Below, piece by piece: positions 1 through 64,000 of a stretch of 64,000 bases of DNA. The position numbers and the translations under genes were made by a program. The notes below the pieces were generated by a model. It was given only the letters and a program-made list of their open reading frames with translations, made no database searches and was not told the origin of the DNA. Within the stretch, counting starts at the first letter, position 1, and every line of letters starts with the position of its first letter. Source of the stretch: an uncultured Eubacteriales bacterium (GTDB lineage: Bacteria; Bacillota; Clostridia; Christensenellales; CAG-138); NCBI GenBank assembly GCA_902797145.1, contig CADBRR010000002.1, positions 5,203 to 69,202 of the forward strand. Direction: 5' to 3'.

Positions 1-796
1 CTGTCCTGCATGGATTAACTATTGCCAGAAGAACTATCCTGAAATGATGGTAAACGTATCAACTTGTCGTTCACCTATGGAAATGTTCGCACCGGTTATC
101 AACGATCAGTTCAAGGATTGTGGCAAGAAGCACGTTCATGTAGCAATTATGCCTTGTACAGCAAAGAAATTTGAAGCAGCAAGGGATGAATTTGTAAAGA
201 ACGGTAAGCACGAAGTAGACTACGTACTCACAACACAGGAACTTGCTAAGATGATTAAGCAGGCAGGCATCGACCTTAAAGATATGGAACCCGAAGCAAT
301 CGACCAGCCCTATGGCATTATGACAGGTGCAGGCGTTATCTTCGGTGTAACAGGCGGTGTAACAGAAGCTGTTGTAAGAAGAGTAGCAGAAGATAAGTCA
401 GCAAACACATTGCGCCAGATTTCATACACAGGTATCCGTGGTATGGAAGGCTCAAAGGAAGCTACAATTAAGGTTGGCGATGCAGAATTGAGAATAGCAG
501 TAGTAAGCGGACTTAAGAATGCTGACGAGCTTATCAAGAGAATCAAGAACGGTGAACACTATGATTTCGTAGAAGTCATGGCTTGCCCGGGCGGATGCGT
601 AAATGGCGCAGGTCAGCCTAAGGCAGCATCAATCAACACAAGGAAAGAAAGAGGTCAAGCTCTTTACGGTGCTGATAAGATGTGTGATATCAAGAGTTCA
701 GATGAGAACCCGATAGTTGCAGAACTTTATAAGACTGTATTCAGCGATGAACACAGAAGACATGAGTTCTTGCATGTACATTACAATAACAAATAA
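1..796 (+). CDS. [FeFe]-hydrogenase catalytic subunit, C-terminal part (5' end lies outside the window)
   Basis: The frame is open from nt 2 (CPAWINYCQ...), upstream of the ORF-track ATG at 44. H-cluster signatures are present: CPAW (end of L1), MPCTAKKFE (L2), EVMACPGGCVNGAGQP (L3). Stop TAA at 794-796. Confidence 0.85.
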   Translation, partial: CPAWINYCQKNYPEMMVNVSTCRSPMEMFAPVINDQFKDCGKKHVHVAIMPCTAKKFEAARDEFVKNGKHEVDYVLTTQELAKMIKQAGIDLKDMEPEAIDQPYGIMTGAGVIFGVTGGVTEAVVRRVAEDKSANTLRQISYTGIRGMEGSKEATIKVGDAELRIAVVSGLKNADELIKRIKNGEHYDFVEVMACPGGCVNGAGQPKAASINTRKERGQALYGADKMCDIKSSDENPIVAELYKTVFSDEHRRHEFLHVHYNNK

Positions 797-818
797 TAAA
801 AAAACTTAACCCACTGAG

Positions 819-842
819 CGGGGAACAGTAATGTTTCCCGTT
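819..842 (+). terminator. Possible weak intrinsic terminator after the hydrogenase gene
   Basis: cggggaaca-gtaa-tgtttcccg forms a 9-bp stem with one G-U pair, but only TT follows. Confidence 0.35.
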
Positions 843-883
843 CAGGATAGTGGTGACTATCAAAGAAAAATAAGGAGTGCAAT

Positions 884-2026
884 ATGGATTTTACATTGTC
901 AAAGGAACATTTGCTTTTCAGAGAAATGATAAGGAAGTTTGCTGAAACAGAAGTAAAGCCGCTCGCAGAGGAAGTTGACGAGCAGGAACGCTTCCCGATT
1001 GAAACTGTTAAGAAGATGGCAAGATATGGTCTCATGGGTATAAAGTTTCCCAAGGAATATGGCGGACAGGGCGGAGATGCTCTTGCATATATCATGGCTG
1101 TTGAAGAATTGAGTAAAGTATGCGGAACAACGGGCGTTATTCTTTCAGCGCATACATCACTTTGCTGTTCACCGATTTATAATTTCGGTACAGAAGAACA
1201 GAAGCGCAAGTATTTGCCGAAGCTTCTCAGCGGCGAACATATTGGTGCATTCGGACTTACAGAACCGGGTGCTGGTACAGATGCTTCAGGTCAGCAGACA
1301 AAGGCTGTTCTTGATGGTGACCACTATGTATTGAATGGTTCAAAAATATTTATTACAAATGCAGGTCATGCAGATATATTCGTAATTTTTGCAATGACAG
1401 ATAAGAGCCTTGGAACAAAGGGTATTTCAGCATTTATAGTTGAGAGAAATTTCCCTGGATTCTCAATCGGTAAACACGAGAAGAAAATGGGTATCAAAGG
1501 CTCATCAACTTGTGAACTTATTATGGAAAACTGTATTGTTCCTAAGGAAAACCTCCTCGGTAAGGAAGGTAAGGGATTCTCAATCGCTATGGCAACACTC
1601 GATGGTGGTCGTGTAGGTATCGCAGCACAGGCACTCGGTCTTGGCGAAGGCGCAATTGAAGAAGCTGTTAAGTATGTTAAGGAAAGAAAGCAGTTCGGTA
1701 AGAGAATTTCACAGTTCCAGAACACACAGTTTAAGCTTGCAGATATGCATACAAAGATGGAAGCTGCAAGATTGCTCGTATATAACGCAGCACTCAAGAT
1801 GGATAGCGGCGAAAGATTCAGCGAAGAAGCAGCAATGGCAAAATTGTTTGCAGCAGAAGCAGCAATGGAAGTAACAACACAGGCAGTACAGCTCTTCGGT
1901 GGATATGGCTATACAAGAGAATATCCCGTTGAACGTATGATGCGTGATGCAAAGATAACAGAGATATACGAAGGAACAAGCGAAGTTCAGCGTATGGTAA
2001 TCTCATCTGCAATGGGCGTTAAGTAA
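884..2026 (+). CDS. bcd: Short-chain acyl-CoA dehydrogenase (butyryl-CoA dehydrogenase type)
   Basis: 380 aa, AAGGAG RBS. Typical ACAD motifs: [56 protein letters not shown]. Sits directly upstream of etfB-etfA. Confidence 0.9.
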
Positions 2027-2054
2027 GGCATAGCAGGTCAGGAGGAAATAGATT

Positions 2055-2846
2055 ATGAAGATTATAGTTTGTATGAAGCAAGTACCTGATACGACCGAAG
2101 TAAGGATCGATCCGGTAACAAATACACTTATCAGAGATGGCGTACCGAGCATTATCAACCCTGACGATAAAGCAGGTCTTGAAGCAGCATTGACAATCAA
2201 GGAGCAGGTTGGCGGTACAGTAACAGTTGTTTCAATGGGTCCACCCCAGGCAGATGTTGCACTTCGTGAAGCACTCGCAATGGGCGCAGATGAAGCATAC
2301 CTCATCACAGACAGAAAGTTCGGTGGCGCTGATACAATCGCTACATCATATACAATTTCATCAGCAATCAAGATGCTTGATTACGATTTGATAATCGCAG
2401 GCAGACAGGCAATTGATGGCGATACAGCACAGGTTGGTCCCCAGATTGCAGAATCACTTGGTCTTCCTCAGGTAAGCTATGTAGAACGCATAGAGAAGAT
2501 TGAAGAAGATAAGATAACTGTAAGAAGACAGTTTGAAGATAGATATCAGATAGTAGAAGTAAAGCTTCCCTGCCTTATCACAACATTGAGCGAACTCAAT
2601 GAACCGAGATATATGTCAGTAGCAGGCATTTTCGGTGCATATCGTGAAAAGGAAGTAAAGAAGGTTACTTTCGAAGAAATGAAAGAGTATGTAAGCGAAG
2701 AAAGACTTGGCCTCAAGGGTTCATGCACAAAGGTAAAGCAGAGTTTCCCGAAGCAGGCAAAGGGTAAGGGTACAGTACACGAAGTTTCCGAAGATGAAGC
2801 TGTTGAAATCATCATGGCTAAACTCATCGAAAAGAACCTTATATAA
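2055..2846 (+). CDS. etfB: Electron transfer flavoprotein, beta subunit
   Basis: 263 aa. MKIIVCMKQVPD N-terminus and GRQAIDGDTAQVGPQIAE motif; AGGAGG RBS. Confidence 0.9.
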   Translation: MKIIVCMKQVPDTTEVRIDPVTNTLIRDGVPSIINPDDKAGLEAALTIKEQVGGTVTVVSMGPPQADVALREALAMGADEAYLITDRKFGGADTIATSYTISSAIKMLDYDLIIAGRQAIDGDTAQVGPQIAESLGLPQVSYVERIEKIEEDKITVRRQFEDRYQIVEVKLPCLITTLSELNEPRYMSVAGIFGAYREKEVKKVTFEEMKEYVSEERLGLKGSCTKVKQSFPKQAKGKGTVHEVSEDEAVEIIMAKLIEKNLI

Positions 2847-2867
2847 TGATTAAATGAGGTGAATAGC

Positions 2868-3884
2868 ATGGAAAATAAATACGAAAATATCGTTGTTTTT
2901 ATAGAGCAGAGAGATGGAGAAATCCAGAAAGTAGCTCTTGAAATTATCGGCAAAGCTCGTGAACTCGCAGAAAAGCTTAACTGCAAAGTTATAGGTGCAT
3001 TGATTGGTTATAACATCAAGGCAAAGGCACAGGATGTTATTGCATACGGCGCTGATGAAGTAGCTGTTGTTGATAATAAATTGCTTGAGCATTATGCAAC
3101 AGAACCTTATACAAAGGCAGTTGTAAAAGTAATCGAAACATTGAAGCCTGACATTGCATTGTATGGCGCAACAGCAATCGGTCGTGACCTTGCACCGAGA
3201 GTTTCAGGAAGAATACCCACAGGCCTTACAGCTGACTGTACAAAGCTTGAAATCGAAGAAGGCACAAACGCATTGCTTATGACTCGTCCTGCATTCGGTG
3301 GCAACCTCATGGCTACAATTATCTCAACAGGTCCCAGACCTCAGATGGCAACAGTACGTGCAGGCGTTATGAAGGCTATGAAGCGTGACGATTCAAGAAA
3401 AGGTGAAATTATTGAAATAGATGCAGGCCTTACAGATGCTGATATGAACGTTAAGATTCTTGAAGTTGTAAAGGGTGAAAATAAGAGCGTTGATATTTCA
3501 GAAGCTAAGATTCTTGTTTCAGGCGGTCGTGGTATTGGTAAGAAAGAAAACCTTTCAATGCTTCGTGAATTAGCAGATGAACTCGGCGGTGAAGTTTCAG
3601 TTTCACGTGCACTTGCTGATGCAGGATATGCAGAAAAGGCATTGCAGGTTGGTCAAACAGGTAAAACTGTTCATCCTAACCTCTATGTTGCTTGCGGTAT
3701 TTCAGGCGCAATTCAGCACCTTGCAGGTATGGAAGATTCAGATTTCATTATCGCAATTAACAAGGATAACACAGCACCTATCTTCGATGTAGCAGACCTC
3801 GGTATTGTTGGCGACCTTACAAAGATAGTTCCTAAGCTTACTGAAGCTATCAAGAAGTATAAGGCAGAAAATGCTGTAAAATAA
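2868..3884 (+). CDS. etfA: Electron transfer flavoprotein, alpha subunit
   Basis: C-terminal FAD-binding signature (ILVSGGRGIG ... VACGISGAIQHLAGM ... IIAINKD). The ORF track starts at GTG 2859, but ATG 2868 sits 5 nt after GAGGTG, so I prefer 2868. Confidence 0.9.
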   Translation: MENKYENIVVFIEQRDGEIQKVALEIIGKARELAEKLNCKVIGALIGYNIKAKAQDVIAYGADEVAVVDNKLLEHYATEPYTKAVVKVIETLKPDIALYGATAIGRDLAPRVSGRIPTGLTADCTKLEIEEGTNALLMTRPAFGGNLMATIISTGPRPQMATVRAGVMKAMKRDDSRKGEIIEIDAGLTDADMNVKILEVVKGENKSVDISEAKILVSGGRGIGKKENLSMLRELADELGGEVSVSRALADAGYAEKALQVGQTGKTVHPNLYVACGISGAIQHLAGMEDSDFIIAINKDNTAPIFDVADLGIVGDLTKIVPKLTEAIKKYKAENAVK

Positions 3885-3982
3885 TTAAAACAAAATTAAA
3901 TTCAATATGGGCTTCGGGCTTTTGCCTGTTGCCCATCATAAAGGGCATAAAGTTAGCTTTCGCTAACTATTAAGGAGGCAAA

Positions 3983-6900
3983 ATGCAGAAATTAAAACGA
4001 ATTACCGCCTTTGTTATTTCATTTTTAATGCTTATAACAATGATTCCGGCAAATGCAGTTATGGATGCAATTGAAGCAGAGAATATAGTTGTAAGAAGCG
4101 CAAATGAGAACGAGATAGACGATAACAATTATCCGGGCTATGATGTTGTAAACGGATTTAGTAGCAATTCTTTCATATTTTATATTGCTGAGTTTGGAAC
4201 AATGGAAGAAGTTACGGGTGCGAAAATCATTGTATACGATGTTGAAGGAAAAGAATATACAGCCGTTACAACTTCAGGCTTTGCTCAAATTGAAGGAATT
4301 GAAGACGGAAGATATTATGTTACGATAAGTAAGGACGGATATGATACACTTGCAACAGATATGGAATTGTTGCGTGGCGAATGTATGACTGTCCAAATTG
4401 CAAAAGCTGAAGATAACGTTCCTGTATTGTATGCTGAATGCGATGGAACCAATATCCTTGCAAAGCTCTCAAAGCATATGAAGAATGAGGGAAGCTTGTT
4501 TGTTAAGATTATAGCAAACAAAAACGAAAAAGATATTCGTTCATATAGGCTTGTCCAGAATAATAGAGTTATAGCTGAAAGCGAAACAGAAGAGTTTTTT
4601 GTAGATGCAGAAAATATAGATGAAAATGGAATAGTTTATATCGAACTTGAATATGAAGATAACAGCACATCAGTGCCTGTGAGAGCTTTTATAAAGACAT
4701 ATGAAGCTGATTCAAAGATTTTCGGAAGGAAATCCGGATATTTCAGGGTTGTTGATGGTAAAGTGGAATTTACATATCCAAATGATGGCTCTATATTGTC
4801 AGGAAAAAAATTTACGATAGATTTAGGATATACTCCGTTTGAAACACAGTTTAATGACGACGGAACATTCAAAATCGCAATTGGCACAAAAAACTTGTTG
4901 TCATCAGATAAACTTTTTGATTTGCTTAAAATCAGCACTATAACTGAAAATCTTGACACAGCACTTAACGCTTATATTGCAGCAACAGAAGCAGGAACAG
5001 TATCGCTTGGCTGGTCAGCAGAGCCTGTATTGCAGGTGTTCGGATTTGGCGAAGGATATGTTGATGATGAAGGTTATGTAATATGGACCGGTGGTAAAGT
5101 AGTAGTAAGAGTTGGTGTTGAAGCAAATGGAAAATGGCAGTTTGTAGCTGTTGCAATACCGGTTACAGCGGATATAACTATTGGCGCATATGCTGATGTT
5201 GGAGTAGCACTCAAAGTCGATGAAAATGATGAAATAGTTATCAATGATGAATTTGCACTTCATGCAAAGTTTGACGGAGCAATTGCGGCAGGAATATATT
5301 ATATCGCAAACCTTGGTGTATATGGAACTATGGATGTTGAATATAAGTATGTTCCAAAGGATAAGGAAACAACTGTAACAGCAACAGGGGAGTTTGGCGC
5401 AAGAGGTGTTATACTTGGTTTCCAGAATAGATGGCCATGGTGGTCAGGATCAAAAGTTATTTATAAGAATAATGGAACAAAACATGAACAGAATACAAAT
5501 GCGTCTAACCTTACGGATACTGATTCCTATACTATGACGGAGCGTGACTATATTTCAGCACAGTCAAACTGGAATGGAAGACCAACACGAGATTTGTCGG
5601 GTGTGAATACACTTATGGAAAATGTTTATACCGATACATTTACTGATATGGTAACTGTAGGTGGAAAACAGATACTTGTATTCCTTGCAGATAATGGAAC
5701 AAGAACGACAGGCAACCATATTGCGCTTATGTATTCTGTATACGAAAATGGTGTGTGGTCAGAACCTGAATATGTATATGATGACGGAACGAGCGATTTC
5801 TATCCCTCAATAGCTTCTGATGGCGAGAATGTTTATGTTGTATGGCAGAATATAAATGGATTGTTCGATGAAAATGCAACGCTTGAACAAATGTATACTG
5901 CAAGTGAAATTGCAATAGCAAGATTTGATGTAAAGAATAACAAGTTCGTTGATACAAAGAACATTACAAATAATAATATTGCAGATGTTAAACCGCTTGT
6001 ATATGTAGAAGGCAAAACTGCACATATAGTGTGGATAAGAAATGAGTCAGGCGAAATTTTTGAAGGCAATGACACAGTTATGTATTCACAGAATGGAAAG
6101 AGCGAACAAGTATATAAAACTCTTGACGGAAAAGTAATTTCATATACTCTTGGTAAAATTTCTGCAAATAAGGATAAGGTTACACTTGCATATTCAGTCG
6201 ATGACGGAAGCGGAAATGTAAGAAGTGACTATAAGTTCTTCAATGTTGGAATAAATGGTGCATTCTTCTTTAGAGAAAACGGAACGCTCCAATATACATT
6301 TGATGGTGAAAACTATTACGAAGTAGATACATCAGACGGAATAGATATTGGAAGTGACTACATAGTAGTTACAGATATGAGCAAGACTTATCTCGTATTC
6401 ACTGCAAGAGAGGAAAGCGGAAGCACGATTTATGTAAAGGTTTATGATGATGAAACAAATACATGGTCGGGTGCTATTAAAGTAAATGATTGCGATGGAT
6501 ATCTTGATTATCTTTCAGCAGTATGCGACAATGAAGGCAACATTATTTTTGCATTTTCAAAATCCGATATGATAGAACAGGATAATGACTTTGCACTTAG
6601 AACAGATTTGTGTACGATGAAGTTTACATCACAGGGCAATATTGAGATTGTAGGTGTATCATACGATGAAAACTATGCAGTTCCGGGCGAAATAATACCA
6701 TTAACAGTTTATGTTAGAAATAACGGAACAGTTAAGCTTGATTCATTTATTATAACAATTGACGGAGAAGGCTTAGAACCTTATAGCGAACTTATTAACG
6801 CAACGATCAAGCCAAATGAAGAAAGTGAATTTGTTATAAATTATCAGCTTCCGGAAGAATTTACAGGCAGAACATATTTTGCATATGCATTTGCATATGC

Positions 6901-8050
6901 ACAGGCAACAAACTGCTTGTATGGCAACTGTATGAGTGAAAAATATGAGATTTATATCGAAAGTACGGATATTTCAATGAATGTGCAAAAATTTGTTTCT
7001 TCATCGAACAATATTGTAACAGCAATAGTTTCAAATAACGGAGTAACACCTACAAGCGTTATATTGGAAGCAGGAATTATGGATTCAGAAAATTTCATAG
7101 ATGTAAATATTGAGATAGAAACTGAAATCATAATGCCGGGCGAAGCAGTTGTTGTAAAACTTAATGATAATGCAATAGCAAACCTTTGCGGCGGAAATGA
7201 TAATGCAATTTATTTCAATGCTTATCCGGGCGGAAACGTGTACGAATATGATTATGCTGATAATTCAGGAATTGCAGAGGGCGGAGATTACGCTTATGTA
7301 ACATATATAGATAGCGTTGATAATACTGAAATTGCTTGCAAAGCAACAGAAATACATCACAACGCTTTGTTAGTAGAAGTACCTGTTCATGAAGGATACG
7401 AGTTTGTTTGTTGGGATGGCGATGGAATTGATGTTACTGAAGATATTACCATAACTGCTATTTATGAATTGGGAACGTATGCGCTTAGCTATTTTGTAGA
7501 TGGAGAACTTTACAATCGTGAATATTATCAATATGGTGAAGAAATAGTTCCCATAAGTGAACCTGCTTTTGACGGAAGAATATTTAGCGGTTGGGGAGAA
7601 ATTCCCGAAACTATGCCAGGACATGATGTTGATATATTTGCTGTTACTGGTGAAACATTTAACGATGTAACGTTCGTTGATGGACTTGACGGAACAGTTA
7701 TTGAGGTTAAGTCGGTAGAATACGGTCATGATGTAGAACTCATACAAGCACCCGTTCATGATGGTTACGATTTTGTTGGCTGGGATAAAGATGGTAAAAA
7801 TATAATAACTGCAACTACGATAACGGCACTCTATGAAAAATCAACACCTGTAGAAACAGGAATAGTTGGCGATGCTGATGGAAATGGCGTTATTGAAGCA
7901 GCAGATGCAACAGTTATATTGAGATATGTTGCAGGACTTATAGAATATAAGCACTATACTTTTACTGATGCTGATAGAAACGGAATTGTAGAAGCGGCAG
8001 ATGCAACAAAGGTTCTGCGCCACGTTGCAGGACTTGAAAAAATAGGTTAA
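3983..8050 (+). CDS. Large secreted multidomain protein with three Listeria/Bacteroides-type repeats and a C-terminal type-I dockerin; no recognisable catalytic domain
   Basis: 1355 aa, AAGGAGG RBS. Sec signal peptide (MQKLKRITAFVISFLMLITMIPANA). CarboxypepD_reg-like segment (GAKIIVYDVEGKEYTAVTT...DGRYYVTISKDGYD). CARDB-like segments (PGEIIPLTVYVRNNGTVKLD; IVTAIVSNNGVTP). Three Flg_new-type repeats (~7330-7840: GYEFVCWDGDG, FSGWGEIPETMP, GYDFVGWDKDG). Duplicated Ca-binding dockerin (GDADGNGVIEAADATVILRYVAGL / DADRNGIVEAADATKVLRHVAGL, ~7861-8047). Confidence 0.85.
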   Translation: MQKLKRITAFVISFLMLITMIPANAVMDAIEAENIVVRSANENEIDDNNYPGYDVVNGFSSNSFIFYIAEFGTMEEVTGAKIIVYDVEGKEYTAVTTSGFAQIEGIEDGRYYVTISKDGYDTLATDMELLRGECMTVQIAKAEDNVPVLYAECDGTNILAKLSKHMKNEGSLFVKIIANKNEKDIRSYRLVQNNRVIAESETEEFFVDAENIDENGIVYIELEYEDNSTSVPVRAFIKTYEADSKIFGRKSGYFRVVDGKVEFTYPNDGSILSGKKFTIDLGYTPFETQFNDDGTFKIAIGTKNLLSSDKLFDLLKISTITENLDTALNAYIAATEAGTVSLGWSAEPVLQVFGFGEGYVDDEGYVIWTGGKVVVRVGVEANGKWQFVAVAIPVTADITIGAYADVGVALKVDENDEIVINDEFALHAKFDGAIAAGIYYIANLGVYGTMDVEYKYVPKDKETTVTATGEFGARGVILGFQNRWPWWSGSKVIYKNNGTKHEQNTNASNLTDTDSYTMTERDYISAQSNWNGRPTRDLSGVNTLMENVYTDTFTDMVTVGGKQILVFLADNGTRTTGNHIALMYSVYENGVWSEPEYVYDDGTSDFYPSIASDGENVYVVWQNINGLFDENATLEQMYTASEIAIARFDVKNNKFVDTKNITNNNIADVKPLVYVEGKTAHIVWIRNESGEIFEGNDTVMYSQNGKSEQVYKTLDGKVISYTLGKISANKDKVTLAYSVDDGSGNVRSDYKFFNVGINGAFFFRENGTLQYTFDGENYYEVDTSDGIDIGSDYIVVTDMSKTYLVFTAREESGSTIYVKVYDDETNTWSGAIKVNDCDGYLDYLSAVCDNEGNIIFAFSKSDMIEQDNDFALRTDLCTMKFTSQGNIEIVGVSYDENYAVPGEIIPLTVYVRNNGTVKLDSFIITIDGEGLEPYSELINATIKPNEESEFVINYQLPEEFTGRTYFAYAFAYAQATNCLYGNCMSEKYEIYIESTDISMNVQKFVSSSNNIVTAIVSNNGVTPTSVILEAGIMDSENFIDVNIEIETEIIMPGEAVVVKLNDNAIANLCGGNDNAIYFNAYPGGNVYEYDYADNSGIAEGGDYAYVTYIDSVDNTEIACKATEIHHNALLVEVPVHEGYEFVCWDGDGIDVTEDITITAIYELGTYALSYFVDGELYNREYYQYGEEIVPISEPAFDGRIFSGWGEIPETMPGHDVDIFAVTGETFNDVTFVDGLDGTVIEVKSVEYGHDVELIQAPVHDGYDFVGWDKDGKNIITATTITALYEKSTPVETGIVGDADGNGVIEAADATVILRYVAGLIEYKHYTFTDADRNGIVEAADATKVLRHVAGLEKIG

Positions 8051-8067
8051 TATAATAACTATTTTAT

Positions 8068-8097
8068 GGCAGGGTAAAAATTACCTTGCCCTTTTTT
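8068..8097 (+). terminator. Rho-independent terminator
   Basis: ggcagggtaa-aaa-ttaccttgcc forms a 10-bp stem with one G-U pair, followed by cTTTTTT. Confidence 0.7.
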
Positions 8098-8157
8098 ACT
8101 GTGTATGTTTGACTTATTCTTATTAAATGGTATAATAAAAAGGAAGGAGGAGGTATT

Positions 8158-9711
8158 ATGAGAAAAAGTAAAACCATTGCAGCGTTAGTGATAGTACTTA
8201 TAATGTTAGTAAGCGTTCCTGTAAGTTCAAGCAAATATATGAAGCGGCTTGAGGAAATAAATAATAAGGGACTTGCGTACCCCTCTTATGATTTTATTAG
8301 CAGGAAATATGGTGACGAACTTTATTCTGAAATGTTTAATTGGAAGCATAGCGATTATATTTACTATTTTGTCGATGATGGAATTTTAAATGTTGTTGTT
8401 GCAAACTCGACACCTGAACTTGGTGAAATGATTTATAGCGGAGCAATAAGTATATATAGATATGATGAAAAACTAAATTTTTTGCAGACTATAATTATTA
8501 ACACTGATAAAAACTTTGATTTGTGGGGAGGTTTTTTTCATAGCCAAAGCGGAGAAAACTATATAGCTGTCGGTTGCAAGAACGAAGAGTTTGACGATTC
8601 AAAAGAGGTTGTCAGAGTAATAAAATATGATAAAAGTTTTATAAAGAAAGGTTATTGCTCAATTTACGGAAATGAAAGTAATACTTTTAAGGGAATTTCA
8701 ACACCATTTGATGCAGGAAATTGTTCGATGTCAATGATAAACGGTACACTTATTGTTCATACATCGAGGGAAATGTATCCGATAGATGAAAGGATTCATC
8801 AGAGCGATATTACTTTTTATATAAATTCTGTTGATATGACAAAGATGGAGCATAAAATGGCATATGTAAGCCATTCTTTCAATCAATATGTTTTAAATGA
8901 TAGCGAGAATGTATATTTTATAGATCATGGAGATGCGTATCCACGAGAAATTGAGATTAATGGATATTTCAATTTCGGTACGAGCGAAGAATATAGCCGC
9001 GATATCAGCATATTAAAGTTTACAGGTATGGTGGGGGATAACGAAACAAGTTCCACAATTGGTGGTGCTAAACTTTCGCCTGACAAGATTATAACAGTTG
9101 GTACATCATCTCCGCATTATAACGAATTTGATGGAAAATTAGGTAAATCATTAGTAAAAAATATATATGCTTGCATAACGGATAAGGAACTTAAAAATAA
9201 TAAGTTTATATGGTTATCTTCTCTTAAACTAAATGGGAATGTAACAGCAGGCTCGCCACGAATAATTAACGTTTCAGATAAAGAATTTGCTGTTATTTAT
9301 AACGAATCAAATGGCAACAGTAACACAATACGCATTTTGAAAATTGACGATAACGGAAATATATTGCGAAATGTTAAACTTGATGGAATGTACTTTGCTG
9401 ATAATTCAGACCCAATAATTTATGGAAATAATATTATATGGGTATCACCGGATAGCGCAAGCCTTAATGATAATGTGAATTACCTTTATATGATACCGCT
9501 TGATGTTTTTAATTATCCGATAGGTGATGCAAACGGGGATTGGATTGTTGATAGTGCTGATGCGACAACGATTTTGCGTCATGTTGCTATGCTTGATAAA
9601 ATTGATGATGAAATGAAATATTCAGCAGATGCGGATGAGGATGGTCAGATAAGTTCTTCCGATGCAACAAGAGTTTTGAGAATCGTTGCAAAGCTTGATA
9701 ATTTACAATAA
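8158..9711 (+). CDS. Secreted dockerin-containing protein of unknown function
   Basis: 517 aa, GGAGGAGG RBS, signal peptide (MRKSKTIAALVIVLIMLVSVPVSS). C-terminal dockerin (GDANGDWIVDSADATTILRHVAML / DADEDGQISSSDATRVLRIVAKL, ~9520-9708). I do not recognise the N-terminal ~450 aa. Confidence 0.8.
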   Translation: MRKSKTIAALVIVLIMLVSVPVSSSKYMKRLEEINNKGLAYPSYDFISRKYGDELYSEMFNWKHSDYIYYFVDDGILNVVVANSTPELGEMIYSGAISIYRYDEKLNFLQTIIINTDKNFDLWGGFFHSQSGENYIAVGCKNEEFDDSKEVVRVIKYDKSFIKKGYCSIYGNESNTFKGISTPFDAGNCSMSMINGTLIVHTSREMYPIDERIHQSDITFYINSVDMTKMEHKMAYVSHSFNQYVLNDSENVYFIDHGDAYPREIEINGYFNFGTSEEYSRDISILKFTGMVGDNETSSTIGGAKLSPDKIITVGTSSPHYNEFDGKLGKSLVKNIYACITDKELKNNKFIWLSSLKLNGNVTAGSPRIINVSDKEFAVIYNESNGNSNTIRILKIDDNGNILRNVKLDGMYFADNSDPIIYGNNIIWVSPDSASLNDNVNYLYMIPLDVFNYPIGDANGDWIVDSADATTILRHVAMLDKIDDEMKYSADADEDGQISSSDATRVLRIVAKLDNLQ

Positions 9712-9718
9712 AAATGAA

Positions 9719-9752
9719 CCGATAGGGCATTAAATCCTATCGGTTTTGTTTT
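9719..9752. terminator. Intrinsic terminator between convergent genes
   Basis: ccgatagg-gcattaaat-cctatcgg is a perfect 8-bp stem followed by TTTTGTTTT. Confidence 0.7.
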
Positions 9753-9753
9753 A

Positions 9754-10284
9754 TTATCTTAAAAGTCTTTTAATTGATATAATAGCGAATATGTTTGTGA
9801 GTCCATCAAACAAAAGGCTGATTCCGATGAACACTGTCATAAGCTCAATACCTGAAGATGTGAAGATAATAATCAAAGCAAGAATTATTGTAATAATTGC
9901 TGTGATTAAATGAATGAACCACTTGTCATAACCATTTTCCTTAATATCAACGGCAAGCTGTAAATCATAAATGCCGTCAATAAGAACTGCGATCCCTAAA
10001 ACAACAGCGAATATGTTTACTATAAACGCAGGTCGTATAACAAGGAACAAACCTATGAACAATGAAACTACGCCACGGATAAGCTCGCTGTTCTTGGGAC
10101 CATCATACGAGTTTCTGCCCGAAAGATATGCGATTACATTGAAAAGTCCATATACAATGATAATTCCACCGAAAACATAACAGAGAATTTCAATGAAATT
10201 CTGCGGATTGAATATCATGATGAGGCCTAATACAATGTATGCTATGGACAGAAATAAAAACATCTTTTTGAATCTGTCGATCAT
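9754..10284 (-). CDS. HdeD/DUF308-family integral membrane protein
   Basis: About 6 TM helices with repeated G-rich DUF308-like motifs. The start is moved to the ATG at 10284 (MIDRFKK), which lies 7 nt after GGAGGG; the ORF-track start at 10305 has no RBS. Confidence 0.6.
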   Translation of the reverse strand: MIDRFKKMFLFLSIAYIVLGLIMIFNPQNFIEILCYVFGGIIIVYGLFNVIAYLSGRNSYDGPKNSELIRGVVSLFIGLFLVIRPAFIVNIFAVVLGIAVLIDGIYDLQLAVDIKENGYDKWFIHLITAIITIILALIIIFTSSGIELMTVFIGISLLFDGLTNIFAIISIKRLLR

Positions 10285-10387
10285 TTGTAAACCCTCCATT
10301 TTCAATTTTATAATCCTATTATAAATATTTTTGCAGTTTTTTTCAAGTGCTTTTAATATATATCCATATTTTTTTACAAATTAAGCG

Positions 10388-10419
10388 TAAATAAATAGGG
10401 AGAGTATTGTTACCCTCCC
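10388..10419 (-). terminator. Probable trpS terminator
   Basis: On the minus strand, gggagggta-acaa-tactctccc forms a 9-bp stem with one mismatch, followed by a T-rich tatttattta. Confidence 0.5.
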
Positions 10420-10426
10420 ACAAAAA

Positions 10427-11512
10427 TTATTTGCTGTACTTTTCTGACTGCATCTTGATGAGTGTTTCGTCATCGAAATAGTTGATTTTCATAGCGCTCT
10501 TAACTTCACTGAGCGTTTGCGCTGCCGTTATCCTTGCAACATCGCTGCCTTTTTTAAGCATATCATATACAGCAGGAATATCCTTTTCAAATTCCTTCCT
10601 GCGCTTTCTGATAGGCTCAAGTGTTGATTGAAGAACATTGTTTAAGAATTTCTTAACCTTTACATCGCCAAGTCCGCCACGCTTATAATGTGCTTTGAGC
10701 GCATCAAGGTTTTCATAATCAGGCAAAAATTCTTTGAAATGTTCGTCTTTTGCAAATGCATCAAGGTAGATAAATACAGGGTTATTTTCAACTTCTCCCG
10801 GATCTTCAACACGAAGATGATTCGGGTCTGTAAACATTCCCATAACTTTTGTCTTAACATCTGCTTCTGTATCTGAAAGATATATGCAGTTACCGAGCGA
10901 TTTTGACATCTTTGCCTTACCGTCAGTTCCAGGAAGACGAAGACAAGCCTTGTTGTTTGGAAGCAAAACTTCAGGTTCAACAAGCGTATCACCATATACA
11001 GCATTGAACTTGCGAACTATTTCCTTTGTCTGTTCAATCATAGGAAGCTGATCCTCACCAACAGGAACAGTAGTTGCCTTGAACGCAGTTATATCCGAAG
11101 CCTGACTTATGGGATATGTAAAAAATCCTACCGGAATGCTTGCTTCGAAGTTGCGCATCTGAATTTCTGCTTTAACAGTTGGGTTCCTCTGAAGCCTTGA
11201 AACTGTTACAAGGTTCATATAATAAAACGAAAGCTCACAAAGCTCTGAAATCTGCGACTGAACAAAAATAGTAGATTTTTCAGGGTCAAGACCGCATGAA
11301 AGGTAATCGAGCGCAACTTCGATTATGTTTTGACGAACCTTTTCAGGGTTGTCTGCATTATCTGTAAGTGCCTGCGCATCTGCTATCATAATGAATATTT
11401 TATCAAACTCTCCAGAATTTTGAAGTTCTACTCTTCGCCTAAGCGAACCAACATAATGTCCAACATGAAGCTTGCCTGTCGGTCTATCACCTGTAAGAAT
11501 TATTTTAGACAT
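10427..11512 (-). CDS. trpS: Tryptophan--tRNA ligase
   Basis: 361 aa class-I aaRS. HIGH-type motif ([11 protein letters not shown]), KMSKS motif (KMSKSLGN), TrpRS-like length and N-terminus; GGAGGA RBS. Confidence 0.8.
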
Positions 11513-11607
11513 ACAAATTTCCTCCGAAAAAATGCAATATTATAAATAGTATTGTAAAGGCTCTTATCAAAGTGATAAAAGCCATATTTCACCAATGATA
11601 ATATATA

Positions 11608-11636
11608 ATTTTAACAGATATAACACAGAATGTCAA
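11608..11636 (-). promoter_or_regulatory. Candidate sigma-A promoter for trpS
   Basis: Minus strand: TTGACA - 17 nt - TAAAAT, about 90 nt upstream of the ATG. Confidence 0.55.
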
Positions 11637-11650
11637 TTGTTATGAGCTAA

Positions 11651-12487
11651 TCACCTAACCTTTTTCTGAACGCCGTTTACATCTATTTCCGTTTCGCCGT
11701 CAAGCAATAGTTCACTTACAGTAACAAATTCATAGCCCTGAGCCTTTGCTTCAGCAATAAGCGTTGGAAGATATTCTTTAATTTTATAACCATTGTTGTG
11801 ACAAAGAATGATACAGCCATCTGAAAGTTTAGGCAGAACAGTATCGAGTATCGTCTGAGCGCTTCGCTCCGGCTTCCAATCTATTGTGTCAATAGACCAT
11901 TGAACAGTAGTAAGTCCCATATCCCTGACAGTTTTTATAACGTTGTCGTTGTATTCACCATATGGTGCCCTAAATACCTTGCTGCGCTTGCCTGTGATTG
12001 ATTCGAGCAAGTCGTCATATTTGTTAAGCTCTTCACGTATCTGCGCTGACGAAAGCTTGTTCATATGGGGGTGAGTTGCACTGTGGTTGCCGATTTCATG
12101 ACCCTGCGCAGCTATTGCAGCAACATTATCAGGATATTTTTCAGCCCAGAATCCACAAAGGAAAAATGTTGCTTTGATGTCGTTCTTTTTAAGCTCTGAA
12201 AGTATGTATTCTGTCTTGTCGTCTTCCCATGCAGCGTCTATGGTGAGCGCAATTTTCTTGTCGTTTCTATCAACGCTGTAAACGGGAAGTTCTTTTTTCT
12301 TGCCTGCAAGAACTTCAAGCTCGTATTCTTCTATGCTGGGCAGAGAACTTGTTACGCTCGTGTTAAGCGATACTGCACCCGAAGAACGGGCAGATGAGTT
12401 TAAAAGTATTATTGCGGAAGCGATAATTCCTGCTATTGCTATTGCCGCAATGATGAGTGTTCGTTTGGTGATGACGAATATACGCAA
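11651..12487 (-). CDS. Polysaccharide deacetylase (NodB homology domain), membrane anchored
   Basis: 278 aa with an N-terminal TM helix. NodB motifs: TIDAAWED, FFLCGFWAEKYP, GHEIGNHSATHPHM, FRAPYGEY. TTG start 7 nt after AAGGAGGA. Confidence 0.85.
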   Translation of the reverse strand: MRIFVITKRTLIIAAIAIAGIIASAIILLNSSARSSGAVSLNTSVTSSLPSIEEYELEVLAGKKKELPVYSVDRNDKKIALTIDAAWEDDKTEYILSELKKNDIKATFFLCGFWAEKYPDNVAAIAAQGHEIGNHSATHPHMNKLSSAQIREELNKYDDLLESITGKRSKVFRAPYGEYNDNVIKTVRDMGLTTVQWSIDTIDWKPERSAQTILDTVLPKLSDGCIILCHNNGYKIKEYLPTLIAEAKAQGYEFVTVSELLLDGETEIDVNGVQKKVR

Positions 12488-12592
12488 GTTTGTTTCCTCC
12501 TTGATAAAAATATTTATCTTTTTTTAAAAATTATATGCCAACGCTTGAATTATATGTTATACTTAAACTAAATATTCTGAAAGAGAAGCGTT

Positions 12593-14827
12593 ATGGAAGA
12601 ATTACAGGGAATAGTAAAGTCAGTTATTTTTAGAAACGATGAAAACGGATTTTCGGTCATTGAAATTAGAACCGATGATGGCGATGAAGTTACAGCCGTT
12701 GGTGAATTGGTTACGGCAAACGTAGGCGAAAAAATTAAAATGAACGGCGATTGGGTCGTAAATAGAGTGTATGGTAGACAGTTTAAAGCTAAGAGCTTCG
12801 TTGCAGTTGCTCCGTCTACTCTTCATGCTATTGAAACATATCTTGCAAGCGGAATTATTAAAGGCATTGGCGCTCAAAGGGCAAAAAGTATAGTTTCAGC
12901 ATTCGGACTCGATGCGCTCGAAGTTATCGAAAATGAACCGGAAAGGTTAAAAAATATTCCGGGCATAGGTTCGTCAAGCGCTGCGCAAATTCATAACTCG
13001 TTTATGATGCAAAGAGCTATGCGTGATATAATTATAACACTTCAAGAATATGGTATAACTGTTTCTCAAGCTATGAAACTGTACAAGATTTTCGGGAGTT
13101 CCTGCATAAATATTATACAAGAGAATCCTTATGTAATGATAGAACGTGTTGAATCTATCGGTTTTAAAACTGCCGATAAAATTGCAATGAATGTTGGAAT
13201 ACCCCATGACAGCGATTTTAGAATAATGGCAGGAATTAAATATATTATTTCATGGGCAAGAAATGAAGGGCATACATTTCTGCCTCGTGATGTGCTTATA
13301 AGCGCAGGAGAAAAGGTACTTGGGGTATATCAGAATCAAATAGAACGAAACCTCGATAGCCTTCTTGAAGAAAAACAACTCGTTCAAAAGAATATTGATA
13401 ATATTGTAGCAGTATTCAATCCTCATATGTATAGTATTGAAAGCGAATGCGCCACTATGCTTACACGATTGAAAAATAATAATACAGAACCGCTTTATCT
13501 TGTAAATAATGATATAAATAGGCTTGAAAAACAATTCAACACAAAGCTTGCAGATAAACAAAGGCTTGCTATAAACGAGGTAATGTCAAACGGTGTTATG
13601 GTTATAACAGGTGGACCGGGTACAGGTAAAACAACAATTCTTAAATTTATAATAAGTATATTTGAATCAAGAGGCATTCCATTTGAACTTTGCGCACCGA
13701 CAGGAAGAGCTGCAAAGCGTATGAGTGAGGCAACCGGTGTTGAAGCAATGACGATTCATAGACTGTTAGAATACGATATACAGGAAATGACGTTTAGGAA
13801 AAATGAGGATAATACGCTTTATGCTAATGCTGTTGTGGTTGATGAGTTTTCGATGGTGGATATTCAGCTTTTGCGCGCATTGCTTAAAGCGCTTAATCCT
13901 AATACAAGGCTAATTATAGTTGGCGATGCAGATCAGCTTCCGTCAGTTGGAGCAGGAAATGTGTTAAGGGATATAATAGCAAGCAAGCTAATTCCCGTTG
14001 TTTCACTAACGGATATTTTTAGGCAGAACGGTAGAAGTATGATTATATCAAATGCGCATTTTATAAATAGCGGAAGTATGATAGAACTTGATGATAAAGA
14101 ATCAGATTTTGGTTTTGAACAGATAAACGATGTAGAAACTGCTGCAAGACGTGTAGTTGGACTTATGAGTGGCAAAACGAATAAACTTTTAACAGATGAT
14201 TGCTTTAAAGACGTTCAGGTGCTTGCACCTATGAAACGTGGCGATATTGGCGTTAAAAGATTGAATAAACTTATTCAGGAGGCATTGAACCCATATTCAA
14301 GATTGAAGCATGAGAAAAAGTATGGTGAATCCATATTCCGTGAAGGCGATAAGGTTATGCAAATCAAAAATAATTACACAATAAATTGGAAAAGGAAAAT
14401 GCGTAGCGGCAATATGGAAGAGGGCGAAGGAGTTTTTAATGGCGATTTAGGAACAATTACATCAATAAACGAACAGCTCCATTCATTTGTTGTACTGTTT
14501 GATGATGAAAGAGAAGCTATGTATGATTTTTCTATGTTCGAGGAAATAGAACTTGCGTATTGTGTATCTATACATAAAAGTCAGGGTTGCGAATTTCCAA
14601 TAGTTATTTTGCCAATCGTAAGCGGACCACCTATGCTTTTAACAAGAAACCTGTTGTATACAGCAGTTACAAGGGCAAGAAAACAAGTATATATTGTAGG
14701 AAGTCGAGATTGCATATGGAATATGATTCAGAACAATACAATAAAGCATAGATATAGCGCATTGCGTTATCTGCTTGCTATGTGTGAAGAAAAAAATAGC
14801 AAAAAGGCAAGTGAAAGTGGAAAATAG
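12593..14827 (+). CDS. recD2: RecD2-type ATP-dependent DNA helicase (SF1B)
   Basis: 744 aa. Walker A (ITGGPGTGKTT), VVDEFSMVD, IVGDADQLPSVGAGNV, C-terminal YTAVTRARK motif, and an N-terminal HhH/OB-like part. Confidence 0.85.
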   Translation: MEELQGIVKSVIFRNDENGFSVIEIRTDDGDEVTAVGELVTANVGEKIKMNGDWVVNRVYGRQFKAKSFVAVAPSTLHAIETYLASGIIKGIGAQRAKSIVSAFGLDALEVIENEPERLKNIPGIGSSSAAQIHNSFMMQRAMRDIIITLQEYGITVSQAMKLYKIFGSSCINIIQENPYVMIERVESIGFKTADKIAMNVGIPHDSDFRIMAGIKYIISWARNEGHTFLPRDVLISAGEKVLGVYQNQIERNLDSLLEEKQLVQKNIDNIVAVFNPHMYSIESECATMLTRLKNNNTEPLYLVNNDINRLEKQFNTKLADKQRLAINEVMSNGVMVITGGPGTGKTTILKFIISIFESRGIPFELCAPTGRAAKRMSEATGVEAMTIHRLLEYDIQEMTFRKNEDNTLYANAVVVDEFSMVDIQLLRALLKALNPNTRLIIVGDADQLPSVGAGNVLRDIIASKLIPVVSLTDIFRQNGRSMIISNAHFINSGSMIELDDKESDFGFEQINDVETAARRVVGLMSGKTNKLLTDDCFKDVQVLAPMKRGDIGVKRLNKLIQEALNPYSRLKHEKKYGESIFREGDKVMQIKNNYTINWKRKMRSGNMEEGEGVFNGDLGTITSINEQLHSFVVLFDDEREAMYDFSMFEEIELAYCVSIHKSQGCEFPIVILPIVSGPPMLLTRNLLYTAVTRARKQVYIVGSRDCIWNMIQNNTIKHRYSALRYLLAMCEEKNSKKASESGK

Positions 14828-14854
14828 TAAATTAACAACGAAGAACAATAAAAC

Positions 14855-16369
14855 ATGATGAATAAAAGTAATATCATTGAATCATATTTTAAAACAAAGT
14901 ACTTGAACATACGACCGCTTATTTTAATTGCAATAGGGTTACTTTGCGGATATCTTTCTGAAAGATTTCTTTCGGGAACGCAAATACTCATGTTTATTAT
15001 TCTTGCAGGTGGATTAACGATATATTCGTTTTACCGAAAAGATTATATATTACTGTTGTTCGTATTTTCATTTTTGCTTGGTTTGATTCGTGTCAATGTT
15101 GCATATCCGAAGCTAAATGCAGAAAACAAATGCAAAGTTGAAGGAATTATATGCGATACTGTTTCATATAGTAATAATCTTTATACTATAATAATTGACA
15201 ATGTTAAGGTAAATTCTGAAAAAGTGAGTGGTAAAGCTATTTTATATAGTGGAATAAAACCAAAACACTGTGATTTTGGCGATTATGTATTGTTTAATTC
15301 TGTAAGGGAAGATATAAATGAGGATAGATATTACTATTATCTTTCGAAAAATATAACCTTCATATCATATAATAATACGCTTATATTATCACGCAAGGGA
15401 AATTGTAGAGGGCTAAATGGCATACTTGGAGATATGAGGCAATGGGTTTCATCATCGCTCGATGATTGTTATGGAGATAATGGAGGAATTGCAAAAGCTC
15501 TTGTTCTTGGGGATAGAAGTGATATAACATATGAGCAGATGGAATACTTTAATTCATCGGGAACATCACATATTCTTGCATTATCAGGGCTCCACATTTC
15601 TATTATTCTTGCGTTTTTATCAGTTTTATTAGGCAAACTTGAATATAATTATAGAACAACAATAATAATGATAGTTGTGTTTATATTTGGAATGATAACG
15701 AAATTCCCATCATCACTTGTAAGGGCAGTTATAATATGGATATGTTTGACTCTTTCGGTTCCGCTTCGTAGAAAATATGACGGTTTATCTGCGATAGCAT
15801 TAGCCTTTATTATTCTGACATTAATAAATCCGTTTAATATATATTCTATCGGGTTCCAATTATCGTTTCTTGCGATTTTAGGAATTATATTACTAAGAAG
15901 TAATATATCATCAAAAACAAATAAGGTATTTCATAAATATATTTCGGATTCTATATCGTCGTCGCTATGTGGAACGATTGGAACATTACCTGTTATGATA
16001 AATTCGTTTGGCGTGATAAATACATATACGTTAATTTCAAACATTGTTATAATCCCACTTGTTACGATTACCATGTTTCCTGCTATACTCTCTGTAATAG
16101 CATATTCATTTGCACCGGAACTTGGCAGAATAATTGGCATGGCAGGGAGTTTAATATTCAATATTATGACGTATTATGCAGAGGCGTTTGCGAACCTTCC
16201 TTACTCTCAGATAGAAGTCGGTTCGCCTGGAATAATAGCTGTGATTGCATATTATTGTTTAATGGTAGTTATATCAAGATATTGGTTAAAGCGAGGAAGT
16301 GCAAGATGGATAACGGCATCAGCCTGTATTTTAATTATAATTTTTTCGTCAATCCATATGTTTAAATAG
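14855..16369 (+). CDS. comEC: ComEC/Rec2-family membrane protein (competence-channel domain only)
   Basis: 504 aa, polytopic. Signature FNSSGTSHILALSGLHISI. The ORF ends before any C-terminal metallo-beta-lactamase domain. Confidence 0.8.
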   Translation: MMNKSNIIESYFKTKYLNIRPLILIAIGLLCGYLSERFLSGTQILMFIILAGGLTIYSFYRKDYILLLFVFSFLLGLIRVNVAYPKLNAENKCKVEGIICDTVSYSNNLYTIIIDNVKVNSEKVSGKAILYSGIKPKHCDFGDYVLFNSVREDINEDRYYYYLSKNITFISYNNTLILSRKGNCRGLNGILGDMRQWVSSSLDDCYGDNGGIAKALVLGDRSDITYEQMEYFNSSGTSHILALSGLHISIILAFLSVLLGKLEYNYRTTIIMIVVFIFGMITKFPSSLVRAVIIWICLTLSVPLRRKYDGLSAIALAFIILTLINPFNIYSIGFQLSFLAILGIILLRSNISSKTNKVFHKYISDSISSSLCGTIGTLPVMINSFGVINTYTLISNIVIIPLVTITMFPAILSVIAYSFAPELGRIIGMAGSLIFNIMTYYAEAFANLPYSQIEVGSPGIIAVIAYYCLMVVISRYWLKRGSARWITASACILIIIFSSIHMFK

Positions 16370-16373
16370 AAAC

Positions 16374-16401
16374 TTGACTTTTTTAAAATTTATGTTATAA
16401 T
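16374..16401 (+). promoter_or_regulatory. Candidate sigma-A promoter with extended -10
   Basis: TTGACT - 16 nt - TATAAT, with TG one nt upstream of the -10 (TGtTATAAT). Confidence 0.55.
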
Positions 16402-16420
16402 AATTATATCGAGTTGCGAA

Positions 16421-16460
16421 AGCGTAAGTCCAGGTATGGGCTTGCGCTTTTTGTTTGTTT
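16421..16460 (+). terminator. Terminator-like hairpin inside the MATE gene leader (possible attenuator, or the comEC terminator)
   Basis: agcgtaag-(12-nt loop)-cttgcgct forms an 8-bp stem with one G-U pair, followed by TTTTGTTTGTTT. It ends immediately before the AAGGAGG RBS. Confidence 0.4.
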
Positions 16461-16475
16461 AAGGAGGATATAATT

Positions 16476-17879
16476 ATGAATGTTGAAAACGATAGCTTTC
16501 TTGAAAAAGAGAGCATATCAAAACTTATGCGCAAATATGCCATACCATGTATAATATCGTTGCTTGTAGCTGCGCTTTACAACATAGTAGACCAAATTTT
16601 TATTGCGAACGCAAGTTATCTTGGTTCATATGGCAATGCTGCGAACACAGTAGTATTTCCGTTGACAGTAATTGCGCTTGCAATAGCTGTAATGATAGGT
16701 GACGGTTGTTGCGCATTTGTCAGCATAAGCTTTGGTAAAGGCAATAAAGATGATGCAAAACGAAGCATAGGAAATAGTATCGTATTAACTGTTGTGAGCA
16801 GTATTGTTCTTGCAGCAATTTATCTTATATTCAGCAATAATATAATTTCGTTATTCGGTGGAACAGTAAACAACGAAACATTTGAATATTCAAAGGAATA
16901 TTTTTTCTATATAACTCTTGGAATACCATTTTATATGTTTGGTCAAGCAATGAATCCTGTAATAAGATCTGATGGAAGTCCTAAGTTTGCTATGATATCA
17001 ACACTTGCAGGCGCAGTTGTGAATATTATTTTAGATCCGATATTCATTTTTGTATTCAAATGGGGAATGATGGGCGCAGCAGTTGCAACTGTTGCGGGTC
17101 AGATTTTGACAGCAGTTCTTGCAATATATTATCTTCGTAATACGAAAATGGTTAAGGTTGAGAAAAAAGATTTTGCGCTTAAAGGCTATGTCGTTGCAAG
17201 AACGTTATCGCTTGGGATTTGTAGTTTTCTATCACAAATCTCACTTGTAGCAGCAATGGCAGTTATAAACAATATGATTAGAAAATATGGAGCGCTCGAT
17301 GCTATATTTTCGCAGGAACAATATGCGCAGATACCTATGGCAGTTGTTGGCATTGTAATGAAATTCTTCCAGATAGTAATTTCAATCGTTGTTGGAATGG
17401 CAGCAGGATGTATACCGATTGTTGGTTATAACATCGGCGCAGAACGCAAAGATAGGGTAAAAGAGTTGTTTACAAAATTGCTTATTTGCGAAGCGCTTGT
17501 AGGAATAATCGCATTGATTCCCGTTGAACTTTTGCCGCATCTTCTTATAAGAATATTTGGTTCTGCAAATGAAAGCATATATTATACCGAATTTGCAATT
17601 AAATCATTTAGAATATATCTTTGTATGATGCCGCTTGCCTGCATAAACAAAGCAACATTTATTTTCCTTCAGTCTATGGGAAAAGCGGTTGAATCGACTG
17701 TACTCTCAATGATAAGGGAAGTTGTGTTCGGCGTAGGTCTTGCATTGTTACTTCCGATATTCTATGGACTTGATGGCGTTCTTTATTCAATGCCTGTTGC
17801 AGATGTCTTAACTGCAATAGCATCGCTTATCATTATTATTTCAACGTATAAAAAACTTAATGAGAAAGTTAAAATTTGA
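16476..17879 (+). CDS. MATE-family multidrug/efflux transporter
   Basis: About 12 TM helices with a typical MATE N-terminus (LMRKYAIPCIISLLVAALYNIVDQIFI). The start is set at ATG 16476, 8 nt after AAGGAGG; the ORF-track start at 16455 lies upstream of the RBS. Confidence 0.85.
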   Translation: MNVENDSFLEKESISKLMRKYAIPCIISLLVAALYNIVDQIFIANASYLGSYGNAANTVVFPLTVIALAIAVMIGDGCCAFVSISFGKGNKDDAKRSIGNSIVLTVVSSIVLAAIYLIFSNNIISLFGGTVNNETFEYSKEYFFYITLGIPFYMFGQAMNPVIRSDGSPKFAMISTLAGAVVNIILDPIFIFVFKWGMMGAAVATVAGQILTAVLAIYYLRNTKMVKVEKKDFALKGYVVARTLSLGICSFLSQISLVAAMAVINNMIRKYGALDAIFSQEQYAQIPMAVVGIVMKFFQIVISIVVGMAAGCIPIVGYNIGAERKDRVKELFTKLLICEALVGIIALIPVELLPHLLIRIFGSANESIYYTEFAIKSFRIYLCMMPLACINKATFIFLQSMGKAVESTVLSMIREVVFGVGLALLLPIFYGLDGVLYSMPVADVLTAIASLIIIISTYKKLNEKVKI

Positions 17880-17885
17880 GAAGAG

Positions 17886-17920
17886 GCACCTTACTTAAAA
17901 TAAGTAGGGTGCTCCTTTAT
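17886..17920. terminator. Intrinsic terminator between convergent genes
   Basis: gcaccttactta-aaa-taagtagggtgc forms a 12-bp stem with one G-U pair, followed by T-rich sequence. Confidence 0.6.
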
Positions 17921-17922
17921 TA

Positions 17923-19185
17923 TTATAATATTACTTGAAAAACAGTATATTCATTTTGTTTGCTATGAACAGTAATTTTCCCATTATGTTCGTTAATAAT
18001 TGCATTTGCTATTGCAAGACCTAACCCAACGCTTCCATCAGCTCTTGTCCTTGCTTCATCAGCACGATAGAACCTATCGAATATCTTATCAATATCTTCT
18101 GGAGGAATGCCTGCGCCAGAATTTCTGACTTCAAATAGCTTTTTGTTGCCTGAACGCTTTAAAGTAACGCTTATTTCGCCGTTATCATAGGAATACTTAA
18201 TTGCATTGTCAATAAGAATTACTGCAACCTGCTTAATCTGTTCTTCATTGCCGAAACATTTTATATCGTCTTCGATGTCGATTGAATAATTCTTGTTGTT
18301 TTCAAATGCTGTGCTTTCAAAAGGCAACGCAACGCTCATAATTGCTTTGCTCATATCAAATTCTGCAAAATCCTTATCGACTTTATTATTATCGAGCTTT
18401 GCAAGGGTAAGCAGACTGTTAATAAGAGTTCGCATTCTTCTTGATTCAGATTGAATGTACGATAACCATTTGTTGTCGCCTATTTCATCATGAAGAATGT
18501 CAGCGTTAGTAGTTATAACTGCAACCGGTGTTTTCAATTCATGGCTTGCATCGGATATAAATCTTCGCTGTTTCTCGAACGCATCGCTAACAGGTTTAAT
18601 CATTGATTTTACGAGCAGTAGCGATACAACAAAAATAATTATCCAAGCAGCTGAACTTATAATTATTGATGTAACAAACAACCTGTACTCGTTTGAAAAT
18701 GTCATTGAACTTTCAAGAAATACAATGATTTTTCCATATGTTTTGTTTTGAACGATGTAATAATTATCGCTTTGAATCCCGAAATCTTTATTGTTATTGA
18801 TTACGAAATCAACCATACTCTGAATTTCTTCATCTGAATGAAGGTAAGCTCTATCGGCAATAGTTTCAATAATTTGCCCTTCGTCATCGAGCTTTACTGA
18901 AGTAAAGATTGCGGAGTTCATATCATTTAAATCGAATTTTCGATGTGTAGATTCTCCGATATCATTTTCGGGTGGTTTTACATTATCTTTGGGCGGCTGT
19001 TCTTTTGATGGTTCACGAATTATTCGTACACCATCGTTTTTTGCCATTGACATGAGCATATTGTATGCCCTTGTGTTGTTTGCGTTCGTTATAATAATAT
19101 TAATTGCGGCAATAATTCCAACAAAAATAATTGTAATAATTATCATTATTGTCATAACAAACTTATACTTTAATTTTGAAATCAT
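17923..19185 (-). CDS. Sensor histidine kinase (TCS-1)
   Basis: 420 aa. Two TM helices flank a ~130-aa external domain. H-box (SHELKTPVAVI), N/G boxes (DNAIKYS, NSGAGIPPEDIDKIFDRFYR, GLGLAIA). Confidence 0.85.
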   Translation of the reverse strand: MISKLKYKFVMTIMIIITIIFVGIIAAINIIITNANNTRAYNMLMSMAKNDGVRIIREPSKEQPPKDNVKPPENDIGESTHRKFDLNDMNSAIFTSVKLDDEGQIIETIADRAYLHSDEEIQSMVDFVINNNKDFGIQSDNYYIVQNKTYGKIIVFLESSMTFSNEYRLFVTSIIISSAAWIIIFVVSLLLVKSMIKPVSDAFEKQRRFISDASHELKTPVAVITTNADILHDEIGDNKWLSYIQSESRRMRTLINSLLTLAKLDNNKVDKDFAEFDMSKAIMSVALPFESTAFENNKNYSIDIEDDIKCFGNEEQIKQVAVILIDNAIKYSYDNGEISVTLKRSGNKKLFEVRNSGAGIPPEDIDKIFDRFYRADEARTRADGSVGLGLAIANAIINEHNGKITVHSKQNEYTVFQVIL

Positions 19186-19188
19186 CGC

Positions 19189-19872
19189 TTATTCTCCCTT
19201 TTCAAGCGAATAACCAAGCCCTCTGCTCGCCTTTATTCTTACGTGCGAGCCTGTAAAAGCAACTTTCTTTCGTATGAATGATATATATACTTCAATGTTG
19301 TTATACTCGCTGTCGTTATCATAACCCCATACTTTTTCAATCATTGATTCTTTTGATATTATCTGATTTTGATTTTTCATCATAATTTCAAGTATTGCAA
19401 GCTCCTTGACGCCAAGCTTTATAGATGTACCTGTCGATTTACAGCTTATTTCGCTCTGTTTTGTGCTTAATACGAGATCGTCAAACTCCAATGTATCGTT
19501 ATTCTCTATTACACCTTTTCTGCGTGTAACTGCCCTTATACAAGCCAAAAGCTCTTCTGTTTCAAACGGTTTTGTTAGATAATAATCAGCGCCTATATCA
19601 AGGCCTTTAACCTTGCTATCAACATCGGATTTTGCAGTTAAAATAACAACGGGAGTTGTCTTGTTTTCTTTGCGAAGCTCTTTTAATACCTCAAACCCAT
19701 TAAGTCGAGGCAGCATTATATCAAGTATAACAGCATCGTATATTCCGCTCAGTGCGTTGTTTAAACCATCAATGCCATTGTACGAAGCATCTACCTGATA
19801 GTTTTCGTTTTTCAGAACGTGACAGATAGCATCTGAAAGCCCTATTTCATCTTCTATGACTAAAATTCGCAT
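19189..19872 (-). CDS. OmpR/PhoB-family response regulator (TCS-1)
   Basis: 227 aa. Receiver domain (MRILVIEDE...DAVILDIMLP...LTAK) plus a winged-helix output domain (VRIKASRGLGYSL). Confidence 0.9.
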   Translation of the reverse strand: MRILVIEDEIGLSDAICHVLKNENYQVDASYNGIDGLNNALSGIYDAVILDIMLPRLNGFEVLKELRKENKTTPVVILTAKSDVDSKVKGLDIGADYYLTKPFETEELLACIRAVTRRKGVIENNDTLEFDDLVLSTKQSEISCKSTGTSIKLGVKELAILEIMMKNQNQIISKESMIEKVWGYDNDSEYNNIEVYISFIRKKVAFTGSHVRIKASRGLGYSLEKGE

Positions 19873-19918
19873 AAACTACCCCTTATAATTTATTAACATT
19901 TTTATTTTATTATATCAT

Positions 19919-19940
19919 ATATTATTGAATTAAGCTTGAA
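19919..19940 (-). promoter_or_regulatory. Candidate response-regulator site facing the TCS-1 operon: two 11-bp direct repeats
   Basis: Minus strand reads TTCAAGCTTAA TTCAATAATAT, then TGATATAAT (extended -10, 19909-19917). 15 of the first 17 nt match the plus-strand site at 19968-19984. Confidence 0.45.
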
Positions 19941-19966
19941 AAAATCGTATAAATAAAAGTTTTTCC

Positions 19967-19990
19967 ATTCAATCTTGATTCAATCTTGAT
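19967..19990 (+). promoter_or_regulatory. Perfect tandem 11-bp direct repeat upstream of the VTC gene (candidate OmpR-family binding site)
   Basis: attcaatcttg attcaatcttg at is 2.2 perfect copies with an 11-bp period, immediately followed by atgcCATAAT and the GGAGGTG RBS of the gene at 20023. Confidence 0.55.
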
Positions 19991-20022
19991 ATGCCATAAT
20001 TTGGACAGGAGGTGAGAAAGAA

Positions 20023-20703
20023 ATGGCGAAATATAGGCATGAACTAAAGTACTGGATAAGTTATTCAGACTATGTTGAGATACGAAATCGTCTTCGTTCA
20101 TTTATGAGTTTTGATATGAACTCTGACGAAAACGGAAGGTATCTTATTGCAAGCATATATTTTGATGATTACCTCGATACAGCACTTCGTGAAAAAATAG
20201 ATGGTGTAAAGTATAGGGAAAAATTCAGGATACGATATTATAATAACAATAAATCATATATCGTGCTTGAAAAAAAGGCAAAGGATGCGGATTTGTGTTT
20301 AAAGACTTCTGTAAGAATAACGGAAGAAGAATGTAACAGAATACTTTCCGGTGATGTTGAATGGCTTCAAGATAGCGGCAAAGACTTGCTTATTGAATTT
20401 TACCAGAGTATAAAGACAAGGCTGTTAAGACCTAAAACGATTGTATCGTATAAGAGGGAAGCATATGTTTATAAAGCCGGGAATGTAAGAATCACTTTCG
20501 ATAGCGATATAAGAAGCGGAGTGTATAACACGAACTTGCTTGATGACGATAAAAAACTTATGAGCGTTATACCTAAGGGCAATATGGTGCTTGAAGTTAA
20601 GTATGATGAGTATTTTCCGCAGATTATAAGCGACCTTGTACAGCATCCAAGCGTTAGAATAGGTGCATTTTCAAAGTATGCAGCGTGTAGAATGTTTGAA
20701 TGA
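20023..20703 (+). CDS. VTC-domain (polyphosphate polymerase-like, triphosphate tunnel metalloenzyme fold) protein
   Basis: 226 aa. The N-terminal YRHELKYWIS signature and overall pattern (IASIYFDD, FRIRYYN, LEKKAK, LEVKYD, FSKYAACR) are as in bacterial VTC/PF09359 proteins. Confidence 0.8.
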   Translation: MAKYRHELKYWISYSDYVEIRNRLRSFMSFDMNSDENGRYLIASIYFDDYLDTALREKIDGVKYREKFRIRYYNNNKSYIVLEKKAKDADLCLKTSVRITEEECNRILSGDVEWLQDSGKDLLIEFYQSIKTRLLRPKTIVSYKREAYVYKAGNVRITFDSDIRSGVYNTNLLDDDKKLMSVIPKGNMVLEVKYDEYFPQIISDLVQHPSVRIGAFSKYAACRMFE

Positions 20704-20728
20704 AAAAAAAGAAGGGTAGGTATTTACT

Positions 20729-21400
20729 ATGACATTCAATGATATTTTTAAATCGAGTTTTCTTGAGAGTATAACGGAGTTTTCTGTAACGGATATGGCA
20801 ATAGCGCTTGCGTTTTCGTGCGCTGTTGGGTTATTCATATATTTTGTGTATAAAAAGACTTTTCAGGGTGTAATGTATTCAGCAGGTTTTGCAATGACAC
20901 TTGTTGGACTTTCACTTGTAACAACACTTGTTATACTTGCAGTTACATCAAATGTGGTTCTTTCACTTGGTATGGTAGGCGCACTTTCAATCGTAAGGTT
21001 TAGGGCAGCAATAAAAGATCCTATGGAAATAGTGTTCTTGTTCTGGGCTATTGCAGTGGGTATAGTTATTGGCGCAGGTATGATACCTATTGCTGTTATA
21101 GGTAGCATTATTATAGGCATAATATTGCTTATCTTTGCAAACAGAAAGGTTTATACAAAACCATATGTACTTATCCTTAACTGCGATAACGAAAATGCTG
21201 AGAAAGAAGCTATGAATATCATTAAAGAAGAAACAAAGAGAAGCTGTGTTAAAACAAAAACTGTAACAGCTGACAACATCGAGCTTTCGCTTGAAGTTAG
21301 TATGAAAAATGCGGATACTGTATTTGTAAATAAGCTTCAGAAAATAAACGGAGTTAAAAGCGCAATGCTCGTAAGCTATAACGGAGAATATATGGCATAA
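20729..21400 (+). CDS. DUF4956-family membrane protein
   Basis: 223 aa, about 4 TM helices. Conserved core GALSIVRFRAAIKDPMEIVFLFWAIAVGI plus a soluble ~80-aa C-terminal domain. This family is commonly paired with VTC-domain genes. Confidence 0.75.
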   Translation: MTFNDIFKSSFLESITEFSVTDMAIALAFSCAVGLFIYFVYKKTFQGVMYSAGFAMTLVGLSLVTTLVILAVTSNVVLSLGMVGALSIVRFRAAIKDPMEIVFLFWAIAVGIVIGAGMIPIAVIGSIIIGIILLIFANRKVYTKPYVLILNCDNENAEKEAMNIIKEETKRSCVKTKTVTADNIELSLEVSMKNADTVFVNKLQKINGVKSAMLVSYNGEYMA

Positions 21401-21429
21401 ACAAATTTATATATTCAAAAACAGAAAAT

Positions 21430-21460
21430 TTACAATTATGTTACAACTTTGCGGTATAAT
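21430..21460 (+). promoter_or_regulatory. Candidate promoter/RR site of TCS-2: TTACAA direct repeats abutting a consensus -10
   Basis: TTACAATTATG TTACAACTTTG (11-bp period), then N8 after the proximal TTACAA, then TATAAT (21455-21460). Confidence 0.5.
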
Positions 21461-21481
21461 AGAAACAAGGTGGTGACATAA

Positions 21482-22135
21482 ATGATAAACATTCTTATAG
21501 TTGAAGATGAACAGGCAATAGCAAACCTTATATATATGAATTTAAGATATGCAGGTTATGCTTGCACGACTGTATATGACGGGATTGAAGCTGCCGATTT
21601 GCTTGAAAAGAATACGTATGACCTCATATTGCTCGACATAATGTTGCCGGGCATAGACGGCTATGAATTGCTTGAGTATGTAAGGCCGCTTAATATTCCC
21701 GTCATATTTATTACTGCAAAGGGTACGCTTGAAGATAGGGTTAAAGGGCTTAACCTTGGCGCAGATGATTATATAGTAAAGCCGTTTCAGGTGGCAGAAC
21801 TCGTTGCAAGGGTAGAAGCTGTTTTGAGGCGTTCTGGTAAAGTTAATACGGTTTTTTCATATTTCGGCGTTGAAGTCAATACGGATTCAAGAACCGTTAT
21901 AAAAGACGGCAAGGAAATTCAGTTTACTGCAAAGGAATTTGATTTGCTTGTTGAACTTTTAAGAAACAAGAATATTGCTCTATCACGCAGTAGACTTTAC
22001 GAGGCGGTGTGGAAAGAACCGTTTATTGGAGAAACAAGAACGCTCGATTCACATATACAGAGGTTAAGAAAGAAACTTGACTGGGAAGACCATATTAAAA
22101 CGGTTTTTAGAATTGGTTATAGGCTTGAAATATAG
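21482..22135 (+). CDS. OmpR/PhoB-family response regulator (TCS-2)
   Basis: 217 aa. Receiver domain (ILIVEDE, LILLDIMLPG, ITAK) plus winged helix (FRIGYRL); AAGGTGGTG RBS. Confidence 0.9.
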   Translation: MINILIVEDEQAIANLIYMNLRYAGYACTTVYDGIEAADLLEKNTYDLILLDIMLPGIDGYELLEYVRPLNIPVIFITAKGTLEDRVKGLNLGADDYIVKPFQVAELVARVEAVLRRSGKVNTVFSYFGVEVNTDSRTVIKDGKEIQFTAKEFDLLVELLRNKNIALSRSRLYEAVWKEPFIGETRTLDSHIQRLRKKLDWEDHIKTVFRIGYRLEI

Positions 22136-22146
22136 GAGGTAGACAG

Positions 22147-23583
22147 GTGAAGCTGTCACTAAAAATATTTGCTGTCACAACGGTTGTTATAATTGTTTCG
22201 CTCTCCTTGATGGGAATAATACTTATATCGGGAAGCTTTGATTATTCGGTAAACAGGGCTATTTCTAACGGAATAAGCGAGTATAACATTTTGCTCTATA
22301 CTTTGAGAACAGGCATGATAAGCATTTATGAGACGCAAGCACTTCAGGATTATCATATAGTTGGTATATCAAAGCAGATAGAGCTTGCACTTCCACAGGG
22401 AAGTGAGTTTGCGGTTATAGATAAATCTAATTATATTATATATTCAAGCCCCGATGCGAAAGAAAAAATGTTGTTCTCAGATATATTTTATATTACCAGT
22501 GAATCACCGATATATTATAATGTTAAAAAGCTGGAAGATAACGGTCATAATAGTTATTATCTTATTCTTTCATCATCTATGGATGAGTGCGGACGAAATC
22601 TCGTATTTGCAAAATCAATAGATATTACAAGTATCTTTGAAGAAAATTATAGAATGAGATATAGATTTACTATATTGTATGTAATAATGACGTTAATAAG
22701 CATAACTGTTATGCTGATACTTTCAGGCTATATTACACGACCGCTGAAAAGACTTGCCAAAAGCGCTAACTCCATATCAAGGGGCAGATATAATATGCGT
22801 ACTAACATTGATTCAGGTGATGAAATAGGTAAACTTTCAAAGAACTTTGATCATATGGCAGATAAAATTCAGGAAACGATAAATGAGCTTGAACGCAATG
22901 CAGCGCAGAAGGAAGCGTTTGTCGCAAATTTTGCCCATGAGCTTAAAACTCCACTCACATCTGTAATAGGTTATGCCGATATGATTTATCAGAATGAGAA
23001 TATGACTAACGAAGAAATAAAGACTTGCGCAGGATATATTTTGAGCGAGGGAATGAGGCTTGAATCGCTTTCGCTTAAATTGCTTGAACTTACAGTTCTT
23101 GAAAAACAGGATTTTATGCTTGAAAGAATGAATGCTGTCGATGTAATAAACGATATTGCGGATACTATAAAACCGCTTATGATGAAAAAAGATATTAGCT
23201 TTGCATATACAAGCGAACAAGCATATATATCGGTTGAAATAGATTTGTTTAAAACACTCGTGCTTAACCTGCTTGATAATGCTTCAAAAGCAGGCAGTAA
23301 GAATATAATACTGACAGGCAAGAAGTGTGATGAAAGTTACGTTATTTCAATAAAAGATGATGGATGCGGAATATCAAAAGAACATATAGAAAGGATAACA
23401 GAACCTTTTTATATGGTTGATAAATCTCGCTCAAGGAAACAAAACGGTGCAGGGCTTGGACTTTCAATCGCTGCAAGGATTTGTGAAATTCACGATACAA
23501 AGCTCGTTTACGATAGCGAGGAAGGAAAAGGCACTACTGTTTCAGTAAGCTTGAATGTTGTGGAGGATTATTATGAAGAGTAG
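22147..23583 (+). CDS. Sensor histidine kinase with HAMP domain (TCS-2)
   Basis: 478 aa. GTG start 7 nt after AGGAGG. Two TM helices flank a ~150-aa external domain. HAMP domain, H-box (AHELKTPLTSV), ATPase boxes (DNASKAG, DDGCGI, GLGLSIA). Confidence 0.85.
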   Translation: MKLSLKIFAVTTVVIIVSLSLMGIILISGSFDYSVNRAISNGISEYNILLYTLRTGMISIYETQALQDYHIVGISKQIELALPQGSEFAVIDKSNYIIYSSPDAKEKMLFSDIFYITSESPIYYNVKKLEDNGHNSYYLILSSSMDECGRNLVFAKSIDITSIFEENYRMRYRFTILYVIMTLISITVMLILSGYITRPLKRLAKSANSISRGRYNMRTNIDSGDEIGKLSKNFDHMADKIQETINELERNAAQKEAFVANFAHELKTPLTSVIGYADMIYQNENMTNEEIKTCAGYILSEGMRLESLSLKLLELTVLEKQDFMLERMNAVDVINDIADTIKPLMMKKDISFAYTSEQAYISVEIDLFKTLVLNLLDNASKAGSKNIILTGKKCDESYVISIKDDGCGISKEHIERITEPFYMVDKSRSRKQNGAGLGLSIAARICEIHDTKLVYDSEEGKGTTVSVSLNVVEDYYEE

Positions 23584-24403
23584 AATTTCAAAAGATGATA
23601 TTTTTATAATCATAATAATTATTTTTATAATTATCGGACTGTTTATGCCGACAGTTATTTTCTCTATTAAAGAGCAGAATCTCTATAAGCAGAGCAGTAC
23701 AGCAGATATTGCAGGCGCATCTGCAATGACGCTTAAAGATATTAAAGAAGATAAAGATTTGATGATGAAATTGTACGCAATAAGTGATATAAAATTGCTT
23801 ACTATTCCAAGAAAGTCGTATGCAAGCTATACGAGCAAGGAACAACTTGATTATATATTTAATAGGGAGCTTGCAAGGTTTATGGAAACAGGCTTGCTCG
23901 ATGGAATAGGTAATGTTTTAACATATGCAAAACGAGAAAAAACACTTGTGGTGGCGGATGCATTCGGTGTGCAGTTTGGCTTCTGGGATTATAAAGCCTC
24001 AAATACGAACGGAGATTCTATAAGGGCAATACTTGATGATAAAACAGGTAAAATATTGAGAATAAGTACATATAATGTCGAAGAAGTTCCTCTTGAAGAA
24101 AAAAATGATATGTATGATAAAAAATATACTATGCTTATGAATTGTGCAGAGTATGCAAGAAAATTTGCTGAATACCTGAACTTTGAAATATTGTATAACG
24201 AAAGCTATACGTATAGTATTCATGATGAAACAATGAGCATGGAATTTAAAAACTGTATGTTTTACATGACTATTGGCGATGAAAAATATGACATTTCATG
24301 CCATTTTGAGCCAACAGAATACACAATATCGAACATTTTAAAGGAAGATGAAAGATACGAATATAATGGTAGTTTTGTAAGCAGTGAGATAGAAAAACCG
24401 TAA
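23573..24403 (+). CDS. Single-pass membrane protein of unknown function, translationally coupled to the TCS-2 kinase
   Basis: ATG 23573 lies 5 nt after GGAGGA and overlaps the kinase stop (23581-23583). N-terminal TM helix (IFIIIIIIFIIIGLFMPTVIF). The external domain contains a PepSY-like stretch (RAILDDKTGKILRIS). Confidence 0.6.
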   Translation: MKSRISKDDIFIIIIIIFIIIGLFMPTVIFSIKEQNLYKQSSTADIAGASAMTLKDIKEDKDLMMKLYAISDIKLLTIPRKSYASYTSKEQLDYIFNRELARFMETGLLDGIGNVLTYAKREKTLVVADAFGVQFGFWDYKASNTNGDSIRAILDDKTGKILRISTYNVEEVPLEEKNDMYDKKYTMLMNCAEYARKFAEYLNFEILYNESYTYSIHDETMSMEFKNCMFYMTIGDEKYDISCHFEPTEYTISNILKEDERYEYNGSFVSSEIEKP

Positions 24404-24422
24404 TAAAAATTTTGAAAGTATT

Positions 24423-24464
24423 TTACAAGTAAATAACATAATCCGTACAAGCCTCTTTTATAAT
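24423..24464 (+). promoter_or_regulatory. Candidate promoter of the VanY-like gene with TTACAA/GTACAA elements
   Basis: TTACAA (24423-24428) and GTACAA (24445-24450) lie 22 bp apart. The proximal element is followed by N8 and then TATAAT (24459-24464), the same geometry as at 21441-21460. Confidence 0.45.
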
Positions 24465-24496
24465 CTAAATTAGGGAATATAAAGGAGGCATAAGTT

Positions 24497-25306
24497 TTGA
24501 AGAAAAATGAATTAAAAGCGGTTATAAGATATATGCTTGCAGCAATAGTTGTTCTTATTGCAGTTATCGTTTTTTTATCAGTAAAATTAAAGAAAACAAA
24601 AGCTGATGCTGAAAATGTTAAAATAGTATATAATGAATCTATACCAACTCAAACAATTGAAAAAGCAGAACCAACTCCAATTATAACTGATTATGAAATA
24701 AATACTGAACCAGATGACGATACCGATTATTTGCAGCTTGTAAATCTTGAAAACTATATATATGAACTTCCGGATAACCTTGATCTTGTAGAACGTTATA
24801 TTGATGATGACCTTGCAGAATATGGAAACAGCGAAATACTTTTAAATACAGAGGTAATAAATGAGCTAAAAGATATGCTTGAAGATGCAAAAGCTCAGGG
24901 TATACCTAAATATATAATTAACAGCGGATTCCGTTCCATAAGGAATCAGACAAGGTTGTGGAATAATAGGAAAGAGTCAGACCCGAACTATGGCAAACAA
25001 CCTTATGAGAACCCACTAAAATGTATGCCACCTAACAGCAGTGAACATTCAACAGGGCTTGCAGTTGATATTTTGAACACAAGTTATAGAGAAGCAAATG
25101 ATGGATATGGTGATACTTTAGCAGGAAAATGGATGTATCAGAATGCTTATAAATATGGATTTATTCTTAGATATCCAGAGAATAAAACGCATATAACGGG
25201 GGTTATGTATGAGCCATGGCATTATAGATATGTTGGAAAAGAAGTCGCAAAAGAAATATATGAAAGAGAAATTTGCCTCGAAGAATACTTAAATAAAACA
25301 CCATAA
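24497..25306 (+). CDS. VanY-family D-alanyl-D-alanine carboxypeptidase (peptidase M15B), membrane anchored
   Basis: 269 aa. TTG start 8 nt after AAAGGAGG. N-terminal TM helix. Zn-ligand motifs SEHSTGLAVDI and EPWHYRYVG. Confidence 0.85.
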   Translation: MKKNELKAVIRYMLAAIVVLIAVIVFLSVKLKKTKADAENVKIVYNESIPTQTIEKAEPTPIITDYEINTEPDDDTDYLQLVNLENYIYELPDNLDLVERYIDDDLAEYGNSEILLNTEVINELKDMLEDAKAQGIPKYIINSGFRSIRNQTRLWNNRKESDPNYGKQPYENPLKCMPPNSSEHSTGLAVDILNTSYREANDGYGDTLAGKWMYQNAYKYGFILRYPENKTHITGVMYEPWHYRYVGKEVAKEIYEREICLEEYLNKTP

Positions 25307-25312
25307 ACAAAG

Positions 25313-25336
25313 CGGAAGTTCAATCTTCCGTTTTTT
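25313..25336 (+). terminator. Rho-independent terminator
   Basis: cggaag-ttcaat-cttccg followed by TTTTTT. Confidence 0.7.
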
Positions 25337-25405
25337 GTCGTTCTTGTATTGAATATTAGGCTGAATTGATGTATAATAAAATAAAGATTTCAGGGGTACG
25401 GAAAA

Positions 25406-25900
25406 ATGGAAATAGTTGACATTTATGATGAAAATTGTCTTAGAACAGGGAAGACAATGCAGCGAAATAAAAGAATACAATCGGGCGAATATATTCTTGT
25501 TGTGCATATTTTACTTGAAAACAAACAGGGCAAGTTCTTGATACAAAAACGCTCACGAAATAAAAAAGTTTTTCCGGGACTGTGGGAAATAACAGGCGGT
25601 TCTGTAAAAAGTGGCGAAGAAAGTAAAGATGCTGTAAAGCGTGAAACATTCGAAGAAGTGGGCATTAAGCTTGAAGATAATGAGCTTGAGCTTATTGGTA
25701 GGCTAAGGCGCAACAAGAGCTTTGTTGATGTGTATCATGCAAGCGCAGATTTTACAAAGGATGACTGTATACTTCAAAAAGAGGAAGTTGATGATATAAA
25801 ACTTATATCAAAAGATGAAATGCTAAATATGATAAGAGGCGCAGGTCATCGTGATGAAAAATATAAAAGAATGATTGAAGAATATTTATTAAAAAAATAA
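25406..25900 (+). CDS. NUDIX hydrolase
   Basis: 164 aa. Nudix box GGSVKSGEESKDAVKRETFEEVGI. Confidence 0.85.
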   Translation: MEIVDIYDENCLRTGKTMQRNKRIQSGEYILVVHILLENKQGKFLIQKRSRNKKVFPGLWEITGGSVKSGEESKDAVKRETFEEVGIKLEDNELELIGRLRRNKSFVDVYHASADFTKDDCILQKEEVDDIKLISKDEMLNMIRGAGHRDEKYKRMIEEYLLKK

Positions 25901-25931
25901 GCTTCCGCCAAGAATGCGGAAGCAATTTTTT
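25901..25931. terminator. Bidirectional intrinsic terminator (NUDIX gene / hup)
   Basis: gcttccgc-caagaat-gcggaagc is a perfect 8-bp stem flanked by an A-run upstream and a T-run downstream. Confidence 0.75.
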
Positions 25932-25949
25932 AATAAAATATCTTAGACC

Positions 25950-26222
25950 TTAGTTGAGTGCGTTCTTGAATCCCTGACCAGCCTTGAAAGCAGGAGCTTT
26001 TGAAGCGGGGATTGTGATTTCTGCGCCTGTTGAGGGGTTGTGACCTGTATGAGCTGCACGTTCACGAACTTCAAATGTGCCGAAGCCTACGAGCTGAACC
26101 TTTTCGCCCTTTGCAAGAGTTTCAGTAATTGTTTCAAAAACTGCTGATACTGCAACTTCTGCATCCTTCTTCTTCATACCACACTTTTCTGCAACTGCAT
26201 TAACTAATTCTGCCTTTTTCAT
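25950..26222 (-). CDS. hup: HU-family DNA-binding protein
   Basis: 90 aa: [13 protein letters not shown]...[37 protein letters not shown]. Confidence 0.95.
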
Positions 26223-26281
26223 TTCAAAAATCCTCCAATGTTAAATTATTATGAAAGTATTATTTATATTCAACAAGCATT

Positions 26282-26310
26282 ATTTTAACAGCCTTTTTGT
26301 TAGATATCAA
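26282..26310 (-). promoter_or_regulatory. Candidate sigma-A promoter for hup
   Basis: Minus strand: TTGATA - 17 nt - TAAAAT. Confidence 0.45.
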
Positions 26311-26371
26311 GTGTTTTTTATATATATTTTAAAAAATTTGCAAAAATATATAATTTTTATCTAAATTATTA

Positions 26372-27814
26372 TTATTTATTATGCTTTATGCTGTTCCAGT
26401 ACATATCAAGCTCATTTATAGATAGCTTTTCAAGCGATTTTCCATCAGAAATAACACTGTTTTCGAGCTTTTCAAATCTTGATATAAACTTGTCCGTTGC
26501 CTCTGATAATAGAAGCTCAGACTTAAATCCTGCAAGCCTTGCGGTATTAACGCACGCAAACAAAAGGTCGCCAAGCTCTTCTTCTATGTTGCCGTTTCCT
26601 TCAAGGGCTGATTTTACTTCATCCGCTTCTTCATAAACCTTTGAAAGCGATTCTTTTGCATCGGGGAAATCAAATCCAACCTTTGCAGCCTTTTTCTGTA
26701 CCTTATGACTTCTTAAAAGGGCAGGGAAGCATTCAGGTACTGAGCGCATTGCCTCCGTAATTGTTTCCTGATGCTTTTCTTTCATTTTTAGTTCTTCCCA
26801 ACTTGCAAGAACTTCCTGTGAGCTATTAAGCTTTATATTCGAGAATACATGGGGATGCCTGTATATCATTTTGCTGACTATACCTGTTGTAACATCCATC
26901 ATATTGAACTCGCAAAGCTCGTTTTCAATTACTGTATGGAAAACTATATGCAAAAGTAAATCGCCAAGCTCCTCACAAAGAGAATCGACATCTTGCTTTT
27001 TTATTGCGTCAATAACCTCGTACGCTTCTTCAATTAGCGAGTCGATTAATGACTCGTGTGTTTGCTCTCTGTCCCAAGGACAACCGTCCGGAGCTCTTAA
27101 ACGGTTTATTAAATATATAAGATCGTCAAAGTCGTAACGACTAATTTCATCAAATGAAATAGCTGGTACTAAAAGTACCGATGAAGCGAAATAACCATAT
27201 GACCCCATAAGCCTGTCAAGCTCATAAAGTTTTATAGTGTGTGAAGAATAAATCCCATTTTCATCTGTTGTGCAGTAAATAACTTCGTATTCTGACGGAT
27301 AGTATTCTTCAAGCATAAGTTTAACTTCGCTCGCACGCATAAGTGTATCAATCTCTTCAATGCACAAAAGCTTTTTTCTATCGAACTTTTCAGTGAGATC
27401 GCTTGCCGAAATAATTGTATAAGGCTGAGATAGCGAAATGTTTGCAGTAGCGCAGGCAGATTCAGCGTAGCCTGTTGACGGAAGCGTAATAAGCTCTATG
27501 CCTTTTTTAACGCATTCAGCTTTTATAGCATCGTATTGAGCTTTGCCAATACCACGACCCGGTACGGCATATACGCAATCACAAGTTGTTTCTTTTGTGA
27601 GCCTTTCCGCTATTGATGCGTTAAGCTCGTCAAAATCCTCTGATGATTCAAATAAGTCGTCCATGTCAGTAAATTTAAGATTATTTTCGATAATAAACTT
27701 GCTGCTCGGATGAAGCTTTGTCTGCAAAAACAAGTTATTTGAATTAATTATTTTATCATATGATATTTTAGTAATGTTCCCTGAAACAGAGAGCGGTGCT
27801 ATTGTTAAATTCAT
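26372..27814 (-). CDS. mazG: YabN-like bifunctional protein: tetrapyrrole-methylase-like N-domain plus MazG NTP pyrophosphohydrolase
   Basis: 480 aa. Tandem MazG repeats (CPWDREQTHESL...EEAYEV...ELGDLLLHIVF and EEADEV...ELGDLLFACVN); AAGGAG RBS. Confidence 0.85.
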   Translation of the reverse strand: MNLTIAPLSVSGNITKISYDKIINSNNLFLQTKLHPSSKFIIENNLKFTDMDDLFESSEDFDELNASIAERLTKETTCDCVYAVPGRGIGKAQYDAIKAECVKKGIELITLPSTGYAESACATANISLSQPYTIISASDLTEKFDRKKLLCIEEIDTLMRASEVKLMLEEYYPSEYEVIYCTTDENGIYSSHTIKLYELDRLMGSYGYFASSVLLVPAISFDEISRYDFDDLIYLINRLRAPDGCPWDREQTHESLIDSLIEEAYEVIDAIKKQDVDSLCEELGDLLLHIVFHTVIENELCEFNMMDVTTGIVSKMIYRHPHVFSNIKLNSSQEVLASWEELKMKEKHQETITEAMRSVPECFPALLRSHKVQKKAAKVGFDFPDAKESLSKVYEEADEVKSALEGNGNIEEELGDLLFACVNTARLAGFKSELLLSEATDKFISRFEKLENSVISDGKSLEKLSINELDMYWNSIKHNK

Positions 27815-27819
27815 TTGTA

Positions 27820-29439
27820 TTATCTCCTTGTAGATTCATTTTTGTACATCAAACGCTTGATTCTTCCGCCACCGGGCATATAGTCAAGTTCATTTTTGCT
27901 CATCATCTTTAATGCAAAGAACAAAATAGCATATACTATTATTCCTACAGCGATAGCTATGAATGTTGCAACAGTAATATGCCCTGTACTGCTCAAAAGC
28001 TTGTAAATAAGGCTAACTATAACGCCCATTATAAGCGAAGCAATTGTTGGCTTTATAAAAACATCGTAAATATTGATTTTTAGGTGTGCAAACCTTATTA
28101 CGCATACTGTATCCATAATTCCGGAAGCCGCATAACATACAACAGTTGAAATTGCTGCGCCTTGAATGTTTACTGATGGTATTCTCATAAGCGTTAGCAT
28201 TGTTATTACTTTGAGTATTGCGCCAAAGGCAAGATTCAATACAGGTACACGTGGCTTTCCAAGCCCTTGAATAATGCCCGTCTGCGCCTGAACGAGCGAT
28301 AGGAATATAACGCCAATCGAGGCGGTGTGCATAAGGTCTTGCGCAAGGTTTAACTGAGCATCTGTAAGCCTTGTGAAGAGTAGCCCTATAATAGGTCTTC
28401 CCATAACAAAAAGTCCGACAGCGCATGGAAGCCCAATGATAAGCGCAAGCTTCATACCCATCCTTGAAGCGATTTTAACGCCTTTTATGTCGTTTGTAGC
28501 CTTATGTGATGATATAGCAGGAACAAGGCTCATAGCAAGTGCAACTGTTAATACAGCAGGTATGTTTATAAGCGGATTGACGTTTGTTCTCAAAATTGAG
28601 AACGCAGCCTTTGCTGTATCGAGTGAATGCCCTGAATTAACGAGAATATTTATGATAGAAGAAGAATCGATAATTCCACCAAGTGGCATGATAGAAGCAC
28701 CGATAGTTATGGGAACAGCAGTTGATATAAGCGTTCTCATAATAGAAGATGATGTCTTATATCTTGATTTTACTGCGTATGAATCAATCCCGTTAAATAA
28801 TTTGTTTCTATGCTTGAGATAGAACACAATTATAGCTATAAGTGCAATAACCTCAGAAATCATAACTCCGAGCAATGCGCCCATCGCAGCATATTCGCTT
28901 TTGCCTGTTGCCTGCATGAAATAATTTGCAAGAACGATTCCTGCACCGAGTTTTACTACCTGTTCAATAACCTGAGAAACGGCAGTTCCCGTCATAAGCT
29001 GTAAGCCTTGAAGATATCCTCTGTATGCGCATATCATGGATACGAAGAAAAGCGCAGGTGCAAGCGCCCTGAATGAAAGAGACGCTTCACTCAAGCCTGT
29101 CATATTTGCAAGTGGCTGGGCAAGCACGAACATAATAAGCGATGTCAAAATTCCAATAAAGAACAGCAGTTTTCGTGCTGATTTGAACACCGCTTTAGCT
29201 CCGTTTGTATCGTTTAGAGAAACTCGCTCTGCAACCATCTTTGAAATAGCTGTCGGAAGACCTGATGATGATATAACAAGCAACCAGTTATAGTAGGGGA
29301 AAACTACTTCATAATAGCTCATGCCTTCAACACCGACAATGTTTGCAAGCGGTATTCTATAGAATACGCCTATGAATTTTACTATAAGTCCTGCGATGCC
29401 GAGAATAGCAGCACCTTTAACGAAAGATTTCTTTGCCAT
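27820..29439 (-). CDS. MOP-superfamily polysaccharide/lipid II flippase (SpoVB/YabM/MurJ-like)
   Basis: About 14 TM helices with an N-terminus (MAKKSFVKGAAILGIAGLIVKFIGVFYRIPLANI) typical of SpoVB/MurJ-like proteins. The start is set to ATG 29439 (AGGAG RBS), not the ORF-track start at 29505. Confidence 0.8.
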   Translation of the reverse strand: MAKKSFVKGAAILGIAGLIVKFIGVFYRIPLANIVGVEGMSYYEVVFPYYNWLLVISSSGLPTAISKMVAERVSLNDTNGAKAVFKSARKLLFFIGILTSLIMFVLAQPLANMTGLSEASLSFRALAPALFFVSMICAYRGYLQGLQLMTGTAVSQVIEQVVKLGAGIVLANYFMQATGKSEYAAMGALLGVMISEVIALIAIIVFYLKHRNKLFNGIDSYAVKSRYKTSSSIMRTLISTAVPITIGASIMPLGGIIDSSSIINILVNSGHSLDTAKAAFSILRTNVNPLINIPAVLTVALAMSLVPAISSHKATNDIKGVKIASRMGMKLALIIGLPCAVGLFVMGRPIIGLLFTRLTDAQLNLAQDLMHTASIGVIFLSLVQAQTGIIQGLGKPRVPVLNLAFGAILKVITMLTLMRIPSVNIQGAAISTVVCYAASGIMDTVCVIRFAHLKINIYDVFIKPTIASLIMGVIVSLIYKLLSSTGHITVATFIAIAVGIIVYAILFFALKMMSKNELDYMPGGGRIKRLMYKNESTRR

Positions 29440-29539
29440 ATTTAAACTCCTGTTACAATCTGCACATATATTTACTATTATAACATTTATTACGGGAATA
29501 TGCAAAAAATAATATATAAATATTTAAACATTTAAATTA

Positions 29540-29567
29540 TTGATAAAATTTGATATTTTGTTATAAT
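29540..29567 (+). promoter_or_regulatory. Candidate sigma-A promoter with extended -10
   Basis: TTGATA - 16 nt - TATAAT, preceded by TGt (TGtTATAAT). Confidence 0.55.
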
Positions 29568-29604
29568 GAAATATAGCGATAAATTAAGATAAGGCGGAAA
29601 TAAG

Positions 29605-31365
29605 ATGGAACATATTAATAAAAAGAAAAAACCACTGATTTTGCGATTTATTTCGTACTATAAACCACATATATGGTGGTTCATATTAGACCTCGTATGT
29701 GCGTTTATAGTGGCATTGATAGATGTAACTTATCCACTTGTTTCAAGATATCTTTTACAGACACTTTTGCCACAGGGTGATGCTATAGCGCATACATTCT
29801 TTTTAATAGTAGGTGTACTACTTTGCGCATATGTAACAAGGTCAGCTCTTATGTATATCGTAACATATCGTGGCCACGTGCTTGGTGTGAAAATGGAAGT
29901 TGATATGCGTCATGAATTGTTTGAACATTTGCAGAAACTTTCGTTTTCGTTCTATGATAAATCAAGGACCGGTGTCCTTATGTCAAGATGTACGCACGAC
30001 TTGTTTGAAATAACGGAGCTTGCGCATCATGGTCCTGAGGATCTGTTTATATCAATAGTAACACTTATCGGCGCATCAATTTCAATGTTTACTATTAAGT
30101 GGCAGCTTGCGCTCGTGCTGATTGCAGCAATACCGATTATGATAACATTCGTTATTATTTTGAGAAAAAGATTGGGCAGGGCATCAAGGAAACAAAAGGA
30201 AACGGTTGGCATCATAAATGCAAGCATTGAATCTGCAATTTCAGGCGCAAGGGTTGCAAAGGCTTTTGTAAATGAAGAATATGAAGTAAATAAATTCGAT
30301 ACAAATAACAAAGCATATGTAAATGCAAAAACTGAATATTATAAGACAATGGGTACGTTTACAGGCGGTATGGAATTTTTCACAACCATATTGCAGGTTA
30401 TAATAATTGCAGTTGGCGGTTATATGTTTATGATAGGCGATATTGATGCAGTAACATTATTTACATTCTCTTTGTATGTTTCATCGTTTACATCGCCTAT
30501 AAAGAAGCTTGCAGCGTTTGCTGAAATGCTCACAAATGGTATGACAGGCTTTGCAAGGTTTACTGAAATTGTAGATATTGAACCTGAAATTCAGGATAAG
30601 CAAAATGCAATTAAACTTGGCAGAGTTAAGGGTGATATCGAATTTAAAAATGTAACGTTTGCATATAATGATAGCAATAATGTGCTTGAAAATATAAGCT
30701 TTTCTGTTCAAAATGGAAAGAAAGTTGCACTTGTCGGTCATTCGGGTGGTGGCAAGACGACAATTTGCCATTTGCTTCCGAGATTTTACGAGGTAAACGA
30801 TGGTGAAATTACTGTTGATGGAAATAATATAAACGATGTTACAATGAAATCGTTGAGAACAAATATCGGAATAGTGCAGCAGGATGTTTTCCTTTTTGCC
30901 GATACTGTTAAGGAAAATATAAGATATGGTAGACCAGAGGCTACTGATGAAGAAATAATTGAAGCAGCAAAGCTTGCAGAGATTCATGATGATATAATGA
31001 ATATGCCTAATGGCTATGATACGCTCGTAGGAGAAAGAGGAATTATGCTTTCAGGTGGTCAGAAGCAGAGAATATCAATAGCAAGGATTTTCTTGAAGAA
31101 TCCGCCAATATTGATACTTGACGAGGCGACAAGCGCACTTGACAGCGCAACCGAAGCGAAGATAACGCAGGCGTTTGATAAATTGTCAACGGGCAGAACA
31201 ACGCTTGTAATTGCGCATAGGCTTTCAACTGTTAGGAATGCGGACAACATAATTGTAGTCGATAAAAAGCATATAATAGAGCAGGGAACGCATGAACAGC
31301 TTTTGAATGCAGACGGCGAATATGCACAGCTTTGCAAGGCACAAAATAGCTTTGAACAATATTAA
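29605..31365 (+). CDS. ABC exporter, fused permease/ATPase (type I, MsbA-like)
   Basis: 586 aa with 6 TM helices. Walker A (GHSGGGKTT), signature (LSGGQKQR), Walker B (ILILDEATSALD). Confidence 0.9.
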   Translation: MEHINKKKKPLILRFISYYKPHIWWFILDLVCAFIVALIDVTYPLVSRYLLQTLLPQGDAIAHTFFLIVGVLLCAYVTRSALMYIVTYRGHVLGVKMEVDMRHELFEHLQKLSFSFYDKSRTGVLMSRCTHDLFEITELAHHGPEDLFISIVTLIGASISMFTIKWQLALVLIAAIPIMITFVIILRKRLGRASRKQKETVGIINASIESAISGARVAKAFVNEEYEVNKFDTNNKAYVNAKTEYYKTMGTFTGGMEFFTTILQVIIIAVGGYMFMIGDIDAVTLFTFSLYVSSFTSPIKKLAAFAEMLTNGMTGFARFTEIVDIEPEIQDKQNAIKLGRVKGDIEFKNVTFAYNDSNNVLENISFSVQNGKKVALVGHSGGGKTTICHLLPRFYEVNDGEITVDGNNINDVTMKSLRTNIGIVQQDVFLFADTVKENIRYGRPEATDEEIIEAAKLAEIHDDIMNMPNGYDTLVGERGIMLSGGQKQRISIARIFLKNPPILILDEATSALDSATEAKITQAFDKLSTGRTTLVIAHRLSTVRNADNIIVVDKKHIIEQGTHEQLLNADGEYAQLCKAQNSFEQY

Positions 31366-31383
31366 ATAATGGAGAATATAAAA

Positions 31384-33051
31384 ATGAGATTGACTATTGA
31401 CGGAATTATAACTAAGACTGAATATGGTGCTACTATATATGATGTTTTGCGTTCGCTTTCACTTGATAGTTTAGATATATCTAAAAGACCGCTTGGCGCT
31501 ATGATAAATGGCGAAGTGTTCAGCCTCAGATATAAGCCATATCGCTCAACAGATATAAAGCTTTTAAGATATGGCGATGATGAGGGCAGGAGAATTTATG
31601 AGCGTTCAATGCTGTTTGTAGTTCTAACTGCACTTAAAAAACTGTATCCTAATGATAAAGCGATAGTTCGTTATTCACTTGGCGGAGGTTTGTATTTAAC
31701 GCTTGATATGCCTGTAAATGAGGATATAATAAATAAAATCAAGTATGAATGCGACAATATTATTTCAAATGATATTCCGTTTATCAGGCGCAGAATGAGG
31801 AAATCAGATGCAATATCGTATTTTGAACAAATCGGAGAAAAAGACAAAGTCGAGCTTCTCAGATGGCGCAAGATAGATTATTTTGATGTTTATAGGATAG
31901 GCGAATATGGTTATGAAGACTATTTTTATGGCGAACTTGTGCCGAGTACAGGTTATTTAAGCATATACTCGCTTCAGCTTATAAATGAGGAACAGGGTGC
32001 GTTTATAATTCTGCTTCCCGATTATAATGAACCGACAAAGACTTTAAACTATGAGCTTGAACCACAATTTGCAAGGGTTCTTTACGAAAGTGAATTGTGG
32101 GGAAACCTTATGAACTGTTCCGATATTTCACAGTTGAATGAGCATATTAAAAACGGAACGATAAAGGAGCTTATTCGTGTAAACGAAGCACTTCATGAAA
32201 AAACATATGCGTTTGCTGCCGACGAAATAGTAAAACGCAACGCAAAAGCGATTATGATTTCAGGTCCGTCGTCATCTGGTAAAACAACGTCTGCGAACAG
32301 AATAGCAACGCAGCTTCGAGTTCTTGGCAAAAATCCTATAATGATATCGCTTGATAATTACTACCTTGATAGGGATGCGATTCCCGCAAATGAGTATGGT
32401 GAAAAGGATTTTGAAAATATAAATGCGCTCGATGTTGATAGGTTTAATTCGGATCTTGCATCGCTTTTGAAAGGCAAAAAAACTAAAGTCCCGATTTTTA
32501 ATTTCAAAACGGGAAAAAGAGATGAAAAGTTTATGGAATTTGAACTTGACGATAACCAGCCTATTATCATTGAGGGCATACATGGCTTGAATCCTATGCT
32601 TATATCGGATGATATTGACGAAAGCAAGATTATGAAAATCTATGTTAGTGCGCTGACAACAATGAACATAGATGACCATAACAGAATTAAAACGACCGAT
32701 ATAAGGCTTTTGAGGCGACTTGTAAGGGATTATAGAACGAGGAATGCTTCAATGGACGTTACGCTTTCTATGTGGAAAACTGTTGTTAATGGCGAAAAAA
32801 CATGGATTTTTCCATATCAGGAGTGCGCAGATTTATTCTTGAACACAACGCTTGTTTATGAAATAGCTGTACTTAAAAAATATGTGTATCCATTGCTTAA
32901 AGAAGTTGTTCCGGAAAGTCCTAATTATATGGCTGCAAGGAATCTTGTAAAATTCCTGAATTATTTTGAAGATGTCAACGACGAAAGCGATATTCCGCCA
33001 ACATCAATAATAAAGGAATTTATCGGTGGTAATACATTCTATAATGATTAA
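31384..33051 (+). CDS. Uridine kinase/PRK-family nucleoside kinase with a ThrRS-N-terminal-like (TGS plus following) domain
   Basis: P-loop ISGPSSSGKTT in the C-terminal half. The N-terminal ~110 aa follow the ThrRS N-terminal pattern (INGEVFSL...DDEGRRIYERSMLFVVLTALKKLYP...GGGLYLTLD). The start is set at ATG 31384 (GGAGA RBS); ATG 31369 is also possible. Confidence 0.7.
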   Translation: MRLTIDGIITKTEYGATIYDVLRSLSLDSLDISKRPLGAMINGEVFSLRYKPYRSTDIKLLRYGDDEGRRIYERSMLFVVLTALKKLYPNDKAIVRYSLGGGLYLTLDMPVNEDIINKIKYECDNIISNDIPFIRRRMRKSDAISYFEQIGEKDKVELLRWRKIDYFDVYRIGEYGYEDYFYGELVPSTGYLSIYSLQLINEEQGAFIILLPDYNEPTKTLNYELEPQFARVLYESELWGNLMNCSDISQLNEHIKNGTIKELIRVNEALHEKTYAFAADEIVKRNAKAIMISGPSSSGKTTSANRIATQLRVLGKNPIMISLDNYYLDRDAIPANEYGEKDFENINALDVDRFNSDLASLLKGKKTKVPIFNFKTGKRDEKFMEFELDDNQPIIIEGIHGLNPMLISDDIDESKIMKIYVSALTTMNIDDHNRIKTTDIRLLRRLVRDYRTRNASMDVTLSMWKTVVNGEKTWIFPYQECADLFLNTTLVYEIAVLKKYVYPLLKEVVPESPNYMAARNLVKFLNYFEDVNDESDIPPTSIIKEFIGGNTFYND

Positions 33052-33057
33052 AAATTA

Positions 33058-33094
33058 CAGCTTATCTCCTGAAATTAGGGGATAAGCTGTTTTT
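33058..33094. terminator. Bidirectional intrinsic terminator
   Basis: cagcttatctcc-tgaaatta-ggggataagctg forms a 12-bp stem with one G-U pair, followed by TTTTT; an A-run lies upstream. Confidence 0.7.
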
Positions 33095-33096
33095 AG

Positions 33097-35370
33097 TTAT
33101 TCAGTAGCTTTGAGTGCTTCAACCATATCTATTTTCTTGTTCTTTTTAGATATTATTAAGCTTACAAATAGCGATACGCCGACTGTTAAAACTATACTGA
33201 TTATGTACGTTGTAATAGTTACGCAGGAAACCATTTCATATTCAGATGCAAGTGCGCCGATTAGATAATCAAGTACCCATAAACCAAGCGGAATACCAAC
33301 TATAATACCTGCAAATGCGAGATAGAGGTTTTCCATTATGAGCAAACCGCCTATTTTTTTATCCCTGAATCCAACAACCTTTAATGTTGCAAGCTCACGA
33401 TAACGCTCAATGTAGTTCATAATTCCAAGATTGTATAGGACTACAACGCCGAGAATTATCGCTGCAATCACGAGCAGGAATACCATTGTTGTCATAAGCT
33501 CCATGAATACATCAAACGAATCTATTATAGCCTGTTTTGTCTGCGTATTAGCTATGTTTTCATCTGACTTAATATCGGTATCATTCGTATATACAACGAT
33601 GATTTTATAGTCAATACCGAGCTTTTTTGCATATGATTCTGACATAACAACACTTTCGGTCATAGAACGTGATATACCTGCAATTTTTACTGTATACTCT
33701 TCATCGCTTCCATACGGAGAAAATGTGAATAAATCGTTTTGCTTAATACCGTTGTCGTCAGCAATTCGCTTTGAAATATATGCTTCATTGTCATTTAATG
33801 TTACAAAGCCCATATCTTCACCGATAATTCTAACCCTGTCATGTTCGATGTTATATATTTCAAGCGAAACAGGATCGCCTGCAATATCTATGCTTACAGT
33901 CGAAGAATAATCACCGTTATATTGTTTAGCGATTTCAAGTGCCTGTTCGTTCGTTGCTTGCTCGGAAATATTTATCCTCGTCTGATAATTAATTGCCTTG
34001 TTATAGAAAACATCGACAAAATAGTTCATTGTGTCCTGCATTCCAAGTCCGCCAACTATAAGAATGGCGCAACCGATAATTCCGAACAAAGTCATACCGG
34101 TTCTTGCCTTGTGCCTTATTATGTCACGCATATTCCACTTTGTACCGAATCCTAACCTGTTCCATAATTTCGTTCTTTCAAGCAAAATACGCTTCATTTT
34201 TGACGGAACATATGGCCTTAAAGCTTCTGCTGCTGTACCATGGAGCATTTTCTTGACCGAAAGGAAGCCAATAAACGTTAAGAACAAGTTTACAAGCACA
34301 ATAACTATAATGCAGAATGAAGGCATATATAAATTCCATGTTGGCATATCAATGTATGTTCCCATAGCACCGTATGGATTCATAATATAATATGCAAGTC
34401 CATAACCTATTCCTATTCCTAAAATAGTTCCTATAATGCCTATTGAAAACGCATAAGAAGAATAATGAACGAGTATTTTTCTATCCCTGAAGCCAAGCGA
34501 TTTAAGCGTTCCTATCTGCGTCTTTTCGTTTGATGTTATCCTGTGCATCGTAGTTACCATAGTAAGTACAGCAATAGCAATAAAGAGAACGGGGAGTATT
34601 GAACCCATTGTTTTGCCTTCGTTCACTTCGCCCATTGCCTCAGAATACGATACAGTATCGTCCTTTGAAAGTACAAGCGTTGTTTTTGATAATGCTTTGT
34701 CCGCAGCTTTTGAGAAATCTTCTTTGTCCATATCGGATAAAACATTTATCTGCGTGTAAAACTCCATTCCCATAGCTTCCTTGAACGCTTCGGGCGATAT
34801 GTATGCAAATCCGTACGAATTATAATCGGGCATTAGAAGCGTGGGGTCGGGGAGACAGATAAGGTACTCAGAAGATTTTATAAGCCCAGCAACCGATGCT
34901 TGAAACTCGATGTTTTTGTATGTGAGGGTTATCTTGTCGCCAACTTTTATATTGTTCTTTTCTGCATATTGATCTGAAAGCCATATTTCGTCCTTCGAGT
35001 CATTGTCATATTCTTTGCCTTCGCCTATGAGCATAAAGCCTGAAACAGAAATATTTTCGCTTACAGTAAGCGCAATAACATCTGTATCATCTTTAACTGT
35101 TGTATTTATAGATATATACCTTGTCGCATCTTTAACGCCTGAAATAGCCATTATTGAGTCAAAATCCTCTTTTGAAAATCCATTTTCTGATACAAGCCTG
35201 AAATCAGCAAATCCTGTTTTTTCAAAGACATAGTCAGTATTTTCTTCAATACTTACCCATTCCATATTGAAGCCTACAAATACGCCTATTCCGAGCGCAA
35301 TCATTATTATCATTGAGATAAATTGTGATTTATATCTCAATGCTGTTCTTAAAAGTTTCTTTTTAAGCAT
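33097..35370 (-). CDS. FtsX/MacB-type ABC transporter permease (two FtsX domains, large external domains)
   Basis: 757 aa. Duplicated 4-TM FtsX modules (GTLKSLGFRDRKI / ATLKVVGFRDKKI). Confidence 0.85.
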   Translation of the reverse strand: MLKKKLLRTALRYKSQFISMIIMIALGIGVFVGFNMEWVSIEENTDYVFEKTGFADFRLVSENGFSKEDFDSIMAISGVKDATRYISINTTVKDDTDVIALTVSENISVSGFMLIGEGKEYDNDSKDEIWLSDQYAEKNNIKVGDKITLTYKNIEFQASVAGLIKSSEYLICLPDPTLLMPDYNSYGFAYISPEAFKEAMGMEFYTQINVLSDMDKEDFSKAADKALSKTTLVLSKDDTVSYSEAMGEVNEGKTMGSILPVLFIAIAVLTMVTTMHRITSNEKTQIGTLKSLGFRDRKILVHYSSYAFSIGIIGTILGIGIGYGLAYYIMNPYGAMGTYIDMPTWNLYMPSFCIIVIVLVNLFLTFIGFLSVKKMLHGTAAEALRPYVPSKMKRILLERTKLWNRLGFGTKWNMRDIIRHKARTGMTLFGIIGCAILIVGGLGMQDTMNYFVDVFYNKAINYQTRINISEQATNEQALEIAKQYNGDYSSTVSIDIAGDPVSLEIYNIEHDRVRIIGEDMGFVTLNDNEAYISKRIADDNGIKQNDLFTFSPYGSDEEYTVKIAGISRSMTESVVMSESYAKKLGIDYKIIVVYTNDTDIKSDENIANTQTKQAIIDSFDVFMELMTTMVFLLVIAAIILGVVVLYNLGIMNYIERYRELATLKVVGFRDKKIGGLLIMENLYLAFAGIIVGIPLGLWVLDYLIGALASEYEMVSCVTITTYIISIVLTVGVSLFVSLIISKKNKKIDMVEALKATE

Positions 35371-35376
35371 ATTCTT

Positions 35377-36078
35377 TTACCAATCTATTTCGTCAACGCT
35401 GAGAGGTTCAGCTTGCTTTTCTATTGATTGAATCTTGCCGTTTTTAACACGAACAACAACATCTGCCATTTTTGATATGTTTTGATTGTGGGTAACTATT
35501 ATTATAGTTTTCCCATAATCTTTTGCCATTTTTTGCAATAGCCTCAATATTACTATTCCTGTCTGTGAATCGAGTGCGCCAGTAGGTTCATCACACAATA
35601 ATATTTCCGGGTTCTTCGCAAGCGCCCTTGCAATAGAAACTCTCTGCTGTTCGCCACCTGAAAGCTCGGACGGGAAATTTTTCATATGGTCCTTAAGTCC
35701 TACTTGTTCTAACATTTCTTCGGAAGATAACGCATTGTCAACTATATCCGAAACAAGTTCAACATTCTCGTATACTGTGAGTGTAGGTATGAGGTTATAT
35801 GATTGAAATACAAATCCGACAGTTTTTGCTCGATAATCTGCAAGCTCATCGTTTGAAAGCTTCGATATATCTTTGCCATTGATTATAATAGTTCCGCTTG
35901 TCGGGATGTCAAGTCCGCCTATCATATTTAAAAGCGTGCTTTTGCCAGCGCCCGATGGACCAAGGACAACTATAAATTTACCATTCTCAAGCTCGAAATC
36001 TACATTGTCGAGTGCCTTTAATGTATGATCACCGCTTGTATATATTTTACTAACATTTTTAAATTCTGCTATATTCAT
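35377..36078 (-). CDS. ABC transporter ATP-binding protein (MacB/LolD type)
   Basis: 233 aa. Walker A (GPSGAGKST), signature (LSGGEQQR), Walker B ([12 protein letters not shown]). Confidence 0.9.
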
Positions 36079-36446
36079 TTTGCTTCACTAACACTTTCTA
36101 TCATTTCTTGTGGGATTTCAGATATAAGATTTGCAAGCGCATTGTATTTGTTTACTGATTCGGGCAAAAGCTCTCCAAGCTGATTTATTGCTAAATCAAA
36201 AAATTTTCCATATGCTTTAGCAGCGTTTTTGCCTTGTTCTGTTAAATATATTGCGCCATATCTGTCTTTGCTTATATAATTTATAAGCTTTAATGTCTTT
36301 GTCATTGCGTGAACGCTCGGCTTTGATACATTAAGCGCATCTGCAATATCAGTTACTCGTATTGCATCTTTGTCAATGCTTAAATCACGCATCGCAAGCA
36401 AATATCTTATTATTGATGATGTTATTGCATAATTTGGGTTAGCCAT
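36075..36446 (-). CDS. DtxR-family (iron-dependent-repressor N-terminal fold) HTH transcriptional regulator, short form
   Basis: 123 aa. YLLAMRDLS...[48 protein letters not shown] matches the DtxR/MntR N-terminal HTH pattern. Its stop overlaps the ABC ATPase start (ATGA). Confidence 0.65.
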
Positions 36447-36460
36447 CGCTTACCTCCTTG

Positions 36461-36490
36461 TAAAATATAAGGGAGGCGTATATGCCTCCC
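36461..36490 (-). terminator. Probable terminator of the feo operon
   Basis: gggaggc-(6 nt)-gcctccc is a perfect 7-bp GC-rich stem, followed on the minus strand by ttatatttta. Confidence 0.55.
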
Positions 36491-36501
36491 GTGAGTAGAT
36501 T

Positions 36502-36687
36502 TTATTGCTTTTTCGGGTCGTGCGAGTGACACATGCCTGCGTTAGCACAGTGGGCACAATTTGAACCGCAGGTCGAACGACCCTGCTTTTTATCTTTGAC
36601 GATTGATTTTACAATCAACGCAATGACAGCTATAACTGCAATTAGAGCAATTATTGTACCGATATTCTCCTTTAACCATGTAATCAT
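36502..36687 (-). CDS. FeoB-associated Cys-rich small membrane protein
   Basis: 61 aa from ATG 36687 (GGGAGG RBS). One TM helix, then a Cys-rich tail CGSNCAHCANAGMCH. Lies immediately downstream of feoB. Confidence 0.7.
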   Translation of the reverse strand: MITWLKENIGTIIALIAVIAVIALIVKSIVKDKKQGRSTCGSNCAHCANAGMCHSHDPKKQ

Positions 36688-36717
36688 TTTATCGCCTCCC
36701 AACGAAACAATATTTTA

Positions 36718-39273
36718 TTATTTCTTTTCAACGTATGTTGTAGCTTCGTGATACTTCTTGAAGAACAACATATAAACGCAAAGAACGATTGCCAAGATTG
36801 CGATAACCAAGCCGATGATGTTAGCAACGCTGAATGTGAAAGCTCCTGTGAAGATGTTTCCAAACTGGTTGATAACAGCAGCAACGAGATATGCAAATCC
36901 GCACTGATAACCGATTGCGAACCAAGTCCACTTACGGTTGTTCATTTCACGCTTGATAGCACCAATTGCTGCAAAGCAAGGAGCGCAGAGGAGGTTGAAT
37001 ACGAGGAATGAGTAACCGCTTACCTTTGTGAATATTGAAGCGATAGTTGCCCAGTCGCCATAGAGGATACCCATTGTACCAACTATGTTTTCCTTTGCAA
37101 CAAGACCTGTGATTGATGCAACAGCAGCCTGCCAGTTGCCCCAGCCAAGAGGTGCGAATATCCAAGCGATAGCATTACCGATTGTAGCAAGAATGCTGTG
37201 TGAAATTTCTTCTTCTTCGAGCATTCTGAATGTTCCATCAACTGTTCCAAAGAATGAGAGGAACCATACAACGATTGTTGACAAGAGGATGATTGTTCCG
37301 GCTTTCTTTATGAATGACCAGCCACGTTCCCACATTGAACGGAGAAGGTCTGAAATTCTCGGCCAATGGTAAGCAGGAAGTTCCATTACGAACGGAGCAG
37401 GATCGCCTGCGAACATCTTTGTCTTCTTAAGGATGATACCTGAGATGATAATAGCTGCCATACCAACAAAGTATGCTGATGTTGAAATCCAAGGTGAGTT
37501 GTTGAAAATAGCACCTGAAATCATAGCGATGAACGGAAGCTTAGCACCGCAGGGGATAAATGTTGTTGTCATGATAGTCATACGACGGTCACGTTCATTT
37601 TCGATTGTTCTTGAAGCCATAATGCCGGGGATACCACAGCCTGTACCGATAAGAATCGGGATAAATGACTTACCTGAAAGACCAAACTTACGGAAAATTC
37701 TGTCAAGTACGAATGCGATACGTGCCATATAACCGCATGATTCGAGGAATGCAAGCAAGAGGAACAATACGAGCATCTGAGGAACAAAGCCCAATACTGC
37801 GCCAACACCTGCTACGATACCGTCAAGAATCAAGCCCTGGAGCCAATCAGCACAGTTGATGCTTGTGAGCAAGTTTTCAACGAGTACGGGGACACCGTTT
37901 ACCCATGTGCCATAATCTGCTGGGTCAGGTTCTGCATATTCATATTTTGCTACAGCGCCGATTGCATCTTCAAGATCTGCTCTCTTTGCTGTCATATCTT
38001 CTTCTTCAAGAGTTTCTTCGTCCTGAACTGTGTAGTCAACTGATGCATCATCAGGAACGAGTGCGAGGAAAGCTTCGAGGTCAGCCTTGATTTCGTCAGC
38101 TTCGATTTCTTCTTCTTCGAGTGCTGCGTAGTCTTCACGAACCTTTGCACCTGCTTCAGCTATTGTGCTGTTAGCTTCAGTTTCAGCTTCTTCTTCGCCT
38201 GCTTCTTCCTCTTCTTCAGGAGCATATTCATCGAGGTAAGCATCGATTATTGCCTGTGCATCGCCAAATTCTCCTGATGCTTCTTCATATTCAGCAGCGC
38301 CGTTTCCGAAAAGATGCCAGCCGTCACCGAACAAACCATCATTTGCCCAGTCTGTTGCCCATGAACCGATAGTTACCATTGAAATATAATAAACGAGGAA
38401 CATTACAACTGCAAATATTGGCAAACCGAGCCAACGGTTAGTAACTACCTTGTCGATTTTATCTGAGTTTGAAAGCTGTCCTGCGCCCTTCTTCTTATAT
38501 GAACCTTTAAGAATCTGAGCGATGTATACATATCTTTCGTTTGTGATGATTGATTCTGAATCATCATCAAGTTCTTTTTCTGCTGCCTGAATATCCTTTT
38601 CGATATGGGCAAGTGTGCTTTCTGAAATCTTGAGCTGTTCAATTATCTTGCTGTCACGCTCGAAAATCTTGATAGCATACCATCTCTGCTGTTCTTCGGG
38701 CATTGAATGAACAGCAGCTTCTTCGATGTGAGCTATTGCGTGTTCAACACAACCTGAGAATGTATGCAGAGGTACTGTCTTTGCGCTCTTTGCAGCCTTG
38801 ATAGCTTCTTCAGCAGCTTCCATAATACCTGTGCCTTTAAGTGCTGAGATTTCAACAACTTTACAGCCGAGTGATTTTGCAAGCTGCTCTGTATCAATCT
38901 TATCACCATTTTTCTTTACGATATCCATCATGTTGATAGCTACAACAACAGGGATACCAAGCTCTGTGAGCTGTGTTGTGAGGTAAAGGTTTCTTTCAAG
39001 GTTAGTACCATCAATTATGTTAAGAATAACATCAGGTCTTTCACCGATAAGGAAATTTCTTGCCACAACTTCTTCAAGCGTGTAGGGAGAAAGTGAATAA
39101 ATACCGGGAAGGTCAACAACCTTTACATCGTCATGCTTCTTGAGCTTACCTTCCTTTTTTTCTACTGTTACACCGGGCCAGTTGCCAACGAACTGGTTTG
39201 AACCGGTCAGGGCATTGAACAATGTGGTTTTACCACAGTTCGGGTTACCCGCAAGGGCGATTCTTAAATCCAT
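36718..39273 (-). CDS. feoB: Ferrous iron transporter FeoB (with an unusually long acidic external loop)
   Basis: 851 aa. N-terminal G-domain (GNPNCGKTTLFNALTG, DLPGIYS, NMMD), then the polytopic gate-motif domain. Confidence 0.9.
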   Translation of the reverse strand: MDLRIALAGNPNCGKTTLFNALTGSNQFVGNWPGVTVEKKEGKLKKHDDVKVVDLPGIYSLSPYTLEEVVARNFLIGERPDVILNIIDGTNLERNLYLTTQLTELGIPVVVAINMMDIVKKNGDKIDTEQLAKSLGCKVVEISALKGTGIMEAAEEAIKAAKSAKTVPLHTFSGCVEHAIAHIEEAAVHSMPEEQQRWYAIKIFERDSKIIEQLKISESTLAHIEKDIQAAEKELDDDSESIITNERYVYIAQILKGSYKKKGAGQLSNSDKIDKVVTNRWLGLPIFAVVMFLVYYISMVTIGSWATDWANDGLFGDGWHLFGNGAAEYEEASGEFGDAQAIIDAYLDEYAPEEEEEAGEEEAETEANSTIAEAGAKVREDYAALEEEEIEADEIKADLEAFLALVPDDASVDYTVQDEETLEEEDMTAKRADLEDAIGAVAKYEYAEPDPADYGTWVNGVPVLVENLLTSINCADWLQGLILDGIVAGVGAVLGFVPQMLVLFLLLAFLESCGYMARIAFVLDRIFRKFGLSGKSFIPILIGTGCGIPGIMASRTIENERDRRMTIMTTTFIPCGAKLPFIAMISGAIFNNSPWISTSAYFVGMAAIIISGIILKKTKMFAGDPAPFVMELPAYHWPRISDLLRSMWERGWSFIKKAGTIILLSTIVVWFLSFFGTVDGTFRMLEEEEISHSILATIGNAIAWIFAPLGWGNWQAAVASITGLVAKENIVGTMGILYGDWATIASIFTKVSGYSFLVFNLLCAPCFAAIGAIKREMNNRKWTWFAIGYQCGFAYLVAAVINQFGNIFTGAFTFSVANIIGLVIAILAIVLCVYMLFFKKYHEATTYVEKK

Positions 39274-39398
39274 AGTATGTTCCTTTCTGCGTATGATTAC
39301 GGATAAATTTAATTGCTATATAAAATCAGTCGTTGCCCTATGCTGACTTTGCGTGTGAACTACGGCTAACCATTATATACAAAAAATAAAGTTAAAAA

Positions 39399-39620
39399 TT
39401 ACTGAACTTCTATCATTTCTGCATCAGCTTTACGAATTGAAAGCTCATAGCCACGAACTGTAACTTCGATAGGATCGCCGAGCGGAGCTACCTTACGAAC
39501 GTAGATATCGGTACCCTTTGTAATACCCATATCCATAATTCGGCGCTTTATAGCACCTTCGCCATGAAGCTTAACTACTTTGGCTGTTTCGCCAATCTTA
39601 ACTTCTCTTAAAGTCTTCAT
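39399..39620 (-). CDS. feoA: FeoA-family protein
   Basis: 73 aa SH3-like FeoA pattern (GETAKVVKLHGEGAIKRRIMDMGITKGTDIYV...APLGDPIEV). Confidence 0.85.
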   Translation of the reverse strand: MKTLREVKIGETAKVVKLHGEGAIKRRIMDMGITKGTDIYVRKVAPLGDPIEVTVRGYELSIRKADAEMIEVQ

Positions 39621-39676
39621 TTAAGTTCCTCCTATTATATAATTAAAATATTTATTACGATGTTAAAAGCAAGTGC

Positions 39677-39889
39677 TTATATCATAATTTTTTGCGCCAT
39701 TTCTTTGCTTATTGCAACACGAGCTTCTTTGACGTTTACTATAAGGTTTCCGCCAATTTCGTTTACTACAATAACATTTCCGCCTACTACAAAACCGAGA
39801 TTTTCAAGATGCTTTTTAACTTCAGGACTTCCGCCAATCTTCTTGATTATATTTACTTCTCCCGAATCCGCATATAAAAGTGGTAACAT
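39677..39889 (-). CDS. feoA: FeoA-family protein (second copy)
   Basis: 70 aa (GEVNIIKKIGGSPEVKKHLENLGFVVGGNVIVV). Confidence 0.85.
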   Translation of the reverse strand: MLPLLYADSGEVNIIKKIGGSPEVKKHLENLGFVVGGNVIVVNEIGGNLIVNVKEARVAISKEMAQKIMI

Positions 39890-39924
39890 ATTCTATAACT
39901 TCCTTTTCTTCCTTGTATTACATC

Positions 39925-39965
39925 TATGATATATATCATAAATGTTAGGTTAGGCTGAGCTAACC
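39925..39965 (-). promoter_or_regulatory. feo promoter/operator region: perfect 16-bp palindrome plus a DtxR/IdeR-like box
   Basis: TATGATATATATCATA (39925-39940) is a perfect palindrome. Adjacent TTAGGTTAGGCTGAGCTAACC (39945-39965) matches the first 12 nt of the IdeR/DtxR consensus TTAGGTTAGGCTAACCTAA and forms GGTTAG-N6-CTAACC arms. Minus-strand reading gives a plausible -35 TTAGCT / 17 nt / -10 TATGAT overlapping both elements. Confidence 0.45.
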
Positions 39966-40037
39966 CATACGCTATTATAACATATGCAAAAATAAAGTCA
40001 ATAGAATTTATAAAAAAATTCGATAAATTTTTTATAA

Positions 40038-40063
40038 CAAAAAAGGCGGGGGATAAACCCTGC
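40038..40063 (-). terminator. Probable terminator of the flavin reductase-like gene
   Basis: Minus strand: gcaggg-tttatc-ccccgc followed by cTTTTTTg. Confidence 0.55.
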
Positions 40064-40069
40064 GACAAA

Positions 40070-40570
40070 TTAAGCTTTATAACAATTAAGTATTTCTCCA
40101 AAGTAAATTGTGTGCATATCTTTTTTTCCGTTTACTTCGATGTAATGGTGGTTGAGAATGGTGTTATCAGTTGAATTTACATCCATTTCGGTTTGAGAAA
40201 TAACCTTACATTCAAAGAAAATTGAACAGCCTTTTATCCCATCAACAGCATTTTCAGATTTGTGCGGCATAAGTTCAAGTGAAAACTTTTCAAGCTTGTT
40301 AATATCTCTGCCTGAACAAGACGCACAGCCTTTGAGCGCTTCTGTCATAGTTCCGTTTTCGGGAACGCTTACTGTAAAGTAACCATGTTTGATACATTCG
40401 TGCGAAAATCTGCTTTCTCTTACAAAAACTGTGCATACGGGTTTTCCCCATACAATGCCGAATTGACACCAACCGATTGTCATAACATTGGGTGTATCTC
40501 CTGTTGTCAAGAAAGCACCCTTAGGCATTTGCATTAAAGCTTCTTCAATAAGCGATTCATAATTCATCAT
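40070..40570 (-). CDS. Flavin reductase-like (FMN-binding split-barrel) protein
   Basis: FLTTGDTPNVMTIGWCQFGIVWGKPVCTVFVRESRFSHE resembles the flavin-reductase-like domain. The start is set at the ATG ATG pair (40570/40567) just after GGAGGA; the ORF-track start at 40591 has no RBS. Confidence 0.65.
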   Translation of the reverse strand: MMNYESLIEEALMQMPKGAFLTTGDTPNVMTIGWCQFGIVWGKPVCTVFVRESRFSHECIKHGYFTVSVPENGTMTEALKGCASCSGRDINKLEKFSLELMPHKSENAVDGIKGCSIFFECKVISQTEMDVNSTDNTILNHHYIEVNGKKDMHTIYFGEILNCYKA

Positions 40571-40604
40571 AACTTCCTCCAATTTTTTCATTGGATTTAT
40601 TTTA

Positions 40605-41567
40605 CTACAATTCGCTCAGATTTACAATAATATCTGAATCCGTTTCAAATTCAAACATTTTAACATTTCTTCCGCTGATAAGTCCAACAACCGCTCCTGA
40701 ATTATCTGAATAGGGAAGCCTAACTTCATTATATTGACCGAGAAAATCCTTTATTGAGTCAACCGTGAACGAACTTTTTATTCCTGCTGATAAATATTTC
40801 ATAGCTTCATCATCAACTCCGAGCATTAGTGATTCAAGAAAATATACTGAAATAGGGCATTTGTATTTTTCATGCGTAAAAAAACCAATATCTGTGCTTT
40901 TGGTTATAAAATCGTTGCGGACATATTCGTATATAGTTCGCTTTTCATATCCCGATAAGGAATTATTGATATAATTTATAATATGTATTACGGATTCAGA
41001 AACGATGATTTTGTCACCGCTTAAATCAATAAGCGTTTCAAGCTCCGGGGAAAGAACTATAAGCCGTTCTCCAACGAATAGCTTTATATGTATGTATGCA
41101 AGCGATTTGTCACCGACATCGACTATTGAAATACTTCCGTCATTCCCACTGCCGAGCGCAAATGCGTTAAGGATATTTTGATTGTCTTCATAAGCAAATT
41201 TGATTCCATTTTCATAATATAATGAAAGAATTTTGTTCATGAATTTTTGTGTGCATATCGTGTGCGGAGTTATGAGCTGCGGATAAATAGGCGTAGGGTT
41301 TATCCTTAATTCATAAACTCCGCTTTGCCATGAAATCGTGTTATTGCTTATAACGGTGGAGCCGGATATGACTACTTCGCTCGTTTTTATAAGATAATCG
41401 CAATTTGACTTACAGGGGAACGCTGTTACAAAATATTTGCCCTCAGAACCGATAGGATAAACGCAGTAATTATTCTTATCGGTAAACCCTGCATATGTAC
41501 CATTTATACATATAGCACACTTGACTGGTGAAGATATAATCAAAAGAGGAAGAGGAAAGTCGTACAT
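40605..41567 (-). CDS. Hypothetical protein (no recognisable family)
   Basis: 320-aa ORF with no strong competing ORF, ending 13 nt upstream of the next gene on the same strand. No signal peptide or TM helix is evident; Cys-rich N-terminal ~60 aa. Confidence 0.55.
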   Translation of the reverse strand: MYDFPLPLLIISSPVKCAICINGTYAGFTDKNNYCVYPIGSEGKYFVTAFPCKSNCDYLIKTSEVVISGSTVISNNTISWQSGVYELRINPTPIYPQLITPHTICTQKFMNKILSLYYENGIKFAYEDNQNILNAFALGSGNDGSISIVDVGDKSLAYIHIKLFVGERLIVLSPELETLIDLSGDKIIVSESVIHIINYINNSLSGYEKRTIYEYVRNDFITKSTDIGFFTHEKYKCPISVYFLESLMLGVDDEAMKYLSAGIKSSFTVDSIKDFLGQYNEVRLPYSDNSGAVVGLISGRNVKMFEFETDSDIIVNLSEL

Positions 41568-41720
41568 TGTTAAACCTCGAAAAAATTTTTTTTTATATGT
41601 AAGATATGATATTTTTATTAAAAAATGACAATAATATATTAAATAAAAGTTGTTTTTTTGGCGACGTTATGATAAAATATTTTTTAAATATTGAGTTATA
41701 ATTATCGGAGGAATATATTT

Positions 41721-43103
41721 ATGGTTCGTGTATATGAACTTAACAAAGACCCACAGCGTTATGTTGGTGAAATAGAAGTTGGCGGTTGGGTTAAAAGCGC
41801 AAGGGAAAGCAAGACGATAGGCTTTATTTCACTTGCTGACGGCTCGGCATTCAAGCCCGTTCAGGTCGTTTACGAAAGGGATAAGATGCAGCAGGAATTG
41901 CCTAAGACTTTTGCTACAGGCTCAGCAATAGTAGTAAAGGGTATTCTTGAACTTACTCCCGATGCACCTCAGCCTTTTGAAATAAGGGCAAAGGAAATCA
42001 ATATAGTTGGTGAATGCGCACCTGATTATCCGCTTCAGAGCAAGGGTGTTTCACTTGAAGTTCTTCGTACAATGCAGCATTTGCGTCCGAGAACAAATAC
42101 ATTCCAGGCAGCATTTAGGGTAAGGCACGTTGTTGCGCAGGCTATACATAGATTTTTTGATGATAGGGGATTTTTGTATGTACATACTCCGCTTATCACT
42201 GCAAGCGATGCAGAGGGCGCAGGCGAAATGTTCAGAGTAACAACACTCGATGCAGAAAATCCGCCAAGAGATGAAAACGGTAATGTTGATATGACGCAGG
42301 ATTTCTTCGGAAAGAGTGCAAACCTTACTGTTAGCGGTCAGCTCTATGGCGAAGCTTTTGCTTTGGCATTCAGAGATATATATACATTCGGACCGACATT
42401 CCGTGCCGAACAGTCATTTACAGCAAGGCACGCAGCAGAGTTCTGGATGATAGAGCCTGAAATGGCATTCTGTGACCTTGAAGGCGATATGGAGGTTGCA
42501 GAAGCAATGGTTAAGTATATAATTAAAACTGTTATGGAGCGTTGCCCTGATGAGCTTGCATTCTTTAATAAGTTCGTAGATAAGGGATTGCTTGAAAGAC
42601 TTAATAACGTTGTTTCATCTGATTTCGGCAGAGTATCATATACAGAAGCTGTTGATATTCTTATCAAGTCGGGCGAACAGTTCAAGTACCCCGTTTCATG
42701 GGGATGTGATTTGCAGACAGAGCATGAAAGATACCTTACAGAAAAGGTTTTCGGAAAGCCTGTATTCGTATATGATTATCCGAAGGATATTAAGGCATTC
42801 TATATGCGCATAAACGATGATGGAAAGACTGTTGCAGCGGCAGACTTGCTCGTTCCGGGCGTTGGTGAAATTATCGGCGGAAGTCAGAGAGAAGAAAGAT
42901 ATGACGTACTCAATAAGAGGATTGAAGAACTCAATATGGATATGTCAAGCTATGATTGGTATATGGATTTGAGAAAGTACGGCGGAGTTGTTCATTCAGG
43001 ATTTGGTCTTGGCTTTGAAAGAATGGTAATGTATGTAACAGGTATCGCAAATATCCGTGACGTATTGCCTTTCCCGAGAACTACAAAGTCGCTTGAAATG
43101 TAA
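41721..43103 (+). CDS. asnS: Asparagine--tRNA ligase
   Basis: Class-IIb aaRS. N-terminal OB fold, motif 2 ([24 protein letters not shown]), motif 3 ([15 protein letters not shown]), AsnRS length (460 aa). Start at ATG 41721 after GGAGGA. Confidence 0.9.
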
Positions 43104-43224
43104 AAAATATAAAATAAAGTAAATAATTGCGGGAAAACTTTAACATTAAATCGAGGAGAGATATATTCATTTCCGATATGTTAAGGTTCTTAATTCGTGT
43201 ATAAGAGAAAGTGAGATGTAATTA

Positions 43225-44034
43225 TTGAATAAAAAACGAAGCATTATAATATTTGTTTTGTTGATTGTTGTGCTGATAGTCGGGATAATTTTAGTAGGCG
43301 GAACACAGGAAAAGACAGAAAGCATAAAGGAAATAATGCGTGATGCGGTTCTGCATGAAAACGATAGAATAAATGTGTTCGGGATTTTTAATGCTAATCC
43401 GGGACTTGTGGCTGCGTTTGCAGTTACAGCAATAACGCTTGTATTTTCGCTTATTGTTAGAATTTTCGTTATACCAAAGTTTAAGAATAAGCCAAAAGGA
43501 TTCCAGCTCGTGCTTGAAATGTGCGTTGGATATTTTGACAAACTTTCAAAGAGTAATAGTCCGCATAGGAATAAGTTCCTCGGAGCATATGTTTTTGCGG
43601 CAGGATATTACATATTTGTCAGCACAATGCTTGAAATGCTTGGCTTGCAGGCTGTAAGCGCAAATGGAGCATCGGTTTCGCTTCCTGCGCCACTTTCAGA
43701 TATAAACGGAGCTATTGTAATGGGTGTTTTTTCTTATGGCGTAATTTTAATAGGCGGTCTTGTCGGTAATGGATTTAAGGGCTTTGCAAATGCGCTAAAA
43801 GATTTTTCGTTGCCGATTTCTATGAGCTTCCGTCTGTTCGGTGCGCTTTTGAGCGGTGCGCTCGTAACGGAGCTTGTATATTATTATACAGCAATGAATT
43901 ATGTTGTTCCGATAATTGTCGGAGTTATGTTTACAATTCTTCATGCTGTAATTCAGGCATACGTGCTTACTATGCTCGTTGCACTGTTCTATGGCGAATC
44001 GAATGAAAAGAAGGAAAAAAGGGTAAAGGCTTAA
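43225..44034 (+). CDS. atpB: F0F1 ATP synthase subunit a
   Basis: 269 aa, polytopic. Contains the conserved stator arginine context (ISMSFRLFGALLSG). First gene of the a-c-b-(delta)alpha-gamma-beta-epsilon cluster; TTG start. Confidence 0.8.
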   Translation: MNKKRSIIIFVLLIVVLIVGIILVGGTQEKTESIKEIMRDAVLHENDRINVFGIFNANPGLVAAFAVTAITLVFSLIVRIFVIPKFKNKPKGFQLVLEMCVGYFDKLSKSNSPHRNKFLGAYVFAAGYYIFVSTMLEMLGLQAVSANGASVSLPAPLSDINGAIVMGVFSYGVILIGGLVGNGFKGFANALKDFSLPISMSFRLFGALLSGALVTELVYYYTAMNYVVPIIVGVMFTILHAVIQAYVLTMLVALFYGESNEKKEKRVKA

Positions 44035-44054
44035 ATTAAAGGAGTGGATATATT

Positions 44055-44420
44055 ATGAACAAGTTTTTTAAAATTTCAATGTTAGTAGTAGCAGTAATGC
44101 TTATAGTTTCAGTATTTTCGGTGACAACGCTTGCAGAAAACACAGGAGAAACAGTTGTTGCTGAAAGTGCATCAACTGAATCAAATGAATCGAATGTTAC
44201 ATCAATGAAAGCAATTGCAGCAGGTGCAGTTATTCTCGTAGTTGCATCTGTTGGCGCAGTAATGATGGGGCTTTCAATAACAAAGTCGGCAGAATCTATC
44301 GCAAGACAGCCCGAAGCTGCTGGCAATATTAGAACTAATATGATGCTCGGTCTTGTATTTATTGAAACAGCAATCATTTATGCGCTTATCGTAGCAATAC
44401 TTATCGTATTCGTACTATGA
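44055..44420 (+). CDS. atpE: F0F1 ATP synthase subunit c with a ~50-aa N-terminal presequence
   Basis: The C-terminal 71 aa form a c-subunit hairpin (ESIARQPEAAGNIRTNMMLGLVFIETAIIYALIVAILIVF) with the carboxylate E. AAGGAG RBS precedes ATG 44055; no RBS precedes the internal Met at 44205. Confidence 0.85.
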   Translation: MNKFFKISMLVVAVMLIVSVFSVTTLAENTGETVVAESASTESNESNVTSMKAIAAGAVILVVASVGAVMMGLSITKSAESIARQPEAAGNIRTNMMLGLVFIETAIIYALIVAILIVFVL

Positions 44421-44439
44421 TTTATAACGGGGTGAACTT

Positions 44440-44922
44440 ATGCCACTTAATATTGATGTGGGACAGATACTTGTCCATATGCTGAACTTTGTTTTGTTAT
44501 TCGGCATATTATATTTTGTTCTTTATGCGCCTATAAAGAAATTTATGGACAAGCGCACGGAAGAATATGAAGAGCGTGAAAATGAAATAGAAGGGAAGAT
44601 GAATGCGCTTGAAGAAGAAAAACAGGAGTATGTAGAAAAATTTTCTAATCTTGAAAATGATCTTGCTAAAAAACGCAGCGAAAATGAAAAAATGCTTGCA
44701 AAGGAGCAGGCAGAAAGCCGAATGAAAGCTGAAAAAGAAGCTGCTGATATTATCAATAAGGCAAGGGAACAGGCAAAAAAAGAAAAAAACAGAATTATGC
44801 GTTCAACCGATGATGAAGTAAATAAAATGTTGTCGGATGCTTTTGAAAAAATAACATATAAGGACAATGACAGTGCATATGATGCTTTCTTTGCACAAAC
44901 TCATAAAAAGGATAGAAAATAA
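44440..44922 (+). CDS. atpF: F0F1 ATP synthase subunit b
   Basis: 160 aa with one N-terminal TM helix, then a long charged coiled-coil (E/K-rich). Position is between c and alpha. Confidence 0.75.
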   Translation: MPLNIDVGQILVHMLNFVLLFGILYFVLYAPIKKFMDKRTEEYEERENEIEGKMNALEEEKQEYVEKFSNLENDLAKKRSENEKMLAKEQAESRMKAEKEAADIINKAREQAKKEKNRIMRSTDDEVNKMLSDAFEKITYKDNDSAYDAFFAQTHKKDRK

Positions 44923-46664
44923 TGAATGAGAAAATAAATGCTAAGCTATATTCGTGTGAAAGACCCGATGAAAAAAGATGGGCGCAGATAATTGATTTTA
45001 TAAAAGAAAATCATGGCGAAGCAGAACTCGAATTTGTTTGTGATAAAAGCATAGTCGGCGGATTTAGACTCGAAGTCGGTTCATGGACATATGATTGGAC
45101 GAAAGAGGGCAGAATGCGCCAGCTTAAAAATGCTGTTTTTAAGTCTGTTAAGAATTTTGAATCCAAAGAAAAACTCGTTTCGCTTATCGGTGGTGTTACA
45201 GAAACATTTTCGCCACGAATAATTGCTGAGGAAGTAGGAATTGTAAAACGGGTTCATGACTCAATAGCTTTTGTAAGTGGACTCGATAGAGCAGGCTATG
45301 GCGAAATACTCGTTTTTGAATCGGGAGTTCGAGGTATAGCGTGGGAACTTTCAGATGGCGAAATAGGCTCAATTATATTTGAAAACGGAGATAAAAATCT
45401 TGTAAAACAGGGAAGCTATGTAAAACGAACAGGTCTTGTTGCAGGAATGAAGGCCGGAGATGATTTTATTGGTAGGGTCGTTGATCCGTTTGGAAATCCG
45501 ATTGATGAGTTGGGCGAAATAAATTATGATAAACTTATGCCGATAGAAAGCGATGCTCCCAAAATAGTAGATAGGGAATCCGTCAATAGACCTCTTGAAA
45601 CAGGGATACTCGTGCTTGACTCACTATTCCCGATTGGAAGAGGACAAAGGGAGCTTATAATAGGTGATAGGCAGACAGGAAAAACAACAATAGCGATTGA
45701 TACTATAATAAATCAAAAGGGCAAAGATGTAATTTGCATTTATGTTGCAATAGGTCAGAAGGCAAGTTCTATTGCAGGAATAGTAAACAAATTAAAAGAG
45801 CATGGCGCAATGGACCATACTATAGTTGTTGCAACAACTGCATCAGATGGCGCTTCAACGCAGTATATAGCACCATATTCAGGCTGTGCGCTTGCAGAAT
45901 ACTTTATGGAGCAGGGCAAAGATGTTCTTATCGTCTATGATGATTTGTCAAAGCACGCTGTTGCATATAGGGCATTAAGCCTTTTGCTTGAAAGGTCGCC
46001 GGGCAGGGAAGCATACCCGGGCGATGTATTCTATCTGCATTCAAGATTGCTTGAGCGTTCTGCACAGCTTAATGATTTAAAGGGTGGAGGAAGTATAAGC
46101 GCTTTGCCGATAGTTGAAACGCTTGATGGCGATGTTTCAGCGTATATTCCTACAAATATAATTTCTATAACAGATGGGCAGATATTCCTTGAAAGTGACT
46201 TGTTCTTTAACGGACAAAGGCCTGCTGTTAATATCGGGCTTTCGGTGTCAAGAGTTGGTTCTGATGCGCAGACAAAAGCAATGAAGGCTGCATCGGGAAC
46301 TTTAAGGGTCGACCTTGCGCAATATAGGGAAATGGAAGTTTTCAATCGTTTTATGACCGAAATAGATACAGCAACCGAAAAGCAGCTCAAACATGGCAGG
46401 ATACTTATGAAACTAATAACTCAAAAGCAGCATAGCCCATTGTCAAGGCATGAGCAGGTTATAACTTTATCCGTTGCAAATAGAAGCAGAATTATTGACG
46501 AAGCTGTTGAAAAGAGCGGTATTGATGTTCGTGAATATGTTAAAAAGATGATAGCGTATTTTGAAAAAGAACATAAGCAGTTGTGCGATGATATTGATAA
46601 TGATATGTGTTCAAGTGAAGTTATAGATATAATTGTTCAAAAGGCTAGCGAAGCGGTTATTTGA
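44922..46664 (+). CDS. atpA: F0F1 ATP synthase alpha subunit fused at its N-terminus to a delta/OSCP C-terminal-domain-like segment
   Basis: 580 aa. Residues ~1-76 are delta-CTD-like (ELEFVCDKSIVGGFRLEVGSWTYDWTKEGRMRQLKNAV). They are followed by a normal alpha subunit (EEVGIVKRVHDSIAFVSGL, Walker A GDRQTGKTT, YDDLSKHAVAYR). The ATG overlaps the atpF stop (TAATG). Confidence 0.85.
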   Translation: MNEKINAKLYSCERPDEKRWAQIIDFIKENHGEAELEFVCDKSIVGGFRLEVGSWTYDWTKEGRMRQLKNAVFKSVKNFESKEKLVSLIGGVTETFSPRIIAEEVGIVKRVHDSIAFVSGLDRAGYGEILVFESGVRGIAWELSDGEIGSIIFENGDKNLVKQGSYVKRTGLVAGMKAGDDFIGRVVDPFGNPIDELGEINYDKLMPIESDAPKIVDRESVNRPLETGILVLDSLFPIGRGQRELIIGDRQTGKTTIAIDTIINQKGKDVICIYVAIGQKASSIAGIVNKLKEHGAMDHTIVVATTASDGASTQYIAPYSGCALAEYFMEQGKDVLIVYDDLSKHAVAYRALSLLLERSPGREAYPGDVFYLHSRLLERSAQLNDLKGGGSISALPIVETLDGDVSAYIPTNIISITDGQIFLESDLFFNGQRPAVNIGLSVSRVGSDAQTKAMKAASGTLRVDLAQYREMEVFNRFMTEIDTATEKQLKHGRILMKLITQKQHSPLSRHEQVITLSVANRSRIIDEAVEKSGIDVREYVKKMIAYFEKEHKQLCDDIDNDMCSSEVIDIIVQKASEAVI

Positions 46665-46665
46665 T

Positions 46666-49102
<2,437 letters not shown>

Positions 49103-49119
49103 TATATTTTTGTGATATG

Positions 49120-49148
49120 TTGACAGTTTGAGATTGGTGAATTATAAT
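49120..49148 (+). promoter_or_regulatory. Consensus sigma-A promoter
   Basis: Perfect TTGACA (49120-49125) - 17 nt - TATAAT (49143-49148), 62 nt upstream of ATG 49210. Confidence 0.7.
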
Positions 49149-49209
49149 TAAACTGATTAAATTGTGATATTTTTTGTTAATATATGCACATAGCAAGGAG
49201 ATATTGAAA

Positions 49210-51171
49210 ATGAGAAAATTGTTGTGGACTCCGTCAGAAGAGTTTATAAAGTCAACAAATATGTATGACTTTATGATGTATGTAAATAAGGAAAAGGGAC
49301 TTAACCTTTCAGATTATAAGTCACTTTATAATTGGTCTGTAACAGAAATATCGGATTTCTGGGATTTGCTGTGGAAATATTTCGATATAGTATGCTCAAA
49401 ACCATATACAACACCTGTAGATGATATTAAAAAGTTTCCGGGCGCAAAGTGGTTTGTTGGCGCAGAACTCAACTATGCAGAGAATATGTTGAGATATGCA
49501 GATTCAGATAAAACAGCAATTATTTTCCGTGGTGAAAATAGCGTAAGGAGAGAAATTAGCTTTAGAGAACTTAAAGATGAAGTTATCAGAATGGCAACTT
49601 CACTTCGTAAAGAAGGAGTAAAGGTTGGCGATACTGTTGCAGGCTATATCCCGAACCTTCCTGAAACAATTATTGCAATGCTCGCAACAACAGCAATTGG
49701 CGCAACATGGTGTTCATGTGCAACAGATATAGGTCCGGGCGCAGCAGTTGACAGACTTGGTCAGGTTAAGCCTAAGGTACTTGTTACAGCTGATGGTTAT
49801 TACTATAAGGGAAAGAACTTTGATGTTACAAAGAACGCAGCTATAATTGCAGATGGTATCGAAACTGTAAATAAGGTAGTGGTAGCTCACTATGCAGGCG
49901 ATATGGAACATATTGCAGGAATCAAGAACGCTGTTGCATGGTATGATTTCCTTGAAAAGACAGCTCCTGCTGACTTCAAGTTTGAACAGGTTGAAAGCTC
50001 ACAGCCTATGGTTGTTATGTTCTCATCAGGTACAACAGGTAAGCCTAAGTGTATGGTTCAGTCAGTTGCAGGCTTGCTCCTTAATCAGCTTAAAGAACTT
50101 GCACTCCATAACGATGTTAAGCCCACAGATAGAATGCTTTATATCACAACTTGTAGCTGGATGATGTGGAACTGGCAGGCAGCTACTATTGGAACAGGCG
50201 CATCAATCGTTCTTTTTGATGGTAATCCCTCATATCCTGATACTTCAGCAATATGGAAGATTCTTGAAGAAGAAAAGGTAACTATATTCGGTTTAAGCGC
50301 AAGCTATGTTCATGCGCTTTTAGCAGAAGGCTTCTCTCCCAAGAATACAGTTGATTTGAGCGCACTTCGTGAGATTTCACAGACAGGCTCAGCGCTTTCA
50401 GAAGATGGCTTTGAATATATTTATAGAGAAATTAAGAGCGACTTGCACTTCAATTCAATCGCAGGCGGTACAGACATCAATGGTTGCTTTGCATCAGGTA
50501 ACCCAATGAGTCCCGTATATTCAGGCGAATTGCAGAATGCAGGACTTGGAATGAAGATAAACTGCTATGACGATAATGGCAAGGCAATCAGAGATGAACA
50601 GGGTGAACTCGTTTGCGAAGCACCGACACCGTCAATGCCGTTGTATTTCTGGAATGATGCTAATAATGAAAGATATATGGACGCATACTTTAGAGTATAT
50701 CCAAATATCTGGCATCATGGCGACTATGTTCTTATCCATGGCGATACGGGCGGAATAACATTCTATGGCAGATCTGACTCAGTTCTCAAGCCTTCAGGTG
50801 TAAGAATTGGTACTGCTGAAATTTATAACCAGGTAGATAAGATTGATGGAATCAAGGATAGCCTTGTAATCGGTCAGTATTATAATAACGATCAGAGAAT
50901 AGTTCTCTTTGTTCAGCTTAATGACGGAGTAGAGCTTACGGAAGAACTCAAGAAAGAGATAAAGACAACATTGCGTACAAAGGCATCACCTCGCCATGTA
51001 CCGGCTGTTATAATGCAGGTTCCTGATATTCCGAAGACTCTTAACGGCAAGAAAGTAGAAAGTGCTGTTACTAATATTGTAAACGGCAGAAAGGTTACAA
51101 ATAGGGATGCACTTTCAAATCCTGAATCACTCGACTTCTATGTAAGCATATTGCCGGAACTTAAAAAGTAA
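49210..51171 (+). CDS. Acetoacetate--CoA ligase (acetoacetyl-CoA synthetase)
   Basis: 653 aa from ATG 49210 (AAGGAG RBS). AACS-type N-terminus (LLWTPSEEFIKSTNMYDF...LYNWSV.EISDFWDLLWKYF). AMP-binding motif (MFSSGTTGKPK) and C-terminal PKTLNGKK. Confidence 0.8.
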   Translation: MRKLLWTPSEEFIKSTNMYDFMMYVNKEKGLNLSDYKSLYNWSVTEISDFWDLLWKYFDIVCSKPYTTPVDDIKKFPGAKWFVGAELNYAENMLRYADSDKTAIIFRGENSVRREISFRELKDEVIRMATSLRKEGVKVGDTVAGYIPNLPETIIAMLATTAIGATWCSCATDIGPGAAVDRLGQVKPKVLVTADGYYYKGKNFDVTKNAAIIADGIETVNKVVVAHYAGDMEHIAGIKNAVAWYDFLEKTAPADFKFEQVESSQPMVVMFSSGTTGKPKCMVQSVAGLLLNQLKELALHNDVKPTDRMLYITTCSWMMWNWQAATIGTGASIVLFDGNPSYPDTSAIWKILEEEKVTIFGLSASYVHALLAEGFSPKNTVDLSALREISQTGSALSEDGFEYIYREIKSDLHFNSIAGGTDINGCFASGNPMSPVYSGELQNAGLGMKINCYDDNGKAIRDEQGELVCEAPTPSMPLYFWNDANNERYMDAYFRVYPNIWHHGDYVLIHGDTGGITFYGRSDSVLKPSGVRIGTAEIYNQVDKIDGIKDSLVIGQYYNNDQRIVLFVQLNDGVELTEELKKEIKTTLRTKASPRHVPAVIMQVPDIPKTLNGKKVESAVTNIVNGRKVTNRDALSNPESLDFYVSILPELKK

Positions 51172-51191
51172 TTTATAACATTTTTATAAGG

Positions 51192-51226
51192 GCGGTGTAT
51201 TGTAATTCAATATACCGCTTGTTTTT
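51192..51226 (+). terminator. Rho-independent terminator
   Basis: gcggtgtatt-gtaattc-aatataccgc forms a 10-bp stem with one G-U pair, followed by ttgTTTTT. Confidence 0.7.
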
Positions 51227-51294
51227 ATAAAAAATAAAAAAATGTAACAAAATGAGGTTTTGAATCGTTTATATAGTGAAAGGTAAAAAATAAG

Positions 51295-52518
51295 ATGAAA
51301 AAAAGGAATTATCCTGTTGCGGAAATAACCCCAAAAGCTGAAAAAGCACTCGTTGGCGGTCATCCATGGGTGTATGATGCTGAAATAGTTAATGTTGACA
51401 GCGAATACCAAGACGGCGATTTAGTAGATGTTGTAAATAAAAAAGGAAGCTATCTCGGTACAGGTTTTATAAATAATAATTCTAAAATCAGAATAAGGAT
51501 TATTTCGAGAAATACAAACGACAGGTTCGATGAAGCTTTTTATAGACGTAGGCTGATATATGCGTATGAGTATAGAAAGACGGTTATGGGCGATGATATA
51601 AAGGCATCACGAATAATATTTGGTGAAGCAGACCAGTTTCCGGGACTTACTGTTGATAGATTTAACGATGTACTCGTTACACAGACTCTTTCACTCGGAA
51701 TTGAAAGGATTAAAAATATGCTCTTTCCAATGCTTGTTGAGATAATGCGTGAAGATGGTCAGCAGATTAAGGGAGTATATGAGCGAAATGACGTTTCAAT
51801 TAGAAAACTTGAGGGAATGGAAGAATATAAAGGCTGGTTCAAGCTTGATGGAGAGTCAGTTCCTGAAAGCAGAACAACAGAGATTGAAGAGAATGGAATA
51901 AAATATCTTGTAGATTTTGAAAACGGCCAGAAAACAGGATTCTTCCTCGATCAGAAATATAATAGGCTTGCAGTTTCAAAAATTGCAAAGGGTAAGAATG
52001 TCCTTGATTGCTTTACTCATACAGGGTCATTTGCACTTAACGCTGCAAAGGGCGGAGCAGAGCACGTTACAGCAGTTGATGTTTCTCAAACTGCTATAGA
52101 TATGGCAAAGCTCAACGCACAGAGAAACGGACTTGACGGAAAAATGGATTTTGTTTGCGAGGATGTTTTCGATTTGTTGACAGAGCTTGAACAAAAACCT
52201 AAAAAGTATGATTTTATAATTCTTGATCCGCCAGCATTTACAAAGTCAAGAAAGACTATTGATAATGCAATGCGTGGATATAAGGATATAAATTATCGTG
52301 CAATGAAAATATTGCCACGTGGAGGATATCTTGCAACTTGTTCATGTTCGCATTTTGCAAGCGAAGAACTGTTTGTAAAAATGCTCAGGAGTGCAGCGAG
52401 GGATGCACAGGTTGAGTTGAGGCAAATAGAGGCAAGACAGCAGGCGTGCGATCATCCAATTTTGTGGAATGTGGATGAAACAAATTACCTGAAATTCTTT
52501 ATTTTCCAGGTAATATAA
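51295..52518 (+). CDS. RlmI/RlmK-like class I SAM-dependent rRNA (cytosine-C5) methyltransferase with PUA domain
   Basis: 407 aa. N-terminal GHPWVYD motif, QKTGFFLDQK, SAM-binding VLDCFTHTGSFAL, ILDPPAF. Confidence 0.8.
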   Translation: MKKRNYPVAEITPKAEKALVGGHPWVYDAEIVNVDSEYQDGDLVDVVNKKGSYLGTGFINNNSKIRIRIISRNTNDRFDEAFYRRRLIYAYEYRKTVMGDDIKASRIIFGEADQFPGLTVDRFNDVLVTQTLSLGIERIKNMLFPMLVEIMREDGQQIKGVYERNDVSIRKLEGMEEYKGWFKLDGESVPESRTTEIEENGIKYLVDFENGQKTGFFLDQKYNRLAVSKIAKGKNVLDCFTHTGSFALNAAKGGAEHVTAVDVSQTAIDMAKLNAQRNGLDGKMDFVCEDVFDLLTELEQKPKKYDFIILDPPAFTKSRKTIDNAMRGYKDINYRAMKILPRGGYLATCSCSHFASEELFVKMLRSAARDAQVELRQIEARQQACDHPILWNVDETNYLKFFIFQVI

Positions 52519-52539
52519 TAAAAGTTAAGGAGGGTTATT

Positions 52540-53490
52540 ATGTCTGAAACAGCAAAAAAGTATGTTGAATTAAAGAACAAAATCGTAGAAAATTGTTCAA
52601 AAGTAATAGTCGGAAAGGAAGATAAAATTAAACTTCTTTTAATAACGTTCGTGTGTGGTGGTCATGTTCTGCTTGAAGATGTGCCGGGTACAGGAAAGAC
52701 AATGCTTTTGAGGGCTTTTGCAAAGACGATAGGTGCTGATTTCAAAAGAATACAGTTTACACCTGATTTGTTGCCATCAGATATAACAGGTATAAACTTC
52801 TTTAACAGAAAGACAGACGAATTTGAATTTAGGCATGGTCCGATTTTTACAAACCTCGTGCTTGCAGACGAAATAAACAGGGCAACTCCGAGAACACAAT
52901 CGAGCCTTCTTGAAGCTATGGCTGAAAAACAGGTTTCTGCTGACGGAATGACAATGCGCTTGCCCGAACCATTTATGGTAATGGCAACACAAAACCCGAT
53001 TGAATCGTATGGAACGTTCCCACTCCCTGAAGCGCAGCTCGATAGATTCTTTATGAGATTGTCGCTTGGTTATATGACAAGGGAACAGGAATTGTCTGTA
53101 ATTGCAAGAAAATCATCAGATGCAATAGTTGATGAGCTTAAAAACGTTGTAACGCTTGATGAGATTGAATATTTAAAGAACAATTTTAATTCAGTAAAGG
53201 TAAGCGATGAAGTTGCAGGATATATGATGGATATAATCGAAGGAACAAGGCATGATAATAAATTCACGATTGGTTCATCAACAAGGGGAGCAATAGCACT
53301 TTATAAAGCATCACAGGTTATGGCATTGTTTGAAGGCAGGGATTATGTTATACCCGAAGATGTAAAGGCTGTTGCTGAGCCTGTTCTTTGTCATAGATTG
53401 ACAAGCGTTGGAAATGTAAGCTATGAAGACGTTTCAAGGTGCTTCAAAGCCATCATTGAAAATATAACTGTTCCGCTTGAAAAAATATGA
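52540..53490 (+). CDS. MoxR-family AAA+ ATPase
   Basis: 316 aa. Walker A (GVPGTGKT), Walker B (LADEINRA), ATQNPIE..GTFPLPEAQLDRF. Confidence 0.9.
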   Translation: MSETAKKYVELKNKIVENCSKVIVGKEDKIKLLLITFVCGGHVLLEDVPGTGKTMLLRAFAKTIGADFKRIQFTPDLLPSDITGINFFNRKTDEFEFRHGPIFTNLVLADEINRATPRTQSSLLEAMAEKQVSADGMTMRLPEPFMVMATQNPIESYGTFPLPEAQLDRFFMRLSLGYMTREQELSVIARKSSDAIVDELKNVVTLDEIEYLKNNFNSVKVSDEVAGYMMDIIEGTRHDNKFTIGSSTRGAIALYKASQVMALFEGRDYVIPEDVKAVAEPVLCHRLTSVGNVSYEDVSRCFKAIIENITVPLEKI

Positions 53491-54563
53491 TACTGCTAAT
53501 AGTTGCTGTAATAATATCTATCATAGTCGCAATTGATAGATATGTGGCGAGTCATATTTTTGATGGTGTAAGCTATGATTGTAACTTAAAGCAAACTGCT
53601 GTTGAGCAAGATGAAGCTTTTGCAGTTGAATCCGTTGTAGAAAATAATAAACTAATGCCTATGCTGACGTTTACTATGTCTGAAATTATGCCTGCCGATA
53701 TTGAATATGTAGGCGACGATGAAATAGTTATGAATACGAGCAAGTATGCTACAACGGTTTATACAAGGGATACATATCTGCTTTCACATCAAAGAATGCG
53801 AAATGAACGAATGTATAAACTCGGCCGAAGGGGTAGATATATATTCAGGGGTGGAAATATTGTTTCGGGCGATTTACTCGGAATATATACAATGAGTAAA
53901 AGTTATAGCACAGTCAAAGAAATAGTAGTTTTGCCACAAAGTAAGGCTTCTGACGATATAAAGACTACGATAAGCGGCGTATTCGGTGATATATCGGTAA
54001 GAAGATTTGTTATAGAAGACCCAATTTTGACCGTAGGTTTTAGGGAATATTCGGGCAGGGAACCTCAAAAGAGCATATCATGGACACAGACAGCACGAAT
54101 GGGCGATATGATGGTAAAGGTATATGATCATACAGTAGAAATGACGGTTACTGTTATGCTAAATATCGAAAATGGCACTTATAATGATATGGAAAATTGT
54201 TATAGCGTCACAAGATATGTGCTTGAAGAGCTTGAGAAAAAGCATATAAGATATGATTTTATAACAAATGCAAATACTTCGGGTATCGTTGGAAAATGGT
54301 CGTATATAAGCGAAGGTATAGGAAAAAATCATTTGATGTCTATACTTGAAGGCTTAGGTCGTGCAACTTATGATTACTTTGAACCGTTTGAAAATACTAT
54401 AGCCCGTGCTTCAAGAACGATTTATGGTGAAAAAAGTATTATTATAATAACTCCAAATTGTAGTAAGGATTATGATTTAGCAATAAATAATCTTCGTGCA
54501 AGATGCGGCGGCAAGGTTCAGATTATTAATGTTGCCAATATGAGCAACGAAAAGGGGGCATAA
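53487..54563 (+). CDS. DUF58-domain protein
   Basis: 358 aa, ATG overlaps the MoxR stop, N-terminal TM helix. DUF58 signature FREYSGREPQKSISWTQTARMGDMMVKVYD. Confidence 0.75.
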   Translation: MILLIVAVIISIIVAIDRYVASHIFDGVSYDCNLKQTAVEQDEAFAVESVVENNKLMPMLTFTMSEIMPADIEYVGDDEIVMNTSKYATTVYTRDTYLLSHQRMRNERMYKLGRRGRYIFRGGNIVSGDLLGIYTMSKSYSTVKEIVVLPQSKASDDIKTTISGVFGDISVRRFVIEDPILTVGFREYSGREPQKSISWTQTARMGDMMVKVYDHTVEMTVTVMLNIENGTYNDMENCYSVTRYVLEELEKKHIRYDFITNANTSGIVGKWSYISEGIGKNHLMSILEGLGRATYDYFEPFENTIARASRTIYGEKSIIIITPNCSKDYDLAINNLRARCGGKVQIINVANMSNEKGA

Positions 54564-54564
54564 T

Positions 54565-55758
54565 ATGGAACTTGAGATTTTTACAAGGCTTGCTTGTGAA
54601 GCATCTGTATATGCCTTGATTACGGGATTTATTTCATTGATATTGGGCGGAAGGGGAATCCCATTCAGCCTTTGTTTGTTCGTTCCGGTAGCATCAACGC
54701 TTTCATATCTTATTTCTAATAAGAAAAAGACATTGGCAGTTTTGCCTTCTGCTCTGGTGCTTATTTCTATTATCGGATTTAAAAATGAAGCGGATATAGC
54801 TTTTGTTGTTTTATCGTTTGTTTATGTTGTTTATATAAGTATATCGGGAAAATATTCAACAAAATATAGCGGTTTTAGAAAAATAATGCTTTATGGTCTT
54901 GTATCGTTCGTGCTTGTTGCATCAGCGGCAACATTTATGAAGCTGCCTAATGAGAACTTCCCTATGGATACTGTAAGATTGTTTGGGGTTTACGCAGTAA
55001 GCGGAATAATTTGTTTGCAATTTTTACAGCATAATAAGTCCGTTTCGACAGAAAGTGAATTTAAATATGCAAACTTGAAAATAATGGGCTTGCTTGCAGT
55101 TGTAATGCTGTTTCTCACATGGGATTTGCCATATAAGCTTATAGTTTCACTAATATCAATTATATTGAATTTTTTGTTCGGACTATTACGGTATCTCGGA
55201 CTTGAAATAGGTAATATAGAGTTTACAGACTTAGGTTTAGAAGCCCATGAGGATATGAAACGCTCAAATGAAGTTGGTGGTAAACAGTCAGAAGATGAGC
55301 CTTTTGATGTCAACTTGCCGGGAAATACTACCGTAATGATTATAGTCGGTGTAATCATTGCGGGCGCAATATTGTTCTTTTTAATAAGAATGTTCTCAAA
55401 CAATAAGGCAGTAGAAAAAACTAAATTAAATAAAATAAATAGAGAACATATCAAGAACGATGAAAAGAATAAATCTGATGATAGGCTTGTTGGCAATAGG
55501 GGCGAAGTAAGAAAATATTATAAGAAATTCCTTGAACTTTGTAAAAAACGCAACATAAGGCTTGAACCATTTGATACAAGCCTTGATGTAGAGGATAAAA
55601 GCATAAGCGAATTTGAAGAAAACGCATTGAGGCAGATGCGTAAAGTCTATATCAGCGCAAGGTATGATGATGAAGACGTAACAAGTGCTGATGCAAAATC
55701 TGCAAAGGAAATTTATAACGAACTAAACAAAAGATTGAAAGTTAATAAAAAAGTATGA
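54565..55758 (+). CDS. Polytopic membrane protein with a DUF4129-like C-terminal domain
   Basis: 397 aa, about 7 TM helices, then a cytoplasmic tail (VRKYYKKFLELCKKRNIRLEPFDTSLDV...VYISARYDDEDVT) resembling DUF4129. This is the usual third member of MoxR-DUF58 operons. Confidence 0.5.
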   Translation: MELEIFTRLACEASVYALITGFISLILGGRGIPFSLCLFVPVASTLSYLISNKKKTLAVLPSALVLISIIGFKNEADIAFVVLSFVYVVYISISGKYSTKYSGFRKIMLYGLVSFVLVASAATFMKLPNENFPMDTVRLFGVYAVSGIICLQFLQHNKSVSTESEFKYANLKIMGLLAVVMLFLTWDLPYKLIVSLISIILNFLFGLLRYLGLEIGNIEFTDLGLEAHEDMKRSNEVGGKQSEDEPFDVNLPGNTTVMIIVGVIIAGAILFFLIRMFSNNKAVEKTKLNKINREHIKNDEKNKSDDRLVGNRGEVRKYYKKFLELCKKRNIRLEPFDTSLDVEDKSISEFEENALRQMRKVYISARYDDEDVTSADAKSAKEIYNELNKRLKVNKKV

Positions 55759-55764
55759 TAATCT

Positions 55765-55792
55765 GACCGCACTCGTTTGCGGTCGGTTTTTT
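55765..55792. terminator. Intrinsic terminator between convergent genes
   Basis: gaccgca-ctcgtt-tgcggtc is a perfect 7-bp stem followed by ggTTTTTT. Confidence 0.7.
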
Positions 55793-56042
55793 AACCCTTT
55801 ATCTGACTTAGAATATCTTTTAATTTTCGTTGCTGTGATGGATTTAGCATGGGCATAAGATTTTTTGAAACTTCTTCAAGCTGAGCATCTGAAAGATTTC
55901 CGTTCTTTTTTTCGTTTTCGGTAATTGTTTTTAAGTCGGAAAAAAGCTCGGATTTGTCTTTCTTGGAATATTGATTTATTATTTTTTCAAGTTCCTCAGG
56001 CGATTGAGAATCAGTTTTTTTGTCAAATAAACTTTTTTTCAT
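55791..56042 (-). CDS. Small hydrophilic hypothetical protein
   Basis: 83 aa with an AAGGAG RBS. Highly charged, predicted helical, no recognisable family. Confidence 0.5.
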   Translation of the reverse strand: MKKSLFDKKTDSQSPEELEKIINQYSKKDKSELFSDLKTITENEKKNGNLSDAQLEEVSKNLMPMLNPSQQRKLKDILSQIKG

Positions 56043-56133
56043 AAAAAACTCCTTTAGATTTTTTCTATATATTATTCAGTAAACAAAAATTTGTTTACAA
56101 CATAGAATATAGAAAAGATACGGAGGTGGCATT

Positions 56134-56547
56134 ATGCAAAGGGTAGCACCATTTACAAGACCTGCTGTAAACGATAGAAACAGCAGAAATATGAATGTCC
56201 AGACTAAAAATAACGATGCTGGCATAAATACTGATTCTCCTGCATTTCAGCTTGCAAAGCGCATAAGGGCTGAACAGGGCGTTGAACAGGTAAAAAAATT
56301 TATCGCTGCAATAGAACCGTTTGTTGCGGAGGAAGAAAGGAAAACTATATCACAAAGGTTTGGGATAAATTTTGATGATATAAAATCAATTTCAAATAAT
56401 GTAAATCAATCGGAAAATAAACCCGATACATCAAATAATAATGGACTCGATATGCAAAAAATGATGATGCTTTTATCAACGATGATGGGCGGTGCAGGAA
56501 AAACTCCTGATATAATGACCCTTATGAGCCTTATGAACAATAAATAA
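56134..56547 (+). CDS. Hypothetical protein with a Met/Asn-rich C-terminus
   Basis: 137 aa with a GGAGGTGG RBS. No recognisable family. Confidence 0.5.
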   Translation: MQRVAPFTRPAVNDRNSRNMNVQTKNNDAGINTDSPAFQLAKRIRAEQGVEQVKKFIAAIEPFVAEEERKTISQRFGINFDDIKSISNNVNQSENKPDTSNNNGLDMQKMMMLLSTMMGGAGKTPDIMTLMSLMNNK

Positions 56548-56550
56548 GGC

Positions 56551-56580
56551 TTGCAATAAGTGCTTGTGTTGTTTTATAAT
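56551..56580 (+). promoter_or_regulatory. Candidate sigma-A promoter for nth
   Basis: TTGCAA - 18 nt - TATAAT. Confidence 0.5.
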
Positions 56581-56613
56581 GGTATCAGGGAAATTATGTA
56601 AAGGAGAGCTTGT

Positions 56614-57276
56614 ATGCGTGAAACAAAAAAGGCAAAGCAGGAAAGAATAAATAATGCACTTTATGTGCTCGAAAAGCTGTATCCTGATGCTAAACCGCAG
56701 CTTGATTTTACTACTCCGTTTGAACTGCTGATAGCTACTATGCTGTCAGCACAGTGTACGGACAAGCAGGTAAATAAATGTACAGCTCAGCTTTTTAAAG
56801 TTGCCGATAATGCCTATGATATGGCAAAACTAGATTATGATACACTTGTAAGTTATATAAAAGGATGCGGACTCTTTAAGACAAAGGCAGAGAATATATT
56901 AAAAACTTGTAATATTCTCGTAGAAAAATATAATGGAGAAGTACCGCAAGATATGGAAAGCTTGACATCACTTCCCGGAGTTGGTAGAAAGACGGCAAAT
57001 GTCGTGCTTGCAAATGCGTTTAATGTTCCGGCAATAGCGGTGGATACACATGTTTTTAGGGTATCAAATAGAATAGGGCTTGCTGATGCAAAAGATGTGC
57101 TCAATACTGAAAAACAACTTATGGAGAATATTCCTATGGAAAATTGGTCAAAGGCACATCATTGGATAATTTATCATGGAAGGCAGGTTTGCGCAAGCAG
57201 AAATCCCAAATGCGATAAGTGCGAAGTAAAGCCGTATTGCCTTATGAATGGCGTTGAAAATACAAAGAATAAATAA
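56614..57276 (+). CDS. nth: Endonuclease III
   Basis: 220 aa. HhH-GPD (LPGVGRKTANVVL), catalytic region (AVDTHVFRVSNRIG), [4Fe-4S] cluster loop C-x6-C-x2-C-x5-C (CASRNPKCDKCEVKPYC). Confidence 0.9.
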   Translation: MRETKKAKQERINNALYVLEKLYPDAKPQLDFTTPFELLIATMLSAQCTDKQVNKCTAQLFKVADNAYDMAKLDYDTLVSYIKGCGLFKTKAENILKTCNILVEKYNGEVPQDMESLTSLPGVGRKTANVVLANAFNVPAIAVDTHVFRVSNRIGLADAKDVLNTEKQLMENIPMENWSKAHHWIIYHGRQVCASRNPKCDKCEVKPYCLMNGVENTKNK

Positions 57277-57289
57277 TTAGGAGAAAAAT

Positions 57290-58558
57290 ATGCAGTTTGT
57301 AGATAAAGCGAAGATAATTGTAAAAGCAGGTGACGGCGGTGACGGAAGCGCATCGTTTCATCGTGAAAAATATGTAATGAAGGGCGGCCCCGATGGCGGT
57401 GATGGCGGCAGAGGTGGAAATATCGTATTTGCAGCAGATGAGGGTATGAATACGCTGCTCGACTTTAAGTTTATGCGCCATTATAGGGCAGAACGAGGCG
57501 AAAATGGTTCTGCTAAAAATTCAAGCGGAAAGAATGGTCAGGATTTAATTATAAAAGTTCCTGTTGGTACTCTTGTAAGGGATATTGAAACAGGAAAAAT
57601 AGTTGCTGATTTGAATAAACCGGGCAGGGAAAAAATAGTTCTCTTCGGAGGTCGTGGCGGTAAGGGTAATGCAAGGTTTGCAACCCCGACAAGAAAAGCT
57701 CCTAAGTTTGCGCAGCCTGGTCAAAAGGTAAAAGAGCATGAGTTTGAGCTTGAACTTAAAACTATTGCCGATGTAGGACTTATAGGTCTTCCTAATGTCG
57801 GTAAATCAACTATTTTGTCGGTTTTGACCTCTGCAAGGCCGAAGATTGCAAACTACCATTTTACAACGCTTACTCCGAATCTTGGCGTCGTTAAAAGATA
57901 TGAGCAGACATTCGTGCTTGCAGATATTCCGGGACTTATAGAGGGCGCATCAGAAGGCGTTGGTCTTGGTCATGATTTCTTGCGCCATGTAGAAAGAACA
58001 AGGGCGCTTATTCATGTGCTTGATATCTCAGGCTGTGAAGATAGAGATCCTGTTGAGGATTATTATCAGATAAATAAGGAACTTTTGCAGTATAGTGAAA
58101 GACTTGCTGATATCCCACAGATTATAGCAGCAAATAAAATGGATATTACAGGCGCTCAAGAAAATCTTGAAAGGCTTAAAGATGCACTTAAAGATGAAAA
58201 TGTCAGGATTTTCCCTGTTTCTGCTGCAACAGTAAGCGGATTTGAAAAGCTCATAGATTCAGTAATTGATATTCTTAAAGAACTCCCGCCTGTATATGAG
58301 TTTGAAGAAGAAGAATTAGATGATGGCCCGCAGTATGAAGATGGATTTGAAATTGTTATGGATGGCGATGTATTCGTTATAACAGGCGGTGTGGCAGAAT
58401 ATTTACTTGATACTACATATGCAAACGATGTCGACTCAATGAGGAGATTCCAGCAGTATCTCATAAAAGAGGGCGTAATCGAAGCGCTTCGTGAAAAAGG
58501 CGCAAGAGAGGGCAGCGTAATAAGAATTGGTGAATGGGAATTTGATTTTGTAGATTAA
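57290..58558 (+). CDS. obg: GTPase Obg/CgtA
   Basis: 422 aa. Gly-rich Obg fold (GGDGGDGGRGG), G1 (GLPNVGKST), G3 (DIPGLIEGA), NKMD, C-terminal OCT domain. Confidence 0.95.
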   Translation: MQFVDKAKIIVKAGDGGDGSASFHREKYVMKGGPDGGDGGRGGNIVFAADEGMNTLLDFKFMRHYRAERGENGSAKNSSGKNGQDLIIKVPVGTLVRDIETGKIVADLNKPGREKIVLFGGRGGKGNARFATPTRKAPKFAQPGQKVKEHEFELELKTIADVGLIGLPNVGKSTILSVLTSARPKIANYHFTTLTPNLGVVKRYEQTFVLADIPGLIEGASEGVGLGHDFLRHVERTRALIHVLDISGCEDRDPVEDYYQINKELLQYSERLADIPQIIAANKMDITGAQENLERLKDALKDENVRIFPVSAATVSGFEKLIDSVIDILKELPPVYEFEEEELDDGPQYEDGFEIVMDGDVFVITGGVAEYLLDTTYANDVDSMRRFQQYLIKEGVIEALREKGAREGSVIRIGEWEFDFVD

Positions 58559-58576
58559 AATAGAAAGGTGAAAAAT

Positions 58577-58870
58577 ATGTTAAATAGCAGACAAAGAGCG
58601 CAGCTTCGATCGCTCGCAAATAGTATACAGCCTATATTCCAGATAGGAAAAGGCGGAATAAATGACAACCTTATTGAACAAATATCAGATGCGCTTGAAG
58701 CAAGGGAAATTGTAAAGGTTACAATCCTTGAAACGGCAGATGTAACTGCACGTGAAGCAAGCGATATGATTTCTGAAAAGTGCGGCGCAGACCCTGTTCA
58801 GTGTATTGGCAGGAGATTTGTATTGTATCGTGAATCTGAAAAAAATAAAAGGATTGAACTCGTAAAATGA
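58577..58870 (+). CDS. YhbY-family (CRM domain) RNA-binding protein
   Basis: LRSLANSIQPIFQIGKGGINDNLIEQISDALEAREIVKV matches the YhbY pattern. ATG 58577 lies after AAAGGTG; GTG 58568 is an alternative start. Confidence 0.8.
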   Translation: MLNSRQRAQLRSLANSIQPIFQIGKGGINDNLIEQISDALEAREIVKVTILETADVTAREASDMISEKCGADPVQCIGRRFVLYRESEKNKRIELVK

Positions 58871-60180
58871 CAATTCTTGATATAATTATCAAAAAGCGTG
58901 ATGGATATGAGCTTTCAAAGGAAGAAATAGATTTCTTTATAAAAGGGCTTGTAAATGGCGAAATTCCGGATTATCAAGTATCAGCGCTACTAATGGCGAT
59001 ATACTTTAATGGTATGACCGATGATGAAATTACGAACTTGACAATAAGTATGGCAGATTCGGGAGAAAAAGTAGATTTATCGGATATTGAAGGTATAAAG
59101 GCAGATAAGCATTCAACAGGTGGTGTTGGAGATACTACAACGCTTATTGCTGCGCCAATCGCTGCATCATGCGGTGCGATTATAGCTAAAATGTCAGGTA
59201 GAGGATTATCATTTTCAGGCGGAACGCTCGATAAACTTGAATCGCTTCCGGGTGTCAGTATTTCAAAGAGCATCGACGAGCTTAAAAATATAGTCCGTTC
59301 AAATGGAGTTTGTGTTGTAGGACAGACAAAGAATTTAGTGCCTGCTGATAAACTTTTGTATTCGCTTAGAGATGTAACGGGTACTGTTGACAGTATTCCT
59401 CTTATAGCGTCAAGTGTTATGAGTAAAAAGCTTGCATCAGGAGCTGATGTTATCGTTATTGATGTAAAAGTAGGTAATGGTGCGTTTATGAGCGATGTTT
59501 CAAAGGCTGAAAAGCTTGCGCAAACGATGGTCAGCATAGGCAGAAATAATGGTAAAAAAGTAGTTGCTGTTTTAAGCGATATGAATAGTCCGCTCGGTAA
59601 AAATATAGGAAACGCACTTGAAGTTAAAGAAGCGCTTGATGTTCTTTCGGGAAAAGTTGATGTTTCAGATAGATTGGTTTATGTATCGCTTGTGATTGCA
59701 GGGTATATTATATTTTTATCAGGAAATGCTAAATGTTTTGATGAAGCATTTGATATGGCAAAGAATGCGCTTTTTAGCGGAAAAGCACTTGAAAAGTTTG
59801 AGAATATGCTTATGTATCTCGGCGCTGATAAAAAAGATATTGATAATATAGACAATTTTATCAAGACCGAGAATACGCTTGAAATAAAGGCTGAAAAGAC
59901 CGGATATGTAAATGCAATATATGCTAAAAATATCGGTATTGCCTCGCTTAAGCTCGGCGCTGGCAGGGAAAAGAAAGATGATAACATAGACCATGCAGTT
60001 GGTATCGTTTTGAATTGCCGTGTTGGTGATAAGGTAAATAAAGGCGATACACTTGCCTTTATAAATTATAACAATAAAGAAAATATACGCATAGCGGAAG
60101 AACTCGTTAAAACCGCTATGATTATTGAAGATGATAGGGCGGAAGATATACCGCTTATTTATAAGATTATCGGAGGATAA
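58867..60180 (+). CDS. pdp: Pyrimidine-nucleoside (thymidine) phosphorylase
   Basis: 437 aa. ILDIIIKKRDG..LSKEEI, DKHSTGGVGD, SGRGLSFSGGTLDKLES. Confidence 0.9.
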   Translation: MTILDIIIKKRDGYELSKEEIDFFIKGLVNGEIPDYQVSALLMAIYFNGMTDDEITNLTISMADSGEKVDLSDIEGIKADKHSTGGVGDTTTLIAAPIAASCGAIIAKMSGRGLSFSGGTLDKLESLPGVSISKSIDELKNIVRSNGVCVVGQTKNLVPADKLLYSLRDVTGTVDSIPLIASSVMSKKLASGADVIVIDVKVGNGAFMSDVSKAEKLAQTMVSIGRNNGKKVVAVLSDMNSPLGKNIGNALEVKEALDVLSGKVDVSDRLVYVSLVIAGYIIFLSGNAKCFDEAFDMAKNALFSGKALEKFENMLMYLGADKKDIDNIDNFIKTENTLEIKAEKTGYVNAIYAKNIGIASLKLGAGREKKDDNIDHAVGIVLNCRVGDKVNKGDTLAFINYNNKENIRIAEELVKTAMIIEDDRAEDIPLIYKIIGG

Positions 60181-60184
60181 TGTT

Positions 60185-62758
60185 TTGAAAAAGTTGATTG
60201 CAATAGATGGAAATAGCCTTATGCACAGAGCATACTGGGCAATGCCAAATATGTCTACAAAGTCAGGAGTGCCGACAGGCGCAGTATATGGTTTTATAAA
60301 TATGCTTTTGAAGCTTCTGCAATATGAACCTGATTATATGGTTGTTGCGTTCGATATGCACGCACCAACGTTCAGGCATATAGAGTATAAAGAATATAAG
60401 GCAGGAAGACGAGAAACACCTGATGACCTGATAAAGCAGTTTGATATGATTAAGAAAATGCTTTCACTTATGGGTATAGCGGTATGTGAATGTGAGGGAT
60501 TTGAGGCGGATGATATTCTCGGAACATTTTCTGTTATTGCAAACAACAATGATATTGAAGCGTTGCTTGTAACAGGTGATAGGGATTCGTTCCAACTTGT
60601 AAGCGATAAAACACACGTTTTGTTTACAAAAAAGGGTATAACGGATACGATTGAATATGATGTTGAAGAAATAAAAACTCAGTATGGACTTACTCCGAAG
60701 CAGATGATTGACTTGAAGTCGCTTATGGGAGATAATTCCGATAATATTCCGGGTATTCCAGGAATAGGTGAAAAAACTGCGTTGAAGCTTCTTGAAAAAT
60801 ATTCAAATCTTGAAAATGTGCTTGAACACGCAACTGATGAAAAAGGTGCGCTTCAGAAAAAGCTGATTGAAGGCAAGGAATCTGCTAAAATGAGCTATTG
60901 GCTCGGAACAATAAAGACAGATGCTCCGGTAACTTTAACGCTTGAAGAATGTAAATTTGATAAGAATAATCTTTCAAATGCAAGCGAATACATAATTCAG
61001 CTTGAAATGAGAAGCCTTGCGGGGAAACTCCCGAAAGGCGATACTAATTTCGTAAAAGATGTTCAAGCATCACATAATATCGAAATTAAAACGATAAATG
61101 ACGAAAGCGGTATTGAACAGCTTGTACAAAAACTGCTTGATTGTAAAAGATTCGCTTTCGATATTGGCGAAAGATTTACTGTTTCAGTAGAAGAGGATTT
61201 AGAATATGAAATAGTAATTGGCGGAGAAAGTCTGTTCGATGTGGGACTTGATGACGCTTTTGTTATGGATAGGCTTAAAAAAGTATTTGAAGATAATAAA
61301 ATAAAGAAAATCGTATTCGATGCCAAAAAGCATATGCACACGCTTTCAAGATATGATGTAAAGCTTGCAGGCGTAGAATATGATATAATGGTAATGGATT
61401 ATCTTATAAATGCAATAAATCCTGCCGATTCTTTGGAACAGTTGACGTTTACGAAAATGAATGGCGCAAAAGCAGGCGCAGGTGTGCTTTTCATTATTTA
61501 TAAAGATATGGCAGATGAGTTAGAACAGCTTTCGCTAAAAAAACTTTATGATGAAATAGAGCTCCCGCTTGTTGAAGTTTTATACGATATGGAGAAAACC
61601 GGGGTTAGGGTTGATAAGAATGTTCTTGAACAGCTTGGGTCAGGTTTTTCAGATATAATCAGTGAAACTGAGGAAAAAATATATGCGCTTGCAGGCGAAA
61701 AATTCAATATTCTTTCGACAAAACAGCTTGGGAATATCCTGTTTGAAAAGCTTGCGCTTCCACATGGAAAAAAGACGAAGACAGGGTATTCAACAGCTCA
61801 GGATGTGCTTGAAAATATATACGATGCACACGAGATAGTTCCGTTAATTCTTGAATACAGAACTATATCAAAGCTTAAAAGTACATTTATTGATGGTATG
61901 ATAAGTCAGCTTTCAGCAAGCAGCGATGGAAGAATACATACAAGCTTTAATCAGACGGTTACTGCAACAGGAAGAATTTCAAGCACAGAACCGAATTTAC
62001 AGAATATACCTACAAGAACTGAAACAGGTAGGGAAATAAGGAAAGCGTTTGTAAGCAGTGAGAACAATGTTCTTGTCGGAGCTGATTATTCACAAATAGA
62101 ATTAAGGCTGCTTGCGCATATGAGCGCTGATGAAAAAATGATAAAGGCATTCAATGATGGAGTTGATATTCACAGAATGACTGCATCAGAAGTTTTTTCT
62201 GTTGAGCCTGAGTTTGTTACAAAGGAGCAGCGTTCTGCTGCAAAAGCAGTAAATTTCGGCATAGTATACGGAATAAGCGATTTCGGACTCGCAAAGAACA
62301 TAGGCACTACAAGAAAAATGGCAGGCGAGTATATAAAGCTGTATTTTGAAAGATATAGCGGTGTTGAACGATATATGAAAGAAAGCGTTGAAAAATGCAA
62401 AGAAAACGGTTATGCAATAACGCTTATGGGCAGACGAAGAGATGTTCCCGAACTCAAATCATCGAATTTCAATACTCGTTCATTCGGTGAAAGGGTTGCT
62501 ATGAATATGCCTATTCAGGGGACGGCAGCAGATATAATAAAGCTTGCTATGGTCAAAGTCTATAATGAATTAAAGGAAAATAACCTTAAAGCAAAGCTTA
62601 TTTTGCAGGTTCATGACGAGCTTATTATAGATACGCCTGAAGATGAAAAGGAAAAGGTAAGCGAAATATTGAGCCGTTGTATGCAGAATGTAATGAAGTT
62701 GTCAGTTCCTTTGACAGCGGATATTAAGTCAGGAAAGAATTGGTATGAAACAAAATAG
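60185..62758 (+). CDS. polA: DNA polymerase I
   Basis: 5'-nuclease domain (LIAIDGNSLMHRAY, GDRDSFQL), 3'-5' exonuclease-like region, and Pol A motifs (DYSQIELRLLAH, RSAAKAVNFGIVYG, QVHDELI). The start is set at TTG 60185, 7 nt after GGAGGA; the ORF-track ATG at 60125 lies inside pdp. Confidence 0.95.
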   Translation: MKKLIAIDGNSLMHRAYWAMPNMSTKSGVPTGAVYGFINMLLKLLQYEPDYMVVAFDMHAPTFRHIEYKEYKAGRRETPDDLIKQFDMIKKMLSLMGIAVCECEGFEADDILGTFSVIANNNDIEALLVTGDRDSFQLVSDKTHVLFTKKGITDTIEYDVEEIKTQYGLTPKQMIDLKSLMGDNSDNIPGIPGIGEKTALKLLEKYSNLENVLEHATDEKGALQKKLIEGKESAKMSYWLGTIKTDAPVTLTLEECKFDKNNLSNASEYIIQLEMRSLAGKLPKGDTNFVKDVQASHNIEIKTINDESGIEQLVQKLLDCKRFAFDIGERFTVSVEEDLEYEIVIGGESLFDVGLDDAFVMDRLKKVFEDNKIKKIVFDAKKHMHTLSRYDVKLAGVEYDIMVMDYLINAINPADSLEQLTFTKMNGAKAGAGVLFIIYKDMADELEQLSLKKLYDEIELPLVEVLYDMEKTGVRVDKNVLEQLGSGFSDIISETEEKIYALAGEKFNILSTKQLGNILFEKLALPHGKKTKTGYSTAQDVLENIYDAHEIVPLILEYRTISKLKSTFIDGMISQLSASSDGRIHTSFNQTVTATGRISSTEPNLQNIPTRTETGREIRKAFVSSENNVLVGADYSQIELRLLAHMSADEKMIKAFNDGVDIHRMTASEVFSVEPEFVTKEQRSAAKAVNFGIVYGISDFGLAKNIGTTRKMAGEYIKLYFERYSGVERYMKESVEKCKENGYAITLMGRRRDVPELKSSNFNTRSFGERVAMNMPIQGTAADIIKLAMVKVYNELKENNLKAKLILQVHDELIIDTPEDEKEKVSEILSRCMQNVMKLSVPLTADIKSGKNWYETK

Positions 62759-63350
62759 TTTTGTAATAGGGCTTACAGGTTCAATAGGTTCGGGAAAATC
62801 TGCTGTTTCATCAATACTTGCAGAAAAGGGTGCAGATGTTATAGATGCAGATATGATTTCAAGGGAGATTTTCAATATAGGCGAAAATGCTTATAAAATG
62901 GTCGTTGAATCGTTTGGCAAAACAATACTTGCGCAAGATGGAACGATTGATAGAAAGAAACTTGCACAAATAGTTTTTTCTGATGAAAAAGAACTTGAAA
63001 AACTCAATAGCATAACGCATCCTGAAATTATTTCAATTATAAAGCAGAGGATTAACGAAAGCGAATGCGATGTAATCGTTATAGATGCTCCGCTGCTTAT
63101 TGAATGTGAACTCGATAAAATTTGTGATGTTGTATGGGTAGTAACAGCGCCTATTGAAACAAGGCTTGAACGAATAATAAAAAGGGATAACTGTACATTA
63201 GCCCATGCAAAGAAAAGAACTGAGTCGCAAATGAGTGAACAGGAAAAAATAAAATATGCAGATGTTTTAATAAATAATGGAGGAACGCTTGAACAACTGC
63301 GTGAAATAGTAAATGGAGAATACAAAAAAATCACAAAAATCAGGCAATAA
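62745..63350 (+). CDS. coaE: Dephospho-CoA kinase
   Basis: 201 aa. GLTGSIGSGKS P-loop, ITHP, DAPLLIE. Confidence 0.9.
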   Translation: MKQNSFVIGLTGSIGSGKSAVSSILAEKGADVIDADMISREIFNIGENAYKMVVESFGKTILAQDGTIDRKKLAQIVFSDEKELEKLNSITHPEIISIIKQRINESECDVIVIDAPLLIECELDKICDVVWVVTAPIETRLERIIKRDNCTLAHAKKRTESQMSEQEKIKYADVLINNGGTLEQLREIVNGEYKKITKIRQ

Positions 63351-63906
63351 ATTGATTGTAATCATAATATGCGTTATGGTCTTTGCTTTGTCAGCAGCAT
63401 TAATAAAAGTCTTTGTTGTAGATAAAATGATTTATAAGCTTGATTATAAGGATGAAATAATTAAATATTCGGATAAATATGAAGTAGATAGATTCCTTAT
63501 TGCCGCTATGATACATTGCGAAAGCAGCAATAGGCAGAAGGTTCGTTCATCAAAAGGCGCAGTTGGACTTATGCAGATTATGCCCAAGACGGGTGAATGG
63601 ATAGCTCCAAAGATAGGAATTGAAAATTTTGAAGAGAATATGCTTGAAAATCCTGAAATAAATATAGAGATGGGTTGCTGGTATGTAAAATACCTGACCG
63701 ATATGTTTGATGGAGATATTACTAAGATATGCGCAGCATATAATGCCGGTCAAGGTAATGTGAAAAAATGGCTTGAAAACAGCGAATATTGCGTAGATGG
63801 AGAGCTTGTTAAAACTCCGTTTAATGAAACAAATGGTTATATAAGAAAGGTGAAAGCTGCCTATGAAAAATACAAAACATTATATGGAACGGAACTCGGT
63901 AAATAG
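63313..63906 (+). CDS. Membrane-anchored lytic transglycosylase (SLT domain)
   Basis: 197 aa with an N-terminal anchor. Catalytic ES motif (IHCESSN), GLMQIMPKTG, AYNAGQGNV. Confidence 0.8.
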   Translation: MENTKKSQKSGNKLIVIIICVMVFALSAALIKVFVVDKMIYKLDYKDEIIKYSDKYEVDRFLIAAMIHCESSNRQKVRSSKGAVGLMQIMPKTGEWIAPKIGIENFEENMLENPEINIEMGCWYVKYLTDMFDGDITKICAAYNAGQGNVKKWLENSEYCVDGELVKTPFNETNGYIRKVKAAYEKYKTLYGTELGK

Positions 63907-64000
63907 GGTTATAGCGGTTATCCTGTGCATGATAATGCTTATGGGAACAGGCTGTTCAAAGCAAGAGGAGCTTCCGCCTACATACACGTTTGTTCCTGTA
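63884..64000 (+). CDS. Putative lipoprotein, 5' fragment (runs off the window)
   Basis: ATG 63884 gives MERNSVNRVIAVILCMIMLMGTGCSKQEE..., a signal peptide with a lipobox-like LMGTGC. Open to the end of the window and not in the ORF track because it is truncated. Confidence 0.4.
   Translation, partial: MERNSVNRVIAVILCMIMLMGTGCSKQEELPPTYTFVPV

Follow-up and report, generated by a model that had tools for sequence, protein, structure and literature searches.

A delta C-terminal domain fused to a complete F1 alpha subunit stands in for atpH in a bacterial atp operon, an architecture widely spread across Clostridia, Acholeplasmatales and Erysipelotrichaceae

The atp operon and its fused gene

We have analysed a 64-kb stretch of bacterial DNA (hereafter the window), which carries an atp operon with the gene order a-c-b-[deltaCTD-alpha]-gamma-beta-epsilon (Table 1). 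The fused gene lies directly 3' of the b gene, and the operon contains no separate atpH. The start ATG of the fusion shares bases with the atpF stop codon (TAATG) and is preceded at 9 nt by AAGGA. Read from stop to stop, its frame opens at 44916, just two codons 5' of the ATG. Since atpF fills the upstream DNA right up to this start, there is no coding room for the N-terminal bundle of delta.

Table 1 Features of the atp operon in the window. Residue numbers refer to the respective protein.
Feature	Coordinates	Strand	Product and evidence
atpB, Fo subunit a	43225..44034	+	269 aa from the listed TTG start; PF00119 ATP-synt_A, E 2.3e-18
atpE, Fo subunit c	44055..44420	+	121 aa; PF00137 at residues 54-117
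atpF, Fo subunit b, sole b gene	44440..44922	+	160 aa; PF00430, E 5.7e-11
Fused deltaCTD-alpha gene	44922..46664	+	580 aa; PF00213 and TIGR00962
Delta/OSCP C-terminal domain module, residues 3-76	44928..45149	+	PF00213, AF2 fold, Foldseek
Linker, residues 77-82	45150..45167	+	Between predicted helices 61-76 and 82-95
Complete F1 alpha, residues 83-580 and stop codon	45168..46664	+	TIGR00962; N-terminal helix 83-95, P-loop GDRQTGKT
atpG, gamma	46666..47436	+	256 aa from ATG 46666; PF00231, E 8.1e-51
atpD, beta	47442..48854	+	470 aa; PF00006, PF02874, PF22919
atpC, epsilon	48851..49102	+	83 aa; PF02823 at residues 4-81

The Pfam OSCP profile PF00213 matches residues 3-71 of the fused protein at profile positions 101-171 of 172, scoring 33.3 bits when the N-terminal 110 aa are searched by themselves and 29.2 bits within the full protein (cut-off 22.3), while profile positions 1-100, which represent the delta N-terminal domain (NTD), have no counterpart. 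Only the C-terminal domain (CTD) of a canonical delta is matched, and TIGR01145, the canonical delta model, reaches 23.1 bits where 57.5 are required. Downstream, the atpA model TIGR00962 covers residues 83-575 at model positions 5-493 of 503 with 660.7 bits, above its curated equivalog cut-off of 484.45. PF02874, PF00006 and PF00306 all match this alpha part, and the P-loop is intact. The first-pass annotation of this DNA had proposed that delta survives as its CTD alone, in frame with a complete alpha, with no space left for the N-terminal bundle, and had suggested comparing the N-terminal 110 aa with the OSCP profile; the matches above and the layout of the frame bear out each of these points. 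The ORF is a true translational fusion that takes the place of atpH in this operon, made of the delta CTD alone and a complete alpha.

The predicted structure agrees with this division. In the AlphaFold2 model, residues 5-76 form a beta-alpha-beta-beta-beta-alpha fold (pLDDT 81-96), and the N-terminal helix of alpha comes next, at 82-95. With the N-terminal model, Foldseek matches are nearly all delta/OSCP C-terminal domains, for example 6n2y_I and 6oqr_W. For the whole-chain model, the best matches are chains I/J/K of 9jc1 (E 9.6e-50, 577 columns), and ordinary alphas all rank lower. The same entry, 9jc1_I, is the top match of the N-terminal module in a sequence-profile search of the PDB, and the fused protein is collinear with it, residues 21-558 aligning to 20-553. 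By analogy with 9jc1, an engineered fusion described below, we infer that the module at residues 3-76 is the docking site for the b2 stalk.

The remaining subunits have features of their own. Subunit c has the normal two-helix hairpin at residues 54-117, preceded by a signal-peptide-like N-terminal extension. A similar extension was found in the c genes examined from fusion-type relatives, whose ORF lengths are nearly all 102-166 aa, and our literature search on signal-peptide-like c-subunit extensions found no paper. The b subunits of fusion-type operons share a conserved C-terminal motif, S.A[FY][DE].F[LF], which the window b carries as DSAYDAFF; PF00430 is the sole Pfam match of the window b, and no OSCP domain was detected in it. 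The epsilon subunit consists of the beta-sandwich only and is without the C-terminal inhibitory helices (no PF00401 match); in most relatives, epsilon is 134-148 aa long. For gamma, an alternative, overlapping TTG start exists at 46633 (267 aa), and the gene calls on identical contigs take the 256-aa start. Overall, the catalytic and family signatures of the operon are intact and score above the curated cut-offs. A further delta-CTD ORF was found neither in the 64-kb window nor within 6 kb on either side of 80 related loci. The earlier view that atpH is absent from an otherwise intact operon, which has not simply decayed, is upheld, and the arrangement is a functional design.

Distribution and variants of the fusion

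The identical 580-aa protein is encoded in four other independent ENA assemblies, with 0-1 nucleotide differences. More distant relatives of the same architecture, for which a search had been proposed, turned out to be widespread. In the whole-protein homologue search, the fusion is present in 118 of the best 120 homologues. A survey with one narrow peptide pattern of the fusion, built from a six-sequence subset of a 20-sequence alignment, found matches in at least 148 GTDB species genomes, and the fusion is in frame in all 80 loci that we have fetched from this survey. The order a-c-b-fusion-gamma-beta-epsilon is seen in 63 of 81 loci. The fusions come from Clostridia, Acholeplasmatales and Erysipelotrichaceae assemblies, and this wide spread is new here. 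Among fusions of many families, the identity of the N-terminal module is about 33-46%, and the linker region between the delta CTD and alpha differs in both length and sequence.

Other searches were less informative. Word-indexed searches with the N-terminal 110 aa or the N-terminal alignment returned nothing or three fragments, the index being too coarse for such a divergent module. An exhaustive search of representative sequences gave 268 clusters at E<=1e-10, which are mostly contig-end fragments, and the full-length fusions presumably fall into the same 50%-identity clusters as ordinary alphas. We have not taken the short matches as stand-alone delta-CTD proteins, because their end-points form a continuum.

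Some relatives carry two or three tandem delta CTDs before alpha. In the two-copy clade, b is 234-239 aa long and has two copies of the C-terminal motif, and no OSCP domain match was found in this long b. Since the two-copy loci look like one clade, the co-duplication of the CTD and the b motif may have happened only once. The number of delta CTDs does not strictly follow that of the b motifs: a 1:1 rule is broken by the three-copy Holdemanella form, whose b has one motif, and by one locus (L015) with one delta CTD and two motifs in b. Judging from the motif, which is conserved and is doubled in the two-copy clade, the contact between b and the delta CTD appears to be kept. The tandem CTD forms, with the b motif doubled in the two-copy ones, and the signal-peptide-like c extensions are new here as well; the published study of delta-alpha fusions discussed below does not mention two- or three-copy CTD forms, b motif duplication or c extensions (PMC12229609).

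Comparison with known fusions and stalk variants

According to the first-pass annotation, no delta-alpha fusion had been described before. This is refuted by Ueno et al. (bioRxiv 2024; Nat Commun 2025, PMC12229609; PDB 9jc1), who built a deltaΔN-alpha fusion of the Bacillus PS3 enzyme and also reported natural examples. We reached this precedent via the PDB sequence match 9jc1; literature searches by wording for a delta-alpha fusion gave none. The 9jc1 construct joins delta residues 105-178 through a GSGG linker to the complete alpha and is 580 aa long, and it involved no other alteration to the stalk, a or c subunits (PMC12229609). In cryo-EM, as many as three b2 stalks and three a subunits are seen on the engineered enzyme, and its b2/delta-CTD contacts are canonical. 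The particles are a mixture of one-, two- and three-stalk forms with an average of two stalks and two a subunits, the single-stalk ones agreeing well with the wild type. Its H+/ATP ratio is 5.9 versus 3.1, and the equilibrium pmf is halved (PMC12229609). The natural examples are D2RLW6 of Acidaminococcus fermentans and the UniProt entries G4Q3K6 and A0A1I2C5T3, whose multi-stalk state was a prediction (PMC12229609).

The window protein resembles the 9jc1 construct in having a delta CTD, a short linker and a complete alpha, and in its length of 580 aa; the epsilon C-terminal domain is absent from the engineered host as it is from the window epsilon. It differs in that 9jc1 is an artificial construct, based on a thermophilic Bacillus enzyme and produced in E. 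coli, and the two proteins are about 46% identical overall and about 20% in the delta CTD. The multi-stalk state is experimental for 9jc1 and putative for the window enzyme. With the three published natural fusions, the window case shares a natural atp operon, a missing delta NTD and a delta CTD joined to alpha. These were compared by description, and A. fermentans belongs elsewhere than the Clostridia, Acholeplasmatales and Erysipelotrichaceae of the window and the loci found. It is a Negativicute. The window fusion shows three features of the published deltaΔN-alpha type: the absent NTD, the short in-frame linker to a complete alpha and the lack of atpH in the operon. The delta-alpha fusion is thus an already described type, both engineered and natural, and the window provides a further natural case.

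Other known systems are less similar. Canonical delta and mitochondrial OSCP (PF00213) share the stalk-binding C-terminal alpha/beta domain with the window module; however, they are free-standing two-domain proteins present once per enzyme, whereas the window CTD occurs once per alpha. In the mycobacterial b-delta fusion (PDB 7jg5, 8j0s), a stalk gene fusion also involves a homologous delta CTD, but there a full-length delta sits on b, in one copy per enzyme with a single stalk. The window b, at 160 aa and with PF00430 only, is not of this type. The F-type enzyme of Chloroflexus aurantiacus naturally has two stalks. It is a natural F-type enzyme that escapes the one-stalk rule by an altered delta NTD, as the window enzyme may do; its delta CTD docks b in the usual way, and its b is the best PDB match for the window b (E 3.4e-10). 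Unlike in the window, its delta is a separate gene, whose shortened four-helix NTD dimerises atop F1 to give exactly two stalks, and its alpha is unfused. A Chloroflexus-type two-stalk enzyme was rejected for the window, which has no separate delta ORF in its 64 kb and no NTD at all. The alpha of the alternate F1Fo or N-ATPase (TIGR03324) was rejected too, with 571.9 bits against a cut-off of 750.5; the N-ATPase gene order is beta-epsilon-...-a-c-b-alpha-gamma (PMC5709465), and that of the window is canonical.

Stalk number and its possible consequences

In ordinary enzymes, the delta NTD lies on the three-fold axis of F1, where it grips the alpha N-termini and restricts the enzyme to one stalk. 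In the fused type, the delta N-terminal helical bundle is lost, and the delta CTD, the domain that binds the b2 C-terminus, is joined through a short linker to each alpha at its N-terminal helix; this tether may take over the job of the lost contact between the delta NTD and alpha. That idea was already raised in the first-pass annotation, and it agrees with the design and cryo-EM of the engineered enzyme. A tether on every alpha would therefore provide three equivalent b2 docking sites. By analogy with the engineered Bacillus PS3 enzyme, more than one b2 stalk might be taken on, each with its own a subunit, and more ions would then be moved per c-ring turn; a strict anaerobe could thus synthesise ATP from a small ion-motive force or, in reverse, pump more ions for each ATP. 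We are somewhat inclined to accept that the fusion replaces delta in this manner, the tether giving each alpha a b2 site and enabling extra stalks and a subunits. The natural stalk number would be extrapolated from an enzyme of thermophilic Bacillus origin that was overproduced in E. coli; the published authors predicted the same multi-stalk state for the A. fermentans fusion (PMC12229609).

The main competing explanation is that the enzyme has a single stalk with spare parts: one of the three delta CTDs would bind the sole b2 and a, and the other two would stay idle, so that the fusion would be a "Rosetta stone" event, either neutral or of use in simplifying assembly, and the ion/ATP ratio would be unaffected. 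We give this a considerable chance, if clearly the lesser one. It fits with the single a and single b genes in canonical order, with the lack of any feature found in a, b or c that demands extra copies, and with the one-stalk particles close to wild type in the engineered population; the tandem two- and three-copy CTDs can also be read as securing one attachment. However, the engineered enzyme, with a CTD on every alpha and no NTD, averaged two stalks and two a subunits, so a one-stalk natural enzyme would need some further limiting mechanism. The premise of one peripheral stalk per F1Fo, from which the first-pass annotation had started and which made three delta CTDs look paradoxical, does not hold in general: as many as three b2 stalks, with three a subunits, attach to the engineered fusion, and Chloroflexus with its two is a natural F-type enzyme with more than one.

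Two further explanations concern the gene product itself. The ORF might yield two products, that is, internal initiation or cleavage near the junction might release a free alpha and possibly a free delta CTD, and some alphas in the complex would then be without the module. The linker is indeed short and variable. Another in-frame ATG exists at 45114 (Met65), with AAGAGGG in front of it at a spacing of 4 nt. It lies just outside the interval 45120-45240, scanned earlier when it was claimed that the junction has no in-frame start with a ribosome-binding site, and that claim needs correction to this extent. On the other hand, Met65 sits within the last delta-CTD helix and is not conserved in relatives. 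Among the 81 fusions, only 14 have a start codon in frame close to the junction that is accompanied by an SD-like motif, however weak, which is no commoner than chance given the background of ~10% of in-frame starts elsewhere in alpha, and no conserved internal start dividing the delta CTD from alpha was found. Internal initiation at Met65 was hence rejected as a conserved mechanism. Moreover, the reading frame runs unbroken across the junction in each of the 80 species loci as well as in the two- and three-copy forms, which argues for selection on the covalent link, and we consider two products quite improbable. As to an artefact or decay, in which atpA became attached to a truncated atpH through a sequencing or assembly frameshift or through a deletion in a dying operon, one could point to the epsilon cut to 83 aa, the rather short gamma and a source that appears to be a metagenome-type assembly. 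Against it stand the identical ORF in the four independent assemblies, the 80 related loci in frame, the architecture kept across many families at the module identity given above, and the intact signatures; this explanation can practically be dismissed.

The ion/ATP ratio determines the smallest ion-motive force that is still able to drive ATP synthesis. To our knowledge, before 2025 this ratio was believed to depend solely on c-ring size. The engineered enzyme has revealed that it can be doubled by additional stalks and a subunits, and the authors of that work foresaw a natural use, citing three proteins (PMC12229609). As found here, at least about 150 species-level genomes of strict anaerobes from gut and rumen encode the fusion architecture, the window genome among them. 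In a broader form, which we hold to be a serious possibility somewhat short of probable, a multi-stalk enzyme with two to three stalks, two to three a subunits and an ion/ATP ratio 2-3 times the canonical one would be the standard F1Fo of a large share of gut and rumen Firmicutes and no peculiarity of Acidaminococcus. This tentative reading would take in tandem CTDs, co-duplicated b docking motifs and the signal-peptide-bearing c as further steps. It might extend, with similar reserve, to Oscillospiraceae/Faecalibacterium, Lachnospiraceae, Anaerovoracaceae/Mogibacterium, Gallimonas, Acholeplasmatales, Holdemanella and the window organism. If the enzyme has a single stalk instead, a mechanism other than the delta NTD would limit the stalk number. 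If the multi-stalk reading is true, the ATP yields assumed when fermentative, Rnf-dependent energy conservation is modelled for major gut taxa would have to be revised.

Anatomy of the fused subunit and its operon

The atp genes form a compact operon on the plus strand of the window, in the order a, c, b, 580-aa ORF, gamma, beta, epsilon (see table). Residues 3–71 of the 580-aa ORF match Pfam OSCP (PF00213) at profile positions 101–171 of 172 only, and residues 83–575 match NCBIfam atpA (TIGR00962) at model positions 5–493 of 503 (660.7 bits, cut-off 484.45). Thus, this ORF encodes the C-terminal, stalk-binding domain of delta (delta-CTD), then about six linker residues, then an alpha in its full extent; the anatomy described by the first-pass annotation is correct. 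The OSCP search that it had proposed for the N-terminus yields 33.3 bits on the first 110 aa alone, above the cut-off of 22.3. AlphaFold2 predicts a beta-alpha-beta-beta-beta-alpha fold for residues 5–76 (pLDDT 81–90 in the full-length model and 87–96 in the N-terminal model) and an alpha N-terminal helix at residues 82–95, and the Foldseek matches of the N-terminal model are nearly all delta/OSCP C-terminal domains of solved ATP synthases. The ATG overlaps the atpF stop codon (TAATG) and has AAGGA 9 nt upstream; since the frame opens just two codons ahead of it, no further N-terminal sequence can be encoded. The N-terminal helical bundle of delta (delta-NTD) is absent, every alpha carries a delta-CTD, and the remaining enzyme is intact.

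The window's c (atpE) has 121 aa, not about 70–90 aa, with a signal-peptide-like N-terminal segment (MNKFFKISMLVVAVMLIVSVFSVTTLA followed by E...), an acidic linker and then the normal two-helix hairpin. All c subunits examined in fusion operons have such an N-terminus, with an AxA-type site, an acidic or Ala-rich linker and a normal hairpin, and nearly all those in the fetched fusion-type loci (L001–L087) are of 102–166 aa; our literature search found no paper on extensions of this kind. Epsilon (atpC) is an 83-aa beta-sandwich alone, without the C-terminal inhibitory helices, for which there is no coding room before the next gene, compared with 134–148 aa in most related operons.

The atpG start is TTG 46633 in the ORF list (267 aa, 32-nt overlap with alpha) and ATG 46666 in the gene calls of identical contigs (256 aa), and gamma is rather short with either. 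A perfect sigma-70 consensus (TTGACA, 17 nt, TATAAT) lies at 49120–49148, between atpC and a 665-aa ORF (49174–51171). No terminator-like site was found 3' of the window's operon.

Coordinates of the window's atp operon and of tandem-module proteins and long b subunits in related loci (L, fetched loci; P, matches from the whole-protein homologue search)
Feature	Position or match	Strand
a	43225-44034	+
c	44055-44420	+
b	44440-44922	+
delta-CTD-alpha fusion, 580 aa	44922-46664	+
gamma	46666-47436	+
beta	47442-48854	+
epsilon	48851-49102	+
Two-copy forms, about 663–683 aa	P0006, P0016, P0039, P0048, P0063 (loci L081-L083, L085-L087)	
Three-copy form, 755 aa, Holdemanella MAG	P0062 (L084:4225-6492)	
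Long b of two-copy clade	L081:7301-8011, L085:4304-5008, L086:4292-5011, L087:4298-5011	

Conservation and distribution of the fusion

Four independent ENA metagenome assemblies encode the very same protein, differing by 0–1 nucleotides; the fusion is neither an artefact nor rare. A search of relatives for this architecture, as suggested at first pass, shows N-terminal delta-CTD modules in 118 of the 120 best matches listed, and 148 species-representative genomes match a single, narrow peptide pattern (LEVG[SAT]x[VTI]YDW). The two unfused proteins, P0002 (717 aa) and P0003 (621 aa), are the top-scoring homologues. They are alphas with a normal N-terminus and no OSCP module, whose nucleotide-binding and C-terminal domains are each matched twice, suggesting internal duplication or mis-assembly.

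In all 80 fetched loci the delta-CTD is in frame with alpha, and no second delta-CTD ORF was detected within ±6 kb of them or in the whole 64-kb window. Their labels include Clostridia, Oscillospiraceae, Oscillibacter, Faecalibacterium, Lachnospiraceae, Blautia, Anaerovoracaceae, Mogibacterium, Candidatus Gallimonas, Peptoniphilaceae, Acholeplasmatales and Anaeroplasmataceae, and a Holdemanella MAG has the same architecture. The order a-c-b-fusion-gamma-beta-epsilon is kept in 63 of 81 loci, contig ends truncating most others. Relatives' N-terminal modules are only 27–46% identical to the window's, with invariant positions in common, and the adjacent alpha N-terminal helix is conserved as IIPLLK..V..WTP. 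In five loci, a further c-like ORF lies upstream of the a gene (c-a-c-b-fusion...), and one locus (L080) gives two b matches, its b being divided between two ORFs.

It had also been claimed that no in-frame start with an RBS exists at 45120–45240. Just outside this range, ATG 45114 (Met65), in the last helix of the delta-CTD, follows AAGAGGG at 4-nt spacing (45100–45116) and is a possible internal start. Met65 is not conserved in relatives. Within 35 codons of the junction, an in-frame ATG, GTG or TTG preceded by an SD-like motif, weak ones included, is present in only 14 of 81 fusions. Elsewhere in alpha, ~10% of in-frame start codons have a motif of this kind, so the junction shows no enrichment. 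Judging from these sequences, the covalent fusion is the conserved state.

Tandem modules and the b subunit

Of the 118 fused matches listed, 69 carry one delta-CTD, 48 carry two, and one, from Holdemanella, carries three. The two-copy forms that were examined have repeats of 61–72% identity, the three-copy form repeats of 37–49%, and since core residues are kept, every copy is suggested to be under selection.

The b subunits of fusion operons share a C-terminal motif, S.A[FY][DE].F[LF].A. In the two-copy clade, b is 234–239 aa long, compared with the usual ~160–170 aa, and the motif ESDxA[LV]YDx[YF]L occurs twice, ~70 residues apart, suggesting that binding partners were duplicated together. 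Two cases depart from this: the b of the three-copy form is 157 aa long and has a single motif, and one locus (L015, b ORF 657–1229) has one CTD and two b motifs. Because the b motif is conserved, and doubled in the two-copy clade, the b contact appears to be retained. The fused CTD with the adjacent conserved alpha helix probably forms the docking site of the b2 C-terminus.

The best PDB sequence match of the window's b (atpF) is b of the two-stalk Chloroflexus aurantiacus enzyme (9itj_U, E 3.4e-10), that to Bacillus PS3 b being far weaker (E about 0.01); the former may reflect only coiled-coil composition.

Engineered counterpart and number of stalks

The first match of the N-terminal module profile among PDB sequences is chain I of 9jc1, "ATP synthase delta subunit, ATP synthase subunit alpha" (580 aa, three copies in the entry), and the best fold match of the full-length model is 9jc1 I/J/K (E 9.6e-50, 577 aligned columns), with every ordinary alpha ranking below it. 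The enzyme in this entry, deltaΔN-alpha FoF1, was engineered from that of Bacillus PS3 by Ueno et al. (bioRxiv 10.1101/2024.08.27.609901; Nat Commun 2025, PMC12229609); delta 2–104 was removed and 105–178 joined to alpha via GSGG. It binds about two b2 stalks on average and three at most, each with one a subunit, through canonical b2/delta-CTD contacts; H+/ATP is 5.9 vs 3.1, and the equilibrium pmf is halved (PMC12229609). Ueno et al. concluded that F-ATP synthase is restricted to one stalk by the delta-NTD, which sits on the symmetry axis, and noted the same fusion in nature, in Acidaminococcus fermentans, where it lies in the atp operon (D2RLW6), and in UniProt G4Q3K6 and A0A1I2C5T3 (Discussion, PMC12229609). 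Hence the first-pass remark of not being aware of a described delta-alpha fusion is superseded by records of 2024–25, and its apparent paradox of three alphas and one stalk is the very point of Ueno et al. Since this architecture had by then been engineered, determined structurally and recorded from nature, the window's fusion belongs to a known kind, whose natural multi-stalk state is a prediction only. Beyond the published note, we add the breadth of distribution across species genomes, the tandem CTD forms, the doubled b motif of the two-copy clade, the c extensions and the window's reduced epsilon.

The idea of the first-pass annotation that the covalent link replaces the delta-NTD/alpha contact was right in its logic, which is that of the engineered enzyme, and the tether probably stands in for this grip. 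By analogy, the natural complex, which offers three equivalent docking sites and has its axis free of an NTD, would have at least two stalks and at least two a subunits, and thereby a raised ion/ATP ratio. The chief alternative is an enzyme with one stalk, in which two CTD modules stay idle. A natural multi-stalk enzyme is called "highly likely" by Ueno et al., pending experiment (PMC12229609); we found no paper verifying a natural deltaΔN-alpha enzyme. C. aurantiacus does have a natural two-stalk, two-a F1Fo of solved structure, which differs in build from the fusion, with a separate delta and a shortened, dimerising NTD (PMC12002316). The PS3 construct was made in an epsilon-ΔC background (PMC12229609), and the window's epsilon likewise lacks its C-terminal helices, by coincidence.

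If the natural fused enzyme is multi-stalk and multi-a, as the analogy would have it, its raised ion/ATP ratio would be of use to anaerobes that depend on small ion gradients. The wide distribution and the tandem variants make the existence of natural multi-stalk F-ATP synthases readily testable.
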